A stretch of DNA of 64,000 nt from Eremomyces bilateralis CBS 781.70. Taxonomy: Eukaryota. The notes under the pieces were generated by a model. That model was not told the origin of the DNA. It saw only the letters and a program-made list of their open reading frames with translations, and made no database searches. Below, piece after piece: positions 1-64,000 of this stretch. The stretch lies in NCBI GenBank assembly GCA_010015585.1, contig ML975165.1; one strand, given 5' to 3'. The position numbers were made by a program, and so were the translations under genes. Position 1 is the stretch's first letter, and every line of letters begins with the position of its first letter.

Positions 1-984
1 CGGAACAGGAGGCGGAGTGGGCTGCGATATGCTCAAGGCGATGGTACGACCCCTATGTTCGGTTGTATATGATGGACTGCTCACAACAATGGCCCAGAAA
101 TCGCACATACATCACTCATGCACACGCTGTTGAAACTTAATACCGGACTAGTCGGCATCATCTCCTCGTTCCTCGGCAGCGGTCGGAAAGATGCGAAGCT
201 GGATTACCGTAGCCTAACCAAGCTCTCCGATGAGTCTCGAGCGGAGACCATTGATGCTTTAGGGAAGCTGTACCACCGAATATCCCGCTCGGACCTCACA
301 TTGCTCCAACCGCAGCCTTTCTGCGGTAGATGTAGGCGTCGGGTACATCATGGGCCTTGCCAGAGTCACGGCGATGCAAAGTCGGCCGAATCGAACCCGT
401 CTAGACGTGGGGATGACGCGGCCGAAAAGCGGATGCGGCAAACGAGTCGGCAGAAAGACGACCAAGCTAGTGTGCAGCGAGTTCAACACGGCTCTGCAGA
501 ATCGCGTCTGGTCATGGTACGGCCGCGAGGTCGGCGGACGAGATCATCTTCGACGAGTTCGTCGGGCATGAAATCCGGGGAGACGACGGCTGTGGCATCA
601 CCAACATCATTGCCAACCATGACTCCCACGACACCCTCTCCGAAACCAGTGCGTGGACATCGACCGCCGCCTGTACATGCTCACTCATACCCTACTGCTT
701 TTCCAGCAGCGTCGCCAGGTCGCACTACGCAACATGGACGCGTTGCTCCGGTACCCACGAGAAGACAGGATAAGTTAACGCCGAGCTACTACTCGTTCGC
801 TTCAAACAGTACGAAGCTCGGAGAGATCCCTATGCGCAATTGGACGGTCCCATTCGACGAGGCTGAGGCTCGGAGGCTGAACGAGGCGGCTATGGACATG
901 CCGTATCCGTGGCATAGCCCCCCGGTGGAGCAGAAGGAGAGACCAAAAGGTCGGTTTCGGTTTTGGAAAAAGGGGGAGGATTGA
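1..984 (+). CDS. 5'-truncated fungal hypothetical protein (intron 44-97)
   Basis: GTACGA..CTCAC..CAG intron joins RYAQGD to EIAHTSLMHTLLKLNTGLVGII; the ORF continues to TGA at 984; Ser/Pro-rich C-terminus with SFASNSTKLGEIP motif. Confidence 0.7.
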
Positions 985-1157
985 GCTGTCCGTGTGTTAA
1001 TGGTAATTCTGATGACTGATGAGCTACGAAATCACTTTAGCATTCTGACAGCGTTGAAGCGATGCACTTACAAATTCTGTCTGGATTATCGTGTGCAAAT
1101 TCGAGAATGAAAGTAGCGATATATTTAATATATGCTAATGGTATTTCGAACAATCAG

Positions 1158-2858
1158 TCATAAGATTTCCTTCAAGGGTTTCTGCTCCACCTCTCCTTTC
1201 TTCTGCCCAGACCCCGTCCACTCATCAATTAGCAATCGTGCTATGTTCTTGCCCATCAGTGCATTCGTCTCCATGGTGCTGATAAAACTCTCCATCCCGG
1301 ACGTGTACCACAGTCCCTCATCTAGCTTCAACTCTTCGAATGTAACCCTGGGGAGCCCGTAGGGGTATGAATGCCAAACCTTCCGGTACATCCAGCTGAT
1401 GTCATCCCTGCTAAGTTCGTGGCCAGCTGCAGGTGTGGGAAGGTCGAAGATCTCTGCGAGGAAAGCAGGGTTAACTGATTCGTGGGAGAAGATCTTGTAC
1501 ATGTACTCTGTACGCGGCGGGGAGAAGGCAGTATTGTTGACAGCCCGAAGGGTGCTGATGCTGAAGAATGCGGGTTTTGAATGAGTAGAAGGGTCAGAGG
1601 GTACGGTGGTGAGAATGGTGGTAGGGACTTCGGCGTCGGAGTCTATTCCGAACGCTCGGCCGTGGAGAAGGCGAGGAGAAGTGAAAAGCGTAACATGAAG
1701 CTTTACCCATGGTATCTCCGACGGGATGCTCTCAGGCGCTGGAAGTATGGAAACATTGGCAAATTGATAAGGCGCTGCCAGGATGACCGTATCGAAGCTC
1801 TCGGTCGCTGACTTGACCCCATACGAGTCTACCGTGTCTCCTAGTGACGATATGGTTGGACTTGAGGTAATCCCAAAGCCACTTTTCTCCCTACGTTCAA
1901 TGGCCGAGACTGTGACGTTAAGGCGCACATCTGACGATGCCGTCTTGGCCATATGGGCGAACATCTGCCAGTTGCCCCCTTCCACGGCCATGGCACCCTC
2001 AGGAGCCATCGAGACCATGGTCTCAAGTCCGTGTATCTCATTAAGCTCTTGAGCGTAGTTGACTCGCGTGCTACCATGCATTAGCCATTATAGAACGAAG
2101 AGCTATGGACGCTGGTCTCAAACCTCGCCTGCACAATCTCCTTGGCAAACAGACCACCCACCCCATTCTTCTCCAGAAACTCGATACCCGTCGCGGCGGT
2201 CGCCTGCGTCAAGCCCAGCAGCAACGCCACGTCGGACAGCGAGCTCCACGGAAAAAAAGGCTCCTCATACATCTTCAAGAACCGATTCACCGTCTTCTGC
2301 ACCAGCTTCCGCGTCTTGATCGGCGCATACCCGTATCGCCATAGCAATCTCGGCAGATCCCAAATCGTGCCGTATTGCGTGTAGACAAACTTCGCGCCGT
2401 CCCACACGCCCAGCGTGGGCCGATCGTCGCGCGGCCGCTCGTCGCCGGCGCCGCTGGTGCTGAGGTTGAACTCCGTGCAGGCGTCGACGAGGATCTGGTT
2501 CTGCTCGACGAAGATACTGGCCCCGAGTTCGATGGGGAAACGCGGGTCATCGTACGCGTGGACGGTGGTGGAGCGGCCACCGAGGTAGTGGTTGCGCTCG
2601 AAGATGGTGATGTCGACGTCGAGGCCGGCGCGTTGGGCGAAGCGCTGGATGTGGTATGCGGCTGAGGAGCCGGCTGCTCCACCTCCTATATACGTGTTAA
2701 ACGCGCAACATTTTAAGAACTCTAGCAATTGTACCGATGACGGCGACTCTTTTGCTTGTCTTTATGGGCTTCTGGGCCCCGAGAAATGAAGGGAAACTGA
2801 AGGCATGAATGCTGACGAACAGCAACGAAAACGCGACGCTGATGGCAGGGACTCTCAT
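1158..2858 (-). CDS. Prenylcysteine oxidase/lyase (FAD-dependent, signal peptide), 2 introns
   Basis: ATG 2858 gives hydrophobic signal MRVPAISVAFSLLFVSIHA; Rossmann motif VAVIGGGAAGSS split by an intron; ELGASIFV, TRVNYAQ and ESFISTMET motifs. Confidence 0.9.
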
Positions 2859-3241
2859 GATTATAAATTCTATCGACGGAGATAATTGAACACGGCTTTG
2901 AACGAAATCATAACTACTCGCAGAAGCCTTTTAAATCAAGAGGATACCGATGTAAATAGATCAAGAGTTGCGGAATGAACGGGAATATGGCGTGAGGGAG
3001 CAAACGGATGCTCCCTTACGTCAGGTTCTCAGCAACTACAGTCGGGATTGGGAGGTTAATGTCAAGAACAACGGCATCATTCCCGAAAGTCATTTGGGTG
3101 TATAGAATTAAATAAGACTGCAAGCCACACCATAATACCATTTATTGATCATGTCGTAACCGTCCAGTATACACAAGCTTACGACGCCAACGCCTTGCCA
3201 ATCAAGCGACCTCAAGTCCCTATAGACCATAAACCTGGGAA

Positions 3242-4748
3242 TTACAATGACCCCTCGCTTCCAAACTCTTTTGTCCACGCCGAGTTCCTGTCCAGGTCCT
3301 CAGAACTGACACTGGGTCTGGCCGCTCGAATCGCTCGCTCAAAGTCCTTCGTGTCCAGCTGCGGTTCCAGAAGTTTACTGGCATCCACTTGCGTCCAATC
3401 CATCTCCAGCGCTTTGGGGTCGCCGGGAGAGCACGGGGTGTACTTCTCCTCGTCGTCGACGTGTACCTGGTCATGGTAAGCAGTTGCGTTGCCGTTTCGA
3501 GGGGACACGTACCTTCTTCCAGTGCGTCGCGGTTTGAATCTTCCGAACGGGATACATCAGAGCATCCTGCACCGCAATACTAATGTCGCTCCCTGAGTAT
3601 CCTTCGGTCATCTGCGCCATTTTCCGGTAATTCAGCGAGTTTTCCCCTGGAGTGTTTCCCACCGCCAGTTGGAACATTCGTTGTCGTGCACCGAGATCCG
3701 GAAGACTGATGTGTATTCTCCGTTGGAATCGTCGTCGAATGGCGGCGTCCAGTTGCCATGGGATATTTGTCGCACCGAGAATGAGGACGCCCGACGAGTC
3801 TTTCCCCACGCCGTCCATCTGCACCAGTAACTCCGTCTTGATACGTCGTGAGGCTTCTGATTCGCCTTCACCACGGGGTCCACAGAGCGCGTCAATTTCG
3901 TCGATGAAGATGATTGAGGGTTTGTTTTCGCGCGCCATGGCGAAGAGCTGCTTCACCAGCCTATCCCAAAAGTCAGCCCGTATTCGACCAGACGTTGAAG
4001 GTTCCGCCAGCGTACCTCTCGCTCTCGCCCATCCATTTGGACACCAAGTCACTACTGCTGACGCTGAAGAACGTGCTCTGTGCCTCCGTAGCTACCGCCT
4101 TCGCTAGGTAACTCTTACCGGTACCTGGCGGACCGTAAAGTAATATGCCTTTCCATGGTTTCCGCTTCCCAACGAACAGATGCTCGAACTTTATCGGTAA
4201 TATGACCGCCTCCTTGAGGGCCTCCTTCGCTTGATCCAGACCCGCGACATCTTCCCAGTGGACATCCGGTCGCTCCAACAGTATCGCACCGGCGAGGGCA
4301 CCGCGCAGCTTCTTGGAGTCGGCGTCCAGCTCCTCTTCGTCTTCCTTGCCTTTGCCACTACCGGAGGCTACCTTCCCGTTTGCGCCCACTGCACTCGGCT
4401 TTTTCCGATCGTCCTTTTCGGCGAGGTGGTTCTTCAGCTTCTCGGCGCGGTCCATGTACTCGGCGGCCTTCGCTCGGATCATGTCCTTCGACTTGGCATT
4501 CTTCTCCCCTACGACTTGTTAGCATATGGTATAGCGACGGAATCGGTATCAGGACGAACATTTCAGCGCAAGCATAAACAGTTCCACTGTGGTCTCGATC
4601 AGCATACGTCATTCAGAGCAGTTGCAGGCTGTCACTCACGCGCTTGGTAGTATAGTTGATATGCTTTCTCATATTCTCCAGCTGTATCCTGATCGATCGC
4701 CTTCTTAACAACGTCAATTGCTCGACCGACAAAGTCGGTGTTGCTCAT
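3242..4748 (-). CDS. VPS4: Vacuolar protein sorting AAA ATPase Vps4 (MIT + AAA), multi-exon
   Basis: [21 protein letters not shown] start, Walker A GPPGTGKS, Walker [18 protein letters not shown]-terminal TPCSPGDP and WTKEFGSEG. Confidence 0.97.
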
Positions 4749-5219
4749 CTTGGAGTTGACGCAGGCTCGGGCTTGACTGGTGATCGAAGAGCAGCGTCGC
4801 GGGCGTCTCTTAGTGCGCTTTTCAGAGAGGTAAACAGTTCAGATTGGGTCCAGGCGATGTCCGCTAATCAGACGAAAATAGAGCCGCAGATGATATGTGC
4901 TGTAGGGAAAAGGAAGTGCATGTAGATCAGAGAGGTTAATTGTTGATACCTGTAACAAATCGCTATCGGGCGGGGAGGGCCAAGGACATCAATGAATCGT
5001 GAGGCAACCACTTTTCGTGGGGCAACACCCAACAGTCTTCATATTATTCCGTAATTACAGACTTCATATTACGATCATTGCTCAAACACTGTGCAATCTC
5101 TTCTGGCTCTCCTCCGTGAAATTCTAGGAATTTGTCAAATCAATCCAACCTCTAAGAACGAGATCTGAATTTATACCCATCCTCGGCCAAACACGTTCCT
5201 TATATAATACTTCGACACC

Positions 5220-5743
5220 ATGAGTAACCCGAAGAAGGTCATCCAAGACCTTACCGAGAAATATCAAAGTTTCCAGTCCGGTATTTGCCCGCTCCATGCC
5301 TCGCGATTCTGCATCACTATCGGAGCTAATCATTACCCGCAGACCTCCAGTCCGCCGTGGAAGCGCGACAAAAGCTCGAGTCCCAGCAGCAGGAAAACCA
5401 GAGCGTGAAGAAGGAGTTCGAGCTGCTCTCCGGCACGGCCAACATCTACAAGATGATCGGCCCGGTTCTGATGAAGCAGGAGAAGTCCGAAGCGACCATG
5501 AGCGTGAACGGGCGGCTAGAGTTCATTGAGAAAGAGATGTATGGTGCCATGATATTTCCTCGGCGCGTGAATTTTGGCGGGAGCTGACGGTTTTTTATAG
5601 AAAGCGGGTTGAAGGGCAGATATCGGAGATACAGAACAAGGCGGAGTCGGTGAAGTCGGAGGTGCGTATTGGTGTGGACGTCGAGGGGAGGATGGAGCTG
5701 ATTTTTCTAGATCATAAACCTACAATCCCAGACGGCTTCATGA
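5220..5743 (+). CDS. YKE2: Prefoldin subunit 6 (beta type), 3 introns
   Basis: RQKLESQQQENQSVKKEF and IYKMIGPVLMKQEKSEATMSVNGRLEFIEKE; spliced exons end with TGA at 5743. Confidence 0.92.
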
Positions 5744-6231
5744 GCCGATTTCTCTTGAAGGCATTCAACTTGCTCTTACGTGACCACTTTAGCAGCTAGA
5801 TCGGTGTTGAAAAGGGGAATATGGATGTGAAAGGCGATGTCACGCCGACGAGGCATGGACCTGGCAGACGTTCGGATTGGATTGAGCCATGTTGGGGATA
5901 CGACTCTACTCCATACAGCGGTGCTACATATGCTTAACATGGACCACGGCTGGCCAGCACGAGGCAGATATAGCGAAGGGCAGCGCGTCCTACTCCATCC
6001 CACCGCAGCGGTCACTCATCGTGCTCTGGACAGTCGTAGAAGCCGCTCCTGAGAACCAGCGATGCGAAACGCGCAGAGGCAGATATACCATAGCTCGTCC
6101 AAGCGAGAAGCCAATTTCGAATCTACACGGCATCCCATCTGGCGGAACCCTCCGTAAACCCAGTGATACGCCTCCCATGATATCGTCGTATGTACAATCC
6201 CAACCGCCCATCCCTCCCCATCAATATTCCC

Positions 6232-6784
6232 TCAATCTTTCAACGGTTTCTCGGGCGTGACCGCGAACGTCGGCCGGACGAATCTACAAACAGTTAGTTA
6301 GCCTTGATTATCGTGTACCAATCGAGATTGGTTTTCCATAGCACGTACCGATCGCTGTGATACGCCTTGGTCTGCCGTCCCAACAACTCCTGCTCGCGCG
6401 CCAAATCCGCCCAATGCCTCCGCACCTGATCCCGATCTTCCTCCGCCTGCAATAACGGCGTCAAGTAGATCCGACTCCACATCTTCTCTCGTGCAAGCTC
6501 ACTATACCCCATCGTCAGCGACCATCTCCAATGCTCGTGGCTCCGATAAATTCTCGGAAACCAACGCCTCCACATATCCGAGCGAGTTGCCTGCCCGAGT
6601 CGAGGTATCGCATGTGTCAAACTCACTTATGCTCCCGCACGCCTACGCCGTACTTATAAAACCCGAACGTCATCACCAGGCCCATCCCGACGAGATACCA
6701 CGCGGGTCGGAATCCTCGTGTGGGGAGGTTGCGGCGGTATTGGACGGCGCCGTAGCCGCCCACCGGCGGCATGTCCTGAGGCAT
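6232..6784 (-). CDS. NDUFA13: NADH:ubiquinone oxidoreductase subunit GRIM-19/B16.6
   Basis: MPQDMPPVGGYGAVQYRRNLP, ELAREKMWSRIYLTPLLQAEEDRD; last exon RFVRPTF. Confidence 0.95.
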
Positions 6785-7416
6785 GGTGGGGAAGGGACCG
6801 AAGAAGGGTGTGGAGGAGAGGGAGGTCGAATGGAGAAGGAATATTTCCGGATGGAGGCGCAATTGTTGGTGGTTCAATTGGAGGTGGGAGCTGATCGCGA
6901 GAGCTTAGAGTGACCGAGTGAGGTTCGGGATTGAATATCACGTGACTTAGAATCTATGAAATGGTCGTTTCCTGATTTGTCGATGAGATCGATTTTGGAT
7001 AGTCAGAGAAACTGGATCTGTTGACTATTCCATGAATGCAGGATATTGCAGTGATATTAAAGGCCTAGAACGCGATTTTCGGTGTTCGCTAAAGCTCCAT
7101 GAGCAATAGCATGCTGCTCTTTTCTTCCGGTAAGGTAGTGTTACATGTCGACTTCCATCGAAGTCCAAGCACGATGCCCCCATTCTGTCCAGCATACATT
7201 ATCCGCGTCTGCCTCGCACAAAACCTGAAATCATACACCCGATGCACGCGTTCCTTACGTACAGGGACTCAGACAGACGCCGACGATGCCCGAAATCCCA
7301 TCACCTTTTTCTCCGAAACTCCGATTTGATCTGGATGCCCACTCCAGCATACCCCCTCTACCAAGTAGCAATGCTTCTAACCCATCTTATCTTGTCGGTC
7401 TGTCGATCTCCCATCT

Positions 7417-10328
7417 TCACTTGGCCGCTGGCCCCGAGGTGCCATTCACCTGCGCCGCACCTACCGTCGCGTCCCCACCCACCGCCACCTTCTGCGATTG
7501 CGGCTGCGGCGTGTGGCTCCCCTGCTTCACCGTCGGCGTCGCGGTCTCTCTAGCTGGCGACGCATGCCCCACGCTCGGGTTCGTGTTCGCCGTCGCGAGC
7601 ATATCCTGCTGTTGCTGCGGCATGACCTTCGCCGCCTGCTGATAGTGGTTTTTCTGCACCGCGAGATGTTCCGGCGCTTTGGTCGCGTCGGCGGGTAGCG
7701 TAGACGGCAGCGGCATGCGGGGTGATTGCGACGAGGAGGACACGTGGCGTTGGTGGGAGACGGCGCTGTTGGGTCGTGGTTGATTGGGGCTGGCGAGGTT
7801 GACAGGGCGGGGAGACAGGTGGCTCAAGGGCCCGGTGGAAGTCGGCGTCGGCGTCGCGTAGCCGGGATGTGGTTGAGGGTAGGTTGGTTGGACGGTCGGG
7901 ACGGGCGCCGGTTTAAGAGGGGAGGCGTTCCGCACGTAGGGGGACTGGCTCGCGGACGCGTTCATGGACGCTGCGCTCGAGGGGCGCTGGATATAGGGCG
8001 CTGGCTGCACCTGGGCGTTATATGGACGGTTTTGGACCGGGGTGTTTTGGTAGTATTGGTTCACCGGCGGTCGCTGTGCCGCTGCTGGAGTGTAGTTCTG
8101 CACCCCGGTTGGACCATAGTTTGGACGGACATTCGATGGAGGGTAGTTTTGTCCATATGCGGCGGGTCGAGGTTGAGTGAAAGTGCCCGGTGTCTGATAA
8201 GCCTGCGGATTGCTGGCAGACCGTTGGAACTGAGATAGCGGTGTTCGCGTAGCATTGGAAGCCTGCTGTGGATAATACGAGTTCGCAGCGGGTCTCGCAT
8301 GTGTGTTTGGCGCGACGGCGGTCCGGCCATATGTTTGGGGAAGAGGCGTATAATGACTCGACACGGGTCCCCGATTCACCGGCGTACCAACCGGAGCGGC
8401 GTTGTATGCAGGCACCTTCGGATTTCTTGGCGGGGCCGGTTCCTCCATGACGCCCCGGTGATTTGGAGCTTCGAACAGAACGGTTCGAGAAATGTTGAGC
8501 TCGTCAAGCTGATCCCCGTTCAGCTTCGCAACTGCATATGGAGGAAGAGAACCAATCATGAGAGACAACTGCATCTTGAGAGTCTCATAGATAGCCATCT
8601 CGCCAGCTGTCGGCGCACTGGGGCTTCCGGTAAGACTTGTGAGGGAGCTGTTGTGATTGACCGGGGTTCGGGTATTGGAAGCCAGTGAAGCATGTCGGAT
8701 ACGCTGGAACGAGTAGAGTGTCTCCAGCAGCTCCGAAATCTCGGCCAAGACCTCATCCACCTCTTTCTCCTCTTTTGAATGCATGCCCAGTTTCCTCTCA
8801 ATGTACTCGTGGTCCTCCACAGGGTCATACTCCTCCAATGCCTCCTTGATCCGACTTTCGTCAATTTCATCATCGGCGTCAGGTGCGGCCACTTCTCCAT
8901 TCGTTTCGCTGAATTCAAACACTTCTTCATCCGGCTCAAATCGTGGTTTGCCGATCTTCTGCCACCAGATGTCACCCTTGACTTCGGATGGGACAATTGC
9001 CGTCGAATCATCCCGGCTTGGCGCAAAGCTCGAATACACGCTCCGGAACAATGCCGCCTCTCGCGCTTGCTGCAAAGATGCCACTGCTTCTTGCGATAAA
9101 GGCGGATTGGCCTCTCCGGTGCTCAACGCACGATCTCGCTGCTTCCGCTTTGCTTCCGGAGACGTTGGTTCTTGAGTGCTGTCCACTCCGTTATACCCGA
9201 GCCACTGTCCGACGGAGAGCGACTCCCTGACCCAGTTATAGCTTCCTCGGCGGGACATCCGTGATAACGCATCTTGGGATACGAAGCTGACGCTGGAACC
9301 GCGGGTGCTGAGGTGTTTAACGGGTTTCGGAGGGGTAAGCGGCAAGGTATTTTGAGGCGGACGGAATGATTCGCCGAATGTCGGCGCCTTGATATCGGAA
9401 TCTTTGCCCTTGCGAGGGACCACCTTGACTGTTGACAGGACATTGGGGAGATCGCGTTCGTGAATGGGCATTTCGATCCCAACCCCGTTCTCGAATTCCG
9501 AACTAGCTGCGTCGGAGGCGGAGATCTGCTTTTTAGATTGGAAACTCGAGAAGAGCTGTCGAGGAACCGGTGCATTCGCGAAAAGAGTGAGGACCGTTCG
9601 TGGTTCGCCTTGCACCGACGTAGGCCTATCCGCAGCTCGAGCACTATCCTCTCCTTTGGTGGGGACCTTCGGGGTCGATGCTAGATCCGCTTCCTGTCTC
9701 GATACAATGCGCTCCAACTCCCCTTTGAATGCAGTCGCCCTAGCGAATAGCTTCGATTCATCATCGGAGAGTTGCCGGGATACACGCTTTTTGTTCTCGG
9801 ATGAGTATTGCTTAGCCGCAATGGGGGCAAGCACTTGGTCGAGAACATCGTCGACGTCTTGAGATAGTTCAGCTAGTGTTTTGTAGTGTTGTTTCTCGAG
9901 CTTTTGTGAGATGGTCGATCGTGTAGAGATCTCATCGACTTTCGCGCGTTTAGACGAAGGCTCTCCATTGGAAAGTCGATGATCGTCAGGTTTTGTAAGG
10001 ACATGATTAAGTATTGAAGGTTCAGGGTCGAAGCTGGAGATGAATCGGGTCAGCGCTGAGACCCAAGCAGAGGATTGGAAACAATAAGAAAGTCATGAAT
10101 ATGGAAAGGTGGTGCATATTGTTCTCACCTTTTCAGAATAGAGTGTATATCGGCAGCGAGCTGTGAATCTATTGATGGTTCATGGTCTGGAATCGTGTGC
10201 TCTGATGCGGCGACACCATTAACGTGCGCGTTCCCTTCGCTATCGTCGCGTTTCCGTTTGGAAGCGATGGTCGACTCGGGCGGTTGCTCGGGTGCGGGTG
10301 GAGATAAAGTGCCGTTCACCGTCGACAT
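7417..10328 (-). CDS. Conserved fungal nuclear protein, possibly RSC58-like (intron 10034-10128); Q/P-rich C-terminus
   Basis: ATG 10328 MSTVNG..KRKR NLS-like motif; the spliced frame runs into the 805-aa ORF; WLGY..YSSFAPSRDD segment resembles the Rsc58/BRD7-9 motif (inference). Confidence 0.6.
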
Positions 10329-11083
10329 GGTCGCGTTGCGCCTGGGAAGTCCCTCAGCGGCGCGTGAGGTGATGGAGTTGATGGTGGAGGGACGCGCTGT
10401 TGCGCCGTCGCCCTGGCAAGGGATCGTCAAACTGGCCTTGTACCCTTTCGAGATTCGACGTGTTGAGGGTAGACCAGGTACGGTGGGAGGGATTAGTGGG
10501 AATGAGCGCAACCCAGGCCACGTACCACGTCTAGTAAAGAGCGAGGAAGAGATCAGGGGCAGCAGAGAAAAGCCGGGGACGAGGTATAGGGAGATATGGA
10601 CAATCAAGTGCAGAGTTCACGGCGAATGAGTTTCACGCCGAGAGTCGCGAGAGTCGTTGGTCGCTGCTCAGTCAGTCGCTCTTGCAAAACTTCGGGCATT
10701 AGGGAGGGGCGGAGAAAGTGTTCTTCCGGGTTGTCATCTCCTTGTTGCCTTGTATGGATGCCTTTGTTCCTTAATGCCTGATTTGGCTTCATTAATGCCT
10801 TGGTGCCTTGGGATATTTCATCGACCCCTGTCACGTGTATGTCTGGGGTCGAAGAGCCCTGCACGTGATTCGTCTCCAATTACCAATATGGAAACTTTCC
10901 TCCTCCTGCTCAACCAACCTTCGAGCTCCTGCATTAATCGTCCAATTCGCTTCTACATGTGTCATATTCTCTTCCGCTGAGTGATATTAATCCTCTTCCT
11001 TTCATTGGTGTTCCGGTGCCGTCTTTTTGCCCTGTCGATATGAACAGCGGCTGGGCTCATCCTCCGTGAGAGTATCGCGTTGC

Positions 11084-14000
11084 ATGCTTTGTCGAGGTTG
11101 CGCGACCGCCCTCTATCGGTCTCACGTCGCGTTTTCCCGCAATTCCCGCTCAGTTCCGACGTCCCGGCCTTGGGTTAGTCTATCCTATGATTGAACGAAA
11201 CGAAAATGGAAATGCTAACGACGCGTAGAAAAATGTCTGTCGGAGCTACTCTGCACGGGCAGAGGCCTCAGTCTCGTTGCAAAACGAGGTTGACCAACCA
11301 ACGGAAACAGTGACGGATGCAGCGGGTGGCCCGTATCCCAGGAAACGGATTGCTAGCTATCACCGACATGGGGCGGATAAGGCCATGAATCGCGGTCACC
11401 GAATTATTAGCCTGCACCGGTACAAGACGGTTGAGATCGTGAGAAATGAAGCGCCGGTTACGGATCCTAGCCGACATGTTACTCTCGGGCGCCAGTACAA
11501 GAGGCTCGAAATCATAGGAGATGAAGCGCCGTTTACTCCCAACTCCATTGGCCACTCAAAGCATGAGCTCAATAGCGCTACCCCCGTCGCAAAACTCGAA
11601 AGTCGTATTCCGGCCACAGATCCCGAAGCTTCAAACAAGCGCCAATCGGATACTCCGATAGTATCGTATAGCGTTGCCGAACATTCAGGGGATCTCGAAA
11701 GCTCAAATGAGCGCGAATCGTATACTCCGATAGTCTCGCATGCTGTTGCCGAACCGTTAGAAGATCTTGAAAGCTCAGGCGAGCCTGGATCGTATACACC
11801 GATAGTCTCGCATGCCGTTGCCGAACCTTTAGCGAATCTCTTGAATCCGCGGAGAATTGAGGACAAGGGTGGTGACTTGGACTATCTCAGTAGAGCACTT
11901 GTCATTTTGCAGGAACAACACATCCTTCCCAAGTACATTCTGCCTGCCCCAACAAAATTTTCCGAAAAGGCCGACGTCGTGCATCGCTACGATACTTTGC
12001 GCTCTAGAGACAGACCCGCGAGTAGAAAGTGGGTGTTGGCATCGTACATTCAAGCGATGAGCCAAGTGGTTCCAAGGCGCGACCTTCTGGCGGTGGACTT
12101 CAGAACGGCGATATGGCCGCATCACGAGCAAATTGCGTCCTACCTATCGAAGGCGGACTTACCTTGTCTTGCCTTGGAGGGGCACGATGCCACTGATCTG
12201 TTCAACTGGGCGACGATTTTGCTGTCAAGACGTCCAGGGCGTGAAATAATCGAAGGCATGACGAGACCCCCTCTCGAAGCGTCTGGCCCAAGTCGGACTC
12301 GGGTTCCGGTATTCGTCCTGTTAGCGGTGCTTCGACGTCGCAAACTTCACCCCGACTGCATCTGGGATATCTTGCAGTATGTGTCGGCGGCTTTCGATGA
12401 CGCCCATGCGTTGCATAAGTCCGATCCTAGCGCCACTCGCACATTGTCTCGGCAGAATCGAGCCACGGAGATTTTGGGGAAATATCACATGCTTCTCATT
12501 ATTGGAAGGCTTCTGCGTCATGCGCGTCAAGTGCATACCACTCTTCTTTCCGACATCGCTGGACTCCTTTGTCGGCACTTGGATTTTCTGCAGCAAATTT
12601 CCACGCCTCAAGTCCACGGTCCACCTGTTGCTCAAGCCCTTCAGACAGCAACGTTCTTGTGTAATAAGGTTCTGAATGCCCTGGCAATCACGCCGACGAC
12701 TCACCCACTCCGTGATTCTTTTGCAGCTGAAAATGCACAATTCACCATCCTTGAGAGGATGGCAGGGTTTGCTCCGCCTCTGATCGTCACTTCAGAAGGC
12801 TACAAAGCCGTGATCGCAGTCTTGCTACGGAGACCGAAGACCGAAAGAGAACGCGATTGGGCTGCAATGAAGAAAGGGAGCTGGCCGCCTTGGAAAGAAG
12901 ACCGGACTGGACTAGATGAATACAAGAATGCGGCGTATGGCACGTCCCGAGCCGGGGCCGCTTTGCTCCGTATGAAAGAGGCCGGGTGCGATACGGGCGA
13001 ATGGGGAATGCTCGCCCATCTCTTCGCGGGCTGGGATACGGACAACACCCCTACTATGCAGGTTCGAGCGAAGTTGCCGAACACAGACAGGAAGCTACCG
13101 GAACCCGACCATTCCATCGCCGTGCAGACCGGCATTTGGGCCGCGCGAATCACCGCGACGAGGACATTGAACGAAGCGTGGGCTTCGTTCTTGGCATTCA
13201 AGTCCAGCGGGACGTATGCTCCGAGTTTGTCAGTGACCGGATCCGACGTGTACGAGGCCATGCTTCGGAAGATTGTCGCGCAGGAAAACGCGAAGATCGA
13301 AAAGTCCAATACCGCCGATTTCAGAGACCCGGCGATGTCGTCGCAGTCCATACCGTTACCCGGCGACGGCATAGAACTTTCCCCCGAACCTGCGTCCACT
13401 CACGAGTGGACCTATGTTTCGGCACCGCCTCCCTCTTCCAACGAACTTGTCGGCGAGATGATCGCCAAGGTCAGGGTTTCAAAGAAGTGCGCCCAGTTCA
13501 TTCTCGTCAACGTTACGGACGCTACGCGGCTTCAAAGCCTCCTTGAGTTACTCTTCGACGGCTCAAGAATCAACGAAATCATTTGGTCATCCAGACCCGA
13601 GCATCAAATGCATTGGAAGGAAGTGCCCTTACCTGCCATCAAATGCGTTATTGCTGCTCTCTGCCGAGTGCCTGCGGTGAAGGGAATATCGGACGTCATT
13701 CACGGCCCTTCGGTCTCGAACATATGTCCTCCTTTACGCCTTCGATCGCAGCACCCAGTTGTCCACGCTCTTCATTTATCAGCTTACTATCCCCACTCGA
13801 AGAAGTTCGTGTACGCCATGGTCCTTCGCTGCCTCGAAAAAGGCAACAACACGAAAGATCCGGTCGGCATCCGCGACCATCCGCGGTCCCTTGATAAGAT
13901 ATACCGGGTCGCACTCGCACGGCACGCTGCTCAGACCATCGCCGTCGAACAAGAGCCTCTCGACCTGCCCGGCTTCTCCAGCATTTGCAACATACTCCAA

Positions 14001-14669
14001 GCAGCGATCATTCCGAGTCATGACTTGTTGCGATGGCTGGAAACCCACGACGCCCACGAACGAATGAGCGAACAACATCCCGCCATCATCGAGACGGCCC
14101 AGTGGATCCTCGACCATGGCTCGTTCTACATCCGCGAATTATTCTACCGCGCCGTCGGGCAACCGCAGCCGCGAACCAGCCCAAATCCAAATCCGTCGCA
14201 GCGACCCGTTTCGCCCCGATCCCCCACCCCGACTCTCTCCCGCCTCTACACCATCCCCGACCCCGCCGACCTACACCGCCTCATCCGCACCCTCGCGTCC
14301 TTCGCCGACCACGAAGGCCTCCTGTCCATCGTCTACTGGATGGCCGAGCACCACACCGCACTATCCGAAATCACATCCAACTCCGTCGGTGGGCGTCGGC
14401 GCTTTCGCACCCTGCTCGTCGCAATCCGCGTGTGGTTGGAGCGGCCGGCCGTGCAGATGATGGATCATAGGAACGACTATGTGAAGGTGCTGCGGATCTC
14501 TGAGCGGTTTGGTCGTGGTGTTCCGGACGAGGCGGTGTTGATGGCGAGGGAGACGGTGGAGGGTGTGGAGGGGTGGGGGGGTTGGCCGGCGTGGGATGAG
14601 GTGGTGCATTATATCAATCGGTCAGGCGATATAGGGCCGTATCCCAATACACACGATATACGACACTAG
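11084..14669 (+). CDS. Large uncharacterised protein with predicted mitochondrial presequence (intron ~11174-11228)
   Basis: ATG 11084 MLCRGCATALYRSHVAFSRNSRS (Arg/Ser-rich, no acidic residues) splices via GTTAGT..CTAAC..TAG into the frame of the 1130-aa ORF; motifs SWPPWKE, GWDTD.TPT.Q.R, WAARI.ATRTL.EAW. Confidence 0.75.
11651..11831 (+). repeat. Coding tandem repeat, 72-bp unit x ~2.5
   Basis: TAC(T/A)CCGATAGT starts at 11651, 11723 and 11795; encodes TPIVS(Y/H)xVAE..DLESS.E..SY. Confidence 0.9.
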
Positions 14670-15212
14670 ATTATCTACCAGTTCTTCGACGATGTAGGCA
14701 GCACGCCCATTTCGGCATGGCCGTCTCTTTTCAATCTATGATCTACCAGTGACCTTAAGCAGTGTTCCTTCACCGTCGCCTGCAACTCCTTGTTCGTCGT
14801 AATCAAAGTCACCTGCTTAACAATCATGTTGATCATCGACGGTGATCTCCAGACAACTGCTTCCTCACTTGCCCGACACCTCCTTGACGCATATACCTAT
14901 TTCCTACCTCAGTCTACTTCAGCCTCGCTAAACGTTCGATTCACTGGTGATGTTGCCTCTTTGGTCGAGGGCAGATTCTTTACCCAAATAATGTTTGAAT
15001 AACACCACTATTTGCCAATGAACATGAACCGCGTGCCAAACAATACGCCGCTAATATATACAAGAAACCGGTTCGTTAAAAAAGTCGTAGAGAGACAACG
15101 GCATCCTCTCGCTTCTCCTCCTCGACTCGCTCTGCACCCTCTTGATCCATCATCATTAACAATAAACAACCACTCCGAAAACAACGCCCGACTCTCTGTC
15201 CTCCAACCCACC

Positions 15213-18200
15213 TCACCAGCCCGCTCTCCCCCTTCCCTCCTCCCCCCCTTCCACCGCCTCCACCCACAAATCCCCCACCCCAACCCCCACCCCCAACCCC
15301 ACCAACGCCCCAAACCTCCCCCTCGCCGCCCTCCCCACCCTCTCCACCCTCCTCCTCACCAACCACCCCCTCACCACACTCTGCACCCCCACCACATCCC
15401 CCACCAACCGCTCCACCCTCCTCTCCAAACACCCCCTCCAAGCCCTCTGAATCCTCCTCGCGGCGTCGATCACCTCTTCCCGCGCACGCACTACCAGCGC
15501 GCACTCGCGGGCGAGCGTAGCGCACACGACGCGGCGGTGAAGGGCGGAGAGAAGGGAGCGGCGGAGGAGGTGGGTGCGGAGCGCGCGTTGGATGGTGGTG
15601 GCGGCGCGGTGGCGGCGGGCGAGGGGGAGGAGGCGGGAGGAGAGGAAGAGGAGGATTTGGAGGGTGAGGGTGGGGGAGGGGATGATTGGGGCGGTGGGGG
15701 GGGAGAGGAGGCGGAGGAAGGAGGCGGAGATGGCGAGGGGGGCGAGTTTGGTTGGGAGGGGTGTGGAGGAGGTGGAGAGTGATGGTGAGGGGGTGGTAGT
15801 GGGGAGGAAGGCGGAGTATTCGTCGATGATGGCGGAGAAGGCGTGGCTGGAGGCGAAGGAGGTGGTGAGGTTGGTGATGTGGATTCCGTGAAGGTGGCAG
15901 ATGAGCGTCGCCCAGGTGCGGAGCAGAGCCTGCGATTTGGCGACGCTGTTGAGCCGCTCGATGGCAGAGTCGTCTTGGATGTCAAGCGCGGAGAAGTCGG
16001 CAGGGTGGATGCGCTGCTTGGCTCGTTGGATCTCCGCTTGCACTTCCGTCCAGTCGACAAGCAGGTCTTGGCCGTACTCACTCACGAGGGCCCAGAGGAG
16101 GCTGAGCGTCTTCTCGCGATGGCCGTCGACGATATCGCTTGCTGAGATGTCTTGGCTCAGGTGTCCCATGGAACCCGTTGCGTTGGCGGCGGCGCATAAC
16201 GCGATGTCGACGTTGTACATTTTGTGCGTGCGGGACGTGGCAGGGACTTTGAGGTGCTGAGACAGGATCCAGTTGTTGCCAGTTGGATCATCGATGTTGC
16301 TGGTGAGGAGGTCGCCGTCGGGTAAGGTGAACGTAATAGTGGCCTCACCGGCCATCTCCCTCTCGAGGACACGTTTGGATGGGGAATAGAGGAGCGCCTC
16401 AACAAGTCGTGTCAACATCACCCCGTCCCGGAGATCGGTTGCCATATTCTCGACGTGGTAGTCGTACTCTTGAAGAGGACTCTGAATCGTCTGCAGCGAG
16501 TAGTTCAAATGGCCGAGCGTCTTAACGATATCTCCCACGGACGGCAAAAGCAGTCGACCGAGTGCGACCAACACTTCCATAGACGACTTGTGCGTTGAAG
16601 TCTTCTGAAACAAGCACTTGGGAGCCACTTCCGCTCCCTTAGCTTTGTCGAGAATAAGGATCAGCATCAAGCTTCGGAGGACCGTCCTTCGCCACGAGCC
16701 GACGGAGGACCCAGCATCTTCCGCATCTCTCCCAAGCGACCGCGCAATTCCACCAATGGTCCCAGCACTGCTCTTCGCTTTCGGTGCGTCTTCGTTGTGG
16801 ATAAAGAACGCATTAAAGAACGCCCCGAGGAGCTTCCTCTGTCGCCTACCAGCACGCTCAGGAGATAGCGACGCCTGCGGTGGTGTCCCTGACAAGCGCG
16901 CATCTTGCGGTATCTCCCTTCCCACGATCGCCTCTAATGCCGGCTTGAGCAATTCATGGTCATAGGAGTCGATCCAGAGCGTGAGAAACTTCTTCTGCAT
17001 GCCGATGTCCTCTTTCAACCGGACTTCGCGGGTGATGGTATCTTTGGGGATACAGAGTGCTCCATAGCGTAAGGAGGCTTGGATCCGCTTGTACGCGATG
17101 GACAAGTCGTGCGATTGATAGATGTCCAGTAAACGGCGTCGCATAGTACTGTGTTTCTCAATATCGAGATAAGATTTCGGCTCCAGTGATTTGAAGATCC
17201 CATTTAGGAGCTGCGTTAGAGATGTCTCTTGTTGGGCCAGCCAGTGCTCCTCATACAGCTCGGGTCGATTGAGGTCGTCCGTGATAACTGGGAATTGTTG
17301 CGCCTGCTGGCTCGCTTTGTGGACCGAGGACGCTTTGGCAGACTTTTTAGGCACTCCGCCGTTTGATGCTAGACGCGGAGAGGTGTTTGGGCTATTTTTA
17401 CGATTATTTGTCGCAACAGGGGATTGCCTCTTGACGGTGGCTGCGCGATCCAAAAGTCGTTCGATGACAGGCTTCGGACGCGTTGCGATAGGGTTCTGAT
17501 TCGAGGTCGGTTTCGGTTTCGGTTGCGAATCGCGTGGAGGAGTGTCCAATGCCGGGAAGAATTTCTCGATAGGTGTATCCAGCGGACTCTGAGGGTGTGT
17601 CCGACCTGCGTTGAGTTGCTTTCTTTCAAGATTTGCACCGGTCGTATGCAGCGGCTTCCTAACTTTTTTGTGCTCCAATTCCATTTGCTTTGTAGACACT
17701 CGCCCCGGCGGTACATTTTCTTTCCCATCTCCCATCCCCTCGACGTCTTCATATATGGTTGGGGCCTGCAGTTGGCGCTTGGTCGCACAAAGTGGGATCC
17801 TCCTCGGTGCCGCAGCCAGTGACTTGCGCGAACCCCGAGACGACTTCACCTCGGTGCTCTCCATCTTCGCGGGCTCTTCTTCTGCCAACGTGAGAAGCCC
17901 AAGTCCGAGATCCGCCGATGACGGTCTCGTGTTCGAATATGCGCGAGACGGGGCGCCGGGGTGGATTGTCATGATGGTGGTGTCTTCCGAAGGGACGTAT
18001 ATGGTTCGCCTGCGCGGGGCTTTCTTGAGCGGAATATGGTTTCGAAGGGACGGTTGTGCCTTCGGATCCGCCATCTCGTCTTGCTCCAAGTGGTCTGGCA
18101 GCAGAGTCGGCCTTCGTTGACGTGATGAGTTGGCAGCGGGAATGACGGGCAGCGGACCTAGCCGTGAAGTTCCGGGGATTTTCTGAGCTGGCTGGGCTAA

Positions 18201-18524
18201 AATTGAAGTTCTTCGTCCTCCACGATTTTTGGGGATGAGTGAAGTGCGTCGGGCATGGCTGTTGCCTGTGGGGAGCTCAAGATGTCGTTGCCGGGGATCG
18301 TCATTCACCTCTTGAGGACCCGCATTAACAAGAATGCTTTTCCGCACTCCTGGAGGTGGTCTGCGTGGTTTTGCTTTGTGAAACTGTTCTCGGACCTCTT
18401 TGGTGAACTCAACATTTCCCGTTGTTGATTCTTCGTGAATATAGGCCGTGATTGAACCACCGTCCTCCGCCGAACCGGGTGGAGAAGGCGGCGGACATGG
18501 TGTCGCATGGGAAACTCGTCGCAT
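15213..18524 (-). CDS. ASPM/Asp-like calmodulin-binding protein (CH domain + IQ motifs; Sha1-type)
   Basis: DLRDGVMLTRLVE and DIVDGHREKTLSLLWALV are ASPM-family CH motifs; IQ motifs AATTIQRALR and AARRIQRAWR. Confidence 0.85.
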   Translation of the reverse strand: MRRVSHATPCPPPSPPGSAEDGGSITAYIHEESTTGNVEFTKEVREQFHKAKPRRPPPGVRKSILVNAGPQEVNDDPRQRHLELPTGNSHARRTSLIPKNRGGRRTSILAQPAQKIPGTSRLGPLPVIPAANSSRQRRPTLLPDHLEQDEMADPKAQPSLRNHIPLKKAPRRRTIYVPSEDTTIMTIHPGAPSRAYSNTRPSSADLGLGLLTLAEEEPAKMESTEVKSSRGSRKSLAAAPRRIPLCATKRQLQAPTIYEDVEGMGDGKENVPPGRVSTKQMELEHKKVRKPLHTTGANLERKQLNAGRTHPQSPLDTPIEKFFPALDTPPRDSQPKPKPTSNQNPIATRPKPVIERLLDRAATVKRQSPVATNNRKNSPNTSPRLASNGGVPKKSAKASSVHKASQQAQQFPVITDDLNRPELYEEHWLAQQETSLTQLLNGIFKSLEPKSYLDIEKHSTMRRRLLDIYQSHDLSIAYKRIQASLRYGALCIPKDTITREVRLKEDIGMQKKFLTLWIDSYDHELLKPALEAIVGREIPQDARLSGTPPQASLSPERAGRRQRKLLGAFFNAFFIHNEDAPKAKSSAGTIGGIARSLGRDAEDAGSSVGSWRRTVLRSLMLILILDKAKGAEVAPKCLFQKTSTHKSSMEVLVALGRLLLPSVGDIVKTLGHLNYSLQTIQSPLQEYDYHVENMATDLRDGVMLTRLVEALLYSPSKRVLEREMAGEATITFTLPDGDLLTSNIDDPTGNNWILSQHLKVPATSRTHKMYNVDIALCAAANATGSMGHLSQDISASDIVDGHREKTLSLLWALVSEYGQDLLVDWTEVQAEIQRAKQRIHPADFSALDIQDDSAIERLNSVAKSQALLRTWATLICHLHGIHITNLTTSFASSHAFSAIIDEYSAFLPTTTPSPSLSTSSTPLPTKLAPLAISASFLRLLSPPTAPIIPSPTLTLQILLFLSSRLLPLARRHRAATTIQRALRTHLLRRSLLSALHRRVVCATLARECALVVRAREEVIDAARRIQRAWRGCLERRVERLVGDVVGVQSVVRGWLVRRRVERVGRAARGRFGALVGLGVGVGVGDLWVEAVEGGEEGRGRAGW

Positions 18525-19404
18525 AATTCAACACTCTTTAATTCAACAAATAAAATATGCCCATAATGAGTCTTCCGATGTATATACTGCATGGTACCTA
18601 TCTCACAAGATGAATGATGGTGATCTTGTCCACCATCGTCGTCAGTGCACAGGTATCATGGCATTGTTTACTTTCTGCCTGGTTTCAAAGGGCAACCACA
18701 GACTTTATGCCTTTCGGCCTTACAGCCCAGCCGAGCTGTTGCATCGCTAATTACAGAAACGCCACAAATCATCCCTTTGTGCCTTGTCGCCTGAGGTATC
18801 TACTGTACCAGTACGCTAGCCAAATTTTGTCCTTCATTAATGAAGGGATAGCTGAGATTCTTCTCACCACAGGGAGAGCAAACAAAAGGAAGGAATAGCA
18901 GTAGTAATCTATTATTTATACAGTACAACAGGGGCCTGTAATTCAGTGAACATATCTGGTTGAATTCAAGGGGTAACTGAATTTACCAGTGATCTCTCTG
19001 CCAACAGGAAATTCCCTGCCTCCGTGGATTTGCCTGAGGCCTTAAGCGGTTCATCCTTGCTCCTCTAACAATCTTTCACGTCAAATGTCAAATGCCCATC
19101 ACTAACAAAACCATGACACCCCCACCAAAAATTTCCCTGGCTTAACTAAACATCTATCGTTCCCGACTTCTTCCTCACTGTCTTGTCCGCACTATTTAGA
19201 CACTGTGACAGACGCTACCGGTCTTGTTGCTTGTGTCGGAGACCCATAGACACCTACCCCTCCTGATATCCCACCACCAACGCCCCGGAATCCAAAACTC
19301 GCCCCAGCCCTCTGTCCGGGTTGATCGCAGCCACACGCCCTCTGCGCTGCGTACACTTTCATGACCAGAGACATATAAGATTCTGGGCGTATCTCTAGGC
19401 CATA

Positions 19405-22400
19405 ATGTCTCTACTCCCTCCAGAAGTGCAAGCGGCTCTCGCTCAGCTGCTTGTGGCGCTGCAATCCCCCGACAATGTCCTCCGAACCGAAGCGGAGAAG
19501 CAACTGAACGACGACTGGGCGGCTCAGAGGCCGGAAGTGCTTCTGATGGGCCTGGTCGAGCAGAGTGCCGAAGCAGGCGATTATCCAGTGAGCAGATCTT
19601 CTGTGACAACCGGCACGACATACATACGAATTGGGGACTAATATGCCATTGCGCTTTAGGTGAGAACCTTTGCTGCGGTCCTGTTCCGACGGATCGCGAC
19701 ACGGACGAAGAAAGATGAGAGCGGTAATTTCAAGGAGACGTTTATTTTACTGTCTCCGGCCCATCGACAGGCGATCAAGGCCAAGATGCTGGAAGGGCTC
19801 CGGTTGGCAGAGAACAGAGAACTCCGGAACAAAATCGGCGATGCCGTGGCCGAAGTGGCTCGCATGTACTCCGACGAAGGTAAAACGCCCTGCTTGCAAA
19901 TCTCTGTCGCTATTGGTGGTCGCTAATTTTGGTGGACAGGCGAAGTATGGGCAGAACTACTTGAGGCCTTGTTCCAAGCCAGCCAGTCGCCGAACCCAGA
20001 GGTCCGCGAAATTGCTTTCCGGGTGTTCTCCATGACACCGCAGATTATCGAGAAGCAACATGAAGAAGTTGTCCTAGAGTCATTTACAACGGGGTTCAGG
20101 GATCAAGATGTTGGGGTAAGTTGGCATCGGATACCATGGAGTGCGTGTCGTCTAACAGACCAAGGTCCGGCTATCCGCCATCGACGCCTTCTCAGGATTC
20201 TTCCGATCAATCAACAGGAAGAGCCAACAAAAATATTATTCCCTCATTCCCGAAATCCTCAATATCCTCCCTCCTCTCCAAAATAATGAACACTCCGACC
20301 AGCTGTCGAGAGGCCTCCTGTCCTTGATTGAACTCGCCGAAACCGCTCCGAAGATGTTCAAGCCTTTGTTCAGCAACCTTGTCACGTTTGCTGTGTCCGT
20401 CATTCAGGAGACGGACTTGGATGATTCAGCCCGACAAAATGCCTTGGAGCTCATGGCTACCTTTGCCGATAATGCGCCGCAGATGTGCAAGAAGGACCCG
20501 AACTACACCTCGGAGATGGTCACGCAGTGCTTGTCTCTTATGACCGATGTTGGACAGGATGATGACGACGCCGAGGAGTGGAACGCTTGTGAAGACCTTG
20601 AAGCGGACGACAACGACCTGAACCACGTTGCTGGAGAACAGACCATGGATCGGCTCGCAAACCGGCTCGGTGGCGCAGCGCTTCTTCCACCGACATTCAA
20701 CTGGCTTCCACGAATGATGAACTCCGCCGCGTGGAAAGATCGACATGCCGCCCTAATGGCGATTTCGGCCATCTCAGAAGGATGCCGGGATCTGATGATC
20801 GGCGAATTGGATAAGGTCCTCAACCTCGTGGTTCCCGCTCTCGAAGACGCGCACCCTCGCGTGCGGTGGGCAGGATGCAATGCGTTGGGCCAAATGAGCA
20901 CCGATTTCGCCGGGACGATGCAGGAGCAATACCACCGAGTCGTGCTTCCCAGCATTATCCCCGTCCTCGAAGCCCCGGAGCCACGCGTGCAAGCGCACGC
21001 TGCGGCTGCGTTGGTCAACTTCTGCGAGGAGGCGGAGAAGTCGGTCCTCGAGCCCTACCTCGACAATCTCCTTAGCCATCTGTTGCAGCTCTTGCAAAGC
21101 CCGAAACGCTTTGTCCAGGAACAGGCGCTCTCCACCATTGCCACGGTCGCGGATTCCGCGGAACAGGCCTTTGGACGATATTATGATACCCTAATGCCGC
21201 TATTGTTCAACGTGCTAAAGAACGAGCAGGACAAGGAATATCGCCTACTAAGAGCGAAAGCCATGGAGTGCGCAACCCTGATCGCATTGGCGGTTGGAAA
21301 GGAGCGCATGGGACAGGACGCGGTAGCTTTGGTCAACCTCTTGGGAGCCATTCAGCAAAACGTCACCGAGCCCGACGATCCTCAAGCGTCGTATCTGCTT
21401 CACTGCTGGGGCAGGATGTGCCGTGTTCTTGGGGCGGACTTCCTTCCATACATGGGCGCTGTGATGCCACCTTTGGTTGAACTGGCCAGTGCCAAGGCGG
21501 ATATTCAACTCCTCGAGGATGAGGACAAGGTCGCGACCGTCGAGCAGGACGACAACTGGGAGATCATCCCCCTCAAAGGCAAATTCATCGGCATCAAAAC
21601 CAGCACTCTCGACGATAAGTACATGGCTATCGAGCTGATCGTCATCTACGCTCAAGTCCTCGAAGCGGCGTTCGAGCCGTACGTGAAGGACATCATGGAC
21701 AAGATCGCCCTTCCCGGCCTGTCTTTCTTCTTCCACGACCCCGTCCGCACCGCCGCCGCCAAATGCGTCCCGGCCCTCCTCAACTCGTACAAGAAGGCCC
21801 ACGGCGGCGAATCCTCGTTGCTCATCGAGCTGTGGGAACCGACGATCCAAAAGATCCTCGAAGTCGTCGCCACAGAACCCACCATCGAATCCCTCGCCAA
21901 CATGTACGAATGCTTCTACGAATCCGTCGAGATCCTCGGCCGCGGATGCCTCACCGACGCGCACATGGGCGAGTTCGTCAAGAATGTGCAAGGCGTGCTG
22001 GAGGAGTTCGCCGAGCGTGTGCAGGGACGCCTTGAAGAAGCGCAGGAGCGTGAAGAAGGCGACGAGGAGTCGGAGGAATTCCTCGCTGCCGTCGAGGACG
22101 ACCAGACGCTGCTGTCCGACATGAACAAGGCGTTCCACACTATCTTCAAGAACATGAGCACCGCGTTCCTCCCGCACTGGGAGCGCCTCCTCTCCTTCTA
22201 CGAGGCCTTCGTCCGCAACCCCGACCCCACCCAGCGCCAATGGGCCATCTGCATCTTCGACGACGTCCTCGAGTTCTGCGGGCCCCAGTCCTTCGCTTAC
22301 AGCCGCCTCATCATGGAGCCGCTCGTCAACGGCGTGCAGGACGAGTTCCCCGCGAACCGCCAGGCCGCTGCGTACGGCGTCGGCGTTGCCGCGCAGAAGG

Positions 22401-22939
22401 GCGGCCCGCAGTGGGCGGAGTTCGTGGCGGGTGCGATGCCGCTACTGTTCGGGGTGGTGCAGCGGGCAGACGCACGCGGCGAGGATGAGGTGTATGCGAC
22501 GGAGAACGCGTCGGCGGCGATCGCGAAGATCTTGCATTTCAATGGGTCGAAGGTCACGAATGCGGAGGAGGTGGCGGCGCGATGGATCGATACGTTGCCG
22601 ATTGTGAACGACGAGGAAGCGGCGCCGTACGGATATGGATTCCTAGCTGAGTTAATTGACAGGTTCGTCTTCCCTTCCCTTCTCGTCTATCATCACCCCC
22701 TACAAACCCCATACTAACCTCCCCCCTCTAGACAAACCCCTGCCGTCTACACCCAAGCCCCCAAATGCTTCACCTTCATCACGCAAGCCCTCGAAGCCGA
22801 AACCCTCCAAGGTGCCACCGCGGTGCGCGTCGTCGCCGCCGCCAAGAAGCTCGTCGCCGCCACCGGCATGGACGCCAACGCGGCGCTGAGCACCATGTCC
22901 GAAGAGACGCAAGCCACGGTTCGCGCGATGTTTGCGTAG
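19405..22939 (+). CDS. PSE1: Importin beta-3 / karyopherin Kap121 (IPO5 family), multi-exon
   Basis: SPDNVLRTEAEKQL, DRHAALMAISAISEGC, HPRVRWAGCNALGQMSTDF, LRAKAMECATLI; final exon ends with TAG at 22939. Confidence 0.95.
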
Positions 22940-23699
22940 ACGAGAGCTAACGGTGGGTATAGGTCGGATGCGGCGGTGGAGAAGCGTGTCAGTTATGTGG
23001 ATTATGGGGATGATGCGAGGGGGAGGTTGGGGGCGAAAAAGATGTTTCTGTGGGGGGGGGAGGAGCCAGGGGATGATGGGTGGTAGGGGGTGGGGGTGTT
23101 GGAAGCGTCGGAGGCGATTGTGGGTTGGTTCTATGTCGTGAACGATTGGTCTAGCGCTTAGGCAGTTGGTGGTCGAGGACCGACGCATGCTTCGCTCTTC
23201 TCGAGGGAGTCAGTAGACGCGCTTGGAAGCTGGAGAAGGAATTCGATAGCAATGAAGCCTCGAGGTATGGATGTTTAGATAGCATTTTTTCTACTCTCGC
23301 CGCGGACGGGAGATACCAGGCATGAGGAAGGGAGAATTAGATCTCAATGAAGCGGTCATCATTTTCGCGGTGTCGCAACTTCTGCGATGTGTTGTGGATT
23401 GGTTAGTGTTATCCCCGATGCTCTCAAGTCCTCAAACACCTTATATGGCTGGCAATGAACATGCTGAGGATCGAAATTTTCATCGCAAACACAGTCGAGG
23501 AAAGTCTATGCTTAATTTTTGTTCCATACCCTGTCCTCTAGACCATCAAAATGCGATTCTCAAAACCCCAACGCCATCGCCATGCTCAATCCTGATATCT
23601 ATCTGTTATAACCCAATCCAAACTGTTCCCAACAACAACCCCATCCTCCTATATATATCCCGTCCCTCCTTCACCTTCCATTCCCCCTCCCCCTCCCCA

Positions 23700-25344
23700 T
23701 CACCTCTTCTTCCTCCCCCCCTTCCCCCCACCCGGCTTCAGCGCCGCATGACCTAAATCCTTGATATGCTGAAACATCTGCGTCTTCGAAGGAAACGCTG
23801 CGTTGCAGACCGCGCACTGGAACTTCAGTTCCTCGGCGTCGGTGGTGGCAGCTGCGGCGGCGCGTTTGGCGCGCTTTTGGGCGGCTTTACCGAGTTTGGG
23901 GGTAGGGAGGGGTTTAGGGATGGGGTTGAGGGAGGGGTTGATGGAGGGGTCAAGAGAGGTGATTGATGAGTCGGAGCGGTCGCGGAGGTCGGTTTCGGAG
24001 GAGGAGGAGTCTTCGTCGGTATCGGAGGCGGGAGCGGGGGGCGGTTTTGTGTCGATGTCGAGGGAATCCATGGCTTCGTCGATATCTTTATGCTCGAGTT
24101 CCTTCTCTGAGAGGTCTACATCTTCCTCCTGTGCATCCACCTCCGCCAGCCCATCCCCACCCCCCTCCTCCCTCTCCTCCTCCATCGGCGTAAACGTCCT
24201 CTTCCCTACCCCATCCAACCCCAAATCCAACCCCTCCGCCCTCATCTTCCTCCTCAACGCCTGGACTGCCTTCAAATGTTTCTTACTCTTCTCATGCGCT
24301 TCCACCTGCCGCTCGCTCTTAAACCGCTTCTTACACACCACACACTCAAACTCCTCCTCCTCTTCCGTCCCTTCCTCGCTCTCCTCCGCCTCGTCCCTCT
24401 CACGCGCCCGCGCCCACTCCGGCACTGCCTCCCCCCCAGCCCGGATCTTCGCCTCGTGCGCCGCCTTCGACCGCCTCGCCTGCGCCGCTGCCGCCGCCCG
24501 CAGTGCCGCTTGCCGCTCCTCCTCTGTTTGCGCGTTCGGCCGATACCGTGGGTCGCGCCGCTTCACGAACGCCACGAGCGTGCGCACCGCATCGTTGAAC
24601 TCCCAGCTCGCCTCGTCACGGAGGCGCTTATTTTCTTTCTCCATCGCGCGCCGGTACCGTCGGTCGGGCGCTTCCGATAGGCGGTATTTGTCGCGCCAGG
24701 CGAACGACTTGGCGGTCGAGAAGCCGCTCCAGATAGCGTAGAAGGGGCGGACGATGTCGTCGTAGTCGTCCTCGCGGTGGCCGAAGGGAGGGTATTCGGG
24801 GATCTCGACGTCCCCGGTTTGCGTGGCGGCGACGTCCTCTTCGGTGGCAAGCTTCTCGAAGAAGTCGCGCAGGAACCCGTAGAAGCCGGAGGGGGCGTCG
24901 GAGAAGTCGACGCCGCGGTTGAACTTCCGGGTGGTCATGAGGATCTCCTCGGCGGTGGTGAAGCGGACGTCCTGCTCGAAGTGGACGTCCTCGTGGGCGC
25001 CGCCATCGCCGCCGCCGAGGATGTTGCTCTCGTGGGAATCGTACCAGGCGCGCTCGTGCGGATCGGAGAGGACTTCGTAGGCGGATTGGACTTCGGCAAA
25101 GCGTTTGTTGGCGGCTTCTTCGTCGTGGCGGTTTTTGTCGGGGTGGAGTTCGAGGGCTTTGCGGCGGTAGGCTTTTTTGATTCTGAGGTGGGTTAATGTA
25201 TGGCTTCGGTGGGGGGCGAGAAGTGAGAGCGTACTCATCGTCTGTCGCTACCCGCTCTACGCCTAGCAGCTCGTAATAACTCGTCTTCACCTCTACATCG
25301 ACCGCAGCGGCGGCGTCGCTCTGCGATGACTGCCCGGCACCCAT
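23700..25344 (-). CDS. JJJ1: J-domain protein with C2H2 zinc fingers (Jjj1/DNAJC21)
   Basis: [25 protein letters not shown]-domain, [21 protein letters not shown], zinc fingers [11 protein letters not shown] and CAVC..H. Confidence 0.92.
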
Positions 25345-26222
25345 GGTTGCGGTGCTCGAAGGACTTCAACGTGTCTACCGCGAGTGGAAAGGCCAAGATC
25401 TCATATGTGATGGATTATAATGACATAGTACACCCAACCTAGCAGAGTCTCACCGCATATCAGGGAGTTGGTGCAAGTTTAGTTGTTGAGGAAATGTCTA
25501 GGAAATCGCCGTGGGGAGGTGACTTTCGGTTCCCAGAAGAGCTAATGGTAGATCTATATTGCCATCATTCGGTATCCCTACCGATTTACAACCTGATATT
25601 CTTATCTTTAGTTGTTCAACTTCAACACTATCGTCATTTCTCCAGTGCTGATAATAATAATTCTGTTGTTCAAGATGCGGTTCACTCTCTTGTATCAGAG
25701 CTGTATAAAGTATTCATTACGGTATTTCTCCTCAGCATGTGATTGGCCAGCACGATTGTCAGCGTTGGGTACATCAGGCGGAGAGACCACGACGTATTTG
25801 ATACAGACCAGCGAAATTGCCTTCCGGTTTTTGGAGCTTCACTGCTTAGTGCTCCTAGATCTAATCCTTTGGCCTGCGACAACTTTGTATCCGAGATAGT
25901 GTATACAGTACATGAAATCAAGGTCTTCGCTCAGAGCTTCCTCCATCTATCTAGGACGTTTGTCCGAGTGTCAAGTGTGATAGTAGACACTCACCCTTGC
26001 TAACATGGCGTCATTTACGGATAGACGCGTTAGGGAGCAATTCGGTGCTTCATGCGGTTAGCCAGCCGTACATGCCGTCGTTAGAGTTAACAACATTTCC
26101 GCGGGGTCCAGATACGTTTCTATCTCGCGCAGAGGTAGCAAAGAACAGCCTCTACTTGCATCTTAGGTCGTGGTTACAGTAAGCTGATCGATCGCATCAT
26201 AATGACCCTGGATGTTATATTG

Positions 26223-26570
26223 TTCCTGGTTACTACGCGTAGGAAGATAGAGCCAGCACATTACCCCTGCGGTTGTTACTATGTACTGCATCATTTCTTA
26301 TTATACATGCTATGGAAGAGGAGGACTTGGCCTGCGTCTCCGAAAATTGTTACAGAAAGACTTGGAATCACCTCACACTCACTATGGACGCCATGTGATT
26401 CCTAGTTACTATGCGTGGGAAGATGAGTAGATCACTCCGGCGTTCGTTACAACCGAATACTTTTATATCGTGGCCATCGATGCCATGGAAGAGGAGGACT
26501 TGGCCTGCATCTCCGAAAATGATTACTGGGACCCTATCAATCACCTCATTCTTACTAGAGAAGAGATGGG
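26223..26570. repeat. Degenerate tandem duplication, ~175-bp unit x2
   Basis: ATGGAAGAGGAGGACTTGGCCTGC(G/A)TCTCCGAAAAT at 26312 and 26485; TTCCT(G/A)GTTACTA(C/T)GCGT(A/G)GGAAGAT at 26223 and 26399. Confidence 0.85.
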
Positions 26571-26783
26571 CTTTGACCTGCATCTCCAATGCTGAAAGCG
26601 TATCAAGCACATCATACTCATTATGGATGTCATGCTATTTGATTCTTACATCCGTTGCTACATCAGTCGTTATTGGGACTAGACTGTACATCTCGAGAAG
26701 TATATTTGACCTTTCTTGCCCCCCGGTCCATCTACTGAGAAGAATTGGAACGAACCTCCTATTCCTACCTGCCCTACAACGCC

Positions 26784-29059
26784 ATGGCAGTCGAACGCTC
26801 CAGGGACAAGTCGGAAGATGACTCCGGCCTATCTTCCGAACAGCTTGACGTGGGGCCTGCGGTGACAAAAGTTGTCTTGGACGATGCAAAGTTAGTGACA
26901 ACGAAAGGCAACATTATAACCAAAGAGGGGGCTATCGTAGCCACTGGAGAAGTCGACTCGAGCATTTCGGCCAATCCCTTTGCGGATCCCCAGATCCGAG
27001 ACTACTACATTGGTGTCTATGAGAAAGCAAAATATGAGTGTCGACATGTCTTCGACGCGGATGCCACATGGACAAAAGAAGAGGAGAAGAAGATCATTAG
27101 GAAACTCGACTGGCATGGTATGTACACTATCTAGTGTCTACAGACTCGACTGACGATTATTTGTAATAGTATGCTTGTGGGCATGCATCATGTTCTTTAG
27201 TCTACAGATCGATCGTGGAAACATCAATCAAGCCGTTTCGGGAACTTTTTTAAAGGATCTTAACCTTAATACTAATGGTAGGTAGACCGACATTTGCCTT
27301 TCTAATGATATCTGATTTAAAATATTAGATTACAATCTTGGACATACCGTGTTCCTAGTATCTTTCCTCTTAGCCGAGTTGCCATCTCAATTAATCTCAA
27401 AAAAGTTCGGTCCAGACCGCTGGATTCCTACCCAAATGGTCTTATGGTCCATAGTCGCCATGTCGCAAGCAGGACTTCGAGGCAGATCCGGATTTCTTGC
27501 AACTCGGTCTCTGCTTGGAATGCTTGAAGTATGTTAGCTGATTCCCATAATGCTTCCCTACTAATTGAATCAAATATAGGGTGGTTTCATCCCAGACCTA
27601 ATACTTTGGCTCTCCTACTTTTACACCGGCCGGGAGCTCCCCATTAGGTTGAGCTACTTCTGGACAGCCCTAGGCCTCACTGGTATCATTGCTTCTCTCC
27701 TTGCCTTTGGAATCTTCCATCTCGAAGGCCACCATGGTCTTGCAGGCTGGAGGTATAGTTCCATTTGTTTCATTCTTGGACAATGATTGACACAATTTCA
27801 GGTGGATCTTCTTAATCGAAGGGTCGATGACATTTGGCATTGGCATTACGTCCTTCTTCCTCATGCCAGCTTCTGCAGCCCAGACAAAGACGTGGTTTCG
27901 ACCTAAGGGATGGTTTACTGATCGCGAACTTACTATTGTGGTGAACCGAGTGCTACGAGACGATCCCAGCAAAGGTGATTTAAACCTATATCCCGAGGCG
28001 AGCCGAGACTGATCTATGGTAATAGGAGACATGCATAATCGACAGGCAATCACCCCAAGTCGACTGTGGGCTGCACTGAAAGATTATGATCTCTGGCCGG
28101 TAGGTATCTTCTTAACTGGGACACCAGCGGATGCTAACTGTATATCAAGCTTTACGTGCTCGGCGCCATCTGCAATGTTCCATCGGGGCCACCCACTTAC
28201 TATCTCACGCAAAGTCTTCGAAATCTTGGGTTTAGTACAGTAAGTATTCTCTCTAACATGCGTTCCACCAGCTAATGCCTTTAGTTCCACACCAACCTTC
28301 TTACCATTCCATCAGCGGTGGGAGGTATAATCACTCTTCTCCTCATTACCCGGCTAAGCGAAAAAATCAATGAACGCGGGCTTGTCGTCATACTACAATC
28401 CTTATGGACCCTTCCTTGCATTATTGCTCTCAGAGTGTGGCCAGGTCTTATGAAAGAGCAATGGGCAACCTATGCTCTACTCACCGTTTTACTAAGTGGT
28501 CCATCTGGCTATGCTATTAACGTGTAAGTGTAACCCTCTGTTAGATAGGCGGGAACTCTCGTGACCGGAGTTAATGATTTTGGGCATTGTATAGGGCTTG
28601 GGTGTCGAGAAACTCGAATAACGTTGGCTCTCGCAGCGTATCTGCCGCTCTATTCAATAGTAAGCTATGTTCCTTTCGGCTTCCAGTACCACCAGACCTA
28701 ACGACATCGCTCCAGTATGCGCTCAAATTTGCAGCATTATCTCGGCAAACATCTATCGTGAAGATGACAAGCCGTTATACAAGCGAGGTAACCAAGTCTT
28801 GATTGGAATCAACGTACTGAGCATTGTTCTGTTTCTTAACGCAAAGATATACTTCGTCGTTAAGAACAAAATTCGTGAACGCAAATGGAATGCGATGACC
28901 CCCGAGGTAAGTATGCCAGGTTTGGCTTTCATGGATGCTATCTACTGAGGATCAAGGCTTCGTGTCGTGTGCTGACTATTATCTTAGGAGCGCGTTGACT
29001 ACACATACAATACTACGGACACTGCTAGTCACCGACTCGACTTCCGATTTGCGCATTGA
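26784..29059 (+). CDS. MFS anion:cation symporter, allantoate permease (Dal5-like) family, many introns
   Basis: [67 protein letters not shown], terminal RLDFRFAH. Confidence 0.9.
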
Positions 29060-29601
29060 GACTCAATGAGTCAATGTCCGATATATCGAGCTCTATTCGG
29101 CTTCACTTGTCCCGCGCCTAGACCTATTCTAAACGTCCTATAATTTAACGATAATAAAAATCTCCCGGGAGCTGGCAGCTGTCATGGTTCCAGGCCTGTG
29201 GCCTGTCTCCTGAATGATAGTCACGTGACTAAGTCAACTGTCGAAGTCTTGGACATCGCGCACGCGTCGTAGATAGCTCTTCTTCTTTAGCTTTGCAATA
29301 AATGAAAGTGGTTCTCGTAACTTCTGCGATCAAACCGTCTCACTACCCAGCTGATTCTAATAAGGGTAGAGACTGCACTGTTCTGAAGTGTTCACATTTG
29401 TGCAGCACCTCAAGGAGGATCTTCCCACACTGGCTGCTGGGCAGCGCTTTGTGGTGGATAAATGGAATGTGACCGTTAACTGGAATATCCGGTTAGTATG
29501 ACCGTGTACTTAAGTATGTAGAGATGGGCTTCGACTAAGGTTAAATTTTTGTCCTTTCTTAACTAGAGTTTCCTAATGGTAGTTAACTAGCCATGCCAAT
29601 A

Positions 29602-30452
29602 CAGTCAACCTTCGCTATAACGATTGAATCCGTACAGGCGAATCCAATCGTTATAACGCGGATATCGCTAAAATGAATTTTCTTGGCAGCATTGATTGAG
29701 AATCCGTGCAGGGAATCTTATCGCTATAACGCGAATATCGCTGTAGCGGTAATCGTTATAGCGTTACCTCAGCAAGCTCAGGCCATTGTGGTAGTGCCTG
29801 AGGCAACGAACCGCGCTATACCTAATTGGTATGGTTCTCTACCAAATAGCCTGAGGATCCTGTCATTGATTTTTGGCCTGAGTTAAGATCGTTTGTATGA
29901 GAGCAATTTAATCACTTCAACCTCGTTTTCCTCCACAACGAGCTATCACACAGTAAAATTGACATGTTCAATCGAATCCTCTATCATTTCTTGACAACCC
30001 AGTGAAATTTGGACGATGTCAGATCGAACCTCCTCTCGGCGCAGCGTACAACTGAACCCAACGTCTCCAGAGGTGCTTGAACTGCGGTGGTTGGTTAACG
30101 ATTCTGACGCAGTCTGGCTTCTTACATATCAGCGTTTTTTGCAAGACACAAGCTTGGGGAGTAGAAAAAATTCAAATTCTAGATAAAGTATACCTTGCTG
30201 CACAGCCCAGTGGATTTAAGGGCAATTATAATAAGTCTTCGTGTTGTTATTGAAGAATATGCAAAAGTGAGGTTTCCAAAATCGTGAGAAACACATGAAA
30301 ATTATCGAACAGTCAGTGTGTACCATTGACAGGATCCTCAGGCTATTGGTTCGAGAACTGCATTGACCGATTAGGTATAGTGTGGTTAGTTGCCTCAGGC
30401 ATGACCACAAATAGCCTGAGCTTGCTGAGGTAATTATAGCGGTGGTTGACTG
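29602..30452. mobile_element. pogo/Tigger-like (Tc1/mariner superfamily) MITE, 173 bp when the insertion is removed
   Basis: TA|CAGTCAACCTTCGCTATAA ... TTATAGCGGTGGTTGACTG|TA terminal inverted repeats with TA duplication; internal ATCG(C/T)TATAACGCG repeats. Confidence 0.85.
29764..30433. mobile_element. Non-autonomous TIR element (670 bp, ~105-bp imperfect TIRs, 8-bp TSD TTATAGCG) nested in the MITE
   Basis: Begins TTACCTCAGCAAGCTCAGGC and ends GCCTGAGCTTGCTGAGGTAA; TTATAGCG at 29756-29763 and 30434-30441. Confidence 0.88.
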
Positions 30453-31053
30453 TAGTTACCCCTCATCGAAAGTCACATGATCTCATGTCAACGTCCCCGA
30501 CTCCCTGTCGACTCTCCCCCGAATTGCCCATATTAACCAATTAATTCCAGCAGAATCTGACGATGCCAGGACCGAATTCCTGGATTTTCCTTCTCTTAGC
30601 AGTTCCCGACCCGCGTGGGCAGATCAGATGCATGAAAAAGATGCCGTCTGGGCCGATGCGTGCCGCCGCCTGCGTCTCTGGTTCGCCACTGAAATAAGAA
30701 CCAGCCGTTCACCGGATTTTAAGGTCGGTTCCTTTTTGTCAGTCAATCAGCCCCATCGTGATACATACCTATATTCAATTTCTATCCTTCCGTAAGAATT
30801 CAATAAGAGATGCTAAGTTGATGTCCTATAATCAATCTTCTCAATACCCCGTCATAGTACTACTGAGTCACTACACCAGTCCAACTGAGTGGTATCTTCC
30901 CCTCCTACATATTATCTATAACCATCAATCATCCGGTTTCTTCCTCCACTAGAAAGAGAGTACAGCCCCGGTGAAACGGCTCCATTTCACCGCCGTTGCT
31001 ATTTTGATTTCCATCAGCGGATCCGAAGCCCTTCTGGGGCGCCACTCACCACC

Positions 31054-32556
31054 ATGAAATTCGCACACACCTACCACCAGCTTCTGAACGAGGAGTTCCC
31101 CTCCACCTGGATCGACTCTGCCATCTCCTACAAGCGCCTAAAAAAATGCATCAAGCGCATCCAGCGCGAACTCGCATCCATCGGACTAGACGTCGTAAAA
31201 CTAAGACTGCTACTGAACTCCCAGCCGTCGGCGAGTGATGCTGTCGAGAACAGCGCGGAGTCGGCTGCTCAGCCGGGGATCTGGAAATATACATTGGATG
31301 GCTGCGACTCCGATTCCCCGGATTCCGGCGTCGAGCCCAAGAAATTCGTCCCCAGACTCCTCTTCGCCGTCGACGAAGTGACCGGCGAGCCCCTTGATGC
31401 GCGCCTCGACCCCGTGACGAAGCGCCAGCTCCACAAACTCGCGCTCGCCCAGTCCCTTACCTCCGTACAGCTATTCGCCGACGAACGCCCCGACGACCCA
31501 TCGGACCTCCGCCGCAATTCCTCCTCTTCCTCATCGCAGTCCAGCATCAGCCCCGACAGCCGCGTCAACTCGATGGCGTCGGCGTTTAGCGAAGGCCACA
31601 CCTACCGGATGGTGTCGATCCCGATAACGTCGGACTCGGAGTTCTTCCGCACGCTGCAGCACCAGCTCACGAACATCGCGGCGCTGCAGAAGAGCGAGAA
31701 AGGGAGGCTGACTAGCGCGATCACGGATCTGGGCGCGGTGATCGAGAAGGTCGCCAAGCCGACGTGGCACGGGCGATCGACGCACGATCTGCGACGGTGG
31801 CGGAAGATCTTTCAGTTGTATCTGGACAGTCGGATTTTCGTGTCGACGGGGGAGAAGGATCATGGGGCGCATAATTACGAGCAAGCGCAGAAGAGCTGGG
31901 GTCGGTTTTTAGAGCAGCTGCGAAAGAGTAATCTGGAGAAGGATTTCGCGGTGCGGGAGAGCCACAAGGCGCTGGAGCGGTTTCTGGAGATTAATTTCGA
32001 GTTGTTGCGGAGTCTGCGGTTTCAGGATCTGAACGGGTTGGCGATGGCGAAGATATTGAAGAGTATGTACCCCTTGTTTGACGCCCCCCTCATCCATCCA
32101 CTAACCGCTCCAGAATTCTCCAAGCGCACCGCCCTCTCCCCTCGCCCCGTCCCCCTCCTCCCCCTCTCCCTCACCTCCCCCCTCCTCACCCACTCCCTCT
32201 CCCGCTCCATCGTCTTCGTCCTCTCCACCTCCCTCCTCTCCCTCATCCCCCAGCTCGACGACCATCTCTGTCCCATCTGCGCCGGCATCGCCTACCTCCC
32301 CATCCGCCTCCCCTGCACCCACGTCTTCTGCATCCGCTGCGTCGTCATGCTGCAGCGGCGGAACGAGCGCAACTGCCCCCTGTGTCGGAAGCCCGTGGTC
32401 ATGAAGACGAGTCCCGAGAATTTGGACTGGGATCATGCCGCGTGGTTGCGGAAGTGGTTTCGGAAGGAGGCGATGCAGAAGCATCGGGAGAATGAGCGGG
32501 CGAGTGCGGCGGAGACGATGACGCCCGTGTATAGTGATGGCTGCTCGGTGATGTGA
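31054..32556 (+). CDS. SPX-domain RING E3 ubiquitin ligase (Pqr1/Spx1, NLA-like); intron 32063-32113
   Basis: MKFAH..YKRLKKCIK SPX start; spliced AKILKKFSKRT; C3HC4 RING CPIC..CTHVFCIRC..CPLCR. Confidence 0.9.
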   Translation: MKFAHTYHQLLNEEFPSTWIDSAISYKRLKKCIKRIQRELASIGLDVVKLRLLLNSQPSASDAVENSAESAAQPGIWKYTLDGCDSDSPDSGVEPKKFVPRLLFAVDEVTGEPLDARLDPVTKRQLHKLALAQSLTSVQLFADERPDDPSDLRRNSSSSSSQSSISPDSRVNSMASAFSEGHTYRMVSIPITSDSEFFRTLQHQLTNIAALQKSEKGRLTSAITDLGAVIEKVAKPTWHGRSTHDLRRWRKIFQLYLDSRIFVSTGEKDHGAHNYEQAQKSWGRFLEQLRKSNLEKDFAVRESHKALERFLEINFELLRSLRFQDLNGLAMAKILKSMYPLFDAPLIHPLTAPEFSKRTALSPRPVPLLPLSLTSPLLTHSLSRSIVFVLSTSLLSLIPQLDDHLCPICAGIAYLPIRLPCTHVFCIRCVVMLQRRNERNCPLCRKPVVMKTSPENLDWDHAAWLRKWFRKEAMQKHRENERASAAETMTPVYSDGCSVM

Positions 32557-33240
32557 GGGCATTGCTTTGTCCAAGTTTCTCCTTCCCATGGCTTATTTTG
32601 TTAATTTCGGACGGGAGGGCGTTTTTATATACCCGGTTGATTGAGTTGTTTCCGCATTTGGCTTGGAACTTTTTATAGCGTTCTTCGTCTAGCATTTTCT
32701 TAGCACGGTATGGTTTTCACACGATCCACGAACTACATAGGTGGGCACGACGGGCGAATCTTTCTCCCACTGTCATTTTCGGGTTTTCACGTTTCACGAG
32801 GTCAGGAGATCATGACGCTGCGAGGCGTGCATAATAACTAATCAGGGAGGAGGTCTAATCGCCGAATGAACCCACAGCGCGTGCATTCATTCGACGTATT
32901 CTATTCCGCGTCATATAGCAGCCAGAAGATAGAGCTAATACCAGCCATCGGCATGTCCCTCCTTCTAGCAAAAGAAACCCCCGGGTCCCAGACACCGGCT
33001 CGGTGCAGCCGACCGAAATGCGTCTTCCAACGACGATGCCATCGTGTAGTATGTGTGTATGTATGTATGCAATGTGTCAGGCGCCCTTTCGGGCATCCAC
33101 CGGATCACAAAAATCCAAAAGAAAAAAAGGCAACGCGAATATTACCGTGATGGAAAATCGCAAATCCTACCCGCTCCCAACGCCGCATGACTCACGCTGA
33201 CGATTCTCCCCAACGATTACCATCCTTCCTCATGATACCC

Positions 33241-35029
33241 TCATGCCCCTAACTCCTCACTCTCCTCCAGCCCCCACTCCCCTCTCACCAACCCCTCGAC
33301 CGCCCTCTTCCCCTCTCCCGTCAACTCCGGCCTCCCCACCGGCGTCACCGCCCCCGTAAAGAACCGCGGCGTCCACTCCCTCCCCGACTCCTTCCGCTCG
33401 GCCGCCTTGGCGCGCTGCCGGTCTTCGATCTCGTGCTTGTGTTTCGTAGCGAGTGCGTACTGCTTGTTGAGGAGGGCGCTGGTCACGGAGGACCAAAAGC
33501 GGCGGGATTCGTTGGAGAGTTGGGAGGGGAGGGGGGGAACGGATTTGGGGGCGGGGAAGAGGGGGGCGAGGTCGGTGAGGAGGTGTTTTTCCTGGATGGG
33601 TGTTAGTTCGATTGCCTATATTAGTATTTATGAGGAAGTGGTAAGGCGACGTACGGATGATTTGGCGAATGATTGCGTGCCGAGGGTGAAGTACACTTTG
33701 TCGGTCCAGGAACCCTCGATGCGTCCGAGGACGTCTTTCTCGGACACGTCCTTCACCCGCGTCTTGTCGTCGTTGTCCGGATCGTACTTGAAGATCACGC
33801 CCTCCACTTTGTTTTGCGTCCGCCCCAGCCAGCCTTCTTCCAAGTATTGCAGGATCGTCTTGATCTTCGTCTTCGCGCAGGTGATATAGCAGGTGTCCGC
33901 GACGCTGATGGTCAAGGTCCCTATGAATCCCGTCAGTAACCAGTTTCGGCGTTTCCTCCCCTGGGTAAGATATGCGGTCTACCTCGTAACAACCCTCCCA
34001 AATGCGCCGCCGGATGCGTCAACTGATACTGCTCGTCACCATGGTTCTTCAACGTGATGAAGATCCCGTAATTATGGTCCCCCGGCATCACCTTCACGCT
34101 CGTCCCCGTGAACTTCGCGCTAATCTGATCGTATCCATTCGCCACGATCCCCTTTTCGGGACACTCGATGTAGAACGCGGATACCGGGGGATGGTGGGAG
34201 GTCTGCTCGGTCAGGAAGGAGACGCGGATGGGCTTCTCGGGTTTGCGGGTCGAGTTGGTGCTCGCAATGCTACAGCCGCGGGAGGGGGCGGCGGCTTGGA
34301 GGACGGGTGGGACGAGCTCGTCAACTTCCCAGTTGCACTGGTAGTGGTTGAGTATGGGTTATTCTAGCGAAGATGCTGGAGCGCTTACTCGGAAGAATTC
34401 GCCTAGTGTGGAATTGTATGGTTTGACGGGTTTGCCTTTGACATATTTCTACCGCTCGTTAGTATCATCCGCCTCATCAATCGATTCGAGGGTTTCGTAC
34501 CAGGTCTTTGGTGAACCAGAACCGCAATGCGGCGAGCATGCGTTCTAGCGGTTCATTTGAATCTCCAATACTATGCGTCGTCAGCACCTGTTCAGCGACT
34601 TCCCAACCATCGAATGCACTGACGCAATAAACGTCTCCGGTCGATCCAAGTATGTCCAGTACTCTGCCCATCCTCAATCAGCATCCCATCTCGCCACAGT
34701 CTCGTTCGGCATACCTAAGTTCGGGGTGGGTTCGAGAAGGTGTGCCGGAAGCGAGAATCGGACGGACGCAAGATCCGCCACGCCAACGAACCTGTTTCGG
34801 GAAGAGATTAGCCTGTGATTTTGCGCTTCGACGGGTTTCTCACGCACCTGCGCAGCAGGCCCATCAACGTCCGCAGCTTCGACGAATTGTCTGGTTCTTT
34901 CTCGGCCGGCGCCGTCTCAGCATTCTCAACCGGTATATCGTCCCCGGGCATGGTGGCAGGAGTGGCCAGATCTTTCTCTGGCGCTGGAGTTGAGCCCTTC
35001 GCGACGGGTTCTGACGCAGCTGACGCCAT
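33241..35029 (-). CDS. Oxysterol-binding protein, Osh6/Osh7-like, multi-exon
   Basis: VRFSLPAHLLEP, KPYNSTLGEFF, TEQTSHHPPVSAFY, KHEIEDRQR..WTPRFF. Confidence 0.9.
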
Positions 35030-35902
35030 GATTTATGTGTGTGACTATCTGTCTGTACTTCGATAGAGAATGGCGGAGTTGATGTTGGACTTTGGAAGGA
35101 TGGATTTTGGTGGGGACGTTTCAGACTCTACACCCCGAAAATTCCCTGGCTTAGAGATCCGAGATAGAAGACTGGGGAGTGGGGACCTCGTAAGTGGTAT
35201 TATGTAGAGCACGATTTGGAAGTTGGAGTGAGATCGAGGAGGAAATGAGGATCAGGGTTGCGCCTTGCGGGCTCAATAATGGTGTCTCAGGTAAGGAAGG
35301 CTCTGGACTATGGATTGATTGATATTGGCCGTTTGAATCAATACTGTGACGTCGAGGACTCTGGGTGGATAATGCGATTCCAATGCCAGAGCAACCCGAA
35401 GCAACGTAAGCAAACGGCTTTTATTGGTTATTTTACGATCGATGACTAGATGAGACACATGGAGATGGTTTCGGTCTTTCACATGGGGACTTTGGGAGGA
35501 GGTTAGGAACCCTTCGCTACTCCGCCATTCCGTTCTTCTAATAACGCGTAATGCGTGCTGGCTAGTATGGACTAGCGAGAGAGGGGCAGTGGGGGGGTAG
35601 GCGGTGGCTTGTCTTGATTCCGCATTCCGGGAAGCACGGCCATCTATCCTCCTCTCCCCAGACATATATGAAGATTATGAACCAATCAGCCAGCCACCTG
35701 CAACAAAGAAAGATGCAGGTTTGCTGGAGCTTGAAATAGCTGAGAGCCTCGTGGTGGTGTCCAATTAAGGCCAGGTTGTGTCTTTGGTGAAGATGCCCTA
35801 GCGATGGCTTACACTGCCCAGGTACGGAGTAACGTTGAGTGCTACAGAAAAGACCTCCAGTTTCTGACGCCGTTCTCTACATCGATCTCCGAGACCATCG
35901 TA

Positions 35903-38066
35903 ATGGGAAGGGGAAACAAGTCGCGCCCCCGCGGCAAACAAGATACGCCACGAGACTCTGCGTACTATAAATCGCTCTATGCCGACGATCTAACCCCAGC
36001 ATTGCGACCTATCACAGACGCAACCGAGAGAGGAGTTGGCTATATGTGGAAGAAGTGGACAAAGTGTGTATTCGCTAGGATTTCCTAGGTTTATGACGAA
36101 CTGTTTATCCCTCTTTGATCAGATACTGTTCGCTCCGAGTCCTTGACCCCGATGCTCTTGCCCGCCTGCGAAACATCAGCGTAGCCGAGATCCGGCGATT
36201 CATGCACTGGTATCTGGACAACCATGCTATGACGAAGCTGAATTCCTTCTATGTGCTGATGCGTTACTGGCGGATGATGTACGCTCGGAAGATATACCAA
36301 AGCCTAGACCTTGTCATCGCTTCGGATATGAAAGACGTAAGACTATGGTTCCGTCTAGAGACCATCTCTAACAGCATCGCTAAGGTATGGTTAGTTCATC
36401 GGCACCGTCCTTAAGAGCGAGTACAGTTTGAGTGAGGGTATGAAAGAGAAGCCTGTCATGAACGTAGACGATGTATACTTACTCCTATACCACCACTACG
36501 CGCTATCGAACGAATACTACGCACACGAGCGGGAGCGGGTTCAGCACAGTTTGATTATTCTCTTCATGATCGGCACCTCTGCAAGGCCGTCGACTCTCGT
36601 CGAAGGGGGCGGCTACTACAACACAAACGAAGGCCTCAAGTACAACGATATTGAGATATTCAAGGTTAGGGATCCAAAACTCCCCTCTCAACAAGTCTTT
36701 CTTATGAGAGTCCGGCTTCGGCTTCTCAAGGGCCTTTGACAGTGACTAGATCAAGCAACGAAAGGACTTGTATACATTTTCTGTCCCACCTCACCTGAAA
36801 AGTGTGCAGCTTCATTGGAAAGAGTCAATGCAGGACATTCCGATTTTCCGGCGATCTGTTTTTCGCGGCGGACAGGTGACCGTATCACCGAATAAATCGG
36901 TTCAGTACATGGATCTCTATTACCAGAACGCGCGACTCGGTAAATCTGCTGGTTTTGCAGATTCTCTCGGGCTATACAGCTATCGTAGAGGCGCCGGTGA
37001 AGCGATTGATTGTAAGGGCACACTCTTACTCCTACGCTGGCAATCTTCTTACATCTGCGTGCTTCTAACCTTTTTGAGGCCTCCCTCGCTAACATCGTTT
37101 CTAGGCGTAGCTGGTTCAGATATGCGGAGCTTTGTGATGGGCCATGCTCGTGCAAGTCTCTTTGAGCGCTATTATCGTAATAGTGTTGTCCAGCTCGATT
37201 CGGTATCCGCGTTCCTCGAAGTGCCTTCGAACGACGCGCTGATCAAACTGGCTGGGCATATGAGCTTAACCCGGGATCCCTCTGCGGCCGACTCTATCAA
37301 TGTCGAGCATTCTGCGGTTGACAGCGACCCTGGTATCCAAGAAACCGAAAAGACGTGCCTCCGGCTTCGGAAAGACCTCATTGAAACTTTTGGGAAGATC
37401 AAGAACGGAACGGGCACGGAGCTCTACGATACGTACCGGCGCGAGCGAAGCCATTTACGCAGCGAGAGGATGAAGGTGAAACGGGCGCTCGAGGAAGAAG
37501 CCCGGCGACAGTATTTCCGGACCGCCGGGACTAGGTATATCGATGAACAGCGACGCGACATCGCGCATGAATATATCGAGTCGAAGCCTATATTCCAATT
37601 CGGGGAACGGGAAAGGCTGGCAGCGCTCCTCTTCCAGAATCGAGATGTTCGGCAAGTATCTGAGGAAGTGATTTACGGGCAGCGCATTGCAGCGATGGAT
37701 AACCTAATCAGCCTATGCGGTCGGCATTTGCCCCGCCCTGCGCCCCGTCGACATCTTTCGTTGCGAGATAAATCTCTAGAAGAAATACCGGAGGAGGATG
37801 AGAAAGATTTTAACCCCGACCTCTTTCCTTTGGTGTGTCCGGGCACCCACTGCCTGTTCTGTCTCGGCAATCAGAGCCTAGGGCCACAGTCTAGAACCTT
37901 CGCGTTTGCTCGAAAGGATGCTCTAAAGAATCACGTTGAGAAGCATTTACGCCACCAAGACTGGTCGAAAGAGCCGGAATGCCCTCACCCGCTCTGCGAA
38001 GAGACTTTGAGCACTGATATGCACTTCAAGAACCATGCGGCACGGGTTCACAACATTTTCTTGTAG
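35903..38066 (+). pseudogene. DUF3435 tyrosine recombinase (Starship captain type) with C-terminal zinc fingers; frameshift and internal stop
   Basis: Introns 36064-36122, 36337-36394 and 37012-37104. Motifs KEKPVMNVDD, HERERVQ, TSARP, LKYNDI, LLKG, PIFR, YSYRRG, MGH..FERYY, SLTRDP, CLFCLG, CPHPLC..HFKNHAARVH. The frame breaks at ~36732 and there is a TAG at 36747-36749. Confidence 0.9.
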
Positions 38067-38716
38067 ATTCCGCGAAATTGCCATTTAAACAGAACATTGA
38101 CCAGCTCTCTAAAGTACCTAGCGAGCACTCGCCGGAAACACGATCCTTTGTACTACTACTATGATAAGCGGGATATCTTCTGCCAACCATACAAGATTTC
38201 CCTGGAGCTTGAAACAAACCTCCAGATGTGAATTTGATTGTGACGTAAGTGCCGCTTAAGCTGAATGATACGAGGGTGCTTGGATCTATTTTCGGCAACA
38301 TCTAGCGCAAAAATGGACTGGTTCGTTGACAGCGGCGCCTTCAGTGGATTTATTTCCTCTCCGTCTCTTCTATGCCGTCTTATTTCCTTTTAATCACAGC
38401 ACCTCATTTTTGACTATCATCCTATACCTGAAGAAGAGTGCTAAGACACATCTAGAGCCTGAAACGAAGCTCCAGATGTGTCTTGGCATCCTTCCAGCCT
38501 ACGCTAAGCTGGAAAAAAAATACTTCCAAGACACAGCTTATTCCACCTTTCTGTATCATTCCAAAGCTCTTTGTTTGGGTCATCACCCCAGTGGCAGCTA
38601 GGCTAGGCAGCGCACAACTATAAAGGGGATGCTCCCCGCCCTCTGCCGTTGACGAGCTACAGATAATGGGCTGAAAGCGGGGCGAGAGCGGACGGTCCTC
38701 GTAACCTTCCAAAACC

Positions 38717-38870
38717 GTGAGCTTTGGAACGCGTACTGGCTGCGGAACGGTACGGGAATGTGAGCTTTGGAACGGTACGGGCTACGGAACGGTACCAGCT
38801 GCGGAACGGTACGGGAATGTCGAGCTTCGGAACGCTCCCTCCTTCCAAACGGGCTCTCCGAAACGGGCTC
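38717..38870. repeat. Array of six GGAACG(GTAC) motifs plus two AAACGGGCTC copies
   Basis: GGAACG at 38726, 38744, 38769, 38786, 38803 and 38829. Confidence 0.85.
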
Positions 38871-39058
38871 AGATCAGGGCGAGCTGGGTGGGAGAGCACT
38901 GGGTAAACTGGAGTGAGTGAGTCGGATAGTGTGGGGTATAGGAGCCCGAATGGCTAGGAGGCCACAAGGACACTGCGGATATCTGGAAGGCAAGAGGGAA
39001 TCAAACTGAGATTGGTCTCAAGCTATAATTGAGTGTAGATAAGTTGGAGCACGAAAAG

Positions 39059-39066
<8 letters not shown>

Positions 39067-39100
<34 letters not shown>
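39067..39100. repeat. (GA)17 microsatellite
   Basis: Perfect GA run. Confidence 0.95.
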
Positions 39101-39103
<3 letters not shown>

Positions 39104-39182
39104 TCATACGCCCGTCTAAACGGACGAAGGGATACACGGCGGTCATTGGGGGCGGTGCTTGGAACCTCGCTGCCTCGCCTAT

Positions 39183-39355
39183 CTCATTGGCCGCCACCAG
39201 TGGGCGCAGGAATTCATGGCACACCGCGCTAGTGAGCCAAGACATACCCCGCTAATCCTTGGGGGTGCATAGCCTAACTTTACCAGCCCCTTGCCTAAGT
39301 TCCCTTCATTGCTGTGCCATGAATAGCTGCGCCCGCTGGTGCCGCTGGCAATGAG
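39183..39355. repeat. Imperfect ~42-bp inverted repeat with ~90-bp spacer
   Basis: CACCAGTGGGCGCAGGAATTCATGGCACA pairs with TGTGCCATGAATAGCTGCGCCCGCTGGTG; outer CTCATTG/CAATGAG. Confidence 0.8.
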
Positions 39356-39524
39356 GCTGGGAATACATGGCTGTGCAGTCTGTTTTAAGCAGTCGTAAAA
39401 CGCAACCAACCAGTTTATGCCAGCAGTGAATATATAAGCGGGGAAACTATTCACTAATTCTGTCTTTGGTGATCTCTCCTATTAATACCACAAATTTTCA
39501 ATCTCGTTGAGTTCCAAGGTCAAC

Positions 39525-41300
39525 ATGTCCCAGCAGTCGAAACCTAGCAATCATCAAGATTGGCGGAAGAATCTCTCCACAAATTATTTGCCCCTACTCG
39601 CGTTGACGCCAGTCTTTGCTGTCGCAATCACTATGTTGTGTCTAGTATTAACGCAATGGCATGGCTCCGAGAGAGTGGCCCATTTTGCGGAAGCGAACCG
39701 AGCAGAAGTTGCAATTGCGGTCCAAGTTATATCTAGCCTTCTTGGTCTACTGGAGATAGCCGTACTATGTATGTGTTTTTGTTATTCTTACCATCAGATT
39801 GCCTAATATCGCCAAGGCGCTATTCTCCGTCTATCATATAGCTGTTATGCTTCCCAAAACCGACTTTCCCTTCGGTCCCTGCAATTTGCATTTGCTGTAA
39901 ACTCGCAGACTTTTACCTGGTCCCTACCATTCATACGGCTTTCCGTTTTGCTCGGATCCATGGCTATCGCATTGCTCCCTGCGGCAATATGGTCAGGTGC
40001 GATTACGCCCATTTCTGTGAGCTACAACAACGTATCCGATATTCAAGTGCCAAGTTTTCGAACGTCGAATGTATCTTCGCTTTGGGACGCGGAACGACAT
40101 TCATCGAGATGGCAGACAGAAAAGGGGTTGTTTTCTTATGACGCGCCAGCTATGAGAGGACTTCTGCTCAACTCGGCCAGCGGAGCTTCAGTTGTCAAAC
40201 CGCAAGACGCGATTCATGCAAAATTGGACAAAACAGGGTTTGTCTATAAAGGTCGTAGCTATGGGATGGGTGCCGCTGCCGGATTGGTCGACCTTATCAC
40301 TGCCGGATCAACTGTTCAAGCCATCTTTTATGTTGACGAAGGATTCGAGTCCGTGGTGTCCTGCCATTACAACAGATCGAGCGCATATCGCCTAGAGCGC
40401 ATGAATAATGTTGGCTCCCTGTACAGCATATATTGGTTAAAAGGATACTATCCCAACGGCGCAAAGGTTCATGTGGAAGGGGAGACAATCTACTCTGCCC
40501 GCAAACCATACGATATTTTCTCATGGGGTGCAGCATATTCAAGACTGGAAAAGGTCATCTATTTGCCGATGGCTTCGCCTGCTACACCTGACAACGATAA
40601 ATGGTCCTTCTCGGAATTTAACGCTACACAATGTGAAATCCGGTTCACGCCGCGCAGATTTAATGTCGAAGCCAACTATACTAGTAGCGAAATTCGCGTT
40701 ACACCGGGATCAGATATTCCATGGCCAAACTACTCGGACGCAGTGATTGAAAAAATCAGATACTGGCTCTGGGCCATGTCTTACGTTGATGGCGGCTTTG
40801 GCGGATCTCAACTTGGTCGATCGCTCCGACTTAACGTAGACAAGCTGCAAGCATCAAGGAACATATCTGAGACCACCACGATGCGTGCCATCGAGGATTA
40901 CGTCGCGTCTTTGGTTGACAATATCCTTATCGGACTTGTCTCTACGCGGATGATTGTCGGCAATGAGAGTGCTCCTGTGAGCATGCGAGTTACGGCTCCC
41001 GCTATGAAACTCGGAGATTTGAGATTCATCATTGGAGTCTTCGCTATGAATCTCATGCTGTTGCTACTGTACTGCGTGGAGGCGTTGCGGACTCGTTTTT
41101 GGGGAAAATGTCCCGATGTTGATTTATTCGACTTGACTGGATTGGTAAAGGGGATTTCTGATGGAAGCTTGCTGATAACACCTGACTCTGAAAACGATCA
41201 TCAACGCCAGAGCTTTGACCTATGGGTCTCAGTACTTCCTAATACTGATGCCGAAACTGAGAACGCAAAGCTGTTGGACCGTATCGTCATAGATGGCTGA
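39525..41300 (+). CDS. Uncharacterised membrane glycoprotein, ~575 aa (intron 39769-39816)
   Basis: TATATAA at ~39431; the GTATGT..CTAAT..AAG intron keeps frame with the 450-aa ORF; three N-terminal and one C-terminal hydrophobic segments and several NxS/T sites. Confidence 0.8.
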
Positions 41301-41544
41301 GGTCGGAATGTTTTAAAGTTAGCCGGCTGGTACTCAGATCCGGTAACAAAGTACTTTATGCCTCATTGATTTGATCCAAAACACTTTTTTGCGATGGGCT
41401 CTGCCCTATCCGGGTTGCCATTCAGATGTTTGTCAACGTTCGTGAGCTTGATCTTAAATCTTTCTTGTTTGATCAGCCTGGCCTGAGTGAAGTCTTTTTC
41501 TGCTAGATTCTTCCATGGCTGTTTGTCTCTGACCATTTTACTGC

Positions 41545-41919
41545 CGAGCAAATTCCAGTCTTTAGAAAAGAAATCAACGGCTTTGGGGCGATAAGCTCTT
41601 GAAGCGTCCAGCCCCTGGAGAACCATCTGCTCTTCCGCAATGACACCTCCCATGGCTTAGCTAGCGGATGAGGGCGAGAGAGTTTGAACTTGTAGACGCC
41701 GGAGTTCCCTTCTCTTGCACCCTCGTTCACCACCTCTCCTGCTAGCCATGGGAAGCTCTCGTATAGCTGACGGAGGTCCTTGGATAAGGTATCGATGATG
41801 GGTGAGGGATCGGGAGAAGCTGCGGTTGGGTAGAAGAGTGAGATTTGCGTATATAAAGTCGCTAAACCTGGTTGTTGTCCGAAGATATCAAGCTCGCCTT
41901 CAACGCATTGGGTAGTCAT
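41545..41919 (-). pseudogene. Chimeric remnant: TRI101-like BAHD acetyltransferase N-terminus fused to a HET-protein fragment
   Basis: LDIFGQQP..LYTQISLFYP..FPWLAGEVVNEG, then SRWFSRGWTLQELIAP/KAVDFFSKDWNLLGSK with a 1-bp frameshift at 41585-41588. Confidence 0.8.
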
Positions 41920-42869
41920 CGTCACTGTGTCCGTTCCTATATCATTAGTCTTCTAGAATCTAGGCTTTTTCTTGATGAGATGAAAAATATTTGCTCGTAG
42001 TTTCTCAATCCTCGGGGTCATATATATACTTCCTATATGAACTCGCAACCCCCAGGGAAAAATTATAGTCTCATTATGATTCATCTACAGGATGCAAACT
42101 GCAATCACAGAGCCCTATTGGTGCTTATTATTATTACCTCGGGCACTTGATTGTGTTCCAGAGGTGAGTGGTAGGCCTTGATCGTGTTCCACGCTCCGTG
42201 TAAGGTGTTTGGCTTGTTAGCAGGACGCCCATAAGTTACATGTAGACCACCTGTACCAGATGATACCCCTCATAGCTTTATTCTCGATTGACCTTGAAAG
42301 CTATTAAAAGATTTTTATTTTATCCAGGGTTACACAAGTTCTGGGGCGGTGGTGGGTACCTTGGTACCTTTGTTGGGCGGTGAGTGCCTGCTGGAGGTGG
42401 CAGGTACCCGTGATAGAGGGTAGCTCCGCGAATAATATGCGGGTGCCTGGCTACAGGCTCTTGACAAACCTGTGCCCGCTGGCTGGAGACTAGTTATCAA
42501 GTGGCAACCAATACCTTCAGTGTTCTGACGCTCATGGGTTCCACGGTCTCCAGGGCTACCAGCATAGGGCCGTGCTTCCAAACAACGCCAAACAACCTCG
42601 GAACACCCCCGGAGCGATTCGATTCGCCTCGTAGCGATCCAGGGCCCAGACAATGCGGTTAGTCGTTCGTATATGCACTGGAACTTTATCTTCGCGACCG
42701 GCTAATGGGCCTGCCTTTGTGATTAGCGAACTTTAGAATGATCGTGCAGCTTTCGATGACCGAGGAAAAAATGTTGGGCTTTGTTGCCAAACTACGATTT
42801 GCTGCCAGATTTGATGATTTTGCAGTGAACGGGAAATTCTAGACTAGCTACCAATAAGTAGACATGTGT

Positions 42870-44275
42870 CTGTGCACACCCCCGAAAATCACCAAATCTG
42901 ATCGCCATACACCGTATCTTGAGATACGCTGAAAAACACATACAAATGCAAATTCAGTCTACTTTTTTGATTTCTTAATTGGGAAATATCTAATATTTCG
43001 TATGTCACCCTTTTGCCTTGATTACCGCCTGTAGACGTCGCGGAATTGAGTCGATCAGCTCTCGGACCGTCTCCTGCGGGATCGCCCACCACGCCTCCTT
43101 TAACGCCGNNNNNNNNNNNNNNNNNNNNNNNNNNNNNNNNNNNNNNNNNNNNNNNNNNNNNNNNNNNNNNNNNNNNNNNNNNNNNNNNNNNNNNNNNNNN
43201 NNNNNNNNNNNNNNNNNNNNNNNNNNNNNNNNNNNNNNNNNNNNNNNNNNNNNNNNNNNNNNNNNNNNNNNNNNNNNNNNNNNNNNNNNNNNNNNNNNNN
43301 NNNNNNNNNNNNNNNNNNNNNNNNNNNNNNNNNNNNNNNNNNNNNNNNNNNNNNNNNNNNNNNNNNNNNNNNNNNNNNNNNNNNNNNNNNNNNNNNNNNN
43401 NNNNNNNNNNNNNNNNNNNNNNNNNNNNNNNNNNNNNNNNNNNNNNNNNNNNNNNNNNNNNNNNNNNNNNNNNNNNNNNNNNNNNNNNNNNNNNNNNNNN
43501 NNNNNNNNNNNNNNNNNNNNNNNNNNNNNNNNNNNNNNNNNNNNNNNNNNNNNNNNNNNNNNNNNNNNNNNNNNNNNNNNNNNNNNNNNNNNNNNNNNNN
43601 NNNNNNNNNNNNNNNNNNNNNNNNNNNNNNNNNNNNNNNNNNNNNNNNNNNNNNNNNNNNNNNNNNNNNNNNNNNNNNNNNNNNNNNNNNNNNNNNNNNN
43701 NNNNNNNNNNNNNNNNNNNNNNNNNNNNNNNNNNNNNNNNNNNNNNNNNNNNNNNNNNNNNNNNNNNNNNNNNNNNNNNNNNNNNNNNNNNNNNNNNNNN
43801 NNNNNNNNNNNNNNNNNNNNNNNNNNNNNNNNNNNNNNNNNNNNNNNNNNNNNNNNNNNNNNNNNNNNNNNNNNNNNNNNNNNNNNNNNNNNNNNNNNNN
43901 NNNNNNNNNNNNNACCGCGCGTCGAGAGACGCGAAAGTTGCGCGCGATTTCAGTCTTTGGTTTCCCATCTTCAACAGCCTGAATAATCCCAGCTCTTTGA
44001 GAGACTGATAACTCCTTATTAGGCCTTCGATTACTACTAATTTCTGTGCCAAAAGACCTCATTTTGGTAAAGTTATTGATTGTCCAAGTAAGTGGTGGGT
44101 GTAGAGATATCAGCTGAGACTGGGGTCTGTGCGCAGACTCTTGGCTTAGTACTTTAGTAGTAGATGTGATATTGCTGTAGTAGCGTGCCACTTAATCTAA
44201 TTTAATGAGAGCTCGCAAAACCAGGAGTTTTGATGAGATTTTAGGCTTTGAACGGTGACTTTTGCGGAGGAACTG
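42870..44275 (-). mobile_element. Tc1/impala-like transposon; transposase 44062->42990 interrupted by the assembly gap and a premature stop
   Basis: N-terminus MRSFGTEISSNRRPNKELSVSQRAGII..EIARNFRVSRRAV (HTH); C-terminus LKEAWWAIPQETVRELIDSIPRRLQAVIKAKG*HTKY; TIR TA|CAGTTCCTCCGCAAAAGTCACC at 44277-44254. The left end is approximate. Confidence 0.85.
43109..43913. other. Assembly gap (805 N)
   Basis: Run of N. Confidence 1.
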
Positions 44276-44451
44276 TACCGGTAGTTAGGAGTGAAACCCG
44301 GGCGCAAGTGAGGTTCTTATGGGTGGGCAGACCAAACGCGGTATCACGACAATTTCAAAGACAAACTGAGCATGAACTTAGTTATTGAAACCGTTCGACA
44401 AAAGCGCTAAATTGTCCAACATCCAACATACATCCATATCACACACTCTAT

Positions 44452-46298
44452 CTACAACTTCGCCTTGTTTTCCTTCTTCGCCGCCTCCCTCAACTCCCTC
44501 CTCAAGATCTTCCCTACTGTGCTACGCGGAATCGCCTCCATGTACACGACCCCTCCTCGCAGCTGCTTATGCGGCGACAACTTCGAAGCAATAAACTGCT
44601 TCACCTCCTCCTCGCTCAACTTCTTCCGATCCGCCACGACATACGCCCTCGGCGCCTCCGTTCCCTCAAACGGCACCCCAATAACCGCCGCGTCCTCAAT
44701 AAACGGATGGCTCAACAGCAATCCCTCCAACTCCGCCGGCGCCACCTGCAGCCCCTTATATTTAATCAGTTCCTTCTTCCGGTCCGTCACGTACCATAGC
44801 CCGTTGCGCTGTTGCAAGATGTCGCCGGTGCGGAACCAGCCGTCGAGGAACGCTTCCTTGGTGGCCTCGGGGTTGTCGTGGTAGCCTTTGGTGATTGTGG
44901 GGCCGCGGATGATCGCTTCGCCAGGTTGGCCTTCGGGGACGTCTTGGTCGTCGTCGTCGACGAGGCGCAGCTGCATGTTGGGGTGGATGGTGCCCACGCT
45001 GCCGGTGGTGTCGGTGAGTCCACGGGGGAGGGAGGTGACGGAGCCGGTGGCCTCAGAAAGGCCCCAAGTGCCCTGTGTTGTGCATTGTAAGTAACTTTCA
45101 CACCTCACGTTACTGATATAAATCAGAATAGGGGACAGGACTTACCCCGACGGACTTCGATCCATCCGCCAGCTTCTTCTGCGATCCGGTCTGCACAAAG
45201 TCATCCATCGGCGCCGCGCCACCCAACCCGCCCTCAAACGACGCGAACTGATCCGTCACGTCCGCCGACTTCGCGATGCGCGCATAAATCGCCGGCACGG
45301 AAAAGAACCCGGTGATCTGGTGCTGCTTGTTGTACTCGAGGAACTTCTTCCACTCGTACTTGCGCATCCAGTAGAGCGACGTGCCGCTGTAGACGGGGCT
45401 GATGAAGTAGCCGCTCACACCGGCGATGTGCGCCGCGGGGAGATGCGCGATGGTACGCTGCGGTGAGGGGATGATCTCGCCGGACATGACGCGGGGGAAG
45501 GCCCATTCGCGGGCGGCCTGGCTGGGGTTGTACGTTGAGGCGACGACGTTTTGGTGGGAGAGTCGGACACCTACGAACAGTTAGTCGCCGACGAGAGAGC
45601 GAGAAACAAACGCAAATCCTCACCTTTCGGCGCCCCCGTCGTCCCCGAACTATACAGCAAAATAATCAAACTCTCCTCCAACCTCACCGGATCCGTCACC
45701 CGCTCCCACATTAACCGCTCCTCCGTCCACCCTCCAAAACTCCCATCTACACTCCTCATCCCCCACTTCCCCGCATCCGACTCCAGCACCAGGACCCGAT
45801 CCAACCCCAACCCACAGATCCCCGCCGCCTCCACCGCCACCTCCACCAAATCCGCACTCGTAATCAACAGCTTCGCATCCCCCTGCGTCACCTGGCGCGC
45901 CAGCTCCGCCGGTGTGAAGCTATGCGACGCCGCGCTGAAGACGCCACCGGCGGCGACGGTGCCATAGAAGGCGACGGGGAGGAGGATCTGGAGGCTGGAG
46001 AAGCCGACGACGACGTCGTGGTTGGGGCCGGCGGCGCCGATCCCGAAGCGGGTGCGGAAGGCGTGAGCAAATTGCTCGGTGAGGGAGATGGTGGTGGATT
46101 TGGTGAGGTAGTTTGACGGGTTGGCGGCGTCAATGTGGAGTTGGGTGTCGGGTTGGGAGAGGGCGTGTTGGGATTCTGGGGGGGTTAGGATTTGCTAGAG
46201 ACGTGGATACGGGTGGTGGGGATACCGAAGAGAAAGGTCAACATGTCCATCTGCGGGAACGCGTAGTATCGCTCGCCATAGTAGATTTTCGGTGCCAT
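44452..46298 (-). CDS. 4-coumarate-CoA ligase-like acyl-CoA synthetase, peroxisomal (PTS1 AKL)
   Basis: YSSGTTGAPKG, WGLSE, WFRTGD, DRKKELIKYKGLQVAPAELE, KQLRGGV, GKILRR; C-terminal AKL. Confidence 0.92.
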
Positions 46299-47454
46299 CT
46301 TGACTATATATATCCTGATATTTGGAGTAGATCGACTAAGGAAACGCTGAATATCAACCAATTGACGACAGAAGACTGCTAGCACAAAGACACTCTAAGA
46401 CAAGGCCCGCAAAGAGGATGAAAAGCAACCAGGACAGATACAGCAAGTTCTAGATCGCCTACAGAGTACTATGTAAGTACAGAGGCGACCCGACCACCTT
46501 AAGTTCTGGCTTCTGAAATTACCGAAATATACCGGAAACAGTTAACCGGAGCCGCTGCTCATATTGCTAGCATTTTAGCGCCATAACAAGCCTACGAGAA
46601 GTCGAGAACCTCGCTCGTTGATGGTGGGATTGGTCGCTTGGATGGTTAATTTGAGGGGTCTCTCCACGTCCTCGGCTCCATCTTGGACGCTTGAGAGCCG
46701 AAATCCGGGGAAATGTGCGGCGGAATCAGCGAAGGTGGCTTGGAAATTGGTGATGGGCCAATGGCATCGTCGGGAATGAAATGCGTACCGTGGTACTTGG
46801 GTACATGCGGATCCCGATTCTAGGAGTGGTGCAGTTATTTTCGTACATAGGTGCCCACACTCTGTCCTCGTTGCAGCAAGGCGCTCGTCTCAAATTGTGT
46901 GTGAGAAACCGAGAATCAAAGACCTTCAGTCCTCTCCACCAAGCCAAAGCCGGAAGAGTGGCATCTACCGTCCGTATGCAAACTTGCAAAAAACCCAGCA
47001 AAGTCGTGTTGAGAAACGCTGTGAGGGACCATTCCGCCGACCACGAAAGGCGTATCGCAAAAAGAGATACGCTGGCGTGTCTCCATCTATACCAGTAGTA
47101 GTCGATCTAGAGGAATCTTTCGACACACCAACAAGCCAGCTTCGCGTCCCTCCATTCCATAGTAGTCAAACAATGCTTGTAATCCGTAGTACAGAGAGTT
47201 GAGTATTGGACTCAATACTGCTCATTCCGTTTTTCTTCGATATCGTGGACGTTCTGCCTTTTTCGATATACCCTCCATGAAGGCCACCGATCGCTCTAAA
47301 ATCCCTCTCGGATATCTACCGCAACCGCTCACTTCCATTTACCAAAGCTCGAGGCCTAACAGCCATCGCGATTATCGTAAAGGCCCAGTCGATGACATCG
47401 AGTGGTGATTCTATTCAGGGGTCCAACGCGAGCCAACAGCAACGGAGAGTGTTC

Positions 47455-49035
47455 TCAGCCCAACCCGCGTCGGTTCCGCCTCATAATCTGCTCAATCGGC
47501 TCTAGAATCCCCGTGTTCTCCGCCCCCAACGCCTTCCCCTTATCCCACCCCATCTTCCTCAACATCGCATGCCCCTTACTCTCCGTCCCGATTTCCGGCG
47601 CGTCCGCCCCGATGACCTCGCCGTGTCCGTAGGTCGTCGGCGCACCGGCGCGGACATTGGTGCTGTCCTTGCTCGGGCCGGCACGGTCGCGTTTGATGCT
47701 CTTGGGTCCAATGGGGCGGCCGAGGACGCGGTCCATTTGCCGCTCGCTGATGGAGAGGGAGTGCGCGGTCTTCTTGAGGATGGTGAAGCGCTTGTTGCCT
47801 CCGCCGATGGATTTGGAGACGAGTTGGAGGTGGTGCGCGTAAAGATGGACGTTACGGCGTTGGTCGGGGGTCATGGGCGAAAAGGCGTAGCTGCGAGTGT
47901 GAGAAGGCGTCGGGGGCTGGATGGCGTGTACATACCTCTCATCGCCGGAGCGGATGAAGCTGCGGATCTCGTCGCGGATCTCCGTAATGGTCTTGCGGAT
48001 GATGACTTTGTCGGCTGCGGCTTTCGCTTTCTTGCTCTTGCTCCCAAGGAGCCCTTCCGCGCGAAGACGTTCCCGCTCCTGTTTCCTAGCTTTCTTCTTC
48101 ATCCGATCGTTCGCCCAGGCCGATTGCATTTCTTCGACCATCTCGTCGTCGGCGAGGTCGATCATGCCCTGGTAGCCCGGGAAACCTTTGGACTTCTTCT
48201 TGTTCCCCAGGCTCGGGCGGTTGAAGTCCGTGATGTCGAAGTCATCGATGTCGTCGAAGTCATCGTAGACATCACCTGTCTTGGCACTGGTGAATTCGGC
48301 AGCTTGAAGTCGCCTCGCGATCTCTTCGTCATCGATAGTCTCCGAGTGCGCGGTATCTGACTCATCGTCCGACTCTTCCGGTTCATCTGGGTCGCTATCG
48401 ACGATGACCTTGGCTTTCCCTTTGACGGAGGCAGTTCCATTTATGGAAGCAGTTCCATCGACATTAGGTCGGTGGGTGGAGCGAACATCACCGGAAAGAT
48501 CGGGGACTCCTTGGGTCTTATTGACATCGCTATCGGAGTCAGGCATGTAGAAGACATCTTGGTTGCCGTTGTGGTTGTCGATGTCCCGAGAAGCGAAGTT
48601 CGATTGACCCATCATGTAGGCCAGGTCATCCGCGTCCATGTTTTCCACGTAGTCATCGACGACCGCCTTCCGATTCGCCTTTTCTTGTTCCATAGCTTCG
48701 AACTCGGCGAGCATGTCAGTATTCTGTAAGAGGTCTCGTGGGTTCACTCGCTTCCCTGTCTTCGGGTGGTAGAGGTCACTCTTCTTCTTGTTCCACCCGA
48801 TGCCGGGCTTGCTCCGATGCTCCCATCGCTCCAGGTGATTCATGACATCCCACTCGTCGTTCAGCTTGTTCCTTTTGTGGGGTGCTAATTTTCTGAGCGC
48901 TTTCACCGAAGGAGTAGGGCTGGGTGGACAGCGACCCTCGAAGACGATCTCCTCACTGCCGGATGATGAGGCAGGAGAAGGAGACCTCGCTGGCTTCCCA
49001 TGCTTACTTCTGGCGTGTTTCTCATCAGCAGCCAT
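47455..49035 (-). CDS. SQS1: R3H + G-patch protein, Sqs1/Pfa1-like (intron 47891-47935)
   Basis: PMTPDQRRNVHLYAH..SKSIGGGNKR R3H; SKGHAMLRKMGWDKGKALGAENTGILEPI..GLG G-patch. Confidence 0.8.
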   Translation of the reverse strand: MAADEKHARSKHGKPARSPSPASSSGSEEIVFEGRCPPSPTPSVKALRKLAPHKRNKLNDEWDVMNHLERWEHRSKPGIGWNKKKSDLYHPKTGKRVNPRDLLQNTDMLAEFEAMEQEKANRKAVVDDYVENMDADDLAYMMGQSNFASRDIDNHNGNQDVFYMPDSDSDVNKTQGVPDLSGDVRSTHRPNVDGTASINGTASVKGKAKVIVDSDPDEPEESDDESDTAHSETIDDEEIARRLQAAEFTSAKTGDVYDDFDDIDDFDITDFNRPSLGNKKKSKGFPGYQGMIDLADDEMVEEMQSAWANDRMKKKARKQERERLRAEGLLGSKSKKAKAAADKVIIRKTITEIRDEIRSFIRSGDERYVHAIQPPTPSHTRSYAFSPMTPDQRRNVHLYAHHLQLVSKSIGGGNKRFTILKKTAHSLSISERQMDRVLGRPIGPKSIKRDRAGPSKDSTNVRAGAPTTYGHGEVIGADAPEIGTESKGHAMLRKMGWDKGKALGAENTGILEPIEQIMRRNRRGLG

Positions 49036-50209
49036 GGGTGGCGGGTGATGAATAAAGGGATAATTGCTTGATGATTTGATGGTTCTTCCACTCTAAAATG
49101 TAGTGCTTCGTTCAGAGTGTTTGCAAAGGGTGTGCTTTCTGAGGGCTGATGTGCTTTCTAAGAAATTCTGAGGAGGAGGAGTAGAATGGATTATTAGGAG
49201 GGATTTATAAATGCGAAACAACAGAAAAATAAAATCAGAGGCCCCGCCTTCCTAATTCGATCGCCGAGACAAACCACTCATGTGACAGGCTATTGGATTG
49301 GATAATTGGAAAACTTTGGTCGCTATACGGACGGAATTTCAGACCACCGAGCTTCAGTAATATGGGTTGCGCGGTTGATGTTGAGTTTGATATCTTTTGA
49401 TATTTTGGAAGTTGAAGATGCCTGTCAAGCTGCAGTAGAAACGACGCTGATTGGACCACGCAGAGTATACAGACGTCCGTGCGTACGAGGCGTTAAGGCG
49501 AATAGGCGATTAGGCATTGAGGCGACAAGGAGGTTACTTTACAGGGAACGCAGCGGAGTTCCAATTCAGCTCAGCTTGAGTGAGTGGGTCGTCGATGTGG
49601 CTTCATAATTCCATCAGTTCATGCTCTCACACCGCTCTGCTGCGCTGGGAAATCTGACAAGAGACTGGGCAAACGGGAGAGCAAAAGACTAAGCAGGCTG
49701 CACGATTCGAACAAGAGAGGAACCATCTGCATAAGAAGCCGTAGTCTTCAGATCTGATATCAACAGGGTGCTCAGGTCGTCTCTCGATCCACTTCCCTGA
49801 GATCCCCAGTCCAAAGGGGAGCCCCGCCATTCAGGGATCGTTTGTTGGACCACCCAGCTGCAGTTACGTACAGCGTCTCAGGCCTGGGCTTTCGCTGTAT
49901 CAGGCGGACACCTTTGCCCCAACCTGTATACCGGTATGCACCTCCGAACAAAGCCTACTCCGTCACTGCTAATTCCTTCAGCGGTTTGATGCACGATACC
50001 TACCTGTTCTTTAACGATTCCAGTCCCCTACTTCCAATCCCATCCCTCCCACCGCTGACTCACCCGCAACCACCATCCCACTATAACGATCTGAACTCCG
50101 ATCTCCCTCCATACCCCCCCCTTCAGCCATACTGGACGCCCTCCTCCAAACCCTCTCCGCCAGGCTCCTCGACCTGCGCCGCAACCCTCCCCCCCTCTCC
50201 TTCCCTACC

Positions 50210-51966
50210 ATGAGCAATGTCGACATCGGCCGCTACAGCAAGCGCGTCCTCCAATACTTCTGGGACCCGCCCCCCCGCAACGATGACCCGTCCGAGGCCC
50301 CCATCTGGGTGCTGGGCCGCCAATACGAGGCGATCGACCCCATCGACCGGAGCAGCATAGCGCGGGAGGAGGCCGAGACCCGTCGGCAGCAAGAAGATGG
50401 ACAGCGGCAACAACAGAATGAACAACAGAATGAACCACAGGATGAACCACAAACACAGAAGAACCAACAACGCATCCAAATCAACACCGGCCCACAATCC
50501 CCCTCCCCCTCCGCCTCCTCCAACCCCTCCCCCATCGACCTCTTCACCTCCCACCACAGCAAACCCCCCTCCATGGCCGCCAGCTCCACCAGCATGCTCG
50601 AACATCCTAGCGCCACCAGCAGTCTCGAAGACCTCGGCCGATCGCACGCCTCCTCCACCGACCCCCCCCCCTCCGCCAGCAACGGCAACGGCCCCGGCAG
50701 CACGAACGAGGACGCGGACGCGGACGGCGGGTGGCCGGCAGCGTTCCTGGACGACTTCGAGTCGCGTGTGTGGATGACGTATCGGTCGGGATTTCCGTGC
50801 ATCGAGCGGACGGCGGGGGCGGGGGCGGGGGCAGGGCTGAGTTTGGGGGTGAGGTTGAGGCAGCTGGGGGGGCAGGGGGGATTTACGAGCGATAGTGGGT
50901 GGGGGTGCATGATTCGGTCGGGCCAGAGCTTGTTTGCGAACGCATTGGTGATGTTGCGGTTTGGGCGAGGTGAGTGCAGTTCGCTCCCATAAATCAAACC
51001 ATCTCTTGCAGGGGTTGGACGGTAAGGACGCTGACGTTTTCACGCAGATTGGCGACGTGGTGAACGAGAAGCAGAGGAAAAAGAGCTCCTCGCGCTCTTC
51101 GCCGACGATCCGAACGCCCCTTTCTCCATTCACCGCTTCGTCGACCACGGCGCTTCCGCCTGCGGCAAACACCCCGGCGAATGGTTTGGCCCCTCCGCCA
51201 CCGCGCGCTGCATCCAGTAAGTCCCCCATCCTCTCATCCTCAAATCCCAACTGAGTATTATAGGGCGCTCGCCAACCAGCACGAGTCTCTCGGACTCAAG
51301 GTCTACATCACGGGCGACGGGCCGGAGGTGTACGAGGACGACTTTATGAAGATCGCGCGGACAGCGGACGGGGGGTTCGCACCGACGTTGATCTTGATCT
51401 GTACGCGGCTGGGGATCGATCGCGTGACGCCGGTGTATTGGGAGGCGCTGAAGTCAGCGCTGCAGATGCGGCAGTCGATCGGGATTGCTGGGTATGTTTC
51501 TCCATCTATTTTCTATCTGTCCATCCACCCATGCCACCCCTCTCCTAACCTCTTTCTATTCGACTTCTATGGTTGATACTAACTGTTTCGATCCAGCGGC
51601 CGCCCCTCCTCCTCCCACTACTTCCTTGGCCTCCAATCCACCTCCCTCTTCTACCTCGACCCGCACACCACGCGTCCCTTCCTCCCCCTCCCCACCCCCC
51701 CCACCGCCTACACCCCCGCGGAGGTCTCCTCGTGCCACACGCGGCGCCTGCGACGCATCCAGATCGCCGAGATGGATCCGAGTATGCTGATTGGGTTTTT
51801 GATCCGGGATGAGGAGGATTGGAGGGCGTGGAAGGAGAGCGTGGGGGAGGAGCCTGGGAGGAGAGTTATGCGGGTGGAGAGGGGGGTGGGGGAACGGGAG
51901 GGGGCAATGGGGGAAGTGGAGGTGTTGAGTGATGAGGAGGGGGAGGAGGAAGGGGTGGTAGTTTAG
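50210..51966 (+). CDS. ATG4: Cysteine protease Atg4, 3 introns
   Basis: [68 protein letters not shown]. Confidence 0.96.
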
Positions 51967-52827
51967 GTGGATTGATAATCGATATGGTATTATGATAACA
52001 TTGGTGGAGGTGTTGGAGTCCGGGTGTTGGAGCATGGATTCCGGTGCGGTGAAGCGGATGGATGGGTATCTTTAATCTTACCTATCTGGATATCAGCACA
52101 GCATAACATCACGCAGTTCCTCGCTTGGGATGATGGGAATGGAATCCCGACCTATAGGAAACAGAAATGCCGTGCAATTTTTATCCGGAATTCGTAACGT
52201 TGGTGAGAGGGTGCTGGGACGCTGGGTGCGGAATCGGTTCCGTGGGGTGTTGGCAGCGCATGCATGCCGCCAATCGACCCAGGAACGCGATTCGCGAGAT
52301 GCACGCCTTCACGACGCGTCTTACAGAGCCTCTATATCCCCTCAAAAGTCAAATGAGTTTGGTAGATACCAGCTCATGAAACCCATCTGACGAGCAAAGG
52401 TCAAGATTCAAATTTGAACATCCGAATGAGGAAATCAAAGATACAAAAATCACGAAATCAGAAACATTATTGGATCAAGATTGAATGAATGTAATGTTCT
52501 GCATGCTCGATTTCATTTCTTCGGAAGAAATACTGTACATCCCTTGACCCCCATCCATCCCCTGATGATGACTTTCCCTCGGACCATGTGACTTTCACGA
52601 TCCGACGGCTGATTGATGACTGGATTCGACGCAGACCATCCCATGAGAGGCATTAATGGAAAAAGAAAAGAATAGACCCGTGTAACACCGTTTCCCGAAA
52701 CCGTGGCAGTTCATCATGAACCACGAAAATTTCCGATTCCAAACCCATAAGCGGAATCGCCATCTCATCACTCCATCGCGCGCAAAGAAAGAACCAAACC
52801 CCGAAGAGACCGTCGTGTGATGACGGC

Positions 52828-53450
<623 letters not shown>

Positions 53451-54297
53451 TTCGACGATTTGATGCCTTTCGGAAAAGTTGGAAAGTTGGAAGTGATGAG
53501 TTGGATTGATGAGGATGGGTGAGTGTGTTTGTCAAAGATGCAGCGTGGTTGGGAATGTAGATGATGGATGAAGGAAGGAAAGAAAGAAAGAGGGTGAGAG
53601 ATGGGGGGCGTTGAGAGGTTTTTGTAGTGGGAGGGAGGGATGGGGAGGGGAGGAGTTGATGAGTTGATGAGTTGCTGTCTGATGAGTTGCTGGGTGGTGT
53701 GTGATGTGATGGGGGGCGGCGCGTTGGCTGGGCTGGGCTTACAGTTACATACAATTCTACAGCTGCAAGGGGGGGTTGCTGGGAGTGGGTGATGGACGAC
53801 GCGTTCTGTGTATTGCGGAAGGCAGGAAACCATCAATCAAGGGGATCTAACAGAGGAGCTTGACCGCTTCGGGAATGTTCTTTCCAACGCAGCCAATCAG
53901 ATCGCGTCGTGTTATGATGGAATCTAGAAGCTGCAAAAGGCAACAGTTAAGCTATCCTTCCCAAAGCGGTTTAGTGCCATCACTCATCCCAGATTCACGC
54001 TTTCTGGCTGATGCATCACCACCCCTCCCAAGGCATTCAGGCACCACTCAGGCATCCATCGCGTGTCGCGCATCAACACTCTCCTCCCTCATGGTGATGC
54101 TCCCTCCATCGCGCATTCTCGTGGCTGCCCATAAAAGCCCACGCGCCCCGCCATCCCTCACCACCCTTTTCTTTCTCCTCCTCTCTTCATCTTTCTATCC
54201 ATCCAACATCACTGCCAACTTGATCTATCGCACTCCATCGCATCTTTCAACCGAAACTCATATTCCATCCCGAATTCCAATTCCCCCACTTTCAAAA
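53451..54297. promoter_or_regulatory. Bidirectional H2A/H2B promoter region
   Basis: Divergent histone pair; CCAAT (AGCCAATCAG ~53891) and ACGCGT (~53799) elements present. Confidence 0.6.
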
Positions 54298-54986
54298 TGA
54301 CTGGAGGTAAATCAGGTGGCAAGGCCAGTGGCTCCAAGAGCACGGCTCAATCGTGAGTTTCCCCTTGAACGCGTTCATCGTACACACCTTCTGGACTTAG
54401 AGAGATTTCCATATCAATTATGAGATCTGAGCTTGAAGAAGTTGGATCTTGAATTGAAGTTTGAAGTCTATCCTATCTCACATCTACTTTTTCATTCAAA
54501 TGAACCAAAACTGACCCCAAAACTAGCCGTTCATCTAAGGCTGGTCTCGCATTCCCCGTCGGTCGTGTCCACCGTCTGTTGAGGAAGGGAAACTACGCTC
54601 AGCGTGTTGGTGCCGGTAAGCCGCAACCGCTCTCATCCGACACAACCACATCATTCTAACCCCATCTTCTAGGTGCTCCCGTCTACCTCGCTGCGGTCCT
54701 AGAGTACCTGGCTGCCGAAATCCTCGAGTTGGCCGGTAACGCCGCCCGCGACAACAAGAAGACCCGTATCATCCCCCGCCATCTGCAGCTCGCCATCCGT
54801 AACGATGAGGAGTTGAACAAGCTGTTGGGCCACGTCACCATCGCGCAGGGTGGTGTGCTTCCCAACATCCACCAAAGTACGTTTTCCTTTTCGGTCAGGA
54901 TGGGTCACATTTCGCTAACCGTTTTTTCAGACCTTTTGCCCAAGAAGACGGCCAAGGGTGGCAAGGGCGCCAGCCTGGAGATGTAA
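54298..54986 (+). CDS. HTA1: Histone H2A, 3 introns, C-terminus GASLEM
   Basis: [47 protein letters not shown]. Confidence 0.98.
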
Positions 54987-55629
54987 GGTGGTGGTGGTCA
55001 TGGTGGGAATGGCTTCTTTCGTTTGACACTTGGCGCGACACAATGGGGGCTGCTGCTTTTTTGATCTCCAATGATAATGGGGGTCATCGGGACACGGGGT
55101 CTGGGAATTCATGGCTTTTTTCTCTGAATCATTCGATCATCAACGAAAGCCGGTGTATATTATATCCATGGCTATGGATAGGAATTCATGAACGGAGCTG
55201 ATGGGTCCGAAGTGGACTTATTTCAATCTTTATTTTCCACATTCTGCTTAGTGATTTGTGAATGCATTTTGAGTCTGATATTCGGTTTTTGATATCTATA
55301 TTTGACGCGTATGGAACTCGGGATGAACGCGTCTTGACTCGTTTGGAAAATGGAGATACATATGGCAGTTTCACATTTATAGGTACACTAGAAATCAGCG
55401 ATATCTAATCATAAAATGTTCTTTTTTAATTTCCCCTTATGGAAATCCTTGGATTTGGAATATATCTACACCTCGACGCAAATCTCCCATGTTGATCGAC
55501 GGATAATGGATACGATGCTCTAGAATCCTCCGTAGAATCACTCATACATCCGGACCACCGTCCAACGTCCATATCTAACTGAACCCAACGACTCAATTCC
55601 CCTTCTTCCCCTCCACCCCAACCCCTCCC

Positions 55630-56420
55630 TCACAAATCCATCTTCGGCGGTGCTACACATTTACGTCAGCTCACCCACCCCCACAAACCAAAGTCAGAAC
55701 CGGGAAACTCACGATCCAAAATCGGCGCCTCCAAATTCCTCTCCCACTTCGACCCTACAACAAATCAGCCATATCCCCTTCTCAACCCTCCGAACTGGAA
55801 AAACTCACCTCCCGGCGCCGTCGGCGCCCGATACGGTTCCGGATGCTTGTATTCATCGAGGATGCGCTCGGCTTCTTCGATGAGGACCTGCGCACCACAA
55901 AGGTTAGTCAGTTACCCGGGTTATTTGGTAGGGGTCAGATAGGTTGAAGGGGGGGATAGAGGCGTACCCGCTGCGTCCGTCGGTCATTCACGGCGAGGTT
56001 TGCGTCGAAGACGGTACGGATGTACATGGCTTGGCCGCGCCAGGCGGCGCGGTCGTTACACCAGTCGAGGGAGAGTTTGAGGGCGCGGCGGTAGAGGGAG
56101 CTGGATGATTAGTTCTCGTCAGCCTCGTTCTTCTCCGGGGAGATGTCTCTCTATCCATCATCTATCCAGCTCGTGCGATGGTGGAGGATGTGCGGCTCAC
56201 CAGACTTTCGCTCTATGGGAGAGGGTCATGTCGGGGACTCTGCGGCGTGTCAGCGATGGTCATTATCGCGAGGGTGAGCTGGGGAGAGGTACTCGTAGGC
56301 GGGGGTCATTCGCTCGGGGGACACGACGGTGGCCGAATAGGTTCGTGAGGCCATGATGCTGCGGTATGTCGTCCGCTTCAGGGCGCACACGCGCCTACTG
56401 CCGGCGATGAGGGGGGTCAT
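55630..56420 (-). CDS. NDUFB9: NADH:ubiquinone oxidoreductase B22 subunit (LYR family), multi-exon; start uncertain
   Basis: Spliced SLYRRALKLSLDW..YIRTVFDAN..YKHPEPYRAPTAPGGSKWERNL; largely missed by the ORF track. Confidence 0.88.
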
Positions 56421-56902
56421 GGTGTCGGATATGGTGATCCAAACTCGTTGGTCGAGAAGGATCTGGTTTGAGGGGTGGTGATGGGGGGGTTGGCGGGTTG
56501 ACGGTGCAATTGATGACGATTCAAGCACTGGTATCAATTGTCAAGTGGGAGGTCGAATGGAAGTTCATCTAGGTACAGCACTCAGCAGCAGCTCTGTGGC
56601 GCAGTCTTTCTGTGGCTCATTTCTTGGCACGGACACACGGCAAAGTCGGCGGAACAGGGATGAGTTCCTTGCAGTTCCTTGCTGATGTCCTGCCTTCTGT
56701 GACGAAACAAGAATCGACATGATTCAACTTTCTCCCATCCAACTATCTTTTTCCACCTTCCCTTAGATTCGCTCGCCCACTGTTCCCCCATCCTTCATCT
56801 CCCTTCTCCTCCCCCCCCTCCCTCCTCTGCTGAGCGCCATTGTGTGCTCGGGTGCCCACCCTCGTTTCCCCATCGTAGTCCATCCATCGAGCGATAGCGA
56901 CC

Positions 56903-58653
56903 ATGCTCGCTCGACAATGCCTCCGCAGTAGGCCGGCTACGGCGTCATTGCGGCGATGCTGTGAATATTCGACCACGAGCTCGCTGCCGAGGAGCTCTTT
57001 CACGGTATTGAGGAGCGCGTCGTCGCTGTCGTCGCTGTCGTCGACGTCGAGAAGTCCATTGAGCGCGCCAACGTTTCGGTAGGTTTGCGTCCTTGGAAGA
57101 GCTCGTATTTTGAATTCGTCGCGCTGACGGCGGTTAGTTCATCGCGGAAAGATGGGGTTTCCTTCCCTTCATACGTCCAGATGAGGGGATACGGTCAGCT
57201 TGTTCGTTCGACGCTGGGATGCGATAGATGCTAATGGTTCGAAGCCGAGAAGGTTGTTAAGGTTCCGGAGATGGCGGAGTCGATCACGGAGGGAACCTTG
57301 AAGCAATTCTCGAAACGTGCGTTGGAAGACAGTGCTAAGGACTAGATGGATGCAGGCTAATATCATTCTAGAGATTGGCGACTATGTCGAGTTGGATGAG
57401 GAGATCGCGACGATCGAGACCGACAAGGTATGCTCCAGAGACGTGTCCTACGGCATAACTCTAATGCGTCTAGATCGACGTCTCCGTCAACGCTCCCGAA
57501 GCCGGTACCATCAAGAAATTCCTCGTCAACGAAGAAGACACCGTCACCGTCGGCCAAGACCTCCTCTTGCTGGACGCCGGCGGCGAGAAACCCCAGGAGG
57601 ACCCGAAGAAAGAAGAAGCCCCCGCCGCACCCAAAGCACCCGAGGAACCGCCAAAACCCAAGGAAGAGCCCACGCCCGCGCCACCCAAGGAAGAGCCCAC
57701 GCCCGCGCCACCGAAAGAGGAGACCAAGCAACCCTCCCCTCCTCCCCCTCCCCCACAACAAGCGAAGCCCACCCCCCCTCCGCAACCCAAACCGAAGCAA
57801 GAACCTAAGAAACCTGAACCCTCCAAAGCCGCTCCCGGCTTCGGCAACCGCGAAGAGCGCCGCGTCAAAATGAACCGCATGCGCCTCCGCATCGCCGAGC
57901 GCCTTAAGCAATCGCAGAACACCGCCGCCTCGCTCACCACGTTCAACGAAGTCGACATGTCCTCGCTCATGGAGCTCCGCAAGCTCTACAAGGACGACGT
58001 CCTCAAGCGCACCGGCGTCAAGCTCGGTTTCATGTCCGCCTTCACCCGCGCCTGCATCCTCGCCATGAAGGACCTCCCCGCCGTCAACGCCTCCATCGAG
58101 GGGCCCAGCGGCGGCGACACCATCGTCTACCGCGACTACGTCGACGTCAGCGTCGCCGTCGCCACCGAGAAGGGGCTGGTGACGCCCGTCGTGCGGAACG
58201 TGGAGGAGATGGACCTCGTGGGCATCGAGAAGGCCATCGCGGACCTGGGGCGCAAGGCGCGCGACAACAAGCTGACCATCGAGGATATGGCGGGCGGCAC
58301 GTTCACGATCAGCAACGGCGGGGTGTTCGGGTCGTTGATGGGGACGCCGATTATTAATCTGCCGCAGACGGCGGTGTTGGGGTTGCATGCGATCAAGGAG
58401 AAGCCGGTGGCGATCAATGGGAAGGTGGAGATCCGACCGGTTCGTTGTTTTTCGTCTATCAAGGAGGCCCATGACTAACGTGCGCAGATGATGTACCTCG
58501 CCCTCACTTACGACCACCGACTCCTCGACGGCCGAGAAGCCGTCACCTTCCTCGTCAAGGTACATCCACCCCTTTCCCATCCCCAATCACTCGCTAACAC
58601 CCATCTAGGTCAAGGAATACATTGAGGACCCCCGACGGATGTTGATCGCATAA
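56903..58653 (+). CDS. KGD2: 2-oxoglutarate dehydrogenase E2 (dihydrolipoamide succinyltransferase)
   Basis: [10 protein letters not shown], lipoyl motif [40 protein letters not shown]; 27-bp linker duplication (PKEEPTPAP x2) at 57657-57710. Confidence 0.97.
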
Positions 58654-59968
58654 TTGTACTCCTCGCATCTGGTTTCCCGTCTTGTATATTGATTATTGAC
58701 CCGTGCGAGCTTGGGGATCTGCCGCGACCGCTCGCATATGGGCCATGTGGATTAAGCTTGGATGTATCATAGAGTTCATTATTGAAAAGTTGAATGCTCC
58801 CGCTCCGGTTCTCTTGTTCGGACGTGTCGCATCCATCACGCTGCCCGACCTAGCTAAGGATGGATCTCTGTGTCCATACGTCGTTTTCGCCTCACCGTCG
58901 CCCTGTTCCGTCTGATGTCTGTAACCATTTGCCGGATCGGCAATCCCTCGTGGCCCCTACACTTTGCTTCCGGGCCACACCATGATTGACTCTCGAAGTC
59001 CCCTCTGCAACGTCCGCTGACGCCATCTGCATGATTGCCTGTGATCCCTGTTCCCTGGTATCCCATCGCCATAGATGCATAGACACGTTCTCGACCAGTG
59101 TGGTGTATCAGACTTGCGTCGGGGACGTTGTCGGGTTGTGTTTCGATTCCGTACATAACCGTGGGATCTGTTTGGGTTTCTTACTGATTATTGTGGCTTT
59201 TGGATCTAACTCGGTGCGTAGGATGAGTCTTGGGTGGGTAGGCCCCTTTTCCGTGAGCGTGGTATACATTTGTTAGGTTGATGCGCATCCTGAGATGGTA
59301 TCGTGGAAATCGCTCGAGTGCCGTTTATAGCCCCACGACAATATTTTTCTTTGTTTTTTACTCTTTATGATAACTATATTCCTTATGTTGTATATATACA
59401 TAAGTTTCCAGTTAAATTTCCATGTATGGTGGGTGTTATGGTGGATTTTGACAAAAAGTCTTATTTAATTCTCAATCTCAACACTCGCAATATAATTCTC
59501 AACATCATTTCTGTTCTAAAACAACATATCACCAAAAACGTCACAGAACATGCAATTAGCATACGAAAATGAAGTCGAAACGTACCAGAGAGGTTCTTAA
59601 AGGGAACGAGATCATATTTATTTGAATTTCATAGACATAAATCGTGGTGGGTATCTATAGAAGTCCTGTCTTTAAACTCCATGCTGCTCTCTGAATACGT
59701 GACGGTTCACCACTCGGCCATCCACGCCGGTCATATCCCCTATAATAAACCGAGTACGAGTAGCGTCTCGAGAAAAGAGGCAATAAACATCATGCCTCAT
59801 TTCATCATAAAGCACGCAAAGAATATAGAATATCTGGAGAAAGTCAGGAGCTGGTCACGACCCGGATAGCGCAGGACCATACGTGAAGAGAGAATCAGCG
59901 ACAACCTTCTCGTAGCATGGTCAAGAGGAGCCATAGAGTGTAAAAGAAGCCATGGACTCCCTCGGTCA

Positions 59969-60830
59969 TCAAGTGGCCTCGCTCCACGCCTCCCGGTCGT
60001 CATCATACCCGACCGTCCCGAACTCGATGCCCATCATCCGGAGCATCATCCCCATCGTAAACGACTGCCAACAATTAGCCTAACCCACCAAGCTCATTCT
60101 ATCAGTAACTCACCTCATCATCCGGCCCGTCCAACAACCCATCCTCCCCCCGATCCTCTCTCTCATCCTCACCCCCCTCTTCCCCATCATTGTCATCCCC
60201 CCCTCCCTCCTCCCCCCCCCTCTCATCATCCCCCCTCTCATCCATCCACCCCCCACTACTAAACTCCTCCACCCTCCTCCTCCTCTCCCGCTCCCGTTCT
60301 CTCCACGCCCCCACCCCCCCCATCCCATTCACCTTCTCCCTCGCCGTCGCCCACATCTCCTCCGCCGCCGTCCTCGTCGCCGCGCGCCACTTGCCGACTA
60401 GCGCCTCTAGCTCAGCGTCTTTGTTCTGCGTCGTGACGGCCAGCGCGGTCGTGAGAATGTCGATGTCGCTGGTTGTGGTGGTTTGTTGGCGGCGGAGGGC
60501 GGTGAGGTGAGTGGTGAGGGTGGCGATGGTGGATTTATCGGCGGAGGTGAGGGAGGGGAGGGTGTTGGTGGTTGGGTTGTTGGTGGGAGTTTCAGTGGGG
60601 GACTCGGTGGTGGTGGTGGTGGTGGTGGTGGTGGTGGTGGTGGGTGATGGAGGCAGTTTGGTTGGTGATGGAACCGTAGCTACAGTAGCCTTGACATTGC
60701 GGAGTGGAGAAGGCGCCGGAGTAAAGGTATTCAGGGAATCGGTCTTCGTCTTCAATGGGGACCTGAATGGCTTCCTCAGGGTGCTCTGCGCTGCGTCGAC
60801 GCGTCGGCGTTTGGTGGGTGGATCGGACAT
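59969..60830 (-). CDS. Sfr1/Mei5-like Swi5-dependent recombination repair protein
   Basis: LRKPFRSPLK, ELEALVGKWRAA..AAEE, last exon FTMGMMLRMMGI..GYD..W. Confidence 0.8.
60606..60641. repeat. (GGT)12 coding microsatellite (poly-Thr on the minus strand)
   Basis: Perfect trinucleotide run within the Sfr1-like gene. Confidence 0.9.
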
Positions 60831-61190
60831 CTCGATGGTAAGTTCAGACGGGATACATGTGGGGGTTAGATATTGCAACAATAGAGATTCTCGAATTGTC
60901 GGTTACCACAGAAAAGCAAAGCGGATGTGAAATGCTGATCTTATGGAATAGATGTGACTTGTGACTTGTGGTTCGGATGCATCGAAAGAGGAAATCGATC
61001 CGCCAACTGCAAGGGGATCAACTCAGCAAAAAGCAATTGACGTCAGTGCGGTCGGGGGGCTTCAAATTCAATACCTATATCACCAACGTCTATCATCCAT
61101 AACACTACTCTGTTTATATGAACAAAAACTCCAATTGGCCCTATATACCCTCCTATTAACTCATATTAAAGTTCATTAAATCTCCCCATC

Positions 61191-62019
61191 ATGGTTCTCC
61201 GCTGGTACGTCCCCTCATCCATTACCAATCCAGTAGCCCCTAACACCCATCAGGTACCAAGCGAAGCTGGCCGCTCGGCCGATATTGACTCAGAGTATTA
61301 CTACCGCCGTACGTAAAGTATCCTAAGATCCCAATTAGAGACTTCCGCTCACCCTCGCCCCCTAGGTCCTCTTCGCAGCCGGCGACACCCTCGCCCAACA
61401 AGCCGTCGAAAAGCGCGGCCTCAACAAACACGACTTCTCACGCACCGGTCGAATGGCCGGCTACGGCGGCGGTATTTATTCATTTATCCCCAATCCCCAC
61501 GCGAGAACCATCCTCTTCTAACACCTCGCAACAGCTGTCTTCGGCCCCGCCGCCACCTTCTGGTACCGCCTTCTCTCCCGCGTCAACCTCCAACGCCCCG
61601 CCCTCGTCCCCCCCCAACCCACCGGCACCCGCCCGCCGACCGACCCCATCTCCATCCCCCTCCCGCCGCCCGCCCCGGCGCGCCATTTCCCGACGATCCT
61701 TGCGCGCGTGGCGCTCGACCAGGCGGTGTTCGCGCCGACGAACATGGCGGTGTTCCTGAGCAGCATGGCGTACTTGGAGGGGGGCAGCGCGCGGGAGAAG
61801 CTGCGGAAGACGTGGTGGACGGGGATGAAGAAGAATTTTTTGGTGTGGCCTGGGGTGCAGGTGGTGAATTTTGGGTGGGTGCCGTTGGAGCATCGGGTGT
61901 TGGTGGTGAATGTGGTGGCGTTGGGTGAGTTTTGGGTCTTGCTTTTTTTCGGTCTTTTGGGCGGGGGCTAACGAGGTGTAGGTTGGAACTGCTATTTGAG
62001 CTATATCAACAGCCAGTGA
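61191..62019 (+). CDS. SYM1: Mpv17/PMP22 family protein Sym1, 4 introns
   Basis: [58 protein letters not shown]. Confidence 0.92.
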
Positions 62020-62535
62020 ACCTTGGATCGTTGTTTGGTGGACGCGAATACACAATGGGAGGGTGATGTCCGCTGGACGGGCCATTGGAATGGCGTACTA
62101 TTGAATAAGTCGGTTTAAATAGACCAGGAGCAACATACATCAAGACAGCAAGGAAGAGAAGATCAAGAGCGACGATCAAAAGGAGTTCAATTTAAATGGA
62201 AAGCGGCAACAGCTTCAGTGGACGAACGTCACCAGGGTATCTAACAGGTACAACAACAGGAGAGAGCCCCAGATGACTGATGGAGCAATCACAAGGAACG
62301 AAAAACAAAATATAGAGGTCATAGATCGCTTTTTCTCAAAGGACCGTGGTATCATGAAAAGCCCAATCCGTCCCCGAACACAAGAAATCGCACTGCTGCC
62401 GCTACTGTACAGTCTAGAACTGTTCGTGTCATATCGTCCCATCTAACCACCCCCTAGGCTCTTTTACTATAGGCTAAAACATCGTCCAAAGCGGTGTTCC
62501 TTCAAAAACGCAGTAAATCAACATGCTATGCTTCC

Positions 62536-64000
62536 TTAATCAATCTGGAACCGGCTCCCGCCTGGGTGGTTCGACAACGGCACGTCTGACGGCCTGTACC
62601 CCGGCGCCGCCTTCCCCGGCTCACCATACGACGCGTAGCCCTCATACCGATCGTCCTGCCACTCCTGGGCGGGCTCGTTGCTGTCTCCCCGCTTCTTGCG
62701 GCCGGAGACGATGTGCGGCTTGAGGCCGGTGTTGAAGTTGCGGGTGCACCAGATGGCGATGGTGATGGTGACGATGAGGAGGATGATGGTGATGACGGCG
62801 AATGAGGTGAGGGTGCGGCGGGCAGGGCGGTAGTCTTCCATGCGGCGGGGGTCGGTGGAGTACATGCGGATGAGCTTGAAGAGGAAGTAGGCGAGGAAGA
62901 CGTGCCAGAGGGCCTAGGGGGGTTAGTTTCAGGGGTGGGGATGGGTGGAGGGGGGACCTACGATGATGATGATCATGCCGACGATGTTTTCGCGCTTGAC
63001 CCAGTATGCGGCCATGCAGAGGATGATGATGGTGATGGGGATGGCGATGATGGTGAGGATGAACTCCACGTCGGTGGTGTTATTGACGACGACAATGAAC
63101 TGGATGGTAAAGCCGAGGAAGAAGAAGAAATCGAACTTTAGCAGCGCGATGTAGATCTATTGGACAATGGTTAGTGGCTAGATGTTTGGAGGGTGTAGAA
63201 GACCAACCTGGAAAATCAAATAGTTCCTCTTCAACCGTAGATCCGCACTGATTTGCTTATAGATGGTCCAGGCGAACTCCCCATATAACTTCCACGCCAC
63301 GAAGCTCATCAGTGCGGTCCCCAGCGCAATCACGACCGGGACCGCGATCAAGATGTTCTTGACCTGATTCCAGTACGTCATATCGATCTGATCCCTTCCC
63401 GACAACACCTCCACCGCGTCGCGGATCTGGTCCAGCTGAATGGACGTATACACCATAATCCCCAGGTTATAGAGGCAGATCCCGATGATTTGAATCGTGT
63501 TCTTCAACCGCAACGCATCGTACACCAACCACAGCTGGTACACGAGCCCGAATATCAGCAACGAGAGGTACGTGGGGATCGACCGCGTCTCCGTCTGCTT
63601 GTCACTGTTGGCGTTTTCATGCAGATTCCTCAAATCCAATTGGAATCGCGCAAATACATATGATTCTAGCCCGAGCGCGATGATCGCCTGGAAGATGGTC
63701 GTCAGCATGAACGTCCACGTCCATGCCGAGGTCGGGATGTAAAACTTCATCTTGCGTCGATTTTTGGGGCCGGTGTAGGCCGTCGTTAGGCCTTCGCGGT
63801 CGTGGAAGCCGCCTGGCGGTTGGGGATCCTGGGGGTTGTAGGAGAGCGGTTGCGGAGAGAGAGCGGGAGCGAAGTTCGCGGAGGTCCGAGAATATGGTCC
63901 GCTGGGGGCTGGATGGATGTATGGTTGGTATGAGGTGTCAATGGGTTGCGAGGGCGCTTCCGCGAGAAGGGCCGCCCGGGATTCGGGGCTCGTTTTGGGA
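62536..64000 (-). CDS. UPF0658-like multi-pass membrane protein; start at 63750 or beyond the window edge
   Basis: IPTYLSLLIFG..YDALRLKNTIQIIG, KLYGEFAW..ISADL, LLKFDFFFFLGF, LTSFAVIT; the frame stays open from 63750 to the edge. Confidence 0.8.

Follow-up and report, generated by a model that had tools for sequence, protein, structure and literature searches.

A probable degraded remnant of a Tardis-family Starship, with a broken captain, between core genes of Eremomyces bilateralis

We think that the block lying between an oxysterol-binding-protein (OSH) gene and an acyl-CoA ligase gene of Eremomyces bilateralis is, with a probability of roughly 0.7, a degraded and immobile remnant of a Tardis-family (fam03) Starship. 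Within the window, by which we mean the whole 64-kb stretch of DNA that was analysed, the locus would hold Starship leftovers in a gene-dense core, packed into about 8.6 kb: a dead captain, a possible cargo gene, gene fragments and a small transposon. The captain gene has already been catalogued; what is new here is the predicted 5' end at 35823 with its Tardis repeat. The block is bounded on the left by the OSH gene (start codon at 35029, minus strand) and on the right by an acyl-CoA ligase gene of the AMP-binding type (minus strand, stop codon at 44452), both identified with Pfam; the core genes are SPX-RING and OSH on the left side, and the ligase, G-patch/R3H, Atg4 and 2-oxoacid dehydrogenase E2 on the right side. 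The footprint is at most 35823-44452, or ~8.6 kb, capped by these core genes, and since housekeeping genes stand on both flanks the small size is real as an upper bound. The features are the following:

35823..35832, + strand: upstream direct repeat TACGGAGTAA, predicted 5' end of a Tardis-family element (9-mer uniqueness, contig boundary, Table S7)
35903..38066, + strand: captain (DUF3435 tyrosine recombinase), predicted pseudogene (Pfam, paralog tblastn, contig joints, starfish S3/S4)
~35903-36063, 36123-36336, 36395-37011 (broken) and 37105-38066, + strand: captain exons (tblastn of P0003 and P0004)
36728..36749, + strand: captain lesion, formed by a deletion, a frameshift and stops (tblastn, Pfam profile gap, contig loose ends)
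38069..39480, no strand: single-copy stretch with no convincing ORF (sequence repeats, no match in Pfam or Rfam)
39525..41300, + strand: intact membrane-protein gene P0017, 575 aa, with one intron at ~39770-39816 (100% match to a public protein)
41363..41952, - strand: chimeric pseudogene, TRI-like acetyltransferase N-terminal fragment joined to a HET-domain C-terminal end, then a frameshifted HET tail (Pfam, protein matches)
~42848..44160, - strand: nested multi-copy Tc1/mariner-type transposon with weak terminal inverted repeats (HTH_23 / CENP-B_N on the N-terminal piece)

A sequence-only reading of this DNA had proposed that the gene at the left edge of the block, placed between two host genes and pointing inward, is a DUF3435 recombinase, and profile search bears this out: two ORF pieces on the + strand match PF11917 (36395-36739, E 1.7e-13, and 36750-38066, E 6.9e-52), and the public gene model P0001 matches it with E 1.1e-64. 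The gene is the first at the 5' end, with the inward orientation expected of a Starship captain, and the motifs that had been listed for it (TSARP, LLKG, YSYRRG, MGH, ERYY and SLTRDP) are all found in the translations. As for the terminal zinc fingers, the C-terminus does carry conserved Cys/His motifs (alignment consensus QCxFCxGD...RHxxxxHL...CPxPxC...FKxHxxxxH), and no zinc-finger model of Pfam matches the captain. The intron joints 36336>36395 and 37011>37105 (GT..AG) are seen in contigs of run X3. Among solved structures, the paralog P0003 has no significant match (best E 0.87). In starfish S3/S4 the captain is erebil1_475428, with erebil1_192051 as representative, in fam03, a placement that we take from the published Table S4; family 3 is Tardis according to Table 1 of the same work, in which Eremomyces bilateralis is present with one genome and 0 delimited elements.

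The spliced gene described earlier is not intact, and the captain is predicted to be inactivated to the point that it cannot work any longer. When the paralogs P0003 and P0004 are aligned by tblastn, a deletion of ~107 bp appears at 36733/36734, immediately downstream of the codon (36728-30) for the catalytic Lys of LLKG; it shifts the frame and is followed by the stops TGA 36737-39 and TAG 36747-49, the second of which is a Trp in the paralogs (TGG>TAG), so that LLKG and YSYRRG are in different frames, split by the deletion and two stops. The Pfam profile is covered only at 1-79 and 123-415, with 80-122 gone, whereas the paralogs cover 1-415. In a 26-sequence alignment conservation extends over the deleted block, with K257 almost invariant, and both DNA and RNA contigs have loose ends at 36732/36733 with undeleted paralog sequence. 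Every residue of the catalytic pentad R-K-(H/Y)-R-Y, as given in PMC10104507 and assigned here by alignment columns, is still encoded, with K cut off from the frame of the others. The public model P0001 joins the frames via an intron at 36680-36749, thereby excluding LLKG, and this intron is absent among the joints listed from the contigs (15 of 28). In our opinion the public model masks the lesion by an invented intron, and models of this kind would inflate any count of 'intact' captains. The annotated paralogs look defective as well, with His at the column of the catalytic Arg378 in P0003 and truncated models for P0002 and P0004; contigs that appear to be RNA-derived hold undeleted paralog captain sequence. 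RIP was ruled out as the cause of decay, the indices being unremarkable (TpA/ApT 0.6-1.0).

The position of the 5' end comes from comparison with other copies of the captain. Whether they come from the same genome (runs X1, X2 and X3) or from a related organism (X4), their contigs resemble the window only between 35822/35823 and 38066-38068, and on the left side each of the four runs loses similarity immediately ahead of 35822/35823. The multi-copy part of the captain region is 35823-38068 only, 38137-42806 being single-copy; contig depths were used solely to say that several different contigs overlie 35823-38068 and the Tc1/mariner transposon, not as copy numbers, and the contigs give neither strand nor level. 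The contigs of X3 skip the OSH introns at CT..AC and are therefore treated as RNA-derived, a label that is itself a guess. The flanks differ between captain copies and between both organisms. At the boundary found in this independent way there is an exact match to the repeat and target motif of the Tardis family, TACGGAGTA(A/G): the 9-mer TACGGAGTA has its single occurrence in the window at 35823 (~0.5 exact 9-mers are expected per window by simple arithmetic), and together with the next base it gives the 10-mer TACGGAGTAA. Many fam03 elements have this 10-mer as their 'DR|up', with at least 29 occurrences in the available part of starfish Table S7, and it is also the repeat and target site of Tardis h1, while the TACGGAGTA motif has alternatively been proposed as a transcription-factor site. 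It lies on the + strand, as does the captain, 80 nt before the captain ATG (35903) and 794 bp upstream of the OSH start codon. Since the 9-mer is found once in the window, matches the published Tardis repeat and sits at the copy boundary, position 35823 is, judging from the sequence, a genuine Starship 5' end, which replaces the left end at 35506 given before. The Starship origin suggested by the earlier reading thus gains a published Tardis-family recombinase and TACGGAGTAA at a copy boundary. In this Dothideomycete the Tardis repeat marks a fam03 captain at its 5' end, and we think that the motif combined with the limit of copy similarity can serve to locate the 5' ends for 'solo' captains of single-genome species, beyond the reach of starfish.

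The search for a 3' end gave a different picture. No significant 3' direct repeat was found downstream, matches on the + strand with at most one mismatch being at chance level (11 motif matches in the window versus 7.3 expected); one of them, TACAGAGTA at 46460 (+), lies beyond the ligase and is likewise at chance level. A terminal inverted repeat of its own was sought by comparing the reverse complement of 35823-35920 with 38069-50000, where the best score, 23, stayed below the 28 reached with shuffled sequence, and the A. fumigatus terminal inverted repeat has 0 matches at up to 3 mismatches. Read directly, the sequence at 38068 has no repeat motif, the 30-nt 3' flank of a paralog is absent from the window, and a generic repeat search over 34000-46500 returned no bounding direct or inverted repeats. 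A repeat of the A. sydowii downstream type, 13/16 at 39187, was judged to be chance, with no direct repeat after it. Rfam gave nothing at E 0.1 or better over 33000-47000, and so no 5S rDNA or tRNA target. The 3' repeat may have been lost, or mutated past recognition. In the related organism OSH and ligase match at ~83-86% and are on separate contigs; no empty site is seen in its contigs, where the 9.2 kb next to the ligase match nothing in the block. At 80% identity or more these contigs have almost no match to 38137-42806, the depth being 3.3 in one bin and 0 in the other nine.

To the right of the captain, the stretch up to 39480 contains hairpin-like repeats (38202-38230 and 38433-38494), a 17-nt tandem array (38769-38815), (AG)21 at 39060-39101 and an inverted repeat at 39192-39344, and an X3 contig spans 38144-39039. 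The membrane gene noticed earlier behind the captain is indeed present and intact: P0017 is 100% identical to a public protein of Eremomyces bilateralis, belongs to no Pfam family, has single-copy cover, and is spanned in part by an X3 contig (39836-42112). It is possibly surviving cargo. Its nearest Atlas clusters are hypothetical proteins of Ascomycota, some with DUF3176, and in three metagenome loci with distant relatives, on contigs of merely 3.6-5.9 kb, none has a captain. The best named relative is from Tothia, another Dothideomycete, at 59-61%; this relationship fits vertical descent of a resident gene and counts against the cargo reading.

The HET/acetyltransferase debris was also recognised correctly, as an ORF at 41503-41952 (-) that opens with the N-terminal part of a TRI-like acetyltransferase (E 9e-16) and finishes with the last part of a HET domain (for which Pfam gives a sub-threshold E of 0.014; PF06985 in 17/38 protein matches); among the named matches of these fragments, in a total of 38 that are mostly unnamed, there is no parent gene from Eremomyces bilateralis. 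What had been overlooked is the nested Tc1/mariner transposon (~42848-44160, minus strand), with an 805-nt N run (43109-43913) in its interior. We infer its ends from the unique contigs, which stop at 42880 and resume at 44127; up to 15 different contigs overlie it, and its terminal inverted repeats could be aligned and are weak. From the lack of X3 cover at 42340-42806, and from the N bin, which is uncovered in every run, nothing was concluded.

Regarding composition, GC3 is 0.47-0.65 in the captain, 0.49 in the membrane gene and 0.54 in the acetyltransferase fragment, versus 0.70-0.82 in the adjacent core genes; the ligase is core-like with 0.77-0.81. Adjacency, composition and absence from one relative are what suggest that the block is cargo. 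Just a ~50-nt hairpin piece to the right of 38068 is common to other captain copies and, since nothing else beyond this point is shared with them, cargo status is something that we infer. On the preferred reading, a Tardis-family Starship would have integrated 794 bp upstream of the OSH start codon, and an internal or 3' deletion would have left 38069-44452, up to the ligase, as the remaining cargo, that is, the intact membrane gene, two gene fragments fused into a chimera, and a Tc1/mariner element that inserted later. With the 3' recombination site lost or unrecognisable, the remnant would be fixed in place, and the surviving membrane gene may now act like an ordinary accessory gene. Between the two options offered by the sequence-only reading, an internally deleted Starship fits best, and a compact intact one is left unsupported by the dead captain, the lack of a recognised 3' end and the single-copy state of the presumed cargo.

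Other explanations have to be weighed against this one. The mobile DNA could be the captain alone, an insertion of ~2.3-3 kb from 35823 to ~38068-38500, with the membrane gene and the debris as resident accessory DNA. Copy similarity confined to 35823-38068 in both organisms speaks for this, as do the vertical-descent pattern of P0017 with its captain-free relatives in short contigs, and the starfish authors leave cargo-free movement of 'solo' captains as a possibility. We nevertheless consider it unlikely: the 3' limit of similarity, without a repeat motif, falls 2 nt past the stop codon and resembles coding-limited conservation rather than a transposon end, the described fam03 elements, among those listed in the part of the source available, are all at least 24.7 kb, and the low GC3 is common to captain and membrane gene. 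That copies share transcribed or coding sequence only, several of them under RNA-derived contigs, would also suit a host family of DUF3435 paralogs with one member decaying in place and no mobile DNA at all. We give this hardly any credence, as the point where copies cease to match coincides with a family-specific Starship repeat, the literature places the family among Starships as fam03, and the flanks vary from copy to copy as well as from one organism to the other.

That the block is a non-autonomous Tardis-family Starship of naturally small size, with both ends usable, the 3' one unrecognised, and moved in trans by a transcribed paralogous captain, seems to us very improbable. Its right end would lie either before 44452 (<=8.6 kb) or at the repeat CTACAGAGTA (46459-46468), in which case the element would measure 10.6 kb and carry the ligase. 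The intact 5' end and the undeleted paralog sequence in RNA-derived contigs are in its favour, and real elements do have one-mismatch downstream repeats, e.g. tacggggta; moreover, engineered miniHephaestus transposes, so that small size alone is no bar to transposition, and a frameshifted Hephaestus captain is complementable in trans (Urquhart et al. 2023). Yet a match such as that at 46460 is expected by chance, the ligase resembles the core genes in GC3 and is matched in the related organism at the level of OSH, a terminal inverted repeat was not found, and the annotated paralog captains P0002, P0003 and P0004 look defective too. If true, this would be the natural counterpart of miniHephaestus, far under the 15-kb floor of Starship annotation.

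Among known systems, the remnant proposed here is closest to the Tardis-family Starships, such as Tardis h1 of Aspergillus fumigatus and other fam03 elements of Aspergillus, with which it has in common a fam03 captain, placed first and inward, and the identical upstream repeat TACGGAGTAA. It differs from them in size, since described fam03 elements are 24.7-113 kb among those listed in the part of the source available, and Tardis h1 has a mean of 81.7 kb, versus <=8.6 kb here; in the distance from repeat to captain model, ~480-700 bp in three Aspergillus examples versus 80 nt; in lacking the terminal inverted repeat seen in Aspergillus (agtctgcggtgacggcg and similar) and a recognised downstream repeat; in its broken captain; and in its host, a Dothideomycete, whereas the hosts of the motif among the Table S7 matches listed in the available part (29/29) are Eurotiomycetes. 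The starfish pipeline drops elements below 15 kb, the smallest retained being 15,020 bp, a rule that is an annotation filter and not biology; cargo moving with a captain over at least 15 kb is not what was found here, with <=8.6 kb and a single-copy 38137-42806. Cryptons are also compact fungal elements with a tyrosine recombinase and short terminal direct repeats, but CryptonA recombinases are DUF3504 and the published tree takes CryptonF as outgroup for the Starship recombinases; this identity was rejected, as only DUF3435 matched and the gene is classified within Starship fam03. The miniHephaestus of Urquhart et al. (2023), a captain and one cargo gene in <10 kb, is likewise small; it is man-made, retains flanks of 3,820 bp (5') and 1,902 bp (3') and has a working or complemented captain, while no 3' end is seen here. 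The Macrophomina Derelict regions have kept their cargo and lost the captain, whereas here captain and 5' end are kept, and most cargo and the 3' end would be gone. Finally, the locus resembles the degraded Starships and 'solo' recombinases (Gluck-Thaler et al. 2022; Gluck-Thaler and Vogan 2024) in being an inactive genomic copy; starfish counted 10,212 solo recombinases versus 559 delimited elements (Gluck-Thaler and Vogan 2024), and its authors expect many of those solos to be pseudogenes.

Protein searches with the genes of the window identified its source as Eremomyces bilateralis CBS 781.70. Core housekeeping genes form both flanks, with a prenylcysteine lyase, a Vps4-like AAA ATPase, an IQ/CH-domain protein, an importin, a zuotin-like J protein, a SPX-RING protein and an oxysterol-binding protein (OSH) on the left, and an AMP-binding acyl-CoA ligase, a G-patch/R3H protein, Atg4 and a 2-oxoacid dehydrogenase E2 on the right. 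Because core genes stand on both sides, any foreign DNA must fit within 35030-44452. The features of this block and its nearest neighbours are:

35029 (-): start codon of the OSH gene, nearest left neighbour
35903-38066 (+): DUF3435 tyrosine recombinase (captain) gene
38069-39480: hairpins, a 17-nt tandem array and (AG)21
38202-38230 and 38452-38480: two related hairpin motifs
38433-38494: near-palindromic hairpin, 26-nt arms, 85% complementary
38769-38815: the 17-nt tandem array, GGAACGGTACGGGCTAC x2.8, CGG/TACGG-rich, recalling the Tardis repeat
39192-39344: 32-nt inverted repeat (88% complementarity, spacer of 89 nt), ~180 nt before the membrane gene ATG
39525-41300: intact two-exon membrane-protein gene (P0017, 575 aa, 100% identical)
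41363-41952 (-): chimera of ~63 residues of a TRI-like acetyltransferase N-terminus and the last part of a HET domain, then a frameshifted HET tail
~42848-44160 (-): Tc1/mariner-type transposon, present in many near-identical copies, its terminal inverted repeats weak
44452 (-): stop of the acyl-CoA ligase gene, nearest right neighbour

The DUF3435 captain proposed by the sequence-only reading is real: open reading frames 36395-36739 (E 1.7e-13) and 36750-38066 (E 6.9e-52) match the PF11917 profile, and all the recombinase motifs that it listed were found in the window translations. The captain reading frame corresponds to public model P0001 (655 aa); its Cys/His-rich C-terminus is conserved in an alignment of 26 relatives. 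The identification is not new. In the accessible parts of the starfish paper the gene is erebil1_475428, at scaffold17:208026-210285, a span of 2,260 nt that corresponds exactly to 35804-38063 of the window; it is classed in fam03, the family named Tardis in Table 1 (PMC11162782). The same source credits E. bilateralis with 15 such recombinases, 4 of them fam03, and 0 delimited elements, the last because a single genome was available; its Table S3 places the four fam03 loci at scaffold17:208026, scaffold3:974626, scaffold5:1105199 and scaffold20:286362 (PMC11162782).

Contigs of four public sequencing runs were placed on 33000-47000 at a likeness of >=80%. Runs X1 and X2, both DNA, contain 92% of the words sampled from the window; X3 is RNA-derived, since its contigs skip the OSH introns; X4 comes from a related organism with coding matches 81-90% identical. 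Many different contigs fall on 35823-38068, with up to 7 X1 contigs carrying another letter at one place, and outside this stretch and the nested Tc1/mariner the block has single-copy cover in the contigs. All four runs have contigs whose similarity breaks off immediately before 35822/35823 (2, 2, 1 and 3+3 contigs in X1 to X4); at the other side, similarity between copies extends to 38066-38068, 0-2 nt beyond the captain stop codon. Only after the boundary at 35823 had been fixed from the contigs was the published Tardis repeat consulted. In the available text, Tardis elements have a conserved 9-11-bp direct repeat, CTACGGAGTA / TACGGAGTAG (PMC12153272), and in starfish Table S7 the repeat of the fam03 elements is tacggagtaa at the upstream end and tacggagta at the downstream end (PMC11162782). 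The window reads cccagg|TACGGAGTAAcg at 35823, and the 9-mer TACGGAGTA occurs there and nowhere else in the 64 kb. By our own arithmetic, ~0.5 exact 9-mers are expected per window on both strands, and ~1e-5 within a base of a pre-fixed boundary. On this basis we regard 35823 as the true 5' end of a Tardis-type Starship. The captain ATG at 35903 (MGRGNK..., as in the paralog P0003 and the Geoglossum simile homolog P0006) lies 80 nt inside it. At 35859, between repeat and ATG, an in-frame 9-nt insertion (AAAACGGAG) distinguishes some other copies; X1, X2 and X3 each have a single contig with it, and in X4 it shows as a loose end. One RNA-derived contig runs unbroken from the spliced OSH exons through the element 5' end as far as 35999, so transcripts span the host-element junction on one of the two strands.

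The captain is damaged in its catalytic part. In tblastn with the paralogs P0004 and P0003, the window follows their frame until ...RVRLRLLKG (end 36733) and picks up in the next frame at AFDSD (from 36732); ~35 codons (KRDKGLPIKVVFCERDDNLAFCAILQVFGLAFADD) are absent, that is, ~107 bp have been lost. The first frame is closed by a TGA at 36737-39, and a TAG follows at 36747-49, where both paralogs have Trp. The Pfam profile is covered only at 1-79 and 123-415 in the window, and continuously in P0003 (1-415) and P0004 (2-404). In a 26-sequence alignment, the conserved columns R209, K257, Y375, R378, H417 and Y427 (P0003 numbering) appear to fit the captain catalytic set R-K-(H/Y)-R-Y with Tyr at the His position, as described for HhpA in the accessible text of PMC10104507. 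The deletion starts directly after K257 and removes a conserved block. The public model P0001 spans the damage with an intron (36680-36749), dropping the catalytic lysine too, and the captain product predicted from either the broken frame or the model cannot be a working recombinase. Undeleted sequence at 36732/36733 is present in contigs of a same-genome DNA run and of the RNA-derived run, so the deletion is specific to the window copy. The P0001 model starts at an upstream ATG (35804) outside the region common to other copies, and its 70-nt intron conceals the deletion and the stops; both look like annotation artefacts. The other three fam03 models of this fungus look defective as well: in P0003 the near-invariant Arg378 column is occupied by His and the C-terminal Cys/His part is missing, while the P0002 and P0004 models are truncated. 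A conserved block that nearly coincides with the one deleted in the window copy (profile positions up to 122) is also absent from the P0006 model.

The opposite end is not recognisable in the window. Direct-repeat look-alikes on its downstream + strand are at chance level only: matches with <=1 mismatch number 11 against 7.3 expected in the window, two-mismatch sites lie at 38776 and 44263, and TACAGAGTA at 46460, beyond the ligase gene, is another chance-level look-alike. No significant inverted copy of the element's own 5' sequence was found downstream, and the Aspergillus terminal inverted repeats are absent from the window. The left arm of the 39192-39344 inverted repeat overlaps a 13/16 match to a downstream terminal inverted repeat of the Tardis family in Aspergillus sydowii; with no direct repeat after it, this candidate was rejected. 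Right of 38068, a ~50-nt hairpin piece near 38440-38488 is all that other captain copies have in common with the window; in another copy it comes directly after the captain stop (contig joint 38066>38488, opposite strands). The 38433-38494 hairpin may thus act as a 3' signal that captain transcription units have in common. No convincing reading frame and no Pfam or Rfam match was found in 38069-39480; a single 896-nt X3 contig covers 38144-39039 end to end, a stretch that may be non-coding RNA or UTR.

As for the rest of the block, the membrane protein P0017 has no Pfam family; its nearest Atlas clusters, a lead only, are Ascomycota hypothetical proteins, some with DUF3176, and its relatives are scattered over Dothideomycetes, Leotiomycetes and Eurotiomycetes (41-63% identity). 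The HET/acetyltransferase debris noticed earlier was recovered as the chimera, whose protein search gave 38 matches, 21 of them 443-500-aa acetyltransferases and 17 carrying PF06985, with none of the named ones from E. bilateralis. At one place of the Tc1/mariner, as many as 15 different contigs of the same-genome runs overlap. Its middle 805 nt are N in the window (43109-43913), although read contigs run on through both edges of this gap.

There are points on both sides as to whether this DNA travelled with the captain. In favour of cargo, the block adjoins a Starship end, GC3 is low in its genes (0.47-0.65, 0.49, 0.54) versus 0.70-0.82 in adjacent core genes, the gene fragments have no E. 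bilateralis parent among named matches, and X4 contigs match OSH and the ligase at ~83-86% but leave 38137-42806 nearly uncovered, with a depth of 3.3 in one of ten bins and 0 in the rest. Against it, no 3' end was found, other captain copies share nothing of the block, the similarity pattern of the membrane gene is consistent with vertical descent, and a captain occurs in 0 of 3 metagenome loci, all short, with distant relatives of that gene. The odds that the membrane gene is cargo that has survived are put at about even. The X4 contigs show no empty site: OSH lies near the end of a 7.4-kb contig, the ligase is on a contig of 23 kb in which the neighbouring 9.2 kb have no match to the block, and the captain copies are on two other contigs.

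The left 2.25 kb is the true 5' end of a Tardis-family Starship, though a dead one. The best reading of the whole block is a degraded Starship remnant, internally or 3'-deleted, because the captain is broken, the gene debris chimeric and the 3' end unrecognisable. An intact or trans-mobilisable miniature Starship is improbable, and nothing observed requires it; in the accessible text of PMC10104507, engineered mini-Hephaestus elements do transpose, and trans complementation can rescue a frameshifted captain. Of the two forms first suggested, the internally deleted Starship agrees best with these results, and a compact intact one finds no support, given the broken captain and the lack of a recognisable 3' end. 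In the text consulted from the literature on non-autonomous, derelict, miniature or cargo-less Starships, the only miniature described is an engineered one. The whole footprint, at most ~8.6 kb, falls well short of the smallest element that starfish retains (15,020 bp; those <15 kb are discarded), and it is also smaller than the fam03 elements in the accessible part of Table S7, which measure 24.7 kb and up (PMC11162782).
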